The notes beneath the pieces were generated by a model that was given only the letters and a program-made list of their open reading frames with translations, searched no databases and was not told the DNA's origin. A stretch of DNA of 63,210 nucleotides, filler included. It is 14 parts of 14 records of this genome, joined end to end, with 100 filler letters (N's around TTAATTAATTAA, not from the genome) between each part and the next. Parts side by side here need not be neighbours in the genome. Positions count along the whole stretch, not along the records: positions 51,999 to 63,210 come from SRR9188676_1841; 13 more parts are not named here. One strand, given 5' to 3'. Position numbers and translations under genes: made by a program. How positions within the stretch are numbered: the first letter of the stretch is position 1; each line of letters opens with the position of its first letter. Of this stretch, positions 1 to 63,210 are shown piece after piece.

Positions 1-52
1 TGGTGAGAGTGATAGTGATAGTGATAGTGATGTGAGAGTGATGTGTGCATAC

Positions 53-3000
53 GGAGATTTCCTTTTCGACCTCGGACAGGCCCGTGGGGTTGAGAATAGA
101 GGACACAGACGTTCGCGTGGTGAGCGGGGTGTGTGATAGGGGAGGGTGCGCCATGTCCGTTGAGGCATACAGTGAAGAGTGGTGCGCGTGCATAGGTGCA
201 TGATGAGGATGAGGGCTCACATGCTGCGAGTGAGGCGGGGGAGTGCTCGGCCTGCTATTCCTATCCGTGTCCCCATTCCCGTTGCCAGTGCCATACCCCA
301 TATCCATATCATCAAGCCTCCCACTAGCACTATCAGTAGAGACTCGAGACTGGGTCTGATGAAAAGAATGAGGGCCATAAAGAATATTCGGTCCTTGTGA
401 GGATGCTGATGAATCTGAAGGTACAAGTCTCGTAGTATCATGTGCCTGAGGCTGGGGGTAATCGCGCGAGTATGTGGCTGACTGTGGGCTCAAACTGGAT
501 GAAGAAATAGAATCGGGCTTGGAGGGACAGGTGGAGGATCTGGCAGTGCCTGTAGGTGTGGATGTAGATAATGAGGTTGAAGATGATGATGATGAAGATG
601 AAGATGATGAGGAAGATGATGATGCAGGGGGTAGAGGTAAAGACGAGAAGCGAGGGCGGAACAGGCTTTCATCCAGAATGGGGTGGGTGTGGTCCATGAG
701 GTCAGACCCGGAACCCTTTACCTCGTGGAGATGCATTGGCTTGGAGTCTGAGCAACTGCTAGTCCTTGTACCTGCGATGCTTTTATCCGTGGCTTTATCC
801 TCCTTGTCAGTGTGCGGATGTGCAGTTACATCAGTAGCTGCAGCAGATGCTAATGATGATGCTGTTGCAGATGATGATGAAGTCAAAGGTTGAGGCGAGG
901 CAGGGTGGGTGTGGGTGTGAGATGAGGACAGAGGACTGGGTCCAGGGCCGGGCGCACCCATTGATATCGGGGCAGGACCGCTGCTGCCAGGAGAAAATGA
1001 TGAAGAAGCACGCCTCTCAGGGCTCCCACTAGCTGCATTTGCATTTGAATCATGGGGAGTGCCGGGGTGATCCCGCCGGGGAGAGTGACTGCGAGAAGGG
1101 GAGTCGTGGCGGGAGGGGGAGTGCGTGGGTGTGGATGTGGGCGTGGCAGGCCTCGAACTATGACTATTATTCGTGTTGTCCGGAACAGCGTGGGTATCTT
1201 TCGTGGCAGCACGGTGGCGCGACGAGGGCGATGACATCGGGCTCCCCGCGCCCCGCCTTGGGCTACCAGGACCGCTAGGACCATTAGGACCATTTAGAGA
1301 GCTCGGGTTTGCAGCTGAGGATGGGCTGGAAATGGAATGTGAGGGCTGAGAGAGTTGTGATGGCATTGGAGGAGGCAGTGGAGGTGTCTTTACGTCTGTG
1401 CCTGTGCCTGATTTCTGGGATGAAAATGAGGATGGTGATGGCAGTGGTTGTGGTGAGGGTGTGTTCGGCGAGTCAGTCGGGCGCGATGGCTGATGCTGAT
1501 AACTTGAATGGGGCTGAGAATATGGATTCTGGGTGTAATGAGAAGGGGATGATCCCGATGCAAGGGAGGTCTGGTTCAGACCCGGGTATTGCTGGCCTGA
1601 GTACATGGTGCTGAGGTGGCTGCCACTAGGGGAATGGTTCATCGGGGAGTAAGGGTCCTGCTGCTGGGGGGTACTATAGCTATTGATAGTAGGGGGGCGG
1701 AGCGGCTGGGAAGGGGAAGGCATGCCGGGGTATGGGGTACGGCCCGAGGAGGGGGTAAGGTTGTAGGGGGAGGGATACATGGGGGTGGGGGTGCTGGAGG
1801 GATGTGTGGATGGGAGGTAGGGGGTGTGTGGGTCGTGTGACATGGGATGTGGCTGGGTGTGTGTCGGGGAGGGCAAGACAGCTTCGTTATGACGTAAGGG
1901 GGATGAATTAGAGACGTCCATAGGGTACCCCGGACCTCCACTCATTCGGGAGGAATAGTTCATGTTGGCTGGGTTTGTATGGGGGCCGAGCCCTGCAGAA
2001 TGAGGGTCAGACCCGTAGGCTGGATAGTTGGGATAGGGGCCAGAAGGCAGCTGAGGGTAAGACGACTGCGGGGAAGGATGGGATTGTGCGTGGTGGGAGG
2101 GGGATGGGGAGGGGTATCCAGTACTGCTGGGTCCGGACATCGAGGGATGAGCAGGGTAAGGCCCAGACGTGTTGGGGGGAGGGCCCATGGGGAACTGACT
2201 GGGCGGGAAGTTGCCTGGGTGGGAAGGGGAGGCTGAGGCCGAAGACCGCACGTGGCTGCTAGCGTTGACTGATTCTGACTGACCCATGCCCTTATTTCCC
2301 ATACCCATGCTTCCCATACTCATACCCATATTATTTCCCATGCCCATTCCACCCATAGACGCAGGACCAGGCGGGGTAATTCCACTGTGTGGTGCTGGGG
2401 GTGGGGGTGGCATAGGCGTGTGTGAGTGGGGGTGAGGGACAGAGGGAGGCATTGGCATTGGCGCGGCATTGGCAGCACGGATGCGGTACGGCATATTACC
2501 GGGGTTCGGACCCTGGCCAGATGAGGGGTTCTGATGATTACCGGGAAAATTCTGACGGAACGAACCAGCCATAGTAATACCAGCCCCAGAGATAGAGCCA
2601 GGGCCTAACCCGGTGGTGCCAGGCGGACCCATGGTACCCATAGAAACCAGAGCGCTGAGCGACCCGCCCATTGGACCAAGAGGGCTTAAAGTAGAGGGGC
2701 CATTCGGGGAGGGGGAGGGTAAGTGAGAAGGGGGGGTGCCAACTGAGGACAGGCCTACAACACCTGGCTTTGCTGCTGAATGGTGCTGGGTCATACCCAG
2801 ACCCATACCTAGACCTGGTACCCCGGTCCCAGCCCCCCCAAGACCCACTGTCACAGAGGCCAGCCCTGCTCGCTCCTTGGACTCTGCCCCGTAGGAACCA
2901 CGATCTGGTGTTGTTGCTGTAGAGGGGGGGAGGGGTAGTGCTGGGGTGGACCCTGGTACCTGCGTGCTATTGTTAGGATTATTATTGGTACTAGGACTCG

Positions 3001-3508
3001 TACTCGTCATACCGGGTCGCCCGGGCACCTTAAAGGTTGTTGGCATGGATCCCCCTGGCATAATGTTCATCATCATATTCGTGTTGATGTTGTTTAAGTT
3101 CATGTTCATGTTCATGGGAAGGTTAATTGGCACGGGGGTAGGTATGGCGCCCACAGAGGTCCGAGGGTGGCTCGAGTAGGAGGGTGCGATCCACGATGAG
3201 TCAATATCCACCCCAACCAAATCCATTCCCATCCCCATACCCATACCCCTATAATTCGCGCGCATGAAACCATCCCCATCCGAGGACGATCTACTCGGAC
3301 CCTTACCCCCATTCGCACCCCCACCACTCAACATATTCATGTTCTCCCCGAGTCCTGTGACACTGCTGCCTAACCCGGGAATCCCACCAGATCCCATCCC
3401 AGAGGTAGAGCTAGATCCCAGTCCGGACCCATTAGAACTCGAGCCCAGACCCCCACCACCACTGGTACTCATACCGGCACCCATACCCATACCCCTACCC
3501 ATACCCAT
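53..3508 (-). CDS. Large exon (~1150 codons) of a low-complexity Pro/Ser/Gly/His/Met-rich, probably disordered eukaryotic protein; partial at both ends
   Basis: Manual minus-strand translation gave one uninterrupted frame across the contig (MGMGRGMGMGAGMSTSGGGG...PINLPMNMNMNLNN...HPHSHTPMPPPPP...SPRRDHPGTPHDS...LSEVEKEIS). It ends at a GTATGC donor-like site at 52-47. The ORF track missed it because there is no in-window stop. Confidence 0.75.
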
Positions 3509-3608
3509 NNNNNNNNNNNNNNNNNNNNNNNNNNNNNNNNNNNNNNNNNNNNTTAATTAATTAANNNNNNNNNNNNNNNNNNNNNNNNNNNNNNNNNNNN
3601 NNNNNNNN
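3509..3608. other. Artificial contig linker N44-TTAATTAATTAA-N44, first of 13. Others start at 6516, 8616, 13134, 18138, 23925, 27298, 29577, 34437, 38555, 42430, 48681 and 51899.
   Basis: Identical 100-nt spacers containing stop codons in all six frames. Composition and taxon change across several of them. Confidence 0.98.
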
Positions 3609-3627
3609 ATGCAGTCTAATACATACC

Positions 3628-4520
3628 AACTTCGCCCGTAGATGAAGATCACACGTAACGTGCTGTTCTGGAACTCAGGGGGGTTTTGTTGCGCATGTGC
3701 AAGGGTTTGGTCAAACAGGGAGCCCAAATTGCATTGTCTGAAGTCTCCAGAACATTCCACATAGTTGAGCTGCTCAAGAAAAGCCTATTATCAATAGAAA
3801 AGAAGACAAATAGACACGGGAATGCCAGAATTTAGCTCTATCCATTTAGCTCAGCAATTTGTTTGGTGCAGAATTACTAAACAATCTTAGCAAGAATGAG
3901 GCCAGATTGCGTTTCTGAAGTCTCCAGAGCATTCCAGATAGTTGAGCTGTTCAAGAAAGACCTATGATCAAGTGGGTGTGAATATGAGTGTGGGGAAGAA
4001 TTCACCATGTACGGCAAAGTGTATGGGGATTGTTCAGTACAAAGTGAGAAAGAAAGAGAATAATGATAAAAGCTTCGAATGAGAGAGAGGAAAGTGATGG
4101 CGAGAGAATTAACGAGTTGGAAGAGAAGTGGTAAGGATGAACGTGGTGAAAAGTTGAAAAATCATGCGAAGAGAAGATATAGGGATAGAAAAACAACAAC
4201 CATATGTGATGAATCACGATATAAGTGAGAAAACGAGGGGCTCTTACATCTGGCTTGCTAAAGTCCAAGCACCATTGCACATCCGTCAGCAAGGTGCACA
4301 ATCCAAATCGATGCCTGTTGTCCAGGACTGATTTCGAACGAACGATTGTAGAAATGCCTTGCTTCACCACTTCAAGTCGTGTTGGATTCTGGCTTGGCTG
4401 GTTTTTCCCATAGCTCAGCTTTCGTTCATCCATCTCACTTGAAACATCAATGCAGAATAGGATTCGCTCCGGACAATGCGCATCCGAGAGAGATTGCAAA
4501 AAACTTTTGTTATTCTCCAT
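3628..4520 (-). CDS. BABAM1: BRISC/BRCA1-A complex member 1 (MERIT40/NBA1) vWA-like protein, spliced, 3' partial
   Basis: Exon 1 PERILFCIDVSSEM...IVRSKSVLDNRHRFGL and a later exon AFLEQL...CNLGSLF...LRVIFIYGRS match the BABAM1 pattern (PEKVIICLDLSEEM...FVRTKHKIDKSHEFAL...VRTILVYSR). Confidence 0.8.
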
Positions 4521-4718
4521 CTTATAAGAAATGTCCAGAAGAAGTGATCAAAAACACCAAAAGAATCAACACAAGAATATAGAAACCGCTGAAAGGTTAA
4601 TATAAGTGTTAGCCATCCCCGGAGATGTCATTGTCCTTCCCTGATAAATGAACGGATCTATTTTTGGAGTATGAATGAATGAATGAGAAAAACACGATAA
4701 TTCTCTGCTAAAAACACG

Positions 4719-6278
4719 ATGGCATTTCAAAGACCACATACCTCTGATGTATCCTATCGAGATCCCTATCACGGGCACTTATATGGCTCGAGACCTGCAT
4801 CTCGGGCTCGAACAAGTCATAATGATGTTCCCGCTCCACCTGCCCGATTGCCTGTTCCCGCTCGACATGTCGCATCAGAGGACACCCCTGTAAGGTCTAA
4901 GCGATTTGTCAAACCGATCAATGTGAATACCGGAGAGGAACCAAGCAGTGCCACTGCAGATGCTCCAAATCACTATGTTAGCTTTATTGAAGATCCTTTC
5001 AGTTATCTTGACACCACACCGTCAGCTGCATTGAGAAGGCCGCGATCTACCCCAAGGTAATTTTCATTCTTTTTTACAGAGAGAGGAGCTTAATTTTCTG
5101 ACGATTCCTTCATCACCTTGATATTACATTCTTTTCTGAACCACGGGAGGATTATTGTCACGACGGGTTACATATTCAAGTACGATAAAATTCAATAGGA
5201 TGAAAAATTGACTAGTCTGAAGTTACCTGCTGTGGGATGCCTGCAAAACGGTTCTCATGTTGCCGATGCATCACGTTTCCTTCTCTGCAATACTCCAAAC
5301 AACCAAATGCATCATTTCTGAGACAGCCTCTTATTTAAACATAAGATTCGGCAACTTGGACAAAACTTCTCAATCAGAAATCACGACCGAAAAAATCTGA
5401 TGCACACTTGGGTCACGTCAAATGAAAAGGAACCTGATTCAATTTTCAAAACAAAGCAAAAATGGGCTTAAGGGACAAAGACCCGATAATCGCTCTTTGA
5501 AATTTCAGAAAAACGATTCAGCTCCCTTTTAATTTGACATGATGAAACTATGTTCCCGCAGCCTGGCTTGATTGCACCTATGAATACGTGATGAATCCTT
5601 TCACAAAGCGCCTTGGAAAAGAATAACCTCATTATCATATTCATTCACCTGTCATATTCTCACATTGCAATTCGCACAAGCCATTATTTCGCTCGAGCGG
5701 GTCAATATCTTATTTTTCCCTTTTCGTCCCCTGAAGGGAGAATTATGTTCTGGAGCGAATGGTGTTAGGGTTGACTCATTTGTGACCCATTAGTCCTTTC
5801 TTTTTAATGAATTTGAACGCTTTATTCTTTCGCTATTCGGCTTTCACAAACATTTCATCTTGTGGTGATCTGATTCAACAAGCGCTTTCTGCAATGCAAT
5901 AAATGATGATGATATATTGATGATCTTGTCTATTTCATATTTCATCATCATCATCATCATCACCATATTCAGTTTCTTTATTTTCGTCTCACTCTCTCTT
6001 TTTCATTCCCCCCCCTCCTCCATTTCCATTTTCGATTTTCGATTTTTTTTTTCCATTCCCCCCCCTAACAGTGGAGCTGAACGGCGGCGGCCTAGGATAT
6101 GGGATTTAACAGAACAGGAGTTAGAGGCTGGGTTGGAACATGTCTCAGGATTACCCCCCATGGGGCAGACCCCCCCTATGGGAGGGGGGGGTAGACCGGG
6201 AAGCGTGTCCTCAGCCACCTGGAAGCATGGTTCATTACCTGGCTTAAGGCCAAACACATCACAATCTTCACTAGGACG
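4719..6278 (+). CDS. Hypothetical spliced protein (exons about 4719-5056 and 6073-6278), partial
   Basis: ATG-initiated ORF ending at AG|GTAATT. A second coding-like exon follows a polypyrimidine/CTAACAG acceptor and ends at GTATGT. Confidence 0.5.
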
Positions 6279-8309
6279 GTATGTGCAAAGTAATTATGCA
6301 ATAATTATGGGAATTATGAGCTTATTTTCTTTCAGTATGTGGAGCTTCAGGCCAGATTGCTTGTTCCTCAAAATAAGGCATCATTTCCCACAAAGGTGTT
6401 TTGTTTTGTTTTGTTTTGTTGAATCAAAATAATATCCACTGACACATCATATTACCATTTCCATTATCACAAAGACATCTTATTTTTTCTGCTAAGACTC
6501 GGTGGGAAACGAACTNNNNNNNNNNNNNNNNNNNNNNNNNNNNNNNNNNNNNNNNNNNNTTAATTAATTAANNNNNNNNNNNNNNNNNNNNNNNNNNNNN
6601 NNNNNNNNNNNNNNNTTTGGTAATTATGAGCTTATTTTACTTATGAATCTGTTTTATGATCTTTGTGGAGTCGATGATCACAAGATAATCTTGCATATCC
6701 AGCTTCGACCTGATAGCTCTGGCTGCCATCCTTCGCTATGATTCAATATACGAGATCATTTGAGAGAATCTTCACCGGTTCGGCTGAGATATGTGCGTGT
6801 GAGATGGGAATATGTTCTTCCGAAACATTTTTGAGACTGGAAGGATTCGTTTTAACTCAATTCTAGTCCAAAAATCCCAGTGTTCTGACGTTTGGATGCC
6901 GGTATACAGACGTACGGTGCGACGCGTCAGAGTAGCCTGATCACCCTCACCACGCTATGCCCGGCCTTCATGGCACCCTACCTTGCTGATCAGGTGTGTG
7001 ATCTGCATATCCATTCGCTGAGCATTCATAGGCTTATACCACAACAAAGGCGATTGTTTTGGGTTCTCAGATACCAGGATAATGTCGATCGATGTGATTG
7101 TACGTTGTGACCCTGTCCATATTGAGACTGCTGGGAAACTTCGATTGATAACGCAATACATTCTTTTCCCCTCTTGTCTCTCTGAGCTGATAATTGGACA
7201 GGACTTTATCTAAGCTCGGAATGGCATGTGTTATGGGTTACGGATTGATATGAACATCTCCACAGTGAGAAATACATTCCTCTACCTTACCCTACCCGAC
7301 CCTACTCGACCCTACCCAACCCCACCCCATGGCAGACGTTGAGGGATCACTTCTTCACCGAGATGTAATTTGACAAGATGCTGAATTATTTCACTCCATT
7401 TTGTTCTGGTGAATCTGGCCCCCATTACTTGATACAATGCGACACGCTGATGTACTTCTGTTCTGACACTTTTAGATTTACAATCGTGAAACGATGATTA
7501 TGGTGCGGTCAGACTGCCTGCATATCCTCGGCGCTGCTGCTATCAGGATGTCAGGCAGGGAACTCCCGCTGCTCACAGCTCAGAACGTCCCATCAGCCAA
7601 GGGAAACTCCAGGTAGTGATTCCACTCCACGTTTTGCTCAATATGAATGCTATCGAAATGCGTTGAGGATAAGTGAATTATTTCCATCTGAATGATTCCA
7701 ATCGTTTTTCTTCTTTTTCCCCCAAATAACCAAGGCTCGAACATGTTCATAGGACGGACAATTACAACCAGAAACATTGAATATCTCACGATCCTCCCTT
7801 CCTAACCCTTCTTACAAGTCTTGCTCCAAATCGAAATCGATATTTCTCTGCCCAGTTCTGAGAAAAATGGTTCCTGATCTCAAACCAGCTCTTAACGCAG
7901 CGCTAAAAACTAGGCGAAGGTCGATTTTGATATTATCAAATCTACTTTTGATACGATTTACCTTGCCAACCTTGGGCTATCTCCTGGAATCAGGTCCTTC
8001 GAAATTGTGAGCATAGTCTGTAACATTCACATTACCACCTCTGATGCAATACGGGCAACATAATTTGTGGGTGAAATAATGTGGTTCTTCCCAGCGTCAG
8101 CTGTGAGAGGGTCTTAATCCTCGTATCTACGATTCACAAGTTCAGAAAGATTTCGTCCGTCATTTACCTTTTTGTGTCAGTGTTCTTTTGAACTCACCTC
8201 ATTCCACTCTATCCTTTTCTTTTTCCCTTCTGTCCCTCCCTCCCTCTCTTCCTTTTTTTTTTCTTTTTTTCCCCCTAAATTTTCGTGCTCATTCCTGTTT
8301 TTATGTTAG

Positions 8310-8487
8310 ACCAACTGAGCTGAGCGACCAGCCTGGAGAAACACTTGAAATCATGGCAGACGGGCGCAAGGTGTGGGTGTCCAGTGATGGCAAGACAAGA
8401 CGATGGGGTAGGAGAGGGATCAGAGGTTCATCTGATCCTACGAATGCAAATGGTGTCTCGTCTACCCCGGGAAAGAACGCCTTTCAG
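8310..8487 (+). CDS. Isolated internal exon of an unknown protein
   Basis: Long pyrimidine tract plus TTAG acceptor, open frame PTELSDQPGETLEIMADGRKVWV...KNAFQ, then a GTACGC donor. Confidence 0.4.
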
Positions 8488-9680
8488 GTACGCTACGGTA
8501 TTCTCAAGAGGGGGGTGTTTATTTCAGGGGATAGACAGGGTTTTATTTCAGGCGAAGACAAGGGGATATACAGGGGGAAATTTCATAAAGGCCGTGGGCT
8601 CAACTTTGCTCGGTANNNNNNNNNNNNNNNNNNNNNNNNNNNNNNNNNNNNNNNNNNNNTTAATTAATTAANNNNNNNNNNNNNNNNNNNNNNNNNNNNN
8701 NNNNNNNNNNNNNNNTCCCCCGTCACCATACTGCTGACGTAGCACAGCATTATCGTTCCGAACACGTTATCCAATAGAAAAAAGAGAATTCTCACGTCGA
8801 AACCTCCCCAGGCAAGCAGGCTTTTGCTGAGGTGGGTCACCGCAACTCAATAGCGATCTGAAGCGAAATCCTCCTTTACAAAGGTTTGAGGGGTCGTGTG
8901 CCCAAACCTGCATTTGCTAACGGTGAGCATGTGAGCATCGTTTCAGGTCGGTTACAGTTGCGGTGACCCATGGGTATATATCAGTCTTTCTTCCCGCACA
9001 AGCTATGAGCCTTCGTTCTCGTGATATTTTCGGAGAGAGTTAAAGGAGAAGGTAGGGAAGAAAGGGATGTCTCTGGACGCGCTGATGTGGTAGCAACATT
9101 CTCCCCCAAACTGAGGTCCAAAGAACCCTCCGTACCAGAACAATCTGTGCAGTATGGATGTGCTGTGCGATTCTCATTATTACTGAGCCTATTGCCTCAC
9201 GATCATACTGATCGAAGGCTAAAGAGAATGAATGGGTGTGTGTGGAGTATCGGGATCGGACAGCGTAGGGTAGGTGGGACTCACGATCATATATGCAGAC
9301 GCCCCGGGGGGGAAAATTGATTGCTGGCTGAACTGATGAGACATACATTTATACTGTTCTGTAGATAGTATGAATATATGATGGAAATGAATGCAGAACA
9401 TATCAGAGAGATAGGAATCTACCTCTCATTGGAGATACAAAGTGTAATCTCGAGTCCAACTCCAAAGCCGAGAAGATATTTCGACATATTATCCCACTCT
9501 TAGGTGAAAAAAAACAAATGAACTCAACCATCTCATCAGGAGAACATCAAGAAGTGGATGTGGAAACAATTGAGATAACGATCATTGCGTTTCAGTCAAA
9601 AGCGCAGGGTAGTTTCCAAGCAAGAAGTACAGATGGAATGCAAAATATCACGAAAGACAACGATAAATCAATAACCGTAC

Positions 9681-10486
9681 TTGAGCTCCTCCACCTGGCC
9701 GGAGAGGCGTGTAACATCAGCTTCTCGAAGTGCTTCGAGCTCTTGACGTAACTTCCTGAGCTCCTCCTAGCAATATCCACAATAAAGAATGAATAGATTA
9801 GAGAAAATAAATCGAGAAAGTCAGAACGATCAAGAGCTGTGGTCAAAGGCACATGAGGTGATCAGATCTCAGCGATTCTGCAGTATTATTCGCTCATAGG
9901 TCTGTATACTTAGTACATTTTCAGTGAAATGCAGACGAGATCAGTCCACCATCTTCTGCAATACCCTCAAGTTCGTGAAGGGAGAGGGGGAATGAACGAT
10001 GATGTATATGAGCCATACCGCATGATCAAAATTTAGCTTGGTTAAAATATTGGACATCTCTGCAGAGTGTGCATTGCGAATTCGTTTGACTTCGTCGTCG
10101 TGCCTTTTTGTGAAATAGCCTGCGCGATCCTCAGCCTTTTCCTGTACTTGTTTCACTTCTTCTTGCACTTTTGCCGCAAACTCCCGAGACAATTTACCCT
10201 CCAATTCCTTGCAATATCTCTGCAATCTCCGAACCTCCTGAGAGCACGAGCAAAAAGCAGGTACAAATTGACGCAAATGGTCAAAACATTACATCTCGAT
10301 GAGGTGGGTTTAAAGATGATTCATTTTTATCAATACCTCCATCATTTCATCTGTAGCCTGGTTGAGCTCCTTGAGCTGCTTAAATTCTGATCCATCACAT
10401 TGAACCGCAGCATGCTGGCGAAGAATGCCATGATATTTGGGCAAACGCTTCGGGCTTGTGGCACGATTCTCCTTTTCGGAGTCCAT
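9681..10486 (-). CDS. Spliced coiled-coil protein, DUF4709 (C10orf67)-like N-terminus; 3' extent uncertain
   Basis: MDSEKEN...HAAVQCDGSEFKQLKELNQATDEMME | ...RRLQRYCKELEGKLSREFAAKVQEE...RIRNAHSAEMSNIL resembles the DUF4709 pattern as I recall it. A later exon reads EELRKLRQELEALRE. Confidence 0.5.
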
Positions 10487-10878
10487 GAGTGGTGTTGTGT
10501 CCTTAAAGCTGAGTTTCAGGGTAATTTCACCATCTGATTGTCATTCGTAACGGATCCGGTGCCTCTCGATAATCGGGGAAGAAAAACCACACGGGTCATG
10601 TGGCATCTGTTTCACTGTTTTCGGACCGTCTCAATCTGCATTCGGTGACTAATCGGAACTGAATCATTATTAGAGAGCATTGTGAGTGATACGAAACGAG
10701 ACGCCAGTTTTTCAGTCGAAAAATGGGCCGATACTTCAGATATTCAAACGTTTTCTTCCATTGGCTCTGTAGAGCAGTTTAGGGGGGTAATATGGACCAC
10801 AGCGCATAAATATTTTTATCTTGATCTGGGGAGGGGTGGGATCTGTTCAGCGTTGAGATCTGGCTGGTCGAAAACACG

Positions 10879-11736
10879 ATGGCACGGGTTGAAGTGAAGG
10901 AAGAAATCACCACGCTGCATATCACGGGCTTTCCCGCAGATGTGAAAGAGCGAGAGCTGAAAAATTTGGTGCGCTTCCTGCCTTTTTATGAAGGCTGCCG
11001 CTTCACTCGGAAGGATGAATCGTGCATGGGGTTCGTGCGATTCGCGACCCATATCGCAGCACGAGACGCCCTGTGCCATTTACATGGCCTCATATTCGAT
11101 GAAGACCATCCTACTACGCTCCGCGTCGCTCTTGCAAATCGCAACTTGCACATTCGACCTGAAGAGGCCGCAAGCCCATCTGCGGTGAACATGCCTTATT
11201 CCAACGGTATAGACCTAGATTTCCCGCGAAACACCCCGAAGGAAATTATTCCACGTGATGTGTACTATCACCGCGAAGCCCAACGAGAGATGGCAGTACG
11301 CGAAAATATGCGGGAACTGTTTTCAGCTTCCTACCCTCCCACAAATGGCCGCGAGCTTCTCCCATTCCCACGCGACCTTCCCTTGAATAATAATGGTCCT
11401 TATCGCATGAATGGAGGAAATTCCCCGTCTCCTAGACGGAAGCGCCGTAAGGCCCCTGAAGGCGGCGAAGATCCCCTGCGTCCTTGCGATACCCTCTGTG
11501 CCCGAAATTTGAATGCCTGGGTTACCGAAGACGAGCTGCGTGCAATTTTCTCGCGATTCCGCGGCTATAAAACCATGAATTTTGTCCCCAAGCGCGACAA
11601 CACTGTGGCATTCATCAAATTCGAGGATGAGACCAGTGCGGCTGATGCACTTCACATGGCCCGCGAAATCTTGCTACCCTCCACTAACGAGCCTTTGCTT
11701 CTTGAATATGCGAAGCGCTCTCTTCGTGAATCCTAA
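10879..11736 (+). CDS. Two-RRM RNA-binding protein, RBPMS/couch potato/MEC-8-like; intronless
   Basis: RRM1 TLHITGFPADVKERELKNL...GFVRF...GLIFDEDHPTTLRVALA and RRM2 PCDTLCARNL...AFIKF...LEYAK are characteristic of this family. Confidence 0.85.
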   Translation: MARVEVKEEITTLHITGFPADVKERELKNLVRFLPFYEGCRFTRKDESCMGFVRFATHIAARDALCHLHGLIFDEDHPTTLRVALANRNLHIRPEEAASPSAVNMPYSNGIDLDFPRNTPKEIIPRDVYYHREAQREMAVRENMRELFSASYPPTNGRELLPFPRDLPLNNNGPYRMNGGNSPSPRRKRRKAPEGGEDPLRPCDTLCARNLNAWVTEDELRAIFSRFRGYKTMNFVPKRDNTVAFIKFEDETSAADALHMAREILLPSTNEPLLLEYAKRSLRES

Positions 11737-13298
11737 AAAAGAATTCATCCTGGACAGGGGCTTTCCCTCTGCCTCTTCTTCGCGCTTTTCCCATTGACCG
11801 ATATATTTTCACACAACAATTCTACACAACAATTCAACTCAGTTTCAGTAGTCATTCATTCATTCTTCTTTCGTCCCCCACTTTTTCCTTATTTTACATA
11901 TCCTCCAAAGTTTTATCTTTTCTACTTTTTCTCATATTTTCTCAAATCAAAACGATATCAGTTTCAGATGAACCCAGCTATCAGCAAACATCAGTTTTCC
12001 GGCATCCCTCCGTGACAGTAACCTCAGTATCAAATCATATTGTAATCTCCTTTTGACTTGCTATTCCAGGAATCACACCATCCACAAACACCTCAAATAT
12101 TATTTCATTCTTTCATGTTTATTTTCTCGCTCTCGGGTATCAATCGAAGTGGTGTTGCCCCCCTGCTCTCCCCGCAGCCTCAGCCTGCATCAACCAGTTG
12201 TTACAAAATAAATCGCTCTTGTTGCTTCTTCGTATTCATTCGATATCGGTCGCTCTGAATATCGAGTTTCGCCCTGAGGTCGGTTAAAGTGTTAAACGCA
12301 AAAACTCCCTGGATTGATACCTCGGAGACAGTTTGGAGCTCGCTAGTCCCCGCAAAGGGCAACACTATCACATCAAGACACTAGAAGAAAAGATTTGGGG
12401 AAGAGGCGGAAGAGGGGAAGCAAATTAGAATAGAGGTAGGAGAGACGCGTCCCGCTGTTTGAATTCTCTGTCACAGTATGTACCTGCAGCACAAGAATGA
12501 TGACAAGGACACAAAGGGCAAAAACAGCAATGATTTGAACATGCTGTTCTCGCCGAGCAGCTTCGACAGCGAGGGCTGACGCTCGATGCCCCGCGGCGTG
12601 GATCGCGACCAGGACGAGAGACTTCACCGACCTGGCGTGAGTTCTAACAGCATGATAAATCAGCCAGGCACAACAAACAATAGCATGGTGTGGCACACTC
12701 ACTTGAGATCATTTTGGAGCTGATGTTGGAGATTGGATGATTTTTGCTTGACCAAGATGCGAGGAGACACACACCTTCCAGCGCCGGACTATCTTCGAAT
12801 TTGGGCGTAATAAGTCTGCAATGAGAGATATAGCGTGCCGAATATTGCGCGGGAGTCGGTGCGGAAAATACACGCGCATTCCAAAAACTCTCGAAGGTAC
12901 CACACCAGGGCACACACTGGGTGGCTGGATATAAAAAGGATCGCGCTCATCAGCAAAACCTGTGGTTGGTGCGAAGCCTCGGCCAACATCGCGGGCGACT
13001 TGAGACTATTTTTTGCAGACTCGACCAACTTGGACCAACTTGGTTCAAAGTCTATAGCTTTTCTTTCTCTATTTCTAGCTTTTATTATATTAAACAATAA
13101 AGTGGGGAACGTTAAAATAATCGAGGGGTTTGTNNNNNNNNNNNNNNNNNNNNNNNNNNNNNNNNNNNNNNNNNNNNTTAATTAATTAANNNNNNNNNNN
13201 NNNNNNNNNNNNNNNNNNNNNNNNNNNNNNNNNGGAGAAAGCGAGAGCTCCATCGATCAAGAACTGTTGTCAATAGGACGAAGGAACCCAGGAAGTGC

Positions 13299-16200
13299 TT
13301 AACCGGAATGGGCCAATTCGGCCTTAACCTCTTCCACGGTCTTGTAGTCCTTGATTTGGCGTGACATGATCTCACGGCAATCGCCCTGAGTGACGAAGGG
13401 GAAAGAGTAAAGACCAATGAGTCGAGAGAGAAGTATATCTAGTGGAGGAGACACATCTTTCATCTTTCAAGAAGTGAGGGCAAAAGGTCAGGAGGCAATT
13501 ATGTAGCATGTGTGGTTGGAATGCAAGTATGACAAGATATTGGAGATTCGATAACTTTCAGACGACTCGAAACACTGCATTAATCGTGAGACGATGACGA
13601 GAATGATGCATACCATTAGTCGCTCGAAAGCAGCAACATCCATCGCGGCACAGGTCAAGGGACCCTTGGCAATCACATTCGCAGCACGGGGTGCGCTCTC
13701 AATTAACGCCTGAAAAAGGAAAATGGGCATCAGTATAACTAAAAGAAAAAAAATAGGCTCGTACTTACAATTACCAAAACCATAGCATACTGAGAGACTA
13801 TCCCAAGTAAATCAAAGAAGAAGCTCGTAATGATCAAAATCATTGCATAAACCGCTAAACTACCCCACCAACGGCGTCAGTCAATATTCCATTTCGTGTG
13901 AAAAATGAATAAATGCGAAACCATTAAGGTAGAGCAAAGAGTTAGGGGGGTCATAAAAGAGAAATGAAGTGGCTTAATAAGAAGCAAAATAAATAAAGCC
14001 CTGAATAAATAAAATAAGCCCTGAATAAATAAATAAATGAATAAGCTCATAGGAGAAGGGAAAATGTGGTTTTGTGGGAATGAAAGTGGGATATGTGAAT
14101 ATGTGATATCTTAGATCAAAAATACCTTTGTGGAAAGTGAAATGATCAGAACCAATAAATAAATATAGTTTACCAATATCTAGATCGAGAAGTTCAGTCG
14201 GAATGGGCAGAATATCATTCAAAAAATATTTACGAGGGGACAAGTTTCCGGTTTCGGAGGATGACATACCTTCTCACCGAAATAGTCACCCTCCTTCATG
14301 TGACCGACGATCACGTTCTCACCATCACGGTCCACAGTAGCGATAGCCTCACCCTTTTCGATGATGTAGAAGCGCATGTGTGATCTGGAAAAACAAATAA
14401 AAATAAGAGGATTGTGGGGAGAATACGTTCATGCTTCACCGAGAAGGATTAAATGAATCATATATCAGGAAAATGATCGTAATGGATTTGGTTTGTACCT
14501 GTCAGAATCACCCTGACGGATAACCACTTCGTCGGGCTTGAAATCGACAGGGTATAGGGCATCGGCAATCTGAGATCGCTCAGCAGAGTTGAGGTTCTTG
14601 AGGAGGCCGATGTTTTGCAAGAAGGACTCGTATCTGAAACAAGAATACATTCACCACGAATTAGACATCAACGACGGGCTTTCCGGGAGAATGGTGGTGT
14701 GATTGATTCAATACTGTGAACACTAATAATCCCAAAGAGTACATACCTCTCTCTTCGCTGTCTGCTAGATGTGACAATGATGTGCTGGAAGGTAGCGCGA
14801 TCCACAGCCCACAAAACACCATCCGAGCAGGCCTAATGACAAAAAAGAGGGGTAAAAATGAGAAGATCAACCGGACAGTCTCTCTTCAAATGATGCCACG
14901 GCAATAGTGATGATTTATCAAATAGAAAAATGATGAGCAGGATATTTCCCATTGTTATTATTCATCACCGGAGAGGGAACAACAAAATATATCCCCGAAG
15001 ACCATATTTCCTCCCAGTACCTTGATAGTGGCAGCACGGGGGCAGTTGTACATGAGAGCGAGCTCTCCGAAGGATTGGCCAGGAACATAGTGGAAAACAG
15101 GCTTGCCATCATTCACATTGCGTACATAGACGTCATATTCACCGCTGTCGATGACGTAGAAGTTGTCACCTGTTGTCATTGGTAACATAAAATAACTGAT
15201 TAGAAAAATTCCACAAGAAAGGGTGCGAGTGGCTGTACCGAGTAACCAAAAGAGAATAAAGAAAAGAAAATCATCCCATTTTTGGAAAACAGACGCCCTC
15301 ATCCCGTGATCTGAATTCTCCTCGTGCTATTAGAAGGCAGGCTGAGGCCATGTGTGGAAAGACAGGGTCGACTAACATTGTTAGGCCTTTCTCCCATACG
15401 ATGGATGAAAAAAGAAAGAAAGAATGTACCAGGATCGCCTTGCTTGATCACGATTTCACCAGCAGTGACCTTCCTCTCAAACATGGCACCCAAGATTTCC
15501 TCAAACTGAGCCTTATCCAAGCCTTGGAAAAGGAAGTTATTGGCAACAGCTTTCTTGATCTTTTCAAGCTGCTCTTGGGTCTTAGGGAAGTGCTTGCGCG
15601 TGTATTCAGTTTTGGACACACCACATTCAGCACTAACAGAGACACGGCGCCCACGCTTCACCATCTGTTAGTTAGATAGAAAAAGAAACAGTTTGTTTTA
15701 GTTCAGTTCAGAGCTAGTTCGTTTTGTTTTTAGCGAAAGTTCGAGGGAAGAAAGCATGGAGAAAAAATAATAATCATTGCTCGAAGTTGAGAGGAAGATA
15801 TTCAAGAAGAAAATCCCAGAGCGGTATAGAAGTTGTATGGGATTAGCTCACACAGACTTAGAAGGCAGAGCGAGATGTAGAGGCGAAAAAAAAAATGCAG
15901 TGAAGGCCGGAGATGGAGGGAAAGATGACGAAAACACCATGGGTCGGGCAAATAAATAATATATTAATTTTTTGAGCAAATTGAAAAATGATTGAGGTTG
16001 AAGCCTGATGGATCAAAAACGAAATGTTTGACGAGATCGAAATCACCAACATTGCAATCTTGAGTCAAAATCCCTGCGACCAAAGGTTCATCGAAAAAAG
16101 CGGTATTTACAGATGGAGGTATGGATATACTTTAAATGAAATTTTATACTAGCGGATGCCCATGATTCTCCGAGACAGCATTCGAGTAAACAGAAAGCGG

Positions 16201-16342
16201 GTCTGGGAACTCCCAGCATCGCAGAGGCACCAACCTGAACTTTTTTCTTCTCGTCATCTTCATGGCTAATGACGGCGTCACCAGCGTCCTGGACCTTGTC
16301 TTCTTCGATTGTTGGAGGCTTCATACAGAAGCTATTGCCCAT
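13299..16342 (-). CDS. pkaR: cAMP-dependent protein kinase regulatory subunit, complete, about 8 exons
   Basis: Inhibitor site RRVSVSAE and two cNMP-binding domains ([33 protein letters not shown]). Last exon [14 protein letters not shown]...HSG*. Exon 1 (16342-16235) starts MGNSFC. Confidence 0.93.
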
Positions 16343-16645
16343 TCAAAACCTTTCTTTTTTCTTTGTTCCTTTTTTTTGTTCCAGAACCCTAGTTCGAACA
16401 ACTCTATAAGGGGGGTAAAAAGCGGGATTTTTTGCATTACCTTGATTTTGCTCTATGTTTCAGCCTCTATGGCCTCTAGAGTGCCTAGAGTTGCCTATTA
16501 CTTTGGGTTTGCACTCTGGAGGTGGCCCAGAGGTGGTTCCCTGAGGCAGCAAGCGCCATGGAATTTCACTGATCGACACATCATCTTTATGGCTGATGTG
16601 ATCAGTCACACGAAAAAAACGCCCGCACATTGCTTTCCAAGGAAA

Positions 16646-17539
16646 ATGACAGTAGAAGCGCATGCGCCTGAAGTTATTGGTGTGGATACCTTTGCCAAAG
16701 AGTTCTCCAAGTGCCAAATCAACCCATACCTCCAAGAGTTGACAACAAAAGTCAAGTCCTGTGAGCGTGTCGACACTAAAAACGGTGATCGGTATCGTGT
16801 GGTGCTTGCCGAGACAATTCTCTTCGCAGAGGGGGGCGGTCAGCCTTCGGATCATGGTAAAATCAATGATGTGAGTGTATTGGAGCTCACTCGAGCTTCT
16901 GATGGGACTGTTATCCATCGTAAGCAGCACATCTTGGAGTTTGATTGATCATATATTGACTCCTTTTCCTCGTAGTTCTTCCGCAAGCTCTCGAAATCGG
17001 TGCTTCAGTGCACGTTACACTTGACTGGAAGGTTTTTTTCAAAATTATTTCAGTCTTCTTGACAGATTACTCATAGTTTTGCAATATCACAGCGACGCTA
17101 CGATCACATGCAACAACATAGCGCACAGCACTTGATCAGTGCCATTGCCGATGACAAATTCGGACTCAAAACACAGTCATGGTCTCTTGGTGAGACAAAA
17201 TCCTCCATTGACTTTGAACCTGCGCTCACACCTGAAAAGATGAGGTTGGTTTCCGCAGGTCCTTTGATCTTTTTCGAACCCTCAATGATTCAAATTGAGA
17301 ATCTCTACCTAACTACAATCACATCGACCATATGAAAGCCGCCGATTTTTTTTCCAATTCTTCTGGACATTGCTCCCTTAGAATATAGCACAGTGAACTT
17401 ACCCCGGTCTTATCTCTCTTCATCCACCAGGGCTCTGGAAGATGCCGTAAATGAGCAAATTCGAGTTGGAAAGCCGGTGCGGATTCATTTATTGTCTCCT
17501 GATTCCGTTCCAAGCACTGTCCGAAGCCGAAATCTCAAG
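16646..17539 (+). CDS. AARSD1: Alanyl-tRNA editing protein AlaX/AARSD1, spliced, 3' partial
   Basis: TILFAEGGGQPSDHG motif and RRYDHMQQHSAQHLISA Zn-binding HxxxH motif, with short GT-AG introns. Confidence 0.9.
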
Positions 17540-18237
17540 GTTCGGATATATTTCAGTAGCCCTTCCTTCTCGAAGACAATATCAGGTGGAGGTTAGGTGG
17601 TACTATAAATGAGATGGAGATTGTGTGGAATCTTGGCCAGAAAATCGAGTACTTGAGTGTATAATAACCCAGAATGAACCAATATAGAACAAACTCCTAA
17701 TCATGGACACGCAACATAGTATGGTGACAATGTTTTCGTCACCTCTGTAATCAGGAAGGTGTCGCTTCTTGACTACCAATACTCTATAAGCAGTTGTAAT
17801 AAGTTAGGGTGATCTTGTATGCTTACAAGGACCAGTACATGCTGAGCATCAAAGAAAATGGATGATGAAGAGAATAGTCAGTGGAAAGAAAAAACATAGC
17901 CGCTCGCCGCTCAGCTTGTCAAATGCGATGTCTCTCCCTCTTTCTTTCTCACTTTCCCTGTTCTTCTATTCTTTCTTCCTCTTGATTCGTTCGTTCTAGT
18001 TTCGACCCGGTTTCCTTTTTTGCGTGCGCTGTATGCAATCATCATCATCATCATCATCATTCTCATCGATTGTTTTCCACAATGAGCAAGAAGAATGCAG
18101 GTGTAGGTCAGGCTACAACAAAATGAAATGCTCGATANNNNNNNNNNNNNNNNNNNNNNNNNNNNNNNNNNNNNNNNNNNNTTAATTAATTAANNNNNNN
18201 NNNNNNNNNNNNNNNNNNNNNNNNNNNNNNNNNNNNN

Positions 18238-19536
18238 ACCGGCAACAGAGTTGGTGGCCAGGAGGAGGGAGAAGTTAGCCAACTGCTGGACGTTGCCGAA
18301 GCAAGAGGCAGCGGGGGCAGCCTGTATGTACAACATGAAGGATACAAAGAAATGATATGGTGAGACATGGTGGCTAACTCTGCGCGACTGACAATTCAGA
18401 AACTAATGAAACACCATTTGGAACAATGAAAAAGAAGCAGCAATAAAGACATACCGCGCGGGCCTGGGACTGGGTGCAAGCGGACTCGCAAGCGCGGGTC
18501 TTGGCAGAGCAAGGGCAGGGGCGGCAGGCAGGGATGGGGCAAGTGGTCTCCATGCAAGCCTGGTTGGCCTCAGCACGGTGGGGGGAGGTCCACATGGCGA
18601 TGAAGGCCTTGAGGAGAGGGAGGACAGCGAGGATCTGGGCACCAGCACCTATTGAAAGAACCGAGAGAAGGGGGAATCAGATGTGGGACATCGCAGCAAA
18701 ATTCGAGATATATTTAGGCTGGAAAAGACGAAAACTTACCGATCCAGGTAAGGATGTAGCCAGAGCTGCGCTCGAAGTGCTCGACCTCACCATCATACTC
18801 GGACTTAGTCTGCTGGTGGAAGTGACCAAGAGCGGCAATGTAGAAAGCAATGCTGCAGAGGCTCTGGAAGATGATGGCCTGTAAAGTGAATCCCAAAATG
18901 TCATGAGTTTCATCTTGCGCACGTTGAAAAGGGTCGAAAACAAGTGAGCCGAGCATTGGTAGGAAGAATTGGAGAATGGAAACTTACACCGACGGTGAAG
19001 GTGCAGGCGAAAGTGCTGTAGATGAAGGCATAGGCACCATAGACAACAGAGAAGTAGGCAAGGGTGATACCAGCAAGGGTCAGACCGAGGGCAACACGGC
19101 CAGCATCCTCGAGAACGCCGGTGGGGCGGTTCACGGTGCAAGACTGGTAGTTGGAGTACTCAATGCCCATCACATCATCCATGGGAGTGCAGACCTTCAG
19201 CTGGTAGAGACCAGCATAGAAGCGCAACTTCTGGACAGAGGTGGTGCCATCGGAGTTCATAATCGACGCATCATCTTCCATGTAAACCCAGGGAATGTTG
19301 TAGCTGCAAGGAACCCAAAGGGAAATATGATGAGATATGGATGATATACTGAAGTTGCTTGGAGGAGCGGCGCATCGAACAAGAAAAACTGGAGCAAGTA
19401 AACAAGATGACCCATCGCAGGCTAATGTAGATCAATACCTGCAGATACCAACAGTGACGAAGACAGCGCCCAAGAGGATGAGGGCAACAGCCAACTTCTT
19501 TTCAATCAAACCAATCACGTGCATAGGAGAAGTCAT
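18238..19536 (-). CDS. Four-TM membrane protein of claudin/PMP22/amastin-like topology with a Cys-rich C-terminal tail; spliced
   Basis: The spliced product has TM1 (LAVALILLGAVFVTVGIC), a large loop with W...GLYQLKVC...C, three further hydrophobic segments, and a CPIPACRPCPC tail. Confidence 0.55.
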
Positions 19537-21156
19537 CTTTGTAGTCTCTTCAAGCTGCTCTTTTCGACGCAAGAAAATTTGAAGCGTTGGGAGGTTGTTT
19601 TGCTAGATTATAGATTATAGATTTAGGGGGGGTCGTCCAGATGAGAAGAGAAAATCTGGTAGGGAGAAAAGCGCATATACCCCTATCCAAATCTGGTGCA
19701 GCTGAATCTCCAACGTCTCGAAAAGTCCACAACGGGAAAAAATTCCTTGACAGCGACAGCGACCTTGTCATATCCGTCAACAAGAGGAGCGAGAAAAAAT
19801 TCTGCTCGGACTCTCTAGCATGGAGAGGGAGAGAGATGCATCAACAAGCATCCTGATTTGGGTTTGCTTTCCCCTTCTTATTGGTCTTCTTCTCTGTTAT
19901 CCCGCTTTCTTTGAGCGACTTCGCGCATTTGCTGTTCGAGTCTGCTCGGTGGTTGGCTCCTCTTCTTGCCTGCCACTCGATCACAGCTGTCCCTCTCATT
20001 AAGTAAGCGTCTAGTCAAAATGTACCCAAATTATGATTGAAGAGAAGCAAGGGCTTGTTCCGAATCTGTGGTATTGGGTAGACTTGATTTTTACAGTAAG
20101 TAAGAACGTTCAAGGCTTTTAATGCACTCACTATCAGCCGAACCGCTGAATCTATTAAGTTTCGGCACCGAATGTGATGTCGTCAATATTTGGATTGAAC
20201 CTTGGGCACATCATCAGACCGCATCAAATAATTCTGCTCCATTCTAGCAGCTCTTCTTGTTTGTCCTAAAATGAATGTATATTGACTAGTATCCTTCTTG
20301 CATGAATCATCCTCCTACCAATCAAACGATTTCGAGTCTCGAATGTCTTTCAGCCGAAACTTGATTCTCTTGGATCACCATCTCGAAAAGCATAGAACAG
20401 GGAGATCGGGGAGAACGACTTTTCTTCAGCCATCTACCAAATTCTCTTCAGGAATCTTCATCAGCAAACTCATATTTGTCTGACTCGTTCTCGGCTCCGT
20501 GCCGACTCGAAGCCACACCCCCCAACTTGTCGGTTCCTTGTCAAGCACAGTCAAGCACACAGCTTTTTGCCAGGAGGGTGAACCAATTACGGTATTGTAC
20601 ACTCGTATTACTCCTTCGTGACCCTGATCAATATGATGTATGATCAAAATTAAATGATCAAGAGTTCGGGTGAGTTGAAGCAGTTGAAGAGAACTGATGA
20701 CGGAGAGCGTGAAGGCGTGAATAATGATTTATTACTTATTGCGGGTTGGATTCATCAGATTCATGCAGCGTATCAAGGGAGCGAATGTAGAAAATCATGA
20801 AATCATTCTCTCTAAGAAATTAAAAGCATCATCAACATAATCTACCATGGTGATAGATGGTCTTCGTTGAATCAATTTAGATGTGTATCAGGTTATCAGT
20901 ATGCTAGCTCATGGCCCATGACCCATGACCCATACGAACATACCACTTGATACTCGAATTGTGCAGCATCCTGTTTCTCTGCTTCACAAACACATATACG
21001 CGGACAGCCATACCAACACATGCATATGCAAATTCCTCACTGTCAGAATGGAATAGACGTGGATGACCAGCGACGGCGAAATCATAATGATAAGAAAGAA
21101 GTGTGATAATTTTTTGAAGGGCCGAGCGTCATGCGAAATTAAGGCGCTTTAAGTTG

Positions 21157-22090
21157 TTAGCTTGTCCAGCTATTTTCGACGATTTCCTCGACACGTCGGA
21201 GGTACTCTCTTCGGTTTTCCTGGAGAGTAAGAGTGGAAGAGGAGAAGGACGATGAAAAATAAGAATATATTAGCATAATCGAGTAAGGAAAATGTCCGGA
21301 AGGGAAATGTAAACGTGGAGTGAGTGATGAAGTTCATCAAGGAGCTTAAAGTGCAGGAGGATGACTGAGCGGCATGTACACTCGCATGGATGCTCAGTGC
21401 ACGTGTAGGCGCGGTCAATCCCCTTTCCGAACTCAATAACTCACCTGATATAATCGAGCAGCTTCAGAATTCGCAGGTGAGTTGGGATTTGGATCGCAAA
21501 GCAGTGACTGGAAAGATGCATCGGGCAATATGGTTAGAATTATGGACATTCTTGAGATCGAGGAAAATAGAGACCTGAATGGATGTCAAGATTGCAGATA
21601 TGTCGTAAATTGGACTCCACTGATTCTGAAGAATGTCCAAGCAAATTTGACCATCCGCATAAACTAGAAGAGGAGAGGGAGAAAGTTAGATCAAAAGACA
21701 ATCGATACAGGAATCGCAGGAGCATTGATAATATTCCAATCAAAGTGATTCAAGTGAAATTTTTGAACATACTATTTGGATGAAACATTTTTGTCACAAA
21801 TCGAACTTTAGGAGGTTTGTTTGGATAATCTTCACTAAATTGGAGAGTTAACTTGAAGGTGCCACCCTCCCAGGGAGTGTCTTCAGGTCTAAGGAGCAGC
21901 AAAGGCGGGTCAGTTGAAAGAATATGAATTGCATATACGCAGATGGATAAGAGGTAATCTACCCAAAGATCACTGCATTCCAATCCATGATGGAGTTTTC
22001 AGACGCAGGAGCCCCACTAACTCCGTGGGGAGGATCAGATTGCAATCGCTTGAAATCTCTCATCAAGCGGCGTCGCGCAGGAGTAGTCAT
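21157..22090 (-). CDS. RAD6: Ubiquitin-conjugating enzyme E2 RAD6/UBC2, complete, 5 exons
   Basis: [21 protein letters not shown]...[25 protein letters not shown]...|[17 protein letters not shown]...|[20 protein letters not shown]. Confidence 0.97.
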
Positions 22091-22492
22091 GGTGATGATG
22101 TATTAAATAGGTCGAAGCAAAGAGAGAAGGAGAGAATGCTTTTCAAGGTGTGATTTGATTTGATTGAAGTGGTTTGTGATGTGGCAGTCAGAGGAAAGAA
22201 AAGTGATCTCTGATCTCACTCTGGATCTCTGGATCTCTTGCCGATCTCAGTCTTCTTTCCAGTTCTTTCCCGTCGAGACCGCAACACAGGTTGTAAGAGA
22301 CAGGATCTATAGTAAGAAAGCAGCATGGTCGGTCTCAAAGCGCTGTCATTCTGCTGATAAGTGGTTTCTGTTGCCAGTTGCCTGGTCGGTTACACGTGTT
22401 TGGTCATTTTAGTGCCCTTCCCCGACCGCGTCTTGTGACGAAAGCTGTTTTTCAAGCTGGGTTGTTCTGCGTCTACTACTTCTAAAAGACCA

Positions 22493-23755
22493 ATGTCTCA
22501 ACCACATTTACATACCGAAATCGATGAAGACCTTCAGAGCCGACAGTTGGCTGTTTACGGCCGAGAGTCGATGGGAAAGCTCTCGACTGCATCCATCCTC
22601 ATCTCTGGCTTGAATGGTTTGGGTGCTGAGATTGCCAAGAACGTAATTCTCGCAAATGTGAAGGCAGTGACACTGCATGACACAAAGGTCACCAAAATTG
22701 AGGACCTCTCCTCTCAATTCTACCTTTCTTCCTCCGATGTGGGCAAGAATCGTGCCATGAGCTGTCTGAGGTCTTGAATTCTTGTCTCTGGTATTATACT
22801 CTTCATATTCTGACCTGTATTTCCTATTCAGCAAGCTCCGCGAGCTGAACCCCTCTGTGCGAGTCGACGCTGTGGTTTCGGAATTAACACCTGATCTTCT
22901 CACCAAGCACACTGTTGTGGTTCTGATCGACCAGCCTCTTGCGAAGGCCATTGAAATCAATGAATTTTGTCGCGCACATGGTATTCACTTTATTCGATCT
23001 GATGTCCGTGGACTATTTGGCACTGCATTCTCCGATTTCGGATCCAATTTCACTGTTCATGACACCACCGGTGAACAGCCCAAGGTAAAAGATACTTTTT
23101 CTCTGATGTGTTTTTTTTATATGAGAGTTTTATATTTCTAATCTATCTATGGCGCACAGACTGCTATTGTTGCCTCCATCAGCAAGGAAGGTGTTGTAAG
23201 CTGCATCGATGATGACCGCATTGACTTTGAGGATGGAGACTGGGTTTCCTTCAGCGAGGTTCTCGGTATGTACTCATATACATTTATGGCTGTACATTTC
23301 CTCGTGTCCTCCAATTTTCGACTCTGAAAGTCTTCATCCACGATAGCAGTTCATACATACAACGTGACCATTATTTTCTTTATTTCACTCTCCCGATTAC
23401 CCAATCATCTATTATCTCTGATATTTTCCTCATTAGTCGTTATCTACAATACGCTTGCTTCTTACTAATCGTTAGCTTTTGAATAACATCTTCATCTGTC
23501 CCCAGGCATGGACGGCTTGAACGGTCACCCTCGTCAGGTGAAGGTTTTGGGACCCTATTCCTTCTCCATTGGCGATGTTTCTCAGCTCCCGCACTATGTC
23601 CGAGGCGGTATTGCTACTCAGGTCAAGCAGCCTAAAGTTCTCCACTTCAAATCTCTGCGTGAATCATTGCACAATCCTGGCGAGTTTTTGCTCTCTGACT
23701 TCTCCAAGTTCGGACGCTCTGAGCTGTTGCATGCTGCATTCTATGCTCTTGACAA
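22493..23755 (+). CDS. UBA1: Ubiquitin-activating enzyme E1, 5' part
   Basis: [15 protein letters not shown]...[16 protein letters not shown]...DTTGEQP...[11 protein letters not shown]...LLSDFSKF across four exons. Confidence 0.95.
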
Positions 23756-24089
23756 GTAAGCGCACAGAGAAGATCGAAATGCATTATTCACTCCCTTATG
23801 TCTCATTGAGGCTCAAGAATAGAATCCTCGGATCAGAAAATCAACAATTGAGAACAGATATCCTCCCGAATTTTTTGAGATCTTTTCTACTCATTCAAGC
23901 TGCGTCAGTTTCAAAGTCAAAAAANNNNNNNNNNNNNNNNNNNNNNNNNNNNNNNNNNNNNNNNNNNNTTAATTAATTAANNNNNNNNNNNNNNNNNNNN
24001 NNNNNNNNNNNNNNNNNNNNNNNNCTCTCTCTCTCTCTCTCTCCCTTTCTCACACATGCACACACACACCACACACACCAACCATACAG

Positions 24090-27000
24090 GGTAAGCCCAC
24101 AGAGATGGTGCTCTATGATGGGGCTGTACCGCGCCTCACTTACGAGTCTTTTGTCAAGCGCCACGATCTGGCTGCGTTACGCCTGAGCAAGGTATGTCTT
24201 CCATCTCGTCTCACGCCTTGAGTGATGTCGCGGTCAAAGTCGACTCGAGCAATACAGCAAGATATCAATTTGGGTCTCATTATCGCTTCGTACAGGACAA
24301 TGCACCACCACACAGAACTTGTGCTATCAATTCCTCCATATTCCCCGGACCTTAACCCTAGATACAAAGTGTGGAAGTATAAGCCAGTCAGGGTTGGGGT
24401 CAGAACCAGGGTCGGGGCTCTGAAGTCATGGAGCGCCAGGGTGGACGCTTTGATTAGCTGCATATCACCTACTCGAATACAACTCTAGTACCGGAAATAA
24501 AAAAACTACTCTTGTATCATCTGCTTGCAACACATCCTGACGGGACGATAGAAATCATTGGAAAATGTTCGATTCACATTCTTCGAATAAAAAACATCCC
24601 CTGCGCTGAGAAAGAGTCAGAAGTAAGTTGAAACGTTTCCTGGAATTTAAACCTTTCCGTTCCCACAGACAGACTTCCGCTATTGTTCTCACCACACAGG
24701 ATCCTGACATCGAGGTTGAGCGACTCGTATATATGTTCAATCTCTTACTCATTCACGGCTCAATTTCGCACCGCTTCTCTTTGACTCTGTCGTTTGATAT
24801 TATGTTTTTGTTGCTTTTTTTTGTTGATATTTCTACGTAGCTCGAGAACAGCGTGGTCTCCATCACACGCCGCACCCTCTTCCATCGCCCCATGGTATGC
24901 ACATCGATATATTGTATTCATTGTTCTAGGTAAAACTAGAAGTGCGACGGTCCACAGCACCATACTCGCACCTTTCTGTAATTGAATACGAAAGTTCCTT
25001 TTTTTCGTTTCTCTGATTCATGCCTCATTGTTGATATCTTGAGACGCCCTTTCCAATTTATGATTACAGCGTTGCATTCAATACCAAACGTGAAACCAAG
25101 CTATTTCGACTTACTTTCACCTGTGAAAAGAACACCGGGAAAATCCGGAATTTTCTGTCTTTCAACTTTCAAAACGGGATATTTTCAATCAGCGACGCCT
25201 AGTTCAGACTCATTCAAATTGCGATGAGCATCTAAGACAAGAGTTATCTGAGCTAAGCCGGCTTTGATTCGGCCGAGATCACAATTTGGAGGACCGAAAT
25301 TTCCGTTTCTTGTCTTGCTGATTGACATTCATTCGGACTCGATCTCGTGTGTTACGTGGACATAACATTCGCAGATCCATCTAGACGTTTACCTTTCTGT
25401 CTGCTGAGCTTGCAATACCAGCGCCTTCACCTTTGATGCAATGATCTGGCGGTGGTGCCGATCCTTTCCTGTTTGATCGTTTGACCATTCGTATTAGCCT
25501 CTAATATTTGCACCCGACCATTCATTCTCCCATACAGAAGCAGCAACAAGTGAACCTGACGCACATCCCGTGGGAGATGCTGCAGTACCGTGTGACCCTA
25601 CCTACGGCACTACCTGAGTACCAGGGACGGGCCCCGGCCACAATGCTGTTCTACCACGCCCAGACGGGTCAGAACCTGGTCCTGGCCACGTACACGGACA
25701 ACCGCAGGCTGTATGAGATGGTGGGCGATGAGCTTGTGTTGGATGTGTACCAGCTCAAGGAGCTGAACTTCGAGAAGGGCGATGTGATCGTGGACGTCGG
25801 CGCAAACTTGGGCGTCTTCGCTGTAAGTCTGTCACATAGATTCACATATCCTGAAGAATCAGTCGTTTTGACTCATGTCTCATTTTGACAGCCGAATCTC
25901 GATCTTTACTCTGCTTGCAATGCAACGTTTACTCCCCCCGATTTCGAAATGGGCTGAAAACTTAGGGTGTGGTGAGAGAAAAATAAAGAAATAAAGAGAA
26001 TGCAACCATTATCGATCGATCCAGACAAGATGGCGTGGTATCTTTTGAATGTGAAGTGAGCTGGTGAAAATCACCGATCCGAGGGTGACTTCGAGACTGT
26101 ACCACCCCTTCTTACTACATGTTATGCCCAAAACCCAACCATTACATACTGAAAAAGAAGAGGAATAAATAAAATGAAAAACACATACCCTCAGCCCTGC
26201 GCCCTTCGGGTATGCTTCCCTATCCTTAGATGACACCTTAACAGCAGCGCACCCCTACAAATTACTATTTTCACTTTCGATCTCAAACCTATCATCCTTT
26301 TCTACTAGCCGAGCCAAGTGTTCTTGCGTTCAACCTCATTCGACCCTTACCCCACAATTCCACCCCACCCTGAGTCCTTTCAACGAATCCCTTGGACTTC
26401 TTATCCCGCCACCCATTGCTCTCCATATTCACCCGACGTCCCCAACCCCCTCCCATAGATACATGTTCAAGCCTAAGAACTCGCACTGTGCTCCCTAACC
26501 TCCTTTTTAATACCTCACCCTATCCTTCCTACCACCCCCCTCCCCCCTCCCCGCCTCGATTCTTTCACTCTCAGATCTACCTGGCCAAGTACAACCCCAA
26601 CGTGACCATTCTTGCACTCGAGCCAATCCCTGACGTCTACGAAGCCCTGAAGCTCAACATCGAGCTGAACGGTGTGCAGGGGCGTGTGATTCCTATCCAT
26701 GCAGGAGTCACCGCAGATGGCCGCAACATCACATTCGCCTACGACCGGCACTACCCTGTGTTCAGCACCAGTGCGGACCTGCTCGCCAAGCACCCGGACC
26801 ACTGGAAGACCTACATCCCTTACGCGACACCCACGTACATTTCTGTCAGGAGCTACCGGCTCGACCAGCTCCTGAGTGAATACGGACACACCCATGCCAG
26901 AATGCTGAAAATTGACTGTGAGGGGTGCGAGTTCGAGGTGCTCCCGGCGCTGGACATCCACATGTTTGACATCATTCGGGGCGAGTTGCATTCCCTGTAT

Positions 27001-27129
27001 GCGCAAGATGAGGCAAATTTGCGTGAAGTCAGGGCCATTTTGAGGTGGGCAGCAAAGCCCGGGAAATGGCCAGAAACCCCCCGCTATAAGGTCGCAGAAA
27101 TCTCTCAGCTTGGTTTGGACTGGGTCTAA
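24090..27129 (+). CDS. FkbM-family SAM-dependent methyltransferase, spliced, 5' partial
   Basis: VIVDVGANLGVFA | IYLAK...LALEP...LKIDCEGCE motifs in exons about 25539-25822 and 26575-27129. Probable upstream exons lie at about 24090-24191 and 24841-24894. Confidence 0.85.
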
Positions 27130-28622
27130 GAGTCTCTTGCACGTGTCTGATTCGACTGGAATCTCTCGTATAGATGATCGGTTTACCCGTTTGTCCTGCG
27201 AAGGTGTCTGTATGTATGCATGTATCTCTGTAGTTATATTTCATGACTCTTTTATATGAGCTTATTTATTTATCTCGGACCCTTTCGCTCTACCCTANNN
27301 NNNNNNNNNNNNNNNNNNNNNNNNNNNNNNNNNNNNNNNNNTTAATTAATTAANNNNNNNNNNNNNNNNNNNNNNNNNNNNNNNNNNNNNNNNNNNNAAG
27401 AAGCAAAGCGGAGTTAACTTCCGAGTGTGCGAACAAGAGATGTGAAAGAGTACCTTCGAGTCACTTGAAACTCGGAAAAACAGCCGCAGATGCGATCGGT
27501 GTGTCCTTCAGAGAAATTTTCGCAGAGCATGAGTACATCGACGGATGAAGGCCACGCGTACATCTGAGGCTGGGTGATGCACAATCTGGGTTCATGCAAT
27601 GTTTTCTGCTTTGGTAAGTTCCACGGCCGTGGAACATCTCTTGAGATGCGCGAGCTGGTCGGGGTTTCTAGGCGTCATGACCGGAATTAATGCGACAGGA
27701 TGCTCGTTGGAGATGAGCTCATCCTTGTACAGGTCTGCGGGCTTGACGAAGGGGTCCGCACAAGCCTTCGCCAGCCTGGTAATCACCGCCGGAGAGGGCC
27801 TGAAAGAGAGATATATTAGAGACGAATGCTTTTCTCACGAGTGCTTTCAACAAAAACGACCGGACCTTTTCAGCAGCTTCTTGTTCGTTGTTGACTTATG
27901 CCTGCATCATAGCGAACCAAACAACACAAACTGGCGCCACTTCATACCACCATCAGGATTGGTGCCTGGAGAAGAAGAGTCGTCATCGGACACTGGGTTC
28001 AGTTCCAGTTTATGGATGGATCCATTAACTAAAGCTGATGATGGTGATGATGTTGGAGACCACGGGCTTCTAAAGCAGGATCCTTGTCAATGTCGATGCC
28101 ATATGTCGTAAGGACAAGACCGTCGATTCCACCAATGTGAAGGTCCGCGGCTCGAGGGGTTCTAGGAAGAGAATATCAGAGTCGATGGTTAGACCATGGT
28201 CAAGAGAGAGTTTATTATTATCCGTAAGGGGAAGACAGAATCAGGTTATTAAAGAATTTGATCATTATAGACGAACTCAGCTCTCTGGTTTATCGAAGCA
28301 TGCCATATTTTCTGTGCGATTTTGTTTCCGAATTTTAATTTCTGACGAATCTTTGAATTCGGAATCCAAATCAAGACGCTCTTCTGTTGGAGCTGAGAAA
28401 AAAAAGATAAAAAAGGCACAACGTATGAAGAAATCAAGCGTCTAAGGCGGTTAAAACCCACAGAGTAACGGCTTGTCTACGCTATTTGAACAGCATTGGT
28501 AATAAAAACGTTCGCCATTCGAAAAAGATTTCTGTTCTTCTGACTTCAACCTTGTTTCCGGAAAATTGAATTGCTTCCGAGCCCTTTTCACCTTTCCATT
28601 TCTCACTTTCTATTCACTACAA

Positions 28623-29321
28623 TTAAGCGACTTCACCGCAGTCGTCTCCCTCGCGTCCATTTGAACAATTTGGAATTTTCCGATATGATTCTCTCGTGCG
28701 ATGTCCATTACGAAAAAACTGGACATTGTATACCTCTAAGAATGCTTTGATCCGTGCAATGTCAGGATCCATCGAGCTCAACGAGTTGTACACGCGAAGT
28801 GTCCATATGCCAGGTGTAGTCGGCTCTGCAGCCACAAGAGCCCAATGCCGTTCATCCACATTACAGGTGAACAATATTGTATGGGCCGGATTCTGTATCA
28901 ACAAAAAGGGTAAATAACCGAGAGTCGCATCCAAAATTGGAGGAGAAACACACAAAGAGACATAGAGAGAGAGAGAGAGGGAGGGAGAAGGGGGAGAGAG
29001 AGAATGTAAGAGATCATTTCGAGACAGTATAGAAGTTGAATCGCAACTTTCGAGAAAAAATAGATATTATCCATACCAGGTTGACTCTCTTGAGGTAATC
29101 ATCGTCCTTATAGGTAGGTTGTGCAAGCTGTGGAGAGGAAGGGGTGAGGGAGAGAAAGAAACAAACGAAAAAAAAAGTCACGGAGAGACAGCGCGTTCAC
29201 AGAGGAATGATTTAGAGAATTTAACACTTACTCTTTGATACAAGAAATAATCCAGTTGGGTGATGGCATCAACCGTCTTCTTCTCCATCAAAAGATTTGA
29301 AAATGCTTGCAGTATCTCCCT
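28623..29321 (-). CDS. Ulp1/C48-like cysteine protease domain fragment
   Basis: HWALV...YNSL...DDCG follows the order of the C48 catalytic motifs, preceded by small exons (LDYFLYQR | LAQPTY...KRVNL). Confidence 0.5.
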
Positions 29322-31759
29322 GTATGTTTAAAAACCCATTGAATTACAGGGAAGACTCACAGGAATAGAAGAACACAGAAGGTCCAACTTACCCACTCAA
29401 ATATCCGAGCGGAGAAAGAAGACGATTTTAGTCAGAAAGCAGAAGTTTAACATTACCGACCTGAAAGAAAACGGAAAGGGAGAGATGAAAATAGAGTTCT
29501 CTTGTTTTCTTGTTTACAAAGAATGTGCCGAGACAAAAAAGAGAGATCGGTGAGCACACATACCGTCTTCACCACCNNNNNNNNNNNNNNNNNNNNNNNN
29601 NNNNNNNNNNNNNNNNNNNNTTAATTAATTAANNNNNNNNNNNNNNNNNNNNNNNNNNNNNNNNNNNNNNNNNNNNGGGGATTGCAGATTCTCGAAGTGG
29701 TGCTGAGACTCAGGACTACACTCTAAAGGAGTAGATCCTTGAAAATTAGGAGAAATATCTATGAAGAAGGGATAAAATTATCTAATAGATTAAAGCAGAT
29801 GGAAGATGATAAGGGTGGAATGAAGCAACAGATCGAACAGTGTGCGTGGTGTGGAAAGAACAAAGCAGACATCGAAAAAAAGAAACGAGAGTGTCCGAGA
29901 ATTGAACATGAAAGTGATTTAGGGGATATCATCGGACGCATGAAGCGGTTTTCTTTCGGGATCGATTCTGTCTTTAGTTATATTTAAAGCCTCCAGGTGC
30001 TGTTGTTGAGCCCAGATTTTTCGTTGGCATGTTGCCAAAAAGTCTGTCTGGACAAGGCTTGCTTCATTCCAATACGCAGCTCTAAGTACGTATCTATCAT
30101 CTATCGATCTGGTTGATGAGGATCATAGTGTCTCATCAGCCAGCTTGCGAGGAAGGCGAGCGGGGTTACCACCGGCCGTGATCAATGCAAGAGCCTGGGC
30201 GGCCATTTTTGTGTTGGGCGTGATGGGCCCATACCTGGTCTCCAGGTTTGTGGGTGAAGCGCACGGAGAATCAAACCCAATATCTACCATGAGCTTCTTC
30301 TTCGCCGACTGCATCAATGACAGACATATATTGATGTTACAAAATCGAAATGAAGCGGCAACAATACGACGAGAGTCATCAGCACAAGCGACATATAGAA
30401 AATCGACAAGAGAAAGGCGAAGATAGGGGATAACCAGCTGCAAGACTCAATCTTGGCGTATTCGAAATATGATACCAGGTCAGTCCCGGACCTTCACTCA
30501 CCACCGCTACGATGAAACGATTCAGCAATTCAATATTGCACCCTTACAGCCCACATCCCTCCCTCAAACGTACACAAGTGCCCCCAATCAAAAAAAGGAA
30601 AGGTTGATGAAATGGTTGGGCGACATACGCTTTCAGGTGTGGAAGGCGGGCTGTTATCTGGTGTGCGGTATGCGGTCGGGTCGTGGGATGGGCTTCCATA
30701 ATGATGTCTATCTCCGTTCTCGAAAACGTCACTATGACGAGCGCGCTTCGTCGGTGTATCTATAGGAGGGGGGAAAAATGAGCAAAGAAACGCCCGACTG
30801 CAAGGGTAAAGTTTGATGACGTACCATATTCGGATAGTTCTCGGAATGAATCCTGTTGTTGGCAAGGGCAGTACGTGAAAAGTGGGGAGGGAGGCAGAGA
30901 GAATGGGGCAGTGATTAGAATATAGAAATGGATACGATATGATTCGATCAACGCGAATACATACATAACAAATGATTCGACGGATGAGACGAAAATAAAA
31001 AAGCGAGAAGACCAGAGAGGAAATGATTAACAATTTGCTTACCAAAGCAGCGTTAATGGCTTGAGCATCAGGATCTTTCCGACGGCGGTCATCTGCAGGT
31101 TAAAAAAGGCAAGAGCAAGGAAGCGCGACAAGGGAGGGAGCGACCGACCAGATGGGAGCGTTGAGAGAAGAGACAGAAGGAGAGAGAGATAGAAAGAGAA
31201 GAAGTAAAGTAAAGTCAGAACACACAGAGAAAGAAAGGGGGGGAAACAGAGAAAGAGAGAACAATTAGGACAATACCAGAGGGTGGCGGCATCTGAATGC
31301 GCGATACAGTTGACGGTGACGGATCAAATCTACTTCCGGCGCCAGGACCGCTGTCTTCGGTTTTTGTGGGTGTTGTTATGCTGCTCGGTGCTACAAAAGT
31401 GGGTATATGTGATGAATCTGGATAGGAACAGGAGAGAGAGAAAGACCATCCAGACGTGGTATAAGCTAATGTTGAAATCATAATGCAGCGTGACTGGACA
31501 CGAATGAAAAAAAGACAGCGGTCCTAGATATATAGATTTGTTTCAAGAGATTTGAAAGACTGAGATATAGTGAAATTCGACCCCGATACGACCATACTGG
31601 GAAATCATCAACTCTCGGACCAGAACAAAAAGAATGAAGGGAATTGCAGAATAAAAGCTGAATAGAGTCTTCTAATGATCCTTGAAAGACTTTCCTAGGT
31701 AATTCTTTTCGTTTTTCGATAGAGGGAAGTCATAGAATGAAGAGTGCGAAAGGTCATCA

Positions 31760-32165
31760 TACGTGGAGAGGGTTCGGCGAACCCACTTGAAGTGCGCTGT
31801 ATGAGGGGGGACTGTGAGGGGCTGAGGCTATTTGGTGTATTGGAGCCTTGGCCTTGGGGTTTAGAAGATGTCTTGAGGATTATAGTTTCCTTCGATTTGC
31901 CATGAATGCTCTGAAGGTGTCGTGATCGAGACCAATTTGTGGTAAAGCTGCAAAGATCATCGCATATTATATATAAGAAGTTATATGATGAAAGAAAACC
32001 AGAATGTATCAAGAGAAAAAAGAGTGACAGAAGGAAGTTCGGCGAAAACCAAGCGAGCACACACCTCTTTCCACAGTCAATCTCTGGACAAATGAATATT
32101 TTAGCGCGTCCAGTATGACTGGCATGTGCGGCCAAGGCCTGATCGTTACTTCCGCGGGCCATCAT
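31760..32165 (-). CDS. C2H2 zinc-finger protein, 5' exons; more exons probably continue toward about 30100
   Basis: FICPEIDCGK | SFTTNWSRSRHLQSIH is joined by a GT-AG intron into a canonical C-x4-C-x12-H-x4-H finger. Confidence 0.7.
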
Positions 32166-34684
32166 GCCAGAAACTTGGTTTGGTAGCAGAGTGCTAGGAT
32201 GAATGATGAAAAATGTGGAGGTTTGAAAATTTGAAAATTGCTCGCGTATAAGCGCTATGAACTACGAGATAATAACTCGACAATTCGTCTGGAGGTGCGC
32301 CGAGGTTTCAAGACTGATTCTTTTTCAAATTTTGTGTTGTGGAAGAGTGCAAAGAGAAAATTTGCGGGAAAAAAAGGTGGACCACAAAAAAAAACGGTTG
32401 TCCTCACCTACCCCCCCTATCAATATACGGGTCTATTTTTATCCGCAAGTGGAATGTGCAAATTAACTTTCTCTTGAAAATGTGCCGGCAGCCGACCGCT
32501 GGTTTGCTCTCTGGTTTGCTCTTGCCAAGATGCTGGAGATCGATGAAATTTACTCGGATCTGTATTGGAGATGCAATTTTCTGTTTGGATCAAGAACATA
32601 GTGGTTTGTTTCCTGTAGGAATTGACTCCAGGAGTTATTTAGCTCAGTGGCGGCTCCTGGTTTATTGCCTCACGAATTTCTTGTTGTCTTTGTTGTCGGT
32701 AACAATTCACATTGTTATTTGCTTTCTCTGCTTCGGATCTCGCATATTTATTCCCTTCTGGAATGAAAATCACTCACTCGCTCGTTCATCGATGTGAGGC
32801 TGAGAAGTTTAGACTTGAGCTCCTGTTATTTTGCCTCGATTCAATTTATATCCGAAATAGGAAGCATATGAAGTTCTTGGACATTTTTTGAGAATGAAGA
32901 TTGATAATTTCGCTGATTTCGCAGGCTATGCTTTTTAATTTTTTTTTTTGACATTTAACTACCTTTCGATTAATTTCTTTGTCTTCCTTATCGATTTCCA
33001 TGCGATTGATTCTACTGAGCCAGAATCTCAGTTCAAAATTTATTCCTGATGATGAAAACTAATGAAAACAGTGATGATGCAAGCATGATGATCAACAAGA
33101 AGAGTTGTGTTCAGTTTGGAGATCGAAAGAAGTCGGATAGTCAGTTCAATGCATCGTTCGGGAAAGAAGATGAGGGAAAATATAATCTTGCATTCTGATG
33201 TCGATGTCCATGGTGAGGATCATCATGATGATGCTTCGAGATGCACATGCTCCTGGGCATGATGCATCTTGGAGATGGAGTAAAAAGTACTGGATATATG
33301 ATTTGTTCGACCGAAAGCAGTCTTTCATTAAGAGGTCTTGAAGTACAGATAAAATGCGGAAGAGAACCAGAATGCCATAGTCCAGAATGAAGTGTTGTCA
33401 TAATTCAGACAGCAGGGTTTTCAAAATTGTATCTTAAAGGGTTCTTAAAGCATGAATTCAATGGTCAATGAGTTCGCAAGCATGCATACAGAGGCTTGGT
33501 TGTGAGCTACGTTTTCCCAACTAGTGACACCTCCCATTTCATCAAAGAGTCCAACTTCACCCGTAAGGGATGCTTTGCGACGCTTTGATCCTGATTGTTG
33601 ATCTGTAACGAGAAAACAGAAAGATCAATCCGCGACGTTAGGAAAAAAAAGAAAAAAGAAAGAGAGAAAGTGCAAGAAACGAGCTCGAATCATCAGGCTG
33701 CCGCTGCCGAATGATTGCTGGAGCATATATGGTGACTAGTTATGACTCCCATCTGATTCTGACGAGACCAAGAAGAAAACAGTGTTACCTTTCTTCGCTC
33801 GGCCTCCGCACGCTACATTCCAGAGAGAGGATAAGAATTACTGTCAAGAGTACAAGATGAGGAATTTTCATACAAGATACAAAAAGTCACATGCGGCATG
33901 GAATGCAGCTAGCTTCTCTGCCAAACGATCCCTCGCAGCAGGATCTGGGGAGGACTGAGCGCTGGAAGTAAATCAAAGAGATTCAAAGTTCAGAGCCAGA
34001 CGAAAACCTCCATAAGGTGCCATGACCACCAACATGAAGCTAATATCAGAGAATATTAAATTCCTTACCCTGAAGTGGTTTGAGCATCGAGAATCTCTAA
34101 TGCAACATAAGATATTTCCTATCGAATCAGAAAGAATAAGGAAAATAAAGAAGGAGAAATGATAGAAAGTGTAAGAGAAGGATGATATGGACGGGAAAAG
34201 GTCAAATACCCCAATGCGACGCTCGATTTCTGATACCGCATCGCTAAATTCACTTGAACTTGTTGGAGCACTGGGAGCTGAAGAAGCTACAACAGTGGGT
34301 GCTGCAGCTTGCATAAGCGCTCTGAATGTTTCTCAAATTCACAAGAATAGATGAATATCAAACTGAGAAAAAATGGACTCGAAAATCATGGGCCAAAGTG
34401 GCGCTACACAGAATGACGTGACATACATTAGACACANNNNNNNNNNNNNNNNNNNNNNNNNNNNNNNNNNNNNNNNNNNNTTAATTAATTAANNNNNNNN
34501 NNNNNNNNNNNNNNNNNNNNNNNNNNNNNNNNNNNNAGACGACATATAAAATGCACTTTATGATATCAATTTTGTTGGAAAAGGTATTCAATGCAGCTGC
34601 TGACGTTGATTGACACGATTCCGAATAAAAATGAGGTGATGAGCTGCTCGGATCGAATCTTGTAGAATGTTCACAACTTACGAA

Positions 34685-36397
34685 CCTGCGGTGTCTCTGA
34701 TTGATGTGTCAGCGCCCCGCTCGAGTAACAGCTCGATGATGTCGTGGAAATCCCACTAGTTTCCATCACACGCGCACATATACATTTCAGGAAACATGAG
34801 AGAATGAGAGTAAGTATTGTGAGTTGTGGTATCGGTTTACAAGGTCGAGGAGGTTTATAAAAAAGATAATGCAGTGGGGAAAAGGTCGTTCTCCTCAATC
34901 TCAATGGGGATGCGGTGGATATTCTGATCTATGTCTTCTATTCTTGATGGTTCTATTTAGTCATTGATGACAAAGTCAGAGAAATAAAGAAGTCCATAAT
35001 GGAGAGAATGTACTGATCTTAAATGAGTCATAATATATAACTACCCGAGCGGAGAAAGTTAGATCACCAATGTACACTTTATTCTCATATGTGTCCTGAC
35101 CCAACTATCGCATAATTGGTCATTGTGGAAAACCAGAAGAGTGATGACAACGACGATTGAGGCGAGATGAGATAATGTGACATGAAATGATATTTTATGG
35201 TGCATACATATGCGGCCAGATGCAGTGGAGACTGGCCTCGATCGTTTGGGAGATTCAGGCAACTCATATCGCTGTCAAGTAGAGCTTCAACCATGCCAAT
35301 GTTGTCCTAGAACGAGAAAGAAAACGAGAAAGAAAAAGGAAGTAAAACATGAGACTGTTACCTGCTCGATCAATTGCGAAGCGCTTCTTGGAGTCCTTTC
35401 AACTACTCTGAGCTTTGACTCGTAAATATATTCGGGTCTCAGAATATGATCTTTTGTCAGGGGAGGTAAGAATGAGAAATCTCGACGGTTTCCTTAACTT
35501 TTGCAGTCTATGGCCTTCCAATAAAAGCCTATTCGAGTCCTAGCTAGGCAAGAAGTTTCGAGCAGCCGCGAGAATCCGGCATGAATAGGTTGAGAATTAA
35601 GAAACCCGTGAGTATAGAATTTTAGTCAGGTTGAGACTTCAAATTCTCCTGTAAAATCTGAAAAAATGGAGCAAAGACTCAGCCCGATGACGCGTTGGGC
35701 GTTGTGTGCTTCTTGTATTTATCCATATTGAGAATAAAAACAGAAGAATGGCATCGAATTATGTAAAGAGTTAAGCTCATCTATTGCTAAAAAAAAAAAA
35801 AAGAGACGAAAAGGAAGGAAAGGTAAAGGGATCGGAGAGCAGCATGGATGCATGAATTACCTTTGCAACAGCGTAATGGATAGGAGCAATTCCAGACTTA
35901 TTCAAAAGCGTACATGATGCAGAATATGAGAGAAGCGCTCTGACAACATTCAGATAGCCTGGAGACGCTTGTGAGCCAGAGTGTAATCAATTCTGTCCTG
36001 ATTCGCTTACCGCCTTTCACAGCTAAGTGAAGAGGAGTCTCTTGGGCCCATCTCGTCTGGACATCTACCTTTGCTCCTTGACTAAGCACTACAACATATT
36101 CTCGAATTTGAGAGACAATGATGAAACTTTAAAATAACGCGATGCTGAACTTACAAAATAGGCAGAGGTCAGCATGACCGTTTGCAGCAGCGACAGAAAG
36201 AGCAGTATCTGAAAGAGTAGCAGACATAGTGGGTTAATATTTGAAAAAATGAGGGAAATATCAAGTTTTGAAAGACCTCCGCAGACATCCTCAGCATTAA
36301 CATCGATGTGCTCTAGGATTTTTCTCACTTCATCCACCTTTCCATGGGCAGCTCGCTCAGTTAGATCACCAGGACTTACTTGTGCATGAGATAACAT
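34685..36397 (-). CDS. Ankyrin-repeat protein, spliced, 3' partial
   Basis: Exons encode TALSVAAANGH, ETPLHLAVKG, APIHYAVAK, QSPLHLAAY and IIELLLERGAD. Confidence 0.85.
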
Positions 36398-36493
36398 TCA
36401 ATAGCTCGAACAAAAAAGAGAGAGAGCTGGTGGGACGAAGGACTGAGGTTTGAAAATTCGAAAAATGTGTTGCGAAAGGTTCCGAACATAGAG

Positions 36494-37504
36494 ATGTTAG
36501 AGATCTTCATTTCACAGGCTTCTCTTGCTCTGGTCGTCTATATTGCAACAGGCTCAATATACAAGCATACAGCGGGATTATATCTTTCAGCTTCGGTACA
36601 GACTGACTGAAATGACTTTTTTCTTTGGTCATCGCCTCATCGTACATCTTCTGTCAGACTGACCTTCCATTTTTCATCCGCATCCCTTTCCAGCTTGCGG
36701 CTCTCACATTAACAGTATGTTAGAATGACATCCCATTGTTTTTGCATCCTTCTAACCCATCTCTGCCAGTATTGGGTCATTCCTGAATCGCTTGTATGGA
36801 CCTTTTCAAGGATTCTGTCGTTCATAGGTGATTTTACGTCGATATTTTTTATACAATTATTCTTATTAATAATATTTCTAATTGTTATGCACTTCCTAGG
36901 CCCATTGCTTCTTGTTATTGAATCTGTTCAACTCACGCGACTACAATTACTCATCACTCGAGCGATTGTCTATTATTCCATTGAAAACCCCGACCAAGCA
37001 AAGGTTTGCATGTAAAAATTCTTAATTTATTTTCAACTAATCATTATATGACTTTTGATACCACCTGGTTATGAAGACTCTGATCATCGCGCTCACTGTA
37101 AATGCATGGATCCTCGCTCTCTGGGTGTCTTCCTATATTTCTTTGTAAGCCAAATCTCTTAGGACCGAAAGAATACTGTATCTATTTTTGAGCCTCTCCC
37201 TTTCTCCTCACCTCCCTTTTTCCCAACTCTGACTCAAACGATTCGATACTCCTCTGGGCTTACTTCGAGGCTTTAGCCTTTAGCCCTTTACGAGTCCTAA
37301 TAATTGGTCGAATCGTCACCGAAAATCAAAATAGAGGGATTTGCTATTGAGTTCGGTAGTGGAATGTCTCCTCCTTTTCGTAACTCTTGGTTCTGATAAC
37401 TACATCCTCTTTGACAGGGAGTATTCTCTCGCTATTTTTGCTGTGAGCGTCACGCTTATCCTGCTCACGGCGGTCTGCGATGAAACTACATCTTTCGGCA
37501 AAGG
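36494..37504 (+). CDS. Multi-pass membrane protein, many short exons; weak ICE2/SERINC-like resemblance
   Basis: A series of hydrophobic exons bounded by GT-AG (YWVIPESLVWTFSRILSFI | GPLLLVIESVQL... | TLIIALTVNAWILALW). The family assignment is a guess. Confidence 0.45.
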
Positions 37505-38654
37505 TACAAAGGGAGATAATAATCATCACCATGTTTTTTGACAATATATAGCCAGGAGTGATATTAGAGCTGGAGCTCGGCACGGACTGATCAGCAAACT
37601 AACGAAAGAGGAGAATGTGGTGAGATATATCAGTCCATAATCTCGTCAGAGACCGTTACTTATGACATATCTCCTCATCATTTGTTGGCATAGAATCATG
37701 AGATGATTCTCGAGGAATATGACTTGCAAATCCAAGCAATAAAAAAGAAATATTTATCGCTCACAAATCGCATGTTTGGGGACGCGACACTAATACTGCT
37801 TTCAGCAAAAGGGTCATTTCGATCCTGGTCGGTCTTGATTTGCGGTGACCCATTTATTCTCCGAAAGTTGCCCTGACTCAGCTCTATATCGAATGATTAG
37901 ACGATGTGACATGTTAACCTTCTGGTTACTATTGTTAGCAACAACTTTCGATCTTTTTTCTTGTTCTCACTGCTTCCACTCTGTGACATTCTGGATGTGA
38001 TGTTACATGGCAGGCACGCTCCTGGACTGTGCACTGCTGACTCTCAGCTGGTGCTACATTGCTGCTGTGCATACGAACGAGTATTTTCTTCCTGCAGGGT
38101 ACGTCTCTTCACCAGGGGGGCACACCAGGAGCAAGTAAAGCAACTTTGTGAATGAATGGCCAACGTGGTGTTCTATTTTGAATTCAACCGGTAGGAACGA
38201 ATGCAAAAAGTTATCTACATCCTCCATGGCTGGACGGTGGGAAGTCCTATTTATGTGGGGGTGGCAATTAGAAAAGGTAAATGAAAAGATATATATGTAC
38301 AGACAATGGAGTCTCGCATGCGAATGCTCCTTTTGCTTTTGCCATCTCTTCCGAAATTCACAGCGGTATTCAACGTGCAACGCTGCTATATTTTATGAAC
38401 CCCTGCATTGTGGACGTTGCTAATTTTCTTTACTCCGCGCTCATAAAAGGAAAGGCTTCCGCTTTGTGAATATTCTTGTGTGATTTTTCGAGTTATGAAT
38501 GAATCTATCACGCGTACACCACCTCAGATACAAGAAAATTGTATACGTCCCCCCNNNNNNNNNNNNNNNNNNNNNNNNNNNNNNNNNNNNNNNNNNNNTT
38601 AATTAATTAANNNNNNNNNNNNNNNNNNNNNNNNNNNNNNNNNNNNNNNNNNNN

Positions 38655-38753
38655 AATGCTTTACCTGATGCACCAGAACCACCAAGTCTACCGACACCAC
38701 CATCACCTGCTGCAGCGCCAACACCGCCACCAGCACCAAGTATTAAGCCATAA
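38655..38753 (+). CDS. 3' end of a bacterial gene with a Pro/Ala-rich tail
   Basis: ...PDAPEPPSLPTPPSPAAAPTPPPAPSIKP* followed by a terminator. Confidence 0.55.
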   Translation, partial: NALPDAPEPPSLPTPPSPAAAPTPPPAPSIKP

Positions 38754-38770
38754 TTAGGATTAACAATAAC

Positions 38771-38809
38771 AAAAAAGCATCTCTGGAAATTTCCAAAGAT
38801 GCTTTTTTT
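38771..38809. terminator. Bidirectional rho-independent terminator
   Basis: AAAAAAGCATCTCTGGAAATTTCCAAAGATGCTTTTTTT hairpin lying between a convergent CDS and tRNA. Confidence 0.85.
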
Positions 38810-38810
38810 G

Positions 38811-38894
38811 TGACAATGAGGAGACTCGAACTCCTACAGGATAACTCCCACTACCACCTCAAAGTAGCGTGTCTACCAATTCCACCACATTGCC
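38811..38894 (-). tRNA. tRNA-Leu(GAG), CCA not encoded
   Basis: GGCAATG/CATTGTC acceptor stem, TGGTAGAC D-loop, CTACT-TTGAGGT-GGTAG anticodon arm, long variable arm, GTTCGAGTC T-loop. Confidence 0.95.
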
Positions 38895-39033
38895 TAATGA
38901 TGGTGCGAAATTAAAGAAAATTTGCTTAATTGCAAAGATTTTCAAAAGGCTGAAGTTCAAGTTTGCGTTTGTCTTTTTTAAACCTTTGAGAATCAAGTAT
39001 AACAAACAAAGTAAAAAATAAAAAAATATTACA

Positions 39034-39432
39034 ATGGCATTAGAATTTGAAGGTAATTTGATAAAAGTACTCAATGAAGTAACCGGTCAAGGAAAAAATG
39101 GAGCTTGGGTTAAACAAGATTTCGTGCTTGAAACTGAAGATCAATATCCTAAAAAAGCTTGTTTCACTGCTTGGGGAGACAAATCAGCAGATTTAAAAAC
39201 TTTCTCTTTAGGAGATAAACTTAGAGTTACTTTTAGTGTAGAATCTCGTGAGTACAATGAAAGATGGTACACTGATTTAAGAGCTTATAGAATTGATTTG
39301 GCAAGTGATGCTCCAAGTGCATCTGCTCCAGTGGCTTCTTCAAGACCATCTTCAGCACCAGCTAGTAAGCCTGCAACTCCTGCGGCAGACCTTCCTTCTT
39401 TCAGTGAAGACGATCAAGACTTACCATTTTAA
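39034..39432 (+). CDS. DUF3127 domain protein (SSB-like OB fold with acidic DLPF tail)
   Basis: GKNGAWVKQDFVLETEDQYPKK...ESREYNERWYTD...DDQDLPF is typical of this Bacteroidota family. Confidence 0.9.
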   Translation: MALEFEGNLIKVLNEVTGQGKNGAWVKQDFVLETEDQYPKKACFTAWGDKSADLKTFSLGDKLRVTFSVESREYNERWYTDLRAYRIDLASDAPSASAPVASSRPSSAPASKPATPAADLPSFSEDDQDLPF

Positions 39433-39439
39433 GTATGAA

Positions 39440-39486
39440 TTTTAGGTGTTATTATATAATTTTTATGGCTATAATAACACCTAAAA
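39440..39486. terminator. Inverted repeat/terminator between convergent genes
   Basis: TTTTAGGTGTTATTATA ... TATAATAACACCTAAAA form a perfect 17-bp stem. Confidence 0.8.
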
Positions 39487-39489
39487 AAT

Positions 39490-40824
39490 TTAGCAAACCT
39501 TCAATGCGTTTGATCTGAGCCATTCTGGGCGTGTTGTCGTTACTTTGGCTTTTAATTCGTTAAGAATAGAATATAAGCCAAAATAAGTACGATTAATATA
39601 CAAACCATGTTGTGAACCTCTGGCTACTTTAGAGCTTTTTAGTTCATCTAAGTTTTGTAATTTCTCTGCATATAAATATACACTTTCGAAATATTCGTCA
39701 TCGGCAAAATCAAATTCTTCTACAGCGAAAGGCTTTCCAAGTAAAAAAATCATTTCTTTAAAAAGCTCAGTAAAAAATATTGCTTCTTTTTCAGAATCGG
39801 ATTTTGTGATAAAATCCAAGGTTTTGAAAATTCTTGTTGTTTTATCATTATCATTTAAAGTATCAAAATTGATTAATGCGAAGTAATTATCATAAAATTC
39901 ATCATTAATTACTTTAATGCAACCAAAATCAATAATTCCCATTGTCCCATCTTTTCTCATTAAGAAATTTCCGGGATGCGGGTCTGCATGAACTTTGCGA
40001 AGTGTATGTATCTGAAAATCATAAAAATCCCAAAGTGCCTGACCAATTTTGTTTCGAATTTCTTGTGAAGGATTTGTTTTCAGAAATTCATTTAAATGAA
40101 ATCCTTCCAGCCAATCCATTGTCAGAATTCTTTCACAAGATAAATCAGCGTAATATTTTGGAAAAAATAAACCGTCGATATGTGCGCAAGCCTCTGAGAT
40201 TTCGACAGAGCGTTTTAATTCTAATAAATAATCAGTTTCTTCGATGAGCTTTTCTGCAACTTCACCCATGTACCTATCAACATCATTCTCATTTAACCCA
40301 AACATTGCGATTGCAATTGGACGAATCATTTTTAAATCACTACCAATACTTTCTGAAACACCTGGATATTGTACTTTAACCGCTAACGGTTTACCATTTT
40401 TAGTAGCCTTGTGTACTTGTCCGATAGAGGCAGCATTGCTTGCATTTATGTCAAAAGTATCATAAAGTTCTTGTGGCGATTTACCAAAATGTTTCCTAAA
40501 CGTTTTCATTACTAAAGGTCCAGAAAGGGGCGGAGCAGAGTATTGAGACATAGCAAATTTTTCTCTGTAAGCTCTTGGCAACATTCCTTTGTCCATACTT
40601 AACATTTGTGTAACTTTGAGGGCAGAACCTTTCATCTCGCTCAAAGAGGAGTAGATGTCAGTAGCATTGTCTTGATGTAATTCGTCACGACTAATATTGG
40701 GGTCAATCATTTTTTTAACATTATGTTTTAAATAATTACCACCAATTTTTACACCAGTCTTTACGAATTTTGTAGCTCTTGCAACCTTTGAAGTTGGTAT
40801 CGAATTTTGTTCTTTCATTGTCAT
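39490..40824 (-). CDS. AarF/ABC1/UbiB family atypical kinase
   Basis: KGSALKVTQ, AASIGQVHKA, AVKVQYPG, HADPHPGNF and DFG motifs. Confidence 0.93.
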   Translation of the reverse strand: MTMKEQNSIPTSKVARATKFVKTGVKIGGNYLKHNVKKMIDPNISRDELHQDNATDIYSSLSEMKGSALKVTQMLSMDKGMLPRAYREKFAMSQYSAPPLSGPLVMKTFRKHFGKSPQELYDTFDINASNAASIGQVHKATKNGKPLAVKVQYPGVSESIGSDLKMIRPIAIAMFGLNENDVDRYMGEVAEKLIEETDYLLELKRSVEISEACAHIDGLFFPKYYADLSCERILTMDWLEGFHLNEFLKTNPSQEIRNKIGQALWDFYDFQIHTLRKVHADPHPGNFLMRKDGTMGIIDFGCIKVINDEFYDNYFALINFDTLNDNDKTTRIFKTLDFITKSDSEKEAIFFTELFKEMIFLLGKPFAVEEFDFADDEYFESVYLYAEKLQNLDELKSSKVARGSQHGLYINRTYFGLYSILNELKAKVTTTRPEWLRSNALKVC

Positions 40825-40947
40825 AGAGAAAATCTATACTCTTATTTTAAGTACCAAATAATATATTTGTTAAAATATTAACTTGTTGTTTATCAAATAT
40901 GTTATGGCTATTTATATAAATAAAAAATTTAGAATATATTTTTCCTG

Positions 40948-41580
40948 TTATCTGTTTTGAAACATGAATTTTGCAAAGTCAAGCACAGAATCTAGGGCAG
41001 ATGAAGCCATCAAATCAAACGAAGTATTTACTGATTTTTCAATCATAGCATCTGTTTGTTCAAAGCCTTTTGTTTTATCTTTTACCCAAAAATCTAGTAT
41101 CATCAAGAACTGTAACCAAAAGGCATCTGGGTATCTTTCATCAATAAATTTTCTAGGTTGTACTTCATTACTTTCTTTTCCTTCTAAAACCAAATCATGA
41201 GAAAATTCTTTAAAAGCAATTTTCAAGTCGGTCATGAAAACAGGCGTTTTTAATTTACGTTTGTCGATAAGTCGCCAAGTTTGTGATGTGTAACTTCTAT
41301 GTTGTTTAAGCACTTCAATCCATGTGTAGTAAAATGCTAAAAGCTTTTCACGAACACTATACGTAGCATATACTTCTTCGGATTCAATTTTGCTTTTGGT
41401 TTCATTGAAAAAGCCGAGCCAAATAGCACTTTCTAAAAGCTCAAATGAATTATAGTGTTCATAGAATTCACTCTCTTTCATTTTCAATTTTTTAGTGAAA
41501 GCAAATACAGAAGGGGGTTGAGTTCCATTTTCAAGAAAGTACTCAATGTAGGCCTGTTTGATTTTTTCTACTTTATCCAT
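40948..41580 (-). CDS. TetR/AcrR-like regulator (Bacteroidota type usually paired with the ABC1 kinase)
   Basis: N-terminal HTH-like segment PSVFAFTKKLKMKESEFYEHY and conserved tail FEQTDAMIEKSV...DFAKFMF. Confidence 0.75.
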   Translation of the reverse strand: MDKVEKIKQAYIEYFLENGTQPPSVFAFTKKLKMKESEFYEHYNSFELLESAIWLGFFNETKSKIESEEVYATYSVREKLLAFYYTWIEVLKQHRSYTSQTWRLIDKRKLKTPVFMTDLKIAFKEFSHDLVLEGKESNEVQPRKFIDERYPDAFWLQFLMILDFWVKDKTKGFEQTDAMIEKSVNTSFDLMASSALDSVLDFAKFMFQNR

Positions 41581-41685
41581 GTTTTTTCTTTTTTGTTATT
41601 CAGCAAGAAGGATATAATATCTACTTATGATGCTGTAACATACTGGTGAAGAGCTTTGTTTCTTATTCTTAGAATAATTGCAATA

Positions 41686-42429
41686 TTAACGTTGTACTAA
41701 AACTTTTTTTGAAATGTATTCAGTAGCAGTTTTTACATTGACAATGTAATATCCTGTTGCTAATGCTTCTGAACTCAAATAATAGAAACCACTTTTTTGT
41801 TTATTAAGATTTTTTTCTTGCATTAAAATGCCTCTGCCATCATAAAGCTGAATACTTAAATCTTGCTCATCTTTAAAAGTTACTCTTATTTTGATACTTC
41901 CGTCAGTTGAAGGGTTGATTGGATTGGGCTCAACAGATGCTTGTAGTTTTTCAGTATCTGAAAGTGGTTCGGCATTATTTAATAATTTTTGTCGCTTCAT
42001 ACTTAAGTTCAAGGCCGCTCTTGTTCTATTTTTTTGGTCGAGCGTAAAAACATTCATGCAGCGGTCTGGAGAATAATCCATGTAGTTTTCAATCATATTA
42101 GTAATGCTCTCATTACTACAGCTGGAAGTCAATTTATCACAAGTTGTGTTTAAGTTCAAACTTTCAATTTGAGGTGTATCATCACAGTAATCTGTTCCAC
42201 AATTTTCATCTCCATTTGGATGTAAAAGTCCAAGCCAGTGACCTACTTCATGGGTTGTAGTTCGTCCTAAATTATAAGTCTGGCTTAAAGTACCGCAACA
42301 ATTTCCAAAATTTTTATAGTCAATAATTACTCCATCGAATAATTCTTGTTCAGCAATATTTGAATTATTAGCACCTAATCCTTCGATTTTACTATCATAA
42401 GGGAAACTTGCATAGCCAATTACTCCGTT
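41686..42429 (-). CDS. M43 (pappalysin/ulilysin) zinc metalloprotease with T9SS C-terminal sorting domain, 5' partial
   Basis: The frame is open from the contig end and contains GRTTTHEVGHWLGLLH, DTP and the NYMDYS Met-turn. The C-terminus reads PNP...IQLYD.RG...LATGYYIV...KKVLVQR. Confidence 0.92.
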   Translation of the reverse strand, partial: NGVIGYASFPYDSKIEGLGANNSNIAEQELFDGVIIDYKNFGNCCGTLSQTYNLGRTTTHEVGHWLGLLHPNGDENCGTDYCDDTPQIESLNLNTTCDKLTSSCSNESITNMIENYMDYSPDRCMNVFTLDQKNRTRAALNLSMKRQKLLNNAEPLSDTEKLQASVEPNPINPSTDGSIKIRVTFKDEQDLSIQLYDGRGILMQEKNLNKQKSGFYYLSSEALATGYYIVNVKTATEYISKKVLVQR

Positions 42430-43339
42430 NNNNNNNNNNNNNNNNNNNNNNNNNNNNNNNNNNNNNNNNNNNNTTAATTAATTAANNNNNNNNNNNNNNN
42501 NNNNNNNNNNNNNNNNNNNNNNNNNNNNNGGGGGATGAAAGTTATTCATAGACTGGAAGGATAGATGAAATGGGTCAGCTCAAATCACAACCAACTTGAA
42601 TCAAAATTCTTCCTGACAGCAAAAGGGGGTTTAAGAGACGCGGCCCCAAGCTGATTTTAACAAACGAACGAAGAAACGATTCAGGTCGGTTCTGATTACG
42701 GTGACCCGAATAGTCTACTGATACGATTGTTCTTTTTCTTTGGTTTCGTTTCAGAAATATTCGGAGTCATTTTTCCCATTGAGCAGTAAAAACTCTTCAT
42801 CCGGGAGCCATTCGAAGGACAATATTAATGAGGCCTTTTCGTGATTGATTTATCTCTTTCAATCTAGATCGGTTCAGCTCAATTTTTGTTGCGGCCATGA
42901 CCTTGGTAAGGGGGGTCTGAGTAATCAAATAAATCGACAGAAGTGATTGTATTGTAGACTAGTAAGGGGAGAAAAGGCGCTATTCACAATTCCTGGGGGA
43001 ACAAAAACTTTGATGCAGTGTGCTGTCATGTTATGCGTGATTAGGTGTGGCATGTATATGTGTGGCTTGCGTATTGTGCGGCTTATCATTCAGCCCGAGG
43101 CAGAGCTGTTTCTTACTTTATCATTCATAATAGCCCGGGAATTAGTTGGAGTTGCTAGCTCCTTAGGAGGGCTCAGAAACCCAGATTTTTTGTGAAAAGA
43201 ATGTAAATGCATATCAGTTCCCAGCCTAGACCCGAAAAAGCGGAAAGGAACAAGATTCCAGGGAGAAAAAAACCCACCGAGACAAGCAATTCCCCCGATT
43301 CCATTCCCGGAAGAACAAAAACCCTACTTACACACACTC

Positions 43340-46300
43340 ACTAGCGAGGAAGTCGACATACGTATGCCCAGGTACTTTCAGTTCTATGTAATATGTAACA
43401 ACGAACAGTTATATTTTGGTCTCGTACTTTTGTTCAGGCCCCGTAGGGATCGATCACCAGCTGTTGCCACGATGTCATTGGTGAGGGGATCGACGACCAC
43501 CCCCCCTATACCCAGATACCCCCCCTGTGCAGCGGTGCGGGCGACATCCATAGCCATGCGCATGTACTTGCTCATTGCTGCCAGCTCATCATCACTCAGC
43601 ACACGTGTCTCTTCGGGAATCCCGCTCCGGGGCCTGTTACGCCACATCATGTTACATCACAAGATTTGTTAGCGCTACAAGCTACAATTATCTCATAGTG
43701 CTGTTATGTTGTTGAACCGTTGTCCACGAACATTCAAAAACCGTTCAAATACCGAAACCCAAAGATCCCGGTTCAGTTCCGAGTGTTTCCTCATTCTTTG
43801 TTCTTTTTTTCATATTTCTTGTCTTATTTTGCCTCTAATCAATTGTTCTTCAATCATCACGAGCTAAAAAGAACATAAAACTCGAGAGCTCCGCGAAATG
43901 AAGATATAGACAAGCTCTCCCACCCAAAAAGAAAAGAGGTATTTTCGGAATAATGGTTGGGATAACGGACATCTGGTTCGCGATCTTTTTTTTTTTTCGT
44001 GTGTGTGTGGAAAATCGGTTGTTAAAACAGCACTACTGCTCATATAGCACAAATGGATATAGAATATCCAGCAGATAGAATATTCAGAATAGCAGAGATG
44101 TCATTATTCGATTGCATTCTCGAAGGCTTTAAAAAAAGGGGGAGGGGTTGTGTGAATGGAGATGATTGAATGTGAATGATCATGAATACGTGAAGATGAT
44201 TATTCTTATCAGAACATATTTTGATATCTCATCATAGACAAAGATAACACACACAACGAACCAAATTCATCGATTCGAAGTAATCCCAATAACATCACAG
44301 AGACTTCTCATCTTTTTTTGTTCACTCTCTCTTTCTCCCACTCTTTCACTTTCGTTTTTTCTTCGTTCTTTTTCCCTCTCGGAAACAAGCAAAATAATTT
44401 CATCATGCAGACCTGAAGTTGATAGGCCACAGTTGCGAAAACTCAGTGTGTTGCTCACGTGTCCAGGGTGCATATCGAGATACCTACAAAATCATTGCAC
44501 CAGAAATCAGTGATAGCTCGATTTCACCAAGGGAAAGGAAGAAAGTCAAAAGTTCATTGGAGATAGCGGAGGGGATGCTCTCGGAGGAAGGATAAAAATG
44601 ATCGGAAAAGCAGAGAAGAATAAGATACATAAAATAAGTTCGTATTTACCAACATCATTGCATAATCGATTGCTAGACTCTCCCAACAATTAAGGGAGTC
44701 ATATATCAGATACATGTTTGACAACAACTTATGGAACTGATAGAATGAACATGATATGTGTGAAGATGATTATTCTGATAACAACCCAATCACGATTTGT
44801 CCCAAGTTCGCGCAATTCACCCCGCATTAATGACATTGAACAGAGTCAGAAGGAGGCTCCATTCCCGTACAATGTCGGAAAGTTCTCTCCCAGTTCCGAC
44901 CACAGATGACATATTCCCGCTCGTTCTCTCCCTCTTTAAGAAATTTGCCAGGAAAAATAGCTTCGAGTTTTCGAAATCTGAGCTCTCAATCAACCAATAA
45001 ATTATGTTTCTGGTTTGTAGCGAAGGATCACTTCCTCCAACGTTCGTGTGCTTTGAGGTCATCCAAGGTTCTAAATCATGACGGCCGCCACTAACTGACG
45101 GCCTTTAGAAGTTGAGATGATGTTTTCTTCCCTAGACGCTCGTTTCTCGCCAATCAAAGAATAAAACAACAGCACCTCAGGCTAATTTTCTCTCAGAGGG
45201 ATGGCTAAAATCTCGGCCTTCGGAAAAAATATACGAACACCATGATCATATTATCGGGTCGTAACGATCCTGAAAATCTTGCAGGAAAGGGATATAAGCA
45301 ACAATTGTTAACCAAAACCAGTCTACAAGTTCAGTTAATTTATTTAATTTCGTTCTTTATGCCAGAGGGCGTTGCTGGATCCGACACTTAAATTGGGCGT
45401 CAGACAGCTTTTCATCGTGAAAGAGCGATTCGAGATGTGTTTCACAATGGAAACTTGGGTCCATGGTATGGTAAGGGAGAGCCAGTAGCGGCACCTGAAA
45501 AATGGCGGGCATAGATGCACTCGCCACATACAGCATATCGTTGTTCGGGTGAATGCATAGCGCATTCGGCTCAGGAATTTGAGAAATAGATTTCGAAAAG
45601 TCACGGAAGGATTGAAGAATGGTTCGGCTTTCAGGCTGCTCGGCTTGATCTTCATCACGATTCTGATCCACATGAGAATAACTGGAATTCATTGTGAAAG
45701 TCCTTGATGAATTCTCCGTGCTGTTGGGATGATAAGGATTATACTTGCAAAGAGGGTAAGGGCTGGAGTTATGGGGCGGAACGGGTAGAGCCCATAGGCC
45801 ATATTCAGAATCAACATAGTAGATGGAATCGTCCACGTCGGCGACCAGTTGGGTAGGGAATGATGGGACAACAAGTGTTGTGGACACTGTGCATGAGTGG
45901 GTATGTTTCTCCAGGTCTTCGGACTCGTCGTTCGGCTCCACGCATCGGATTGCGTTATTGTAGGTATCCGAAAGATAGAAGCGATTCCCATCACCAAAGA
46001 ATGCAAGACTGCATGGGCTGTGGAAATGGGACATCAACCCCGGACCGTCTAACAAGGCACCTGATGTCATGTTATTTCCGCAATAAGTGCTGACAAGATC
46101 ATCATGGATGACGCGGATGACGCAATTTCCAGAGTCTGTGACATACAACTGGTTATTCACATTAAATGAAATGTGAGAAGGACGCAAGAATCGAGCTTCA
46201 GAAAGATGGCCATCAAGGTAAGCCCCATCGTATTCATCACCAGCATATATGAGCCAATCACCGGCTTCGAATCGATAGACACAATGCGTATATTTGGAGG

Positions 46301-47327
46301 TTGCGTAAATGAATCCATCCCGATCTTGCGCAATGGATTGAATTTCATGGGGGAAATGAGCTAGGGGATCTTCATCGCCGGTGCGTGTGGAGACAGCGCT
46401 GATTTCCCCGGAAGAGAACCCAACGAGGAGAGAGTCTTCATCACGAGCAATCATTGTGACAGGATACTTGTTGTCAAAGTAAATCTCTTCGATTAAAGAA
46501 TGCATGCCAAGAAGCAAAAACGCAAAGTAGATACGTAGCCCCCGGTTTTTTTGTGTTTTGAGCTCGAGCCACGGTGGCTGGACCCTTCGAGAGTGAAAGA
46601 GATGGGTCTGACCAAGTTTTCTTACTCCTGACCGATGCCGAATGTCGACTTTCCTTGCCTTTTCAATCCACTTTTGTCAATAAAAGCTTGATAAAACACA
46701 ATAAAAGAATATGCGCATGTACTTCCTCAAAAATTCGACTTGGAAAAAAATGGGTTCTATGGGATCAAGTTGATCTTCGATGTTGTGATGATTGATGACA
46801 GTCGTAACAAAAAAAATCGATTGTATAGCTCTCGAAGTATATCTTTGCCAGGCAAAGTGAAAAAATATATATGTGAAGACTGAATGACCAAACCAAAAGC
46901 AGAAAGCCCAAACATACCTCAACTACGAAAGGATTCAGATTAAATGGCTGAAGTAAGGTCCGAATCGCATCCAAATCAGCTAGTATTTGCGCTTTGGGCC
47001 ATAATAATATCGAAAGCTTGGACTCTACGAGCAAAAGTCAGATTAGATGAAGAGATGAAAATTGTGAATCATACCCTTTCCCTCTCCTATCTTTCGGATC
47101 CGCTTTAAATGAACAAAATCGTTAAGTGGAACAGAATTCGAGAGTATTCTAACAGAAAAAATTATCAGAATCAAGTTCAGAGAAGCGATCGAGCGAACAT
47201 ACTTCATCAGTGGACTCGCGTCCTTGGTGATGATCTCAGAGGCAAAGAATTCAACTTTTTCATATGGAGGAGGCTCCTCAAGAGGCCCTAAATACTTCAC
47301 TTCTCGACGCAAGGCCTCGAAATCCAT
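43340..47327 (-). CDS. ADAT3: tRNA-specific adenosine-34 deaminase subunit ADAT3/Tad3, spliced; C-terminal PCxxC region not found in contig
   Basis: VHLKRIRK, then LNPFVVE | VSRYAPWTREQHTEFSQLWPINF, then YMRMAMDVA...GGVVVDP follow the ADAT3 motif order. Confidence 0.8.
45357..46517 (-). CDS. NHL-repeat beta-propeller protein, intronless, nested in an ADAT3 intron; ends at what looks like a BTB domain start
   Basis: DGHLSEARFLRPSHI...LYVTDSGNCVIR and DGPGLMSHFHSPCSL...YLSDTYNNAIR repeats, with C-terminal LESLFHDEKLSDAQF. Confidence 0.8.
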   Translation of the reverse strand: MLLGMHSLIEEIYFDNKYPVTMIARDEDSLLVGFSSGEISAVSTRTGDEDPLAHFPHEIQSIAQDRDGFIYATSKYTHCVYRFEAGDWLIYAGDEYDGAYLDGHLSEARFLRPSHISFNVNNQLYVTDSGNCVIRVIHDDLVSTYCGNNMTSGALLDGPGLMSHFHSPCSLAFFGDGNRFYLSDTYNNAIRCVEPNDESEDLEKHTHSCTVSTTLVVPSFPTQLVADVDDSIYYVDSEYGLWALPVPPHNSSPYPLCKYNPYHPNSTENSSRTFTMNSSYSHVDQNRDEDQAEQPESRTILQSFRDFSKSISQIPEPNALCIHPNNDMLYVASASMPAIFQVPLLALPYHTMDPSFHCETHLESLFHDEKLSDAQFKCRIQQRPLA

Positions 47328-47425
47328 CCGAATTTCCTTGGGCAGGAGACAGTTTAGAGAGATAGGGCAATTGGCTGCCCCGAGCTGCGGACCCTCTCGA
47401 GCTCTTCTTTTTTGGCGGTAATTCA

Positions 47426-48624
47426 ATGGGAGATATTGAGGATTTGGGTAATGACGCCCAGCTATTGGCACCTCCGAGATCCTCTCATGGCTCCTTTGTC
47501 CCGCCCAAAAAGACAGTCAAGCTAACTGAGGAGGTATGCTCGAGATCAAGATTTCCTCCTCAATTCTTAGAGTTTACCATGAAATACAGGTTGTTGGAAA
47601 CATTCCTGGTGCAGGTCAGAAGATTTTCCTCAAAACATGGGGCTGCTCACATAATATTAGCGATAGTGAGGTCAGAATGGACATTTTGTCTCTCTCATCT
47701 TGTGGGTTTTTAATGCATTCTTCTGTAGTACATGGCCGGCCTATTATCTGCGTATGGCTATGTTGTTACAACGGATGAGAAGGAAGCTGGTAAAACTCTT
47801 ATTCCGAAATGTTTTCACCTCTATTCTCTGCCTCTGACTGAAGTCGTCTTCCAATCCAGAATCCTCGGATTTGCTTCTTTTCAACAGCTGTACTGTGAAA
47901 AACCCATCTCAGGACACCTTCATCAATCAAGGTACGCTAAATTAACCCATTTTTTGGAATGTATCTTCTGAGACCCTATGATGCTATTTTTTCATCATTT
48001 CATCTTTATCGATAGTGAACTATGGAAAAAACAAGCGCAAGCCCGTTGTAGTTGCTGGGTGCGTCCCTCAGGGCGAACCAGACAACCCAGCATTTGACGG
48101 GATCAGTGTGATTGGAGTGCAACAAATTGACCGTGTGGTGGAGGTTGTCGAAGAGACTCTCCAGGGGAACACAGTCAGGCTTATGGCGAAAAACGATAAG
48201 CCTTCCTTGGATTTGCCGAAGATCCGTAAAAATCAGTTCATTGAAATTATTCCGATCAGGTAAATACTACTCCAAACTCTTTGTAGCTGTTGCTCGCTCC
48301 AACATTTTCCGTGATCCTCGATCAATTCGTGTTCGCTTGTTGATCCCTCCGACAAGATAATCTTATTTCCTGATCTTTTTTCTCCCCGATCTTTGAGCCT
48401 CCTCGCATTATGGATACCCTTCCATCCTGCTTTTCCGCCTACTAAAGTCGCTGTCTGTGGAATTGACATGCTGTCATGTTATGATGGTGTATCAGTGTGG
48501 GGTGTCTTGATGCGTGCACGTACTGCAAGACGCGTGATGCACGAGGCAAGCTAGCCAGCTATGACCCCAGTGCCATTCTGGCCAGGGCCAAGAAGGCTAT
48601 CGCCGAGGGTGTCGGAGAAATTTG
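47426..48624 (+). CDS. CDKAL1: tRNA methylthiotransferase CDKAL1 (radical SAM), 3' partial
   Basis: MGDIED..., KTWGCSHNISDSE|YMAG, NSCTVKNPS, VVAGCVPQ, GVQQIDRVVEVVEETL and GCLDACTYCKT (CxxxCxxC). Confidence 0.95.
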
Positions 48625-48971
48625 GTGGGTTCTCATTAAACGCCTATCACATCACTATTGTCAGAGAAGTAATGGATCAGNNNNNNNNNNNNNNNNNNNN
48701 NNNNNNNNNNNNNNNNNNNNNNNNTTAATTAATTAANNNNNNNNNNNNNNNNNNNNNNNNNNNNNNNNNNNNNNNNNNNNGGGGGGGGGAAAAAAAAGGG
48801 GGGGGGGGGATACTCTGTCATACCTCCCCGACGAGATCTTATTCAAGTGTTCATGTCCCCTATACTTTGCATTGTTTACCAATTTATTCTCTCTCTCTCT
48901 TCTTATGTTGGAGCGGCTGGGGAGCGAAGAAAGTGTGAAAAAGAAAGAGCGAAAAAAAAAGAATCACGTAC

Positions 48972-49613
48972 GATTTTCTTTGTGGGACTTCGGGCGCGCT
49001 TTCGCGTCACAGTGCTTGCATCAAATTCCTCGTCAGGAGAAGGCACAGTGTGGCCATCCCCCCCAGCAGAGCCGTCTGCATTCACACCATGATTCTGTGC
49101 ACTAGCTCCTGCACTATTCGGCACAGCTCCAGTATGGGCTTGGGCATGGGCAGATGGATTTCCAGCTGAAGACGCTGATAATGATGATGAGGCAGAATCC
49201 GCAGAGGATGATACTCGCGCACCTCGAGCAGATGAACTTTGTCCTGATGTTGTAGTGCTGATTGATGTGTGTGAGGTAGTAGTAGAGCTGGATTGTGCTA
49301 CTTTTGATGTTGATGTTGTTGATGATGATACTCTACCACTTGTTGTTCCACTTGATGATGATGAGGAGGAGGAATTGGGCTGAGTAGATGTGGATGTACT
49401 TATGGAGGTGGCAGAACTATGTGTGGTAGTAGAGGGTCGGGAGCTGCGAGGTGGTTTCTTGTCTGAGTCTATGGAAGTGGATGTGGCTGTGGATGTGAGG
49501 GCTTCTGGGCCTGTGGCTGATGTACCGGCCCGTGTTCGAGCGCTCCCCCGTTGTTCAGTTCGCAAGTTGAACTGCAAGGGTGACATCGGAAGGACAGGGA
49601 AATCAGAGAGCAT
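48972..49613 (-). CDS. Ser/Thr-rich low-complexity protein, first exon
   Basis: Long S/T-rich ORF with an NLS-like RKRARSPTKK, ending at a GTACGT donor. Confidence 0.55.
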
Positions 49614-50619
49614 GAGATTTTGATTTCTGGGAAAGCATTTTCATATCAGGAGCGAAAAGTCGAAAGGATTTAGCATGGATTTTCACGGTTTCCGCTGATA
49701 ATTTGTAGTGTCCTGGATACTAATTTAAATTCGTGCAGATATTCACCAACCGGCGGATTGTTTGTGTGCAATGAGGGGGCTAATTGAAAGAATTTTTCAT
49801 AGTTTTGTCTTGAATATATCTAGTTTTGTAATGCGATATATCACATCGAATAAAAACTACGTACCTCCTCCGGAATGGTCAAGTTTCTGACTGATCGCAC
49901 TGGCATCGCAGAGCCAGAGGCCAAAAGGGCCTTCTTCATGAATTCTACATTCTTTTTTCGGGCGTCTGCAACCTTTTGTTGCCATTCCTTCATTTCTTTC
50001 AAAGCAAGCTGGAGAGGATCATAGGGAGAAATCGGAATCAGAAGATCATTAATGCATGCAAAGCGGGAGGAGGGTGGATGAGCTCACCTCTTCACTACTC
50101 AGCTGATAACATAACATCAAGATATAAAAATCATGAAATAGAGCAAGAAAAAGAAAGAGATATGTAAGCTCATTAATCGAAATTTCGGCGAATTTTCATA
50201 CCGCTTTTTTATCCTTTTGGGGAGCATCTTTGTGAGCAGTTGTCAGATTTGCATCCTTAATTTCAGCCTAGAATAGAGTCACCATTACGCTGGAGCTATG
50301 AGACTTCAGAATTAATTACCTTGGCATGTGTCGATTCAGATGATCTGATTCAAAAAGAAAATTGTGAGTTTCCAGACAGGAAAGCAGATCATATGCTAGA
50401 ACGTACGTGGAATTGTTCTCAGAAGCAGTTTTTGTGGCTTGAGATCTCATTTTTTTGTGACGATTTTTTCGCAAAATCGTGATGAATATGAACTTCCTCT
50501 GGATAGATGTTCTTTTTCTTCCCGAAGATTTTGAATTCCCAACGGTTGAATTTTGAAAGTACGTGTGGAGGTGCCTTTCCTCCAGTATTTAGTGGATTTA
50601 GTCAAGATAGATAGAGTTT

Positions 50620-51602
50620 ATGCTAGAGAGTGAGTGCGAGAGTATGAATCCGACATGTATTTCGAATCAAACCTCGCCGAGTAAGGCTATGGGGAAGGCT
50701 CCTTTGAGCGAAATCCGCGATCACAATATGATGGTCGATTCCCCGTCCATGAAGGTTCCCAAGCCTGTGAGCTTCACGATGAACACATTTATGGCTGATC
50801 ATGATGAGAATTGCGACCCGAATGCGATGGTTCTGGAAACGCCAACCAGGATGAAGGTGCATGCTCATGATGGCGAGATTGAGCAGCTTCGGGCCAAGCT
50901 CCAAGTGCTTGAAAATGAAATGAAGAACCAAATTCGCATTCAAGAAACTTTGAATCAATCCGAACTGGCACGTCATCAGCTCACGGAAGGTATGCATTTT
51001 GATCATCTATGTTTTTTTTGTTTTTTGTTGATCTTTAATCTCTGTTCCTGATTCCTGATTATAGATCTCTTTTCTCTTTAAAACATATATTCTCATCTAT
51101 AAATTGACGCGAATGATATTTTGGATCGAGAACACCAAGAGATCTCGCCGACAGTGAGATAATGCAATTGGAGTGCGTGAACGATGCAAATTAGGAGACA
51201 CAAATCATTTCGTTGTGTGAATCTAAGAAGTTTATTTGCGAAATATAATTGGCCAGTTTCTCTGCTTCATTCGTCAGAATCTGTAGGCTCACATCAGGCT
51301 CGTATGAGATCCAGCGTAAAATATTGAAGTTTTGCCGAATCCTTCGTTGGATGAGTTGCATATTTGCTTATTTTCTCCCTTTCTTTCGACCATGATATGT
51401 ACTTCTTTTTTTTTCTCGCAGAGCTTGGGCGGATCAAAGCGCGGAACACAGAGCTCGAGGCCCTACAGAAGAGCCATGTAGTGAAGGGAGAGGGGGAGAC
51501 ACTCATCAAGGAGTATGAGGCGCAGTTCAGGGAGAACAAGGACAAGCAGGTGAAGTACGAGAAGATGCTCGCTGACTTGGTGGGCCTGGTCAAGTCTGCC
51601 GG
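50620..51602 (+). CDS. Coiled-coil protein, 5' exons (about 50620-50989 and 51423-51602)
   Basis: Heptad-rich EIEQLRAKLQVLENEMK | ELGRIKARNTELEALQK, with a GTATGC donor and GCAG acceptor. Confidence 0.55.
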
Positions 51603-51998
51603 TGTTGGTACGCCCTCTCGTATATACGACACAAAGCCTTATTTTACTGCATCCTCACACGCGTGTCATTGATGATATATGTATAATTGAGCATTAGACC
51701 CTATTTATTCCCCGCCTCCATGTTCATTTCTCATTGAAAGGGTCGACCAGAGGCCAGAGGTCACAGATCCACTTTCTCTACTCCCCATTCCCTGATCGCA
51801 GAGATTTCTGCCTGATTCAAAAGGCATCTTTAACTCAACAATCTTGAAGAGAATCTAATGACTCATGCGCCTCTGATGAAAATACAGATAGGGACTCTNN
51901 NNNNNNNNNNNNNNNNNNNNNNNNNNNNNNNNNNNNNNNNNNTTAATTAATTAANNNNNNNNNNNNNNNNNNNNNNNNNNNNNNNNNNNNNNNNNNNN

Positions 51999-52841
51999 GG
52001 CCCCGGCATCGCCGACGACAAGGGCGGCAACGCCGTCATCCTGCACACGCTCAAGCTGCTGAAAGACTACGGCGTGCGCGACTACGGCACCATCACCGTG
52101 CTGTTCAACACCGACGAAGAAAAAGGCTCCTTCGGTTCGCGCGACCTGATCCAGGAAGAAGCCAAGCTGGCCGACTACGTGCTCTCGTTCGAGCCCACCA
52201 GCGCCGGCGACGAAAAGATGTCGCTCGGCACCTCGGGCATCGCCTACGTGCAGGTCAACATCACCGGCAAGGCCTCGCACGCGGGCGCCGCGCCCGAGCT
52301 GGGCGTGAACGCGCTGGTCGAGGCCTCCGACCTCGTGCTGCGCACCATGAGCATCGACGACAAGTCGAAGAACCTGCGCTTCAACTGGACCATCGCCAAG
52401 GCCGGCAACGTGTCGAACATCATCCCGGCCAGCGCCACGCTGAACGCCGACGTGCGCTACGCACGCAACGAAGACTTCGACGCCGCCATGAAGACCCTCG
52501 AAGAAAAGGCGCAGCAGAAAAAACTGCCCGAGGCCGACGTCAAGGTGCTCGTCACGCGCGGCCGTCCGGCCTTCAACGCGGGCGAGGGCGGCAAGAAGCT
52601 GGTCGACAAGGCCGTGGTCTTCTACAAGGAAGCCGGTGGCACCGTGGGCGTCGAAGAGCGCACCGGCGGCGGCACCGACGCGGCCTACGCGGCGCTCTCG
52701 GGCAAGCCCGTGATCGAAAGCCTGGGCCTGCCCGGCTTCGGCTACCACAGCGACAAGGCCGAGTACGTCGACATCAGCGCCATTCCGCGCCGCCTGTACA
52801 TGGCCGCGCGTCTCATCATGGACCTGGGCGCCGGCAAGTAA
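51999..52841 (+). CDS. cpg2: Carboxypeptidase G2 (glutamate carboxypeptidase, M20), 5' partial
   Basis: GPGIADDKGG, NTDEEKGS, GKASHAG, GGGTDAA and YHSDKAEY...MDLGAGK closely match the glucarpidase sequence as I recall it. This points to Variovorax. Confidence 0.93.
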   Translation, partial: GPGIADDKGGNAVILHTLKLLKDYGVRDYGTITVLFNTDEEKGSFGSRDLIQEEAKLADYVLSFEPTSAGDEKMSLGTSGIAYVQVNITGKASHAGAAPELGVNALVEASDLVLRTMSIDDKSKNLRFNWTIAKAGNVSNIIPASATLNADVRYARNEDFDAAMKTLEEKAQQKKLPEADVKVLVTRGRPAFNAGEGGKKLVDKAVVFYKEAGGTVGVEERTGGGTDAAYAALSGKPVIESLGLPGFGYHSDKAEYVDISAIPRRLYMAARLIMDLGAGK

Positions 52842-52881
52842 GCCTCGCACCCACCGACAAGAAAGAACTGGAGACAACGCC

Positions 52882-54012
52882 ATGCTGCTCAGCGCAGACC
52901 AGGAAGCCATCCGCGACGCCGTGCGCGATTTTGCGCAGGCCGAGCTCTGGCCCAACGCCCCCAAGTGGGACCGCGACCACAGCTTCCCGAAGGAAGTGCA
53001 CCAGGGCCTGGCCGCGCTGGGCGCCTACGGCATCTGCGTGCCCGAGGAGCATGGCGGTGCGGGCCTCGACTACCTCACGCTCGCACTCGTGCTTGAAGAA
53101 ATCGCAGCCGGCGACGGCGGCACCAGCACCGCCATCAGCGTGACCAACTGCCCCGTCAACGCCATCCTCATGCGCTACGGCAACGCGCAGCAGAAGAAGA
53201 AATGGCTCGAGCCGCTGGCCCAGGGCCAGATGCTCGGCGCCTTCTGCCTCACCGAACCGCAGGCCGGCAGCGACGCCTCGAGCCTGCGCACCACCGCGCG
53301 CAAGGACGGCGACGGTTACGTGATCGACGGCGTGAAGCAGTTCATCACCAGCGGCAAGAACGGCCAGGTCGCCATCGTCATCGCTGTGACCGACAAGGGC
53401 GCCGGCAAGCGCGGCATGAGCGCGTTCATCGTGCCCACCGACGCGCCCGGCTACAACGTCGCGCGCTTGGAAGACAAGCTCGGCCAGCACAGCAGCGACA
53501 CCGCGCAGATCAACTTCGACAGCTGCCGCATCCCGGCCGAGAACCTCATCGGCGCCGAAGGCGAGGGCTACAAGATCGCGCTCGGCGCACTCGAGGGCGG
53601 GCGCATCGGCATCGCCGCGCAGAGCGTGGGCATGGCCCGCAGCGCCTTCGACGTGGCCGTGGCCTACGCCAAGGAACGCCAAGCCTTCGGCGGCGCCATC
53701 TTCGACCAGCAGGCCGTGGGCTTTCGCCTGGCCGACTGCGCCACGCAGATCGAAGCCGCACGCCAGCTCATCTGGCACGCCGCCAGCCTGCGCGACGCCG
53801 GCCGGCCTTGCCTGAAAGAAGCCGCCATGGCCAAGCTCTTCGCCAGCGAGATGGCCGAGCGCGTGTGCAGCGCCGCGATCCAGACCCTGGGCGGCTACGG
53901 CTACGTGAACGACTTCCCGCTGGAACGCATCTACCGCGACGTGCGCGTGTGCCAGATCTACGAAGGCACGTCGGACATCCAGAAGCTGCTGATTCAACGC
54001 GCGCTCGCCTGA
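52882..54012 (+). CDS. Acyl-CoA dehydrogenase
   Basis: FCLTEPQAGSD, GRIGIAAQ, GGYGY and QIYEGTSDIQ motifs. Confidence 0.95.
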   Translation: MLLSADQEAIRDAVRDFAQAELWPNAPKWDRDHSFPKEVHQGLAALGAYGICVPEEHGGAGLDYLTLALVLEEIAAGDGGTSTAISVTNCPVNAILMRYGNAQQKKKWLEPLAQGQMLGAFCLTEPQAGSDASSLRTTARKDGDGYVIDGVKQFITSGKNGQVAIVIAVTDKGAGKRGMSAFIVPTDAPGYNVARLEDKLGQHSSDTAQINFDSCRIPAENLIGAEGEGYKIALGALEGGRIGIAAQSVGMARSAFDVAVAYAKERQAFGGAIFDQQAVGFRLADCATQIEAARQLIWHAASLRDAGRPCLKEAAMAKLFASEMAERVCSAAIQTLGGYGYVNDFPLERIYRDVRVCQIYEGTSDIQKLLIQRALA

Positions 54013-54016
54013 CCAC

Positions 54017-54853
54017 GTGAGCCGGCGCCGCGGCCGACCCTGGGGCTCGATCGCCGCGGCACTCGTGCTCGCGGCGCTGGCCGCCTGGAGCGTCGTCATT
54101 GAGCCGCGCTGGGTGGCCGCGCGCGTCGAGCCCTTGGGCTCGGCGCAGTGGCAGCCTCCGGCCGGCCTGAAGGTCGCCGTGGCCAGCGACTGGCACCTCA
54201 GCACGCGCTCGCTGTGGCGGGTGACCAGCGCCGACCGCGCCGCGGCCATCGTCGACCAGATCAACGCGGCGCAACCCGACGTGATCCTGCTGCCGGGCGA
54301 CTTCCTTGCGGGTTCCGGCGACGACGAAGACTTTTCCATCGAAGCCATGGCTGCCGTGCTCGGCCGCCTGAAGGCGCCGCAGGGCGTGTACGCGGTGCTC
54401 GGCAACCACGACTGGTGGCACGACGGCGAACGCACCGCCAAGGCCCTGTCCGCGCAAGGCATTCGCGTGCTGGAGAACGCCTCGGCGCGCCTGCCCGGGC
54501 ACGAACTCTGGGTGGTCGGCATCGGCGACGACTCCACCGGCCATTCGCAGCCCGACAAGGCCCTGGCCGGCGTGCCACCCGGCGCCGCCACGCTGGTCAT
54601 GATGCACGACCCCTTCAGCTTCGCCGGCATGCCGCGTACGCAGGGCCTCGTGGTGGCGGGGCACACGCACGGCGGGCAGATCAGCGTGCCGGGCTACGGC
54701 GCACTGGTGGTGCCTGGGCGCGCGCCGCGTGAATGGGCCTATGGCTGGATCGCGCACAAGGACAACAAGCGGATGTATGTGACCAGTGGGCTTGGAGTGA
54801 GCATCCTGCCGGTGCGCTTCAACATGCGGCCCGAGTGGGTGATGTTTCGGTAG
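54017..54853 (+). CDS. Metallophosphoesterase (YkuE/YaeI-like) with N-terminal TM segment
   Basis: SDWH, GD, GNHD, GHTHGGQ and VTSGLG motifs. Confidence 0.92.
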   Translation: MSRRRGRPWGSIAAALVLAALAAWSVVIEPRWVAARVEPLGSAQWQPPAGLKVAVASDWHLSTRSLWRVTSADRAAAIVDQINAAQPDVILLPGDFLAGSGDDEDFSIEAMAAVLGRLKAPQGVYAVLGNHDWWHDGERTAKALSAQGIRVLENASARLPGHELWVVGIGDDSTGHSQPDKALAGVPPGAATLVMMHDPFSFAGMPRTQGLVVAGHTHGGQISVPGYGALVVPGRAPREWAYGWIAHKDNKRMYVTSGLGVSILPVRFNMRPEWVMFR

Positions 54854-54881
54854 GGTGGTGGTGCGTGGCGGTCGCTGGCGC

Positions 54882-54952
54882 TTGACGGGCGTCGTGGAGG
54901 CCGCGAACATTGCCGTCGCCTTGTGATGTGCAAGGCCGGGTTTAGCAGCCCG
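54882..54952 (+). promoter_or_regulatory. Sigma70-like promoter followed by a two-hairpin leader resembling a c4 antisense a1/b1 target motif
   Basis: TTGACG at 54882 with a weak -10 at about 54905, then hairpins GCCTTG...CAAGGC and CGGG-TTTAGCAG-CCCG upstream of ORF 54985. Confidence 0.45.
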
Positions 54953-54984
54953 ATGACATCCTGCGCAGCAATCCTTGGAGGCCT

Positions 54985-55332
54985 ATGGCCAATGCTTCAA
55001 GCGCAGTCACCGACGCCGGTTGTTCCTGTGCGTCTTCCCGTTCCAACGCCCAGTTCAAACCCTTCGAATGGGTTCAAGGTGAACGGCTCCCTCTTTCACT
55101 GCAAAGCCACGCGGCGTTTCTCAACGAGGCGCGCGATGTGGTGCAGGGTGCGCAGACGTTGGTTCAGTTGCTCGAATGGGATGAGGACCGGCGCGACGCC
55201 GCTTCTTCTGATGCAGACGCCGCGCCGCTTTTCGACGCATGCCAGCGCAGTTCGCTGCAACGGTTTCTTGCGGTCTCGCTGGGGCTTCTGCATGCGCGGA
55301 TTGAAGCGCAGGGCGAGGCGTTGGCCGAGTAG
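54985..55332 (+). CDS. Hypothetical helical protein
   Basis: GGAGG RBS and a 115-aa ORF downstream of the structured leader. Confidence 0.7.
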   Translation: MANASSAVTDAGCSCASSRSNAQFKPFEWVQGERLPLSLQSHAAFLNEARDVVQGAQTLVQLLEWDEDRRDAASSDADAAPLFDACQRSSLQRFLAVSLGLLHARIEAQGEALAE

Positions 55333-55348
55333 CTCGCGCCGCGTGACA

Positions 55349-56263
55349 TCAGTCGGCTGTCTTGCCGCTCGCCACATCTGCGACCTTTGGGGCCAGAGAC
55401 AGCAGCGCAAGCCTCAACCTGGGCTGCGCCGACGCCAAGTCCGAGACAAGGCCTGTGTAGAAGGGATAGATCTTTCCGCTTGGGCCATCGAAGATGATGG
55501 TCTGGCGTCCCAGAAAGGCCTTCGTCTTCGCGTCATACATGGCCATTCCCACGGAGACATTCATGCGGTACTCATTCAGGGGGCCCGGCGCGTTCCAGAA
55601 CGCGATCGGGCTGAGCTGCAGCAGCATTTCCGAATCGGTGGGTTCGGCATCATCCAACGAGCCTGAGCGATAGCGCTCGCCGTCTTCCTTGCTTGCAGGC
55701 CAGAGCAATGTGTTGGTCTTTCTGCTGGCGATGACGGGCTCCATTCCTCGCTGCCGCAGTGCGGGCAGCAAGGCATCCATGAACTCCTGCTGCGGGTTCC
55801 AATCTGGGAAGAGCTTTCGCACTTCGCGGTCGAAGCCCTGTGCCTTTCTTTGCGTGTCGTCCGCACTGGCCTGAATCAATGCGCCCACAAGGCCGGCAGC
55901 CACCAAGGACGAGGCTCCGGCACTTCGGCTCACAGGCGGTGACGCCGTTTGCTGGGCCAGGGTGGACGCAATCGCATCGCCCGCATAGTCGCCGCGCAGG
56001 GTGTAGTCGACATTGGAAAAGAACATGTCCGATCGACTTGAAAAATGGAAGTCGAAGTAGGGCGCCATCACACCGATCAACGCCAGGTTTTTGAGCGGTG
56101 GTGTTTCGATGATGGTGACGGTGCTCTTTCCGCGCACCTTGTCGGCTGCGATCTTGGGATGGACTGCGCATCCCGAGAGGATGAACATCGCGAGCAGGAA
56201 GCACAGGGCAACGCGCAATGAGCTGAAGTTGGCGATGGCTCTCGAAGTGGGAAATGGGGTCAT
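55349..56263 (-). CDS. Putative lipoprotein
   Basis: Signal peptide with lipobox LSGC (MTPFPTSR...CFLLAMFILSG-C). The ORF-track start at 56626 overlaps another gene and is probably too long. Confidence 0.75.
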   Translation of the reverse strand: MTPFPTSRAIANFSSLRVALCFLLAMFILSGCAVHPKIAADKVRGKSTVTIIETPPLKNLALIGVMAPYFDFHFSSRSDMFFSNVDYTLRGDYAGDAIASTLAQQTASPPVSRSAGASSLVAAGLVGALIQASADDTQRKAQGFDREVRKLFPDWNPQQEFMDALLPALRQRGMEPVIASRKTNTLLWPASKEDGERYRSGSLDDAEPTDSEMLLQLSPIAFWNAPGPLNEYRMNVSVGMAMYDAKTKAFLGRQTIIFDGPSGKIYPFYTGLVSDLASAQPRLRLALLSLAPKVADVASGKTAD

Positions 56264-56439
56264 GGGGATGAGGATGGGGTTCAGCGTATCGGTCGCATGG
56301 GCGCGACCTGCGACGCAGGATAGATGCAGCATTGACACCGTGCTCTCAGGCTTTTTACCAAGAGCGGTGTTCTGTGCGACGGGTTCGACGGGCATCCGCA
56401 ACACCGTCATCTTCATGTCCGGCGCGCTCCCATCCCGCG

Positions 56440-56466
56440 CGGCTACAGTCAGCCAGAAGCAGACAT
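56440..56466 (+). repeat. 27-bp cassette-associated site CGGCTACAGTCAGCCAGAAGCAGACAT
   Basis: 23/27 identical to the reverse complement of 58789-58815. It ends 13 nt before ATG 56480. Confidence 0.75.
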
Positions 56467-56479
56467 ATGAGGAAGCAGG

Positions 56480-56854
56480 ATGGTTCAGGTGAAATATCCC
56501 GAGATGCGGAGGCAACTTGAAGTAGTTGTGGAGGGTCTTGCCGATCCCGCATACCAACGCCGGGTTTGGGTCGACGGGCAACCTGAGGACGGCGTGGAGC
56601 ACGACGAATTCGGACTTGCGGTGCATTTCCTGTTCGACGACAGCTCCCTCGCCCAGGAGGCTCTCTCGACAATCGGTTGGATCTTGAAGGACGCCTCAGA
56701 GGCCGAGTCTGTCACTGCGCTGGTACGCACCATCGATGTTGTGCTCAATCGCTACGGAACGAATCTCTCAGACGCCGAGTACATCGAGGTTCCGGAATGG
56801 CGCTTCGTGGTTGTTGCCGCCAAAGCTACGATGGCCGTATTGGCGGGCCGCTAA
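56480..56854 (+). CDS. SCO4402-family / CdiI-like immunity-type protein
   Basis: VKYPEMR...LADPAYQRRVWV...AVHFLFDD...W..VV.AA pattern, with a GAGGA RBS. Confidence 0.75.
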   Translation: MVQVKYPEMRRQLEVVVEGLADPAYQRRVWVDGQPEDGVEHDEFGLAVHFLFDDSSLAQEALSTIGWILKDASEAESVTALVRTIDVVLNRYGTNLSDAEYIEVPEWRFVVVAAKATMAVLAGR

Positions 56855-57043
56855 CCCAGCACGCCTTTCAGATCGCCGCCGCTGAGGTGGCGCTTAACAA
56901 CAGCGGTGCGGTCAGCTAGTTTTTTGGACCAAGCCTGCCCGCTCTTGGCCTGAACGCCGCCATCCGAGCGAGGTTAACTTAGGGCCCGAAGGCGACATTC
57001 GGCCACCGTCCATGACGGACCTTCCTCGCCAGACAATCGACGC

Positions 57044-57367
57044 ATGAATCATTGGAAAGAGGTACTCGCGAAGTTGTCCGACGCCGGGCACTTTCTGGCT
57101 CACTGGCATCTTCATTCCGGTGTGGCGTTCTACATGTACGTGCCTAGGAAGCCGGATAGCGGTTCGGAGACTCTTAAGCCCGATTCCGGCGTGCGCTTCG
57201 AGGAAGTAGCGCGTCTGGAAATCATGCATTCCCTGCGCCTTGGGGGCTTGGAGGCAACGAACGACGTCGACGCGTGCCGACGTGCCGTTGCTTCAATTCG
57301 TGAAGTAGCCTTGCTAGAAATTGAGGGCGGAATTCAGCTGAGCCTGCACGACACCGCAGTCCGCTAG
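57044..57367 (+). CDS. Hypothetical protein
   Basis: 107-aa globular-looking ORF preceded by the repeat site at 56972-57000. Confidence 0.55.
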   Translation: MNHWKEVLAKLSDAGHFLAHWHLHSGVAFYMYVPRKPDSGSETLKPDSGVRFEEVARLEIMHSLRLGGLEATNDVDACRRAVASIREVALLEIEGGIQLSLHDTAVR

Positions 57368-57397
57368 TGGCCCTACCTTGCCTTCCCCACGACTCGC

Positions 57398-57847
57398 TCA
57401 TGTACGGCCAGGGTACCGCCCGCTACGCCAATCCAAATAGCTCCAGCTGTAGTACTCACCCTTATCAAGATGGACGCAAAAATAGGCGCCATCCGCAATC
57501 TCCTGCGCTCCCTGATGAGTGATAAGTTCCGCCACTTCTCGAAGCGTTCGCGTTGCTGCCAACCGGTCAATGAACGCCCTCGCAACAATGCGTGCGCCTG
57601 TTTCGTCCAATCCGAAGCGTTCACACAGGTGGCGCTCTGACGAGCGCAAGCTGCTCTCAATCACCGCTTCAGGCGGTGGTTCATCGAGGAACTCATTCGC
57701 CCATTGCCGAACGATGGCATCACACAGTCGGTCAGCAAGCATCGATGGCGCATGATGCGCAATGACCAAGTCGCCCGATTGCTCGAGCTGCTGCAACTCG
57801 GACAACAGCTTGGCTGAGATGGCGTCGCTGAGTGGTCGTCCTAGCAT
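57398..57847 (-). CDS. Hypothetical protein
   Basis: 149-aa ORF with an AGGA RBS, preceded by the site at 57887-57914. Confidence 0.65.
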   Translation of the reverse strand: MLGRPLSDAISAKLLSELQQLEQSGDLVIAHHAPSMLADRLCDAIVRQWANEFLDEPPPEAVIESSLRSSERHLCERFGLDETGARIVARAFIDRLAATRTLREVAELITHQGAQEIADGAYFCVHLDKGEYYSWSYLDWRSGRYPGRT

Positions 57848-57923
57848 TGTGGATTCCTACGAAAGTGCATGTTGGGCCGTCGCGATGACTGGCCGGTATT
57901 GGCCGCAAGCCGCTAAGGCAACT

Positions 57924-58469
57924 TCACCCAACGATTTCTGGCACCCCATCAACAAATCGAAAGAGGTTTCTTCCCAGGGGCTTTCGCGCTGCTTCACCAG
58001 CTTTTTTGGCGAACAGCTCCACGGCGTCCCTTACTTCAGCAGTGCAATCAACGGCGAAATACGCAACGCTTTCTGGTGCAGGAACCAGTGCCATGACATG
58101 GTCGGTGCCAAGTGATTGGGCAATCCAAGGGAGTAATCCGTTGTGCAGAATGGTCGCGCCAGCGAGCCAATGCTGATCGAAGAATCCGCACTTCCCACCT
58201 AGCGGAAGCTCTGCCACACCGAATTGAAGTCGGCCCCCGTGAATTTCTTTGTCTAGATTGGCCATTGCCATCACCACGGCCTCGGTTTCGCTGCCAGCCC
58301 AAGCCGCGGCTTCGCCTGGAGTGATCGCACGTGTAGCGCTGCCAAGGTCTTCCCAGAGCAATGCAGTCACTCGGGGACCGAGGTCCCAATATTCATATGG
58401 TTTGGACCCGAGCACACCCAGAATGCCTTGTTGGGCCAGGGCTGGAAATACATTGTCTCGTTCGAGCAT
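57924..58469 (-). CDS. Hypothetical protein, DUF1444-like
   Basis: W...A.ANL..., A.TIL, ALVP and KPL...LF resemble the DUF1444 pattern. AAGGA RBS present. Confidence 0.6.
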   Translation of the reverse strand: MLERDNVFPALAQQGILGVLGSKPYEYWDLGPRVTALLWEDLGSATRAITPGEAAAWAGSETEAVVMAMANLDKEIHGGRLQFGVAELPLGGKCGFFDQHWLAGATILHNGLLPWIAQSLGTDHVMALVPAPESVAYFAVDCTAEVRDAVELFAKKAGEAARKPLGRNLFRFVDGVPEIVG

Positions 58470-58546
58470 CTGAGAGATCCTTAGTTGCGAAGCCAGTCAG
58501 ATGTCCGGTTCTGGTGCCAATGAGCGGGCGGCAGCTCTTGGCCGCT

Positions 58547-58759
58547 CTACGACTTCGCGGGCAAGGTTCTTACCTGGCCTTGACGGACAAGAAAGTCCTT
58601 TGCGGCCCGAGCGAGGGAATCGTCTTCGATGATATGTGCCATGAGTTGACCGGCGTCGTTCTCGTAGCACGGTAGCAACCCGTTCATCACAAAGTACCGT
58701 CTCCACGCTACGCCGCCGCTCTGCAAGGCGGCTATGACTTCTTCGTCAGTGTGTTCCAT
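58547..58759 (-). CDS. Small hypothetical protein (70 aa, MEHTDEEV...)
   Basis: Internal ATG of track ORF 58547..59011, bracketed by repeat sites at 58527-58546 and 58789-58815. Confidence 0.6.
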   Translation of the reverse strand: MEHTDEEVIAALQSGGVAWRRYFVMNGLLPCYENDAGQLMAHIIEDDSLARAAKDFLVRQGQVRTLPAKS

Positions 58760-58788
58760 TGCGGTGTTGCGTTTGTGCGGTCGTCCGA

Positions 58789-58815
58789 ATGACCGCTTGT
58801 GGCCGACTGTAGCCG
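58789..58815 (-). repeat. 27-bp cassette-associated site CGGCTACAGTCGGCCACAAGCGGTCAT
   Basis: Inverted near-copy of 56440-56466, lying 29 nt upstream of ATG 58759. Confidence 0.75.
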
Positions 58816-58997
58816 TGCTTAAACCGCGGGTCGAAAAACCAAACTGACTGCGGGACGCACGGTGCCAAGGGCTGAGCCAACGCCACCCCAAGCAAGCTGT
58901 ACTTCCCATTGGCCAAACAGGTTTTGCAGTACGCGAACCTTGTATTAGCGGTGCTTGCTCACGTTGATCCAGCGCTGCGCGGCGGTCATGGCAGCCT

Positions 58998-59528
58998 TCA
59001 GCAAACACCACCGTGCGGGCGGCGAGGCTTCCGGGGACAGACCGTTGGCGCGCAATCGGGCCGCAGGCAATCGTCGTCAGTCGCTTCAGCGAGCAGCTCG
59101 GGTGCGACGTACAAACCGCTTGAGCCTGCCTTTCGCTTCGCCCACGCCACCAGCCGCTTCAACTCTTGGATGTGCTCGGCAGTGTGGTTGAGGCGGAAAC
59201 GGCAGCCACTGTCGTACATCGCTTCGGCCAGCCGCGGGCAGTGCGTGTCGAAATAAGCGCCAGTGTGCTCCTGCAACACGAAATACTCGAAGGTGAAGGT
59301 TGGGTGGCCGCGGTTAGCGTGGTCTGGGCCGAGGATCGGGCCGATGCCGATCCAGTTCAGGCGCCTATCGATGCCGTGGCTGCGCGCCTCAGCACCGATG
59401 CCGCCAATGCCGACCACAACGTCGTAGTTGAATGCACGGACTTGACCCATGCAATCTTGATTGCCGAATACCCCCTCAATGCCCGGATCGTGAGGATGCG
59501 TGCGCTTGTAAACCAAAACCCGTGGCAC
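58998..59528 (-). CDS. Hypothetical protein, remotely Nmad2-like, with a Cys-rich tail
   Basis: YKRTHPHDP...DCMGQVR...VVVGIGG recalls the Nmad2 Y...H..P...C...R...G pattern. GTG start with an AGGAG RBS, 38 bp after the TIR stop. Confidence 0.6.
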   Translation of the reverse strand: MPRVLVYKRTHPHDPGIEGVFGNQDCMGQVRAFNYDVVVGIGGIGAEARSHGIDRRLNWIGIGPILGPDHANRGHPTFTFEYFVLQEHTGAYFDTHCPRLAEAMYDSGCRFRLNHTAEHIQELKRLVAWAKRKAGSSGLYVAPELLAEATDDDCLRPDCAPTVCPRKPRRPHGGVC

Positions 59529-59566
59529 CTGTTGCTCCTAAAACGTGACTCGATAAGTGTTCAGGA

Positions 59567-60292
59567 TCAGGCTGCGTTGAGTACTTGGACCAGCTCGGCA
59601 ATCTTCGTGGCGATCACGGCCATGGTGTCTTCCTTGGTGCTCAAGCCACTTCGGGAGGCCAGCATCGGGCTGACTTCGAGCAGTGCTTCGAACGTCGTAT
59701 TGTGAATGATGGGCAAGAGCAAATTTTTCGAGAGCAGTGTCGACAGCTCCTTGTCGGCGACGCTCTCGTTGGGCAGACGCTCTAGCAACGCAGGCGTCAC
59801 CAGCACGAGCCCGATGCGCGAGGCAGCGAGGCCCTTGTCGATGGCGCGCATCATCGGCACTCCCAGCGGAAGGTCGTTCTCACTGAACCAGACTTTGACA
59901 CCGGCGGCCACAAGCAGCTCGCGCAGCTCCTTGGCGGCTCCTTGGCGGTCGCCCCATGCGTGGCACAAGAACACGTCGCGCAAGTCGGGCTGGGTCGCTG
60001 CCCGCTGTTCGACGGTCTCCCGGATGGGCGTGAGGGACTGTACTTGGGCAGGCGTGTACGAGACAGTCGATCCGGCGCGCGACCAGCGTGGCCTGGCGCT
60101 GCCGCTGCTACCACCGCTGCTGCCGGTGCTGCGGGCGCTCGGGCTGCTGCCAGAGCCGTAGGACGGACTGGAGCTGTAGCCGCTGCCATAACCGCCCCCG
60201 TAGTTGTACCGGCTGCGAGAACTGCATGCCGGGCAGTCCGCGGCCGCAGATGCGGTGCGGTGCCCGCGTGAAGGTGCTGTGCAACGTGCCAA
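59567..60292 (-). CDS. TIR domain protein with N-terminal C-x6-H-x8-CxxC putative Zn motif and Gly/Ser linker
   Basis: DVFLCHAWGDR...VWFSE...IDKGLAASRIGLVLVTP...DKEL (catalytic-position Glu)...LPIIH. TTG start with an AAGGAG RBS. Confidence 0.88.
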   Translation of the reverse strand: MARCTAPSRGHRTASAAADCPACSSRSRYNYGGGYGSGYSSSPSYGSGSSPSARSTGSSGGSSGSARPRWSRAGSTVSYTPAQVQSLTPIRETVEQRAATQPDLRDVFLCHAWGDRQGAAKELRELLVAAGVKVWFSENDLPLGVPMMRAIDKGLAASRIGLVLVTPALLERLPNESVADKELSTLLSKNLLLPIIHNTTFEALLEVSPMLASRSGLSTKEDTMAVIATKIAELVQVLNAA

Positions 60293-60753
60293 TCCTCACT
60301 CCTTCGAAGTAGTTGTAGCTAAAAGCTTTTGCTGACGAAAATGCATGGTCTGCAGATTTGTCGGTTTTGTAAACCCGAGAACAGGGTATTGATAAGTACA
60401 GTTATCTATACCGAAACGCAAAAAAGGCTGGTGTTGTGTTCGGAGGCGAGCGATATGTCGTTCACGATGTGCTCCCAAGACGCGATTGCTGCACGGCTTT
60501 TCAGCGAATAGTCAAAGTTTCGCCGACAGTAGATGCCGTTCGTGTCCCGCGCTAGAACCTTCATCGCCACCTCTCGAGCGATTCCCCGCCGAGCTGCGGT
60601 TCGAACGTAGAGAGCACGGTGGCTTAGGTCAAATATCGCGAACGTTCCTCATGCTGATGACGGAGTACTTCCCGTTGCGCCAAAGGTCTGCATTCGGCCA
60701 AATTTTCCCCTCGGCACGACCGACTGGCAGTGGCCGGTTGCAGGCAGACAAAG

Positions 60754-61164
60754 CTATTGCGCGTGAACTCTGAATCCCAAGTAGAGAAAAAACGCCACAA
60801 CCGCCCCGACGATGGCAAGCCCAACCGACCACGGAATGTCCATGTCACTGCGCTCGCGACGCGAGACGCCATCCATACGGGTCAGCATCGCGCGTCGCTG
60901 GTCCGGCGTGTTGATGAGGAACCTGACGATGCCTGCAATGCCGCAAAGCACAACAGCGCCCCCGAGGATCATCAACCCCCAAACTTCCATATTGAACGTG
61001 ATGGGAAATGCACCATCGGCGGCTGCGACAAAGGGTTCGCGTCCCCTTCGCGTGACAACGATTTGTCCGGCGCGCCATGCATTGAATCCGTGCAGAAAGG
61101 CGAAGACGCCCAAGGAGAGGGTCGCAGCGAGCAGGAAGAACAGCTTGAGGAATCGCAAAAGCAT
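60754..61164 (-). CDS. Three-TM membrane protein
   Basis: MLLRFLKLFFLL... with three hydrophobic segments. Start trimmed from track ORF 60754..61410. Confidence 0.65.
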   Translation of the reverse strand: MLLRFLKLFFLLAATLSLGVFAFLHGFNAWRAGQIVVTRRGREPFVAAADGAFPITFNMEVWGLMILGGAVVLCGIAGIVRFLINTPDQRRAMLTRMDGVSRRERSDMDIPWSVGLAIVGAVVAFFLYLGFRVHAQ

Positions 61165-61342
61165 GCTTTGGTGTTCAGCTTGAAGGAACGAAACGCCGGA
61201 CGACTTTAGCGGCACAAGCCATTGGCGCAAGAGGCCCCGGCGCCTTTGGCCCCGGCAGGTCCTCGCAAAGCGGGTATGCCCCGAGGCCTCCCACACCCCA
61301 CCTTCAGCCCCCGCCGCGCCAAGTGTTCCAATAGAGCCCTTC

Positions 61343-61774
61343 ATGAGCGCCACCGACCCCACTCCCGGCCCCTGCCCCTGCGGCCGCACCGACCGTCGCG
61401 ACAAGCCCATTGGCTACGCCCTGTGCTGTGGGCGCTACCTCGACGATTTCGAGAACACGCCGGCGCCCGACGCCGAATCGCTGATGCGTTCGCGCTACTC
61501 GGCCTTCGTACTGGGCCGCGCCGACTACCTGCTCGCCACCTGGCATGCGTCGAAGCGGCCGGCGTCGGTCGAGTTCGAGCCGGGCGTGAAATGGCTGGGG
61601 CTGGACATCCGCTCGCGCTCGGTGCTCGACGCCGACCACGCCGAGGTCGAGTTCGTCGCCCGCCAGCGCGGCGCGACGGGCGTGGCGTTCCGCCTGCACG
61701 AGCGCAGCCGCTTCGTGCGCGAGAACGAGCGCTGGTTCTACGTCGACGGCGACCTGCACCAGCCCCCGGGTTGA
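61343..61774 (+). CDS. ychJ: YchJ family protein (SEC-C motif + NTF2-like domain)
   Basis: CPCG...CC, LMRSRYSAF, YLLATWH and HERSRF...WFYVDG. Confidence 0.93.
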   Translation: MSATDPTPGPCPCGRTDRRDKPIGYALCCGRYLDDFENTPAPDAESLMRSRYSAFVLGRADYLLATWHASKRPASVEFEPGVKWLGLDIRSRSVLDADHAEVEFVARQRGATGVAFRLHERSRFVRENERWFYVDGDLHQPPG

Positions 61775-61805
61775 CGGCGGCGGGCTTCGGCCCGCACAAT
61801 CGGCC

Positions 61806-61897
61806 CCGCTCCGGGGTGCACGCATGTGGTGTGCTGAGATGGCAAAGCTGCCGACCCGCGAACTTGATCCGGGTCATACCGGCGTAAGAAGAGCTGC
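61806..61897 (+). ncRNA. TPP riboswitch
   Basis: GGGGTGC...GCTGAGA...ACCC..GAACTTGATCCGGGTCATACCGGCGTAAGAA upstream of thiC. A downstream GCACTCC is complementary to the GGAGTGC RBS. Confidence 0.93.
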
Positions 61898-61906
61898 ACT
61901 CCCTGA

Positions 61907-63210
<1,304 letters not shown>

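Follow-up and report, generated by a model that had tools for sequence, protein, structure and literature searches.

Short boxes as probable junctions of single-gene cassettes in a Variovorax chromosomal array

The locus and its genes

In the genome of the soil bacterium Variovorax studied here, small genes are separated by short, related strings containing GGCC, which raises the question of whether these strings are the junctions of gene cassettes and, if so, of which system. The stretch of DNA analysed (the window) is 63,210 nucleotides long and consists of 14 joined parts; the genes lie in the part from contig SRR9188676_1841 (51,999 to 63,210). A sequence-only reading had described an integron-like array punctuated by sites that are not attC and served by a recombinase acting in trans. 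The window indeed holds a small cassette array, with seven to nine boxes and about eight cassettes. The island is lower in GC than its surroundings and is flanked by a 115-aa ORF and a membrane-protein gene; the stretch with genes B and C has the opposite orientation to the remaining array. Its features are the following (strand in brackets; scores from the 19-nt box matrix unless stated otherwise).

55333..56434 (-) left end of the variable island, free of boxes, holding the lipoprotein-like gene
55349-56263 (-) lipoprotein-like gene, 304 aa; matches in two genomes only (72-78%)
56435..56469 (+) full element made up of GGCTACAGTC and box 56451-56469, 10 nt ahead of gene B; 35.6 bits (35-nt matrix), 15.5 bits (box matrix)
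56480..56854 (+) cassette gene B, 124 aa, SCO4402 family / DUF7945 (PF25656, 1.4e-23; NF047838, 1.7e-36)
56932..56950 (-) weak inverted box downstream of B, 10.2 bits
56983..57001 (+) box upstream of gene C, 14.3 bits
57044..57367 (+) cassette gene C, ORF of 107 aa
57354..57372 (-) box at the flip in gene orientation, overlapping the C stop codon and downstream of D, 14.7 bits
57398..57847 (-) cassette gene D, ORF of 149 aa
57886..57904 (-) box upstream of D, 19 nt past the E stop codon, 18.8 bits
57924..58469 (-) cassette gene E, ORF of 181 aa, no family
58501..58516 (-) headless box-like string without GGCC, below 6 bits
58525..58543 (-) box upstream of E, 3 nt past the F stop codon, 14.2 bits
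58547..58759 (-) cassette gene F, 70 aa, recurring in genomes G066, G005 and G028
58786..58820 (-) full element made up of GGCTACAGTC and box 58786-58804, lying upstream of F; 39.9 bits (35 nt), 24.5 bits (box)
58998..60292 (-) unit of two genes with no box between them, a 176-aa gene and a ThsB-like TIR gene
58998-59528 (-) 176-aa gene of this unit, no family
59567-60292 (-) ThsB-like TIR gene, 241 aa (PADLOC PDLC00424, 2.1e-121, full length; Pfam TIR_2)
60681..60699 (-) weak box, 10.9 bits
60717..60735 (-) box forming the right border of the variable region, 18 nt past the membrane-protein stop codon, 15.4 bits
60754..61164 (-) membrane-protein gene, ORF of 136 aa, heading the minus-strand array

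No Pfam or NCBIfam match was found for the lipoprotein-like gene, and no Pfam, NCBIfam or PADLOC match for genes C and D. The 3' end of D with its spacer (57367-57498) has copies of 80-83% identity in four genomes, and gene E has a 66% DNA match in G131, where it adjoins an element core. The membrane-protein gene is 95% identical in G069, the nearest relative, and 70-79% in four other genomes; it was not found at 27 syntenic loci of other species. An Rfam scan of the region gave the thiC TPP riboswitch as its only family match.

The box motif

Scoring relied on a 19-nt matrix derived from 71 copies in Variovorax genomes other than that of the window, and is therefore independent of the original choice of sites. 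The consensus is GGCCA-NN-A-S-C-R-G-W-C-N-TTCG. All eight strings first reported are present at the positions and on the strands given for them, and six score at least 14 bits (56451, 56983, 57886, 58525, 58786 and 60717); the seventh is weak (60681..60699) and the fourth (58501..58516) is a box that lacks the GGCC head. In G066 a similar second box, likewise headless, comes after the box downstream of cassette F. Two boxes, 57354-57372 and 56932-56950, come in addition to those eight. Instead of the roughly 27-bp, GGCC-centred site proposed, the conserved unit is 19 nt long and carries GGCCA at its 5' end. In Variovorax genomes it is often preceded by GGCTACAGTC; the two full elements of the window that have this prefix (56435-56469 and 58786-58820) form the best inverted pair of the region, with 83% identity over 30 nt.

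Box orientation flips with the gene strand, as had been noted. The distances from box to start codon are 10, 42, 38, 55 and 26 nt for five window genes, close to the 13-45 nt first given. Three boxes lie 3, 18 and 19 nt past a stop codon, and another overlaps one. Seven boxes of at least 14 bits occur in 56300-60760 and none in the remaining 6.8 kb of the contig. The expectation of higher scores than in composition-matched DNA was borne out: 500 first-order Markov simulations of the 4.46-kb array gave a mean of 0.044 such matches and a maximum of two. As a background, Variovorax core flanks contain 15 per 252,513 nt. These short repeated sites are thus confirmed as real.

Box arrays across Variovorax

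A 26-nt pattern had 19 matches in five genomes and none for the reversed control. The 15-nt core, with at most one mismatch, was found in 55 of the 61 Variovorax genomes searched, at 0-18 cores per genome and 362 matches against 39 for the control (summed from the table). Arrays were surveyed in 24 sequences totalling 309,317 nt, namely 23 stretches from 16 genomes and the island of the window. They contain 309 boxes of at least 12 bits, and 220 of the 241 pairs of adjacent boxes share a strand. The 223 units between boxes have a median gap of 593 nt, and the longest co-oriented ORF in each has a median length of 145 aa, covering 79% of the gap. Variovorax box arrays thus consist of co-oriented single small genes, many of them immunity-like. 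The array in the window is of a kind found all over Variovorax, integron-like in its working, with a different site and probably a different recombinase of very small size.

Breakpoints and position of the crossover

All evidence for recombination is comparative, and the sequencing runs were compared as contigs, in which excised circles would not show. Between genomes, 45 common blocks were found, all of cassette size (158-855 nt); 94 of their 180 block ends fall within 30 nt of a box centre, against an average of 12.5 and at most 28 in 1000 randomisations. Cassette F occurs in four different neighbourhoods: its identity to the window copy is 95% in G066, 87% in G005 and 83% in G028, with unrelated neighbours on both sides, and the block common to the window and these three genomes ends at box 58525..58543. 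The flank shared with G069, 97% identical, stops inside box 60717..60735, right after CGGCCA (60722-60735). Metagenome contigs part from the window at 58539, 60731 and 56987, each time right after GGCCA or GGCCC, with further divergence points at 58785, 60717 and 56466. One contig of run X10 contains F and GGCCA and diverges at 58539, one diverges at 60717, and an X10 contig matches the window only over 56434-56466; in run X13 one contig diverges at 58785 and two at 60731. In run X14 the match of an RNA-library contig covers 56898-56987, and other sequence takes over right after GGCCC. The prediction that breakpoints between strains would coincide with the sites holds for G069, the metagenome contigs and the inter-genome block ends. 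One metagenome breakpoint, at 57751, lies inside gene D, away from the boxes. At the left border of the island there is no box: homology to G069 and to metagenome contigs ends at 55332/55333, where the 115-aa ORF has its stop codon.

Pairs of cassette copies revealed which part of the box travels with the gene. At positions +5 to +18 the upstream boxes differ on average at 2.05 of 14 positions (n=20) and the downstream boxes at 5.47 of 14 (n=19; Mann-Whitney p = 2.4e-6), the latter close to the 5.76 of random box pairs. The variable part of the box moves with the downstream gene. A crossover in the invariant head is equally predicted by exchange at the longest identical stretch, so these data alone do not separate site-specific from homology-driven exchange.

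A candidate recombinase

A 207-aa protein with a Phage_integrase domain is encoded in 28 of 62 Variovorax genomes. It is a tyrosine recombinase consisting of the catalytic domain only, and its translation, as judged by eye, retains the catalytic residues R, K, HxxR, H and Y. Within 5 kb of 19 further copies, 50 boxes of at least 14 bits were found in 173,956 nt, compared with the core-flank background of 15 in 252,513 nt; ten of these 19 loci have at least two boxes and nine have fewer. In a set of 42 near-full-length genes, a co-oriented box was found no more than 250 nt from the stop codon in 16 cases, with a spacing of exactly 52 nt in six of these; a box-like string lies at codons 20-26 in 17, and a divergent box up to 350 nt upstream in ten. 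The surroundings of 20 copies from other Burkholderiales genomes (303,736 nt) contain 17 boxes of at least 18 bits, against none in the core background, and several genomes of the order have boxes bracketing the gene at constant spacings. In relatives the gene often lies inside an array or divergent from it. Genomes with the recombinase have a median of eight cores (n=21) and those without it three (n=40; one-sided p = 0.0016, uncorrected for phylogeny).

A tyrosine recombinase, which the sequence-only reading had suggested looking for, thus co-occurs with nearby boxes in relatives, and its physical linkage to them makes it the candidate enzyme. Pfam and NCBIfam searches found no recombinase encoded on the window's contig, so that the enzyme would act in trans there, unless the array is now static. 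Many array-rich genomes also gave no match to it (e.g., G001, G002, G050 and G042). The family is very large, with over 8000 matches conserved across orders, and may therefore have other roles or may just be a frequent cassette.

Alternative explanations

Chance similarity in GC-rich intergenic DNA would fit the two weak strings among the original eight, and has a negligible probability: the matrix from other genomes recovers the other six, and the pattern and core searches, together with the Markov simulations, refute it. That the boxes are degenerate attC sites and the array a CALIN remnant of a classical integron, served by an IntI elsewhere in the genome, is suggested by the layout. As in integrons, there is one ORF per cassette, arrays are co-oriented, functions are mostly unknown, cassettes are common to genomes in different neighbourhoods, and the distal (3') part of the site goes with the next cassette. 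Some copies end in GTTC with an upstream GAAC partner (L100 11799-11887), and IntI scored above the cut-off in two of 61 Variovorax genomes. The sites themselves differ: attC is an imperfect palindrome of 57-141 nt, and the minimal site here, of about 19 nt and starting 3 nt past a stop codon, falls below that range. The RYYYAAC/GTTRRRY ends are lacking, as had been stated; at +24 the most frequent base, G, accounts for just 25 of 71 copies, and the RYYYAAC partner is not conserved. RNAalifold on 40 full elements gave no long-range stem, and two candidate stems did not pair more than shuffled columns (69.9% against 70.9%, 70.2% against 70.4%), without covariation. IntI exceeded the cut-off in none of five genomes and remained below it in 59 of 61; neither of the two positive genomes is array-rich, and their IntI loci (8.4 and 20 kb) contain no core and no box of at least 12 bits. 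On the integron-integrase model the 207-aa recombinase reached 18 bits, against a cut-off of 265. An attC origin is thus very improbable.

More weight is due to the possibility that the boxes are a REP/MITE-type selfish or regulatory repeat, or an operator or promoter. Cassette shuffling would then be a by-product of host homologous or microhomology-mediated recombination between repeats after DNA uptake, and the recombinase just a common passenger. Full elements resemble compound REP-type repeats in having two inverted and one direct copy of the box consensus, and 70% of cells pair, against 23-45% with the partner slid. Some Variovorax copies contain, by eye, a promoter-like TTCACG, 17 nt, TACAGT, and an RNA-library contig ends at 58803, near a box head, a weak hint from contigs only. 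Arrays in genomes without a detected recombinase and crossovers in the invariant head are also compatible with this explanation. Yet the boxes are few, clustered, co-oriented and present once per gene rather than dispersed; a scan found no sigma-70-like site in 56250-60800, the distance from box to start codon varies from 0 to over 100 nt, and the recombinase gene is bracketed by boxes at constant spacings in several genomes of the order. Many junctions are bare boxes, such as that 3 nt past the F stop codon, with an invariant stretch of 5-8 nt. This is below the minimal pairing length for RecA-type exchange and thus too short for it. We regard the repeat explanation as unlikely, although it deserves to be taken seriously.

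Proposed model

The comparisons lean towards the 19-bp boxes being junctions of single-gene cassettes in a chromosomal array, with the 207-aa recombinase as the most likely enzyme. Motif, breakpoints, the lack of attC features and the recombinase in relatives all support the cassette accretion outside integrons, with junction sites and a recombinase in trans, that had been proposed from the sequence. Each cassette would begin with the variable 3' portion of one box and close with the invariant head, (GTC)GGCCA, of the following box; between the two would lie a short leader, a single ORF and, in some cassettes, a tail. Where present, the tail would contain an inverted copy of the box, or two of them, and in Variovorax also GGCTACAGTC. 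Crossovers at GGCCA or immediately past it would account for the gain, loss and re-sorting of cassettes, presumably through conservative site-specific recombination carried out by the 207-aa recombinase.

Related systems

By description, the closest analogue appears to be rAID-1, the recombinase-associated acquired interbacterial defence clusters of Bacteroidales, as described in a preprint (Ross et al., bioRxiv 10.1101/471110). According to it, rAID-1 clusters, like the Variovorax arrays, are chromosomal and made up of small genes in a common direction, orphan immunity genes of polymorphic toxins among them, and they show integron-like intergenic repeats, deviant GC content and an associated tyrosine recombinase. 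In that account, an XerD-family recombinase lies at the 5' end of each rAID-1 cluster and has close homologues in Bacteroidales only (bioRxiv 10.1101/471110). Set against this outline, the Variovorax arrays have a betaproteobacterial host and a candidate recombinase that consists of the catalytic domain only, was not found in many array-bearing genomes, and often lies in or divergent from the array.

The boxes can also be compared with two kinds of short double-stranded site, some 19-31 bp in length, that delimit small gene modules. These are the pdif (XerC/XerD) modules of Acinetobacter plasmids and the shufflons, in which Rci acts on sfx repeats; both have asymmetric sites with one conserved arm, possible in both orientations, and a tyrosine recombinase acting in trans. 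Short sites around small gene modules and a recombinase in trans are what the boxes would share with them. The pdif sites are dif-like and alternate in orientation, and shufflons only invert single-gene segments, whereas the Variovorax boxes are mostly direct repeats (220 of 241 adjacent pairs) between independent genes.

Repeated sites in the window

The sequence-only reading had described the region as an integron-like array of single-gene cassettes punctuated by eight related sites. All eight strings are present where it had placed them, and the observation of repeated sites was confirmed. The features concerned are the following:

56450, + strand, first site
56932-56950, site missed by the earlier reading
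56982, + strand, second site
57354-57372, site missed by the earlier reading
57887-57905, - strand, third site
58501-58516, - strand, fourth site, a headless variant
58527-58544, - strand, fifth site
58787-58805, - strand, sixth site
58998-60292, - strand, two-gene unit G/H
60683-60700, - strand, seventh site, weak (10.9 bits)
60718-60736, - strand, eighth site

A 26-nt pattern taken from the two best copies gave 19 matches in five Variovorax genomes, while the reversed pattern gave none. The matrix used for testing was built from other genomes in order to avoid circularity. In an ungapped profile of 71 distinct copies from fetched loci, the conserved stretch around GGCTACAGTC-GGCCA-NN-A-S-C-R-G-W-C-N-TTCG begins at -6 and breaks off abruptly after +28. 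With a matrix of the 19-nt box, which has GGCCA at its 5' end, seven matches of at least 14 bits were obtained, all within 56300-60760, while the remaining 6.8 kb of the contig had none; six of the eight original sites are among these seven. Markov simulations of the array yielded a mean of 0.044 such matches, so that the motif clearly outscores composition-matched DNA, and Variovorax core flanks, used as background, contained 15 in 252,513 nt. The cassette genes B and C (+ strand) and D, E, and F (- strand) each carry a box in their own orientation 10-55 nt upstream of the start codon.

Genomic setting of the island

The window is divided into 14 pieces by 13 spacers, each made up of two runs of 44 N (26 runs in all) on either side of 12 bases. 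The GC content of the pieces up to position 51,998 is 31-60 % (in most 31-49 %) and that of the last piece (51999-63210) is 57-70 %. As the GC content of most other pieces is unlike that of the Variovorax piece, the assembly is a mixed or binned one. No boxes of at least 12 bits were found in positions 1-51998 by matrix scanning. The last piece can be assigned to Variovorax on its sequence: its genes for acyl-CoA dehydrogenase, a YaeI-like metallophosphoesterase, and ThiC share 81-98 % identity with syntenic loci in 27 Variovorax records. The array island sits among these genes and has a lower GC content (57-61 %) than its flanks (62-70 %). In the 27 syntenic loci of other species, the interval between the metallophosphoesterase gene and ychJ varies from 22 nt to about 4.5 kb. 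The island genes of the window are absent from all 27, and no box of at least 14 bits was present in 72,324 nt of these same-locus intervals, which means that the array is not specific to this locus.

Several other elements were seen in the surroundings of the island. The metallophosphoesterase gene, located at 54035-54826 in the window and present at 27 other Variovorax loci, is missing from the nearest relative found, G069 (locus L220). Within 54864-55332 lie an ORF of 115 aa without a known family (54985-55332) and a conserved upstream stretch of some 85 nt (about 54880-54965). The two recur jointly in many Variovorax genomes with 70-87 % DNA identity, in some in at least two copies. The conserved 173-aa ORF that had been read as ychJ (61304-61825) has no Pfam match in that frame. 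An ordinary TPP riboswitch (61802-61907; 59.3 bits, above the gathering score) precedes thiC and was the only Rfam family detected over the array region.

Breakpoints and the inferred position of the crossover

The sequence-only reading had expected differences between strains to break at the sites, and this is borne out by three sets of comparisons. The flanks of the G069 locus are 97 % identical to those of the window. The right flank common to both stops inside the box at 60717-60735, directly after CGGCCA, to the left of which the 5.4 kb of the window and the 3.2 kb of G069 are unrelated. The left island border (55332/55333) is without a box. Contigs from three metagenomes and one RNA library leave the window sequence at 58539, 60731, and 56987, each time straight after GGCCA or GGCCC, and diverge at or in a box at 58785, 60717, and 56466; one breakpoint (57751) falls within gene D. 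These contigs, which in some runs leave parts of the stretch uncovered, show alternative joints and not their mechanism or frequency. A weak joint of 55230 to 60480 in run X10, with a depth of 2, was not used as evidence. All-against-all blastn of array stretches revealed 45 blocks common to different genomes. At 158-855 nt they are as long as a cassette, and 94 of their 180 ends fall no more than 30 nt from the centre of a box. When the ends were placed at random 1000 times, the mean was 12.5 and the highest count 28. Cassette F was found again in three genomes (95, 87, and 83 % identity), the similarity running from the upstream to the downstream box with unrelated sequence on both outer sides.

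Copies of the same cassette were used to locate the exchange within the box. At positions +5 to +18, a mean of 2.05 out of 14 positions differ in the upstream box (n = 20), as against 5.47 out of 14 in the downstream box (n = 19; Mann-Whitney p = 2.4e-6); random pairs of boxes differ at 5.76. The conservation of the upstream but not the downstream box means that the variable part of the box belongs to the following gene. The invariant head GGCCA, with whatever precedes it, goes with the preceding gene. This assignment agrees with four junctions, namely the right border shared with G069 and the contig joints at 58539, 60731, and 56987. The logic by which the site is divided is that of the integron cassette, reached here with a different site.

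Cassette arrays in the genus Variovorax

The 15-nt core, with at most one mismatch, is present in 55 of 61 Variovorax genomes, with 362 matches against 39 for the reversed control (our own sums). The matches, 0-18 per genome, are clustered and not dispersed. In 24 sequences with a total length of 309,317 nt (23 stretches fetched from 16 genomes plus the island of the window), 309 boxes of at least 12 bits were counted, and 220 of 241 adjacent pairs lie on the same strand. Across 223 inter-box units, gaps have a median of 593 nt, and 79 % of the gap is filled by the longest co-oriented ORF, whose median length is 145 aa. A median of 48 nt separates a box from the start codon, and a median of 53 nt separates the stop codon from the box that follows; many of the latter distances are 25 nt or less, and after gene F it is 3 nt. 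Co-oriented cassettes with a single ORF are common to different arrays. None of the window cassettes was shared with the fetched arrays in blastn or tblastn searches, upon which a genus-wide DNA search was used.

A Pfam match (E ≤ 1e-4) was obtained for 39 of 150 non-redundant cassette proteins; the other 111 had none. The families include SUKH/SMI1-KNR4 (4), Barstar (2), Imm33 or Imm33-like (2), and SuFu (1), which together make up 9 of the 150 cassettes from relatives, as well as DUF6896 (3), GNAT, kinases, and hydrolases. No named immunity family was detected by Pfam or NCBIfam in the window's own cassettes. The cassette content thus resembles that of integron cassettes as well as that of poly-immunity loci.

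Outside the genus, 58 of 201 family-level genomes had a core match, nearly always a single one with one mismatch, which is about the level of the reversed control. Only the genomes G001, G249, G341, and G256 had an exact match. The unpublished genome G293 is counted in this search, and no claim is built on it. The GGCTACAGTC prefix is near background outside the genus.

Draft contigs G008:C5, G008:C9, G018:C39, G018:C60, and G002:C1 end some 95-135 nt from an element core, which points to these repeats as places where assemblies are interrupted and to an under-count of arrays in draft genomes. In locus L100 of G001, inspection by eye showed another repeat of about 65 nt (...GCGAAATAAAGGAGGAG...GGGGGACATTCGCGGAG...), of which inverted copies lie on either side of the array island (8200-8270 and 13105-13170). 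The same locus contains about seven tandem copies of the octamer TGCCCTGA (17609-17688).

A candidate recombinase

The sequence-only reading had proposed a recombinase acting in trans and had named a co-occurring tyrosine recombinase or IS91/Y2 transposase as what to look for. A tyrosine recombinase is indeed present in the arrays of relatives; none is encoded in the window. One block common to five arrays encodes a protein of 207 aa that consists of a Phage_integrase catalytic domain only, in which the catalytic R, K, HxxR, H, and Y residues were recognized by eye. It scores far below the cut-offs of the Xer, IntI, and invertase models (36-56 bits for Xer, with cut-offs of about 330), and no solved relative was found in the PDB at E ≤ 0.001. 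The gene is present in 28 of 62 Variovorax genomes, often inside or beside arrays; several array-rich genomes have no match. Genomes with the gene have a median of 8 cores versus 3 in those without it (p = 0.0016, uncorrected for phylogeny). Around 19 further copies, 50 boxes of at least 14 bits were found in 173,956 nt, with at least two boxes at 10 of the 19.

Distances were measured on 42 near-full-length genes. In 16, a co-oriented box lies at most 250 nt from the stop codon, in six of them at exactly 52 nt, and a divergent box is present within 350 nt upstream in 10, an arrangement like that of intI. A box-like string occurs at codons 20-26 in 17 of the 42. In locus L148 (13962-13980) it encodes VGQKRPF, and it reaches 14-18 bits in the best copies. 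Two truncated copies (G013:C29 and G046:C5) begin at residue 20, as if cut at the internal box.

The gene was also detected (E ≤ 1e-60) in 23 of 251 genomes of the same order, one of which is unpublished and was left out. Around 20 order-level copies, 17 boxes of at least 18 bits were counted in 303,736 nt, as against none in the core background. The family is very large and conserved, having more than 8000 matches at E ≤ 1e-10, with records from Polynucleobacter, Rhodoferax, and a Rhizobiales bacterium.

Alternative explanations of the boxes

That the sites are not attC, as the sequence-only reading held, is supported by their ends, folding, length, and associated integrase. The ends RYYYAAC and GTTRRRY are not conserved: no conserved upstream RYYYAAC was seen in the 71 copies, and position +24 is occupied by G in 25, A in 20, C in 18, and T in 8 of them, with conservation ending at +28. 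In full elements, in which a prefix precedes the box, two inverted copies of the box consensus do lie ahead of the direct copy. RNAalifold analysis of 40 full elements revealed no long-range stem and only an invariant stem of four pairs, and covariation showed no excess over column shuffles (A'-B, 69.9 versus 70.9 %; A-B, 70.2 versus 70.4 %). As pairing equals that of the shuffles, the inverted copies are further copies of the motif and not a maintained hairpin. An attC site measures about 57-141 nt, and many junctions here are a bare 19-nt box. IntI (TIGR02249) exceeded its cut-off in none of 5 and in 2 of 61 Variovorax genomes searched; both positive genomes have one core match each, are not array-rich, and have no boxes at their IntI loci. 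An attC-like palindrome initially assumed at L100 11797-11890 was given up in view of the conservation profile and the tests for covariation.

A REP/REPIN element would be expected as many dispersed palindromic copies per genome, an expectation that does not fit the clustering of the 0-18 cores per genome and the lack of hairpin covariation. Some copies in relatives read, by eye, TTCACG-17-TACAGT, which is reminiscent of a sigma-70 promoter; a search for -35/-10 elements spaced by 16-18 nt gave no promoter-like site in 56250-60800, and this reading was abandoned. A crossover in the invariant head could also result from exchange at the longest identical stretch, for which, however, bare boxes offer just 5-8 invariant bases. 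The boxes are probably cassette junction sites. That the small recombinase is the enzyme is a tentative assignment, slightly less likely than not. Both parts combined, boxes as junctions and the small recombinase as their enzyme, were judged a fairly likely reading, and the original proposal of non-integron junction sites served by a recombinase in trans was rated as supported.

Relation to known systems and possible significance

The rAID-1 loci of gut Bacteroidales were the only described non-integron analogue that we could find in a search with most subscription journals outside its reach. They are defined by an XerD-like recombinase at the 5' end with at least 44 % identity to BF9343_RS08045 (Ross et al., bioRxiv 10.1101/471110). 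By that description, the Variovorax arrays share with them the presence of at least two co-directional genes, a deviating GC content, immunity homologues (in the cassettes of relatives), and repetitive intergenic boxes; they differ in host, site, and the size and placement of the recombinase. Within the same limits of the search, no paper contained the 14-nt core string on either strand and no published account of this Variovorax array system was found. A study on dfrB in Burkholderiales (PMC11662351) has no bearing on it.

In the proposed mechanism, the catalytic-domain-only tyrosine recombinase of 207 aa would recombine double-stranded 19-bp boxes at GGCCA and thereby build and reshuffle arrays of single-gene cassettes, mostly with immunity and defence functions. 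Its own gene would be a box-bounded cassette with a box in its 5' end, such that the enzyme gene could be moved, or truncated, by its own reaction. Taken all together (the recombinase/box reaction, the arrays, and the self-mobile recombinase cassette), a second, independently evolved gene-capture system in Burkholderiales is conceivable and on the doubtful side. Integrons are the classic means by which single genes are stockpiled and re-sorted. If the proposal is true, the use of another site, and probably of another enzyme, for the same logic would mean that cassette capture evolved more than once. The system is widespread in a genus common in soil and the rhizosphere, with traces across the order, and such arrays escape tools built to find attC or IntI. 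A 19-bp site with an inferred crossover at GGCCA and a recombinase of 207 aa would make an unusually compact recombination pair. The arrays would also serve as a catalogue of immunity and defence genes, including that for a ThsB-like TIR protein in the window.

This TIR protein of 241 aa, encoded within 58998-60292, gives a full-length PADLOC match with ThsB of Thoeris (2.1e-121). No ThsA is present; the neighbouring protein of 176 aa, which belongs to no known family, may be a new ThsB partner.
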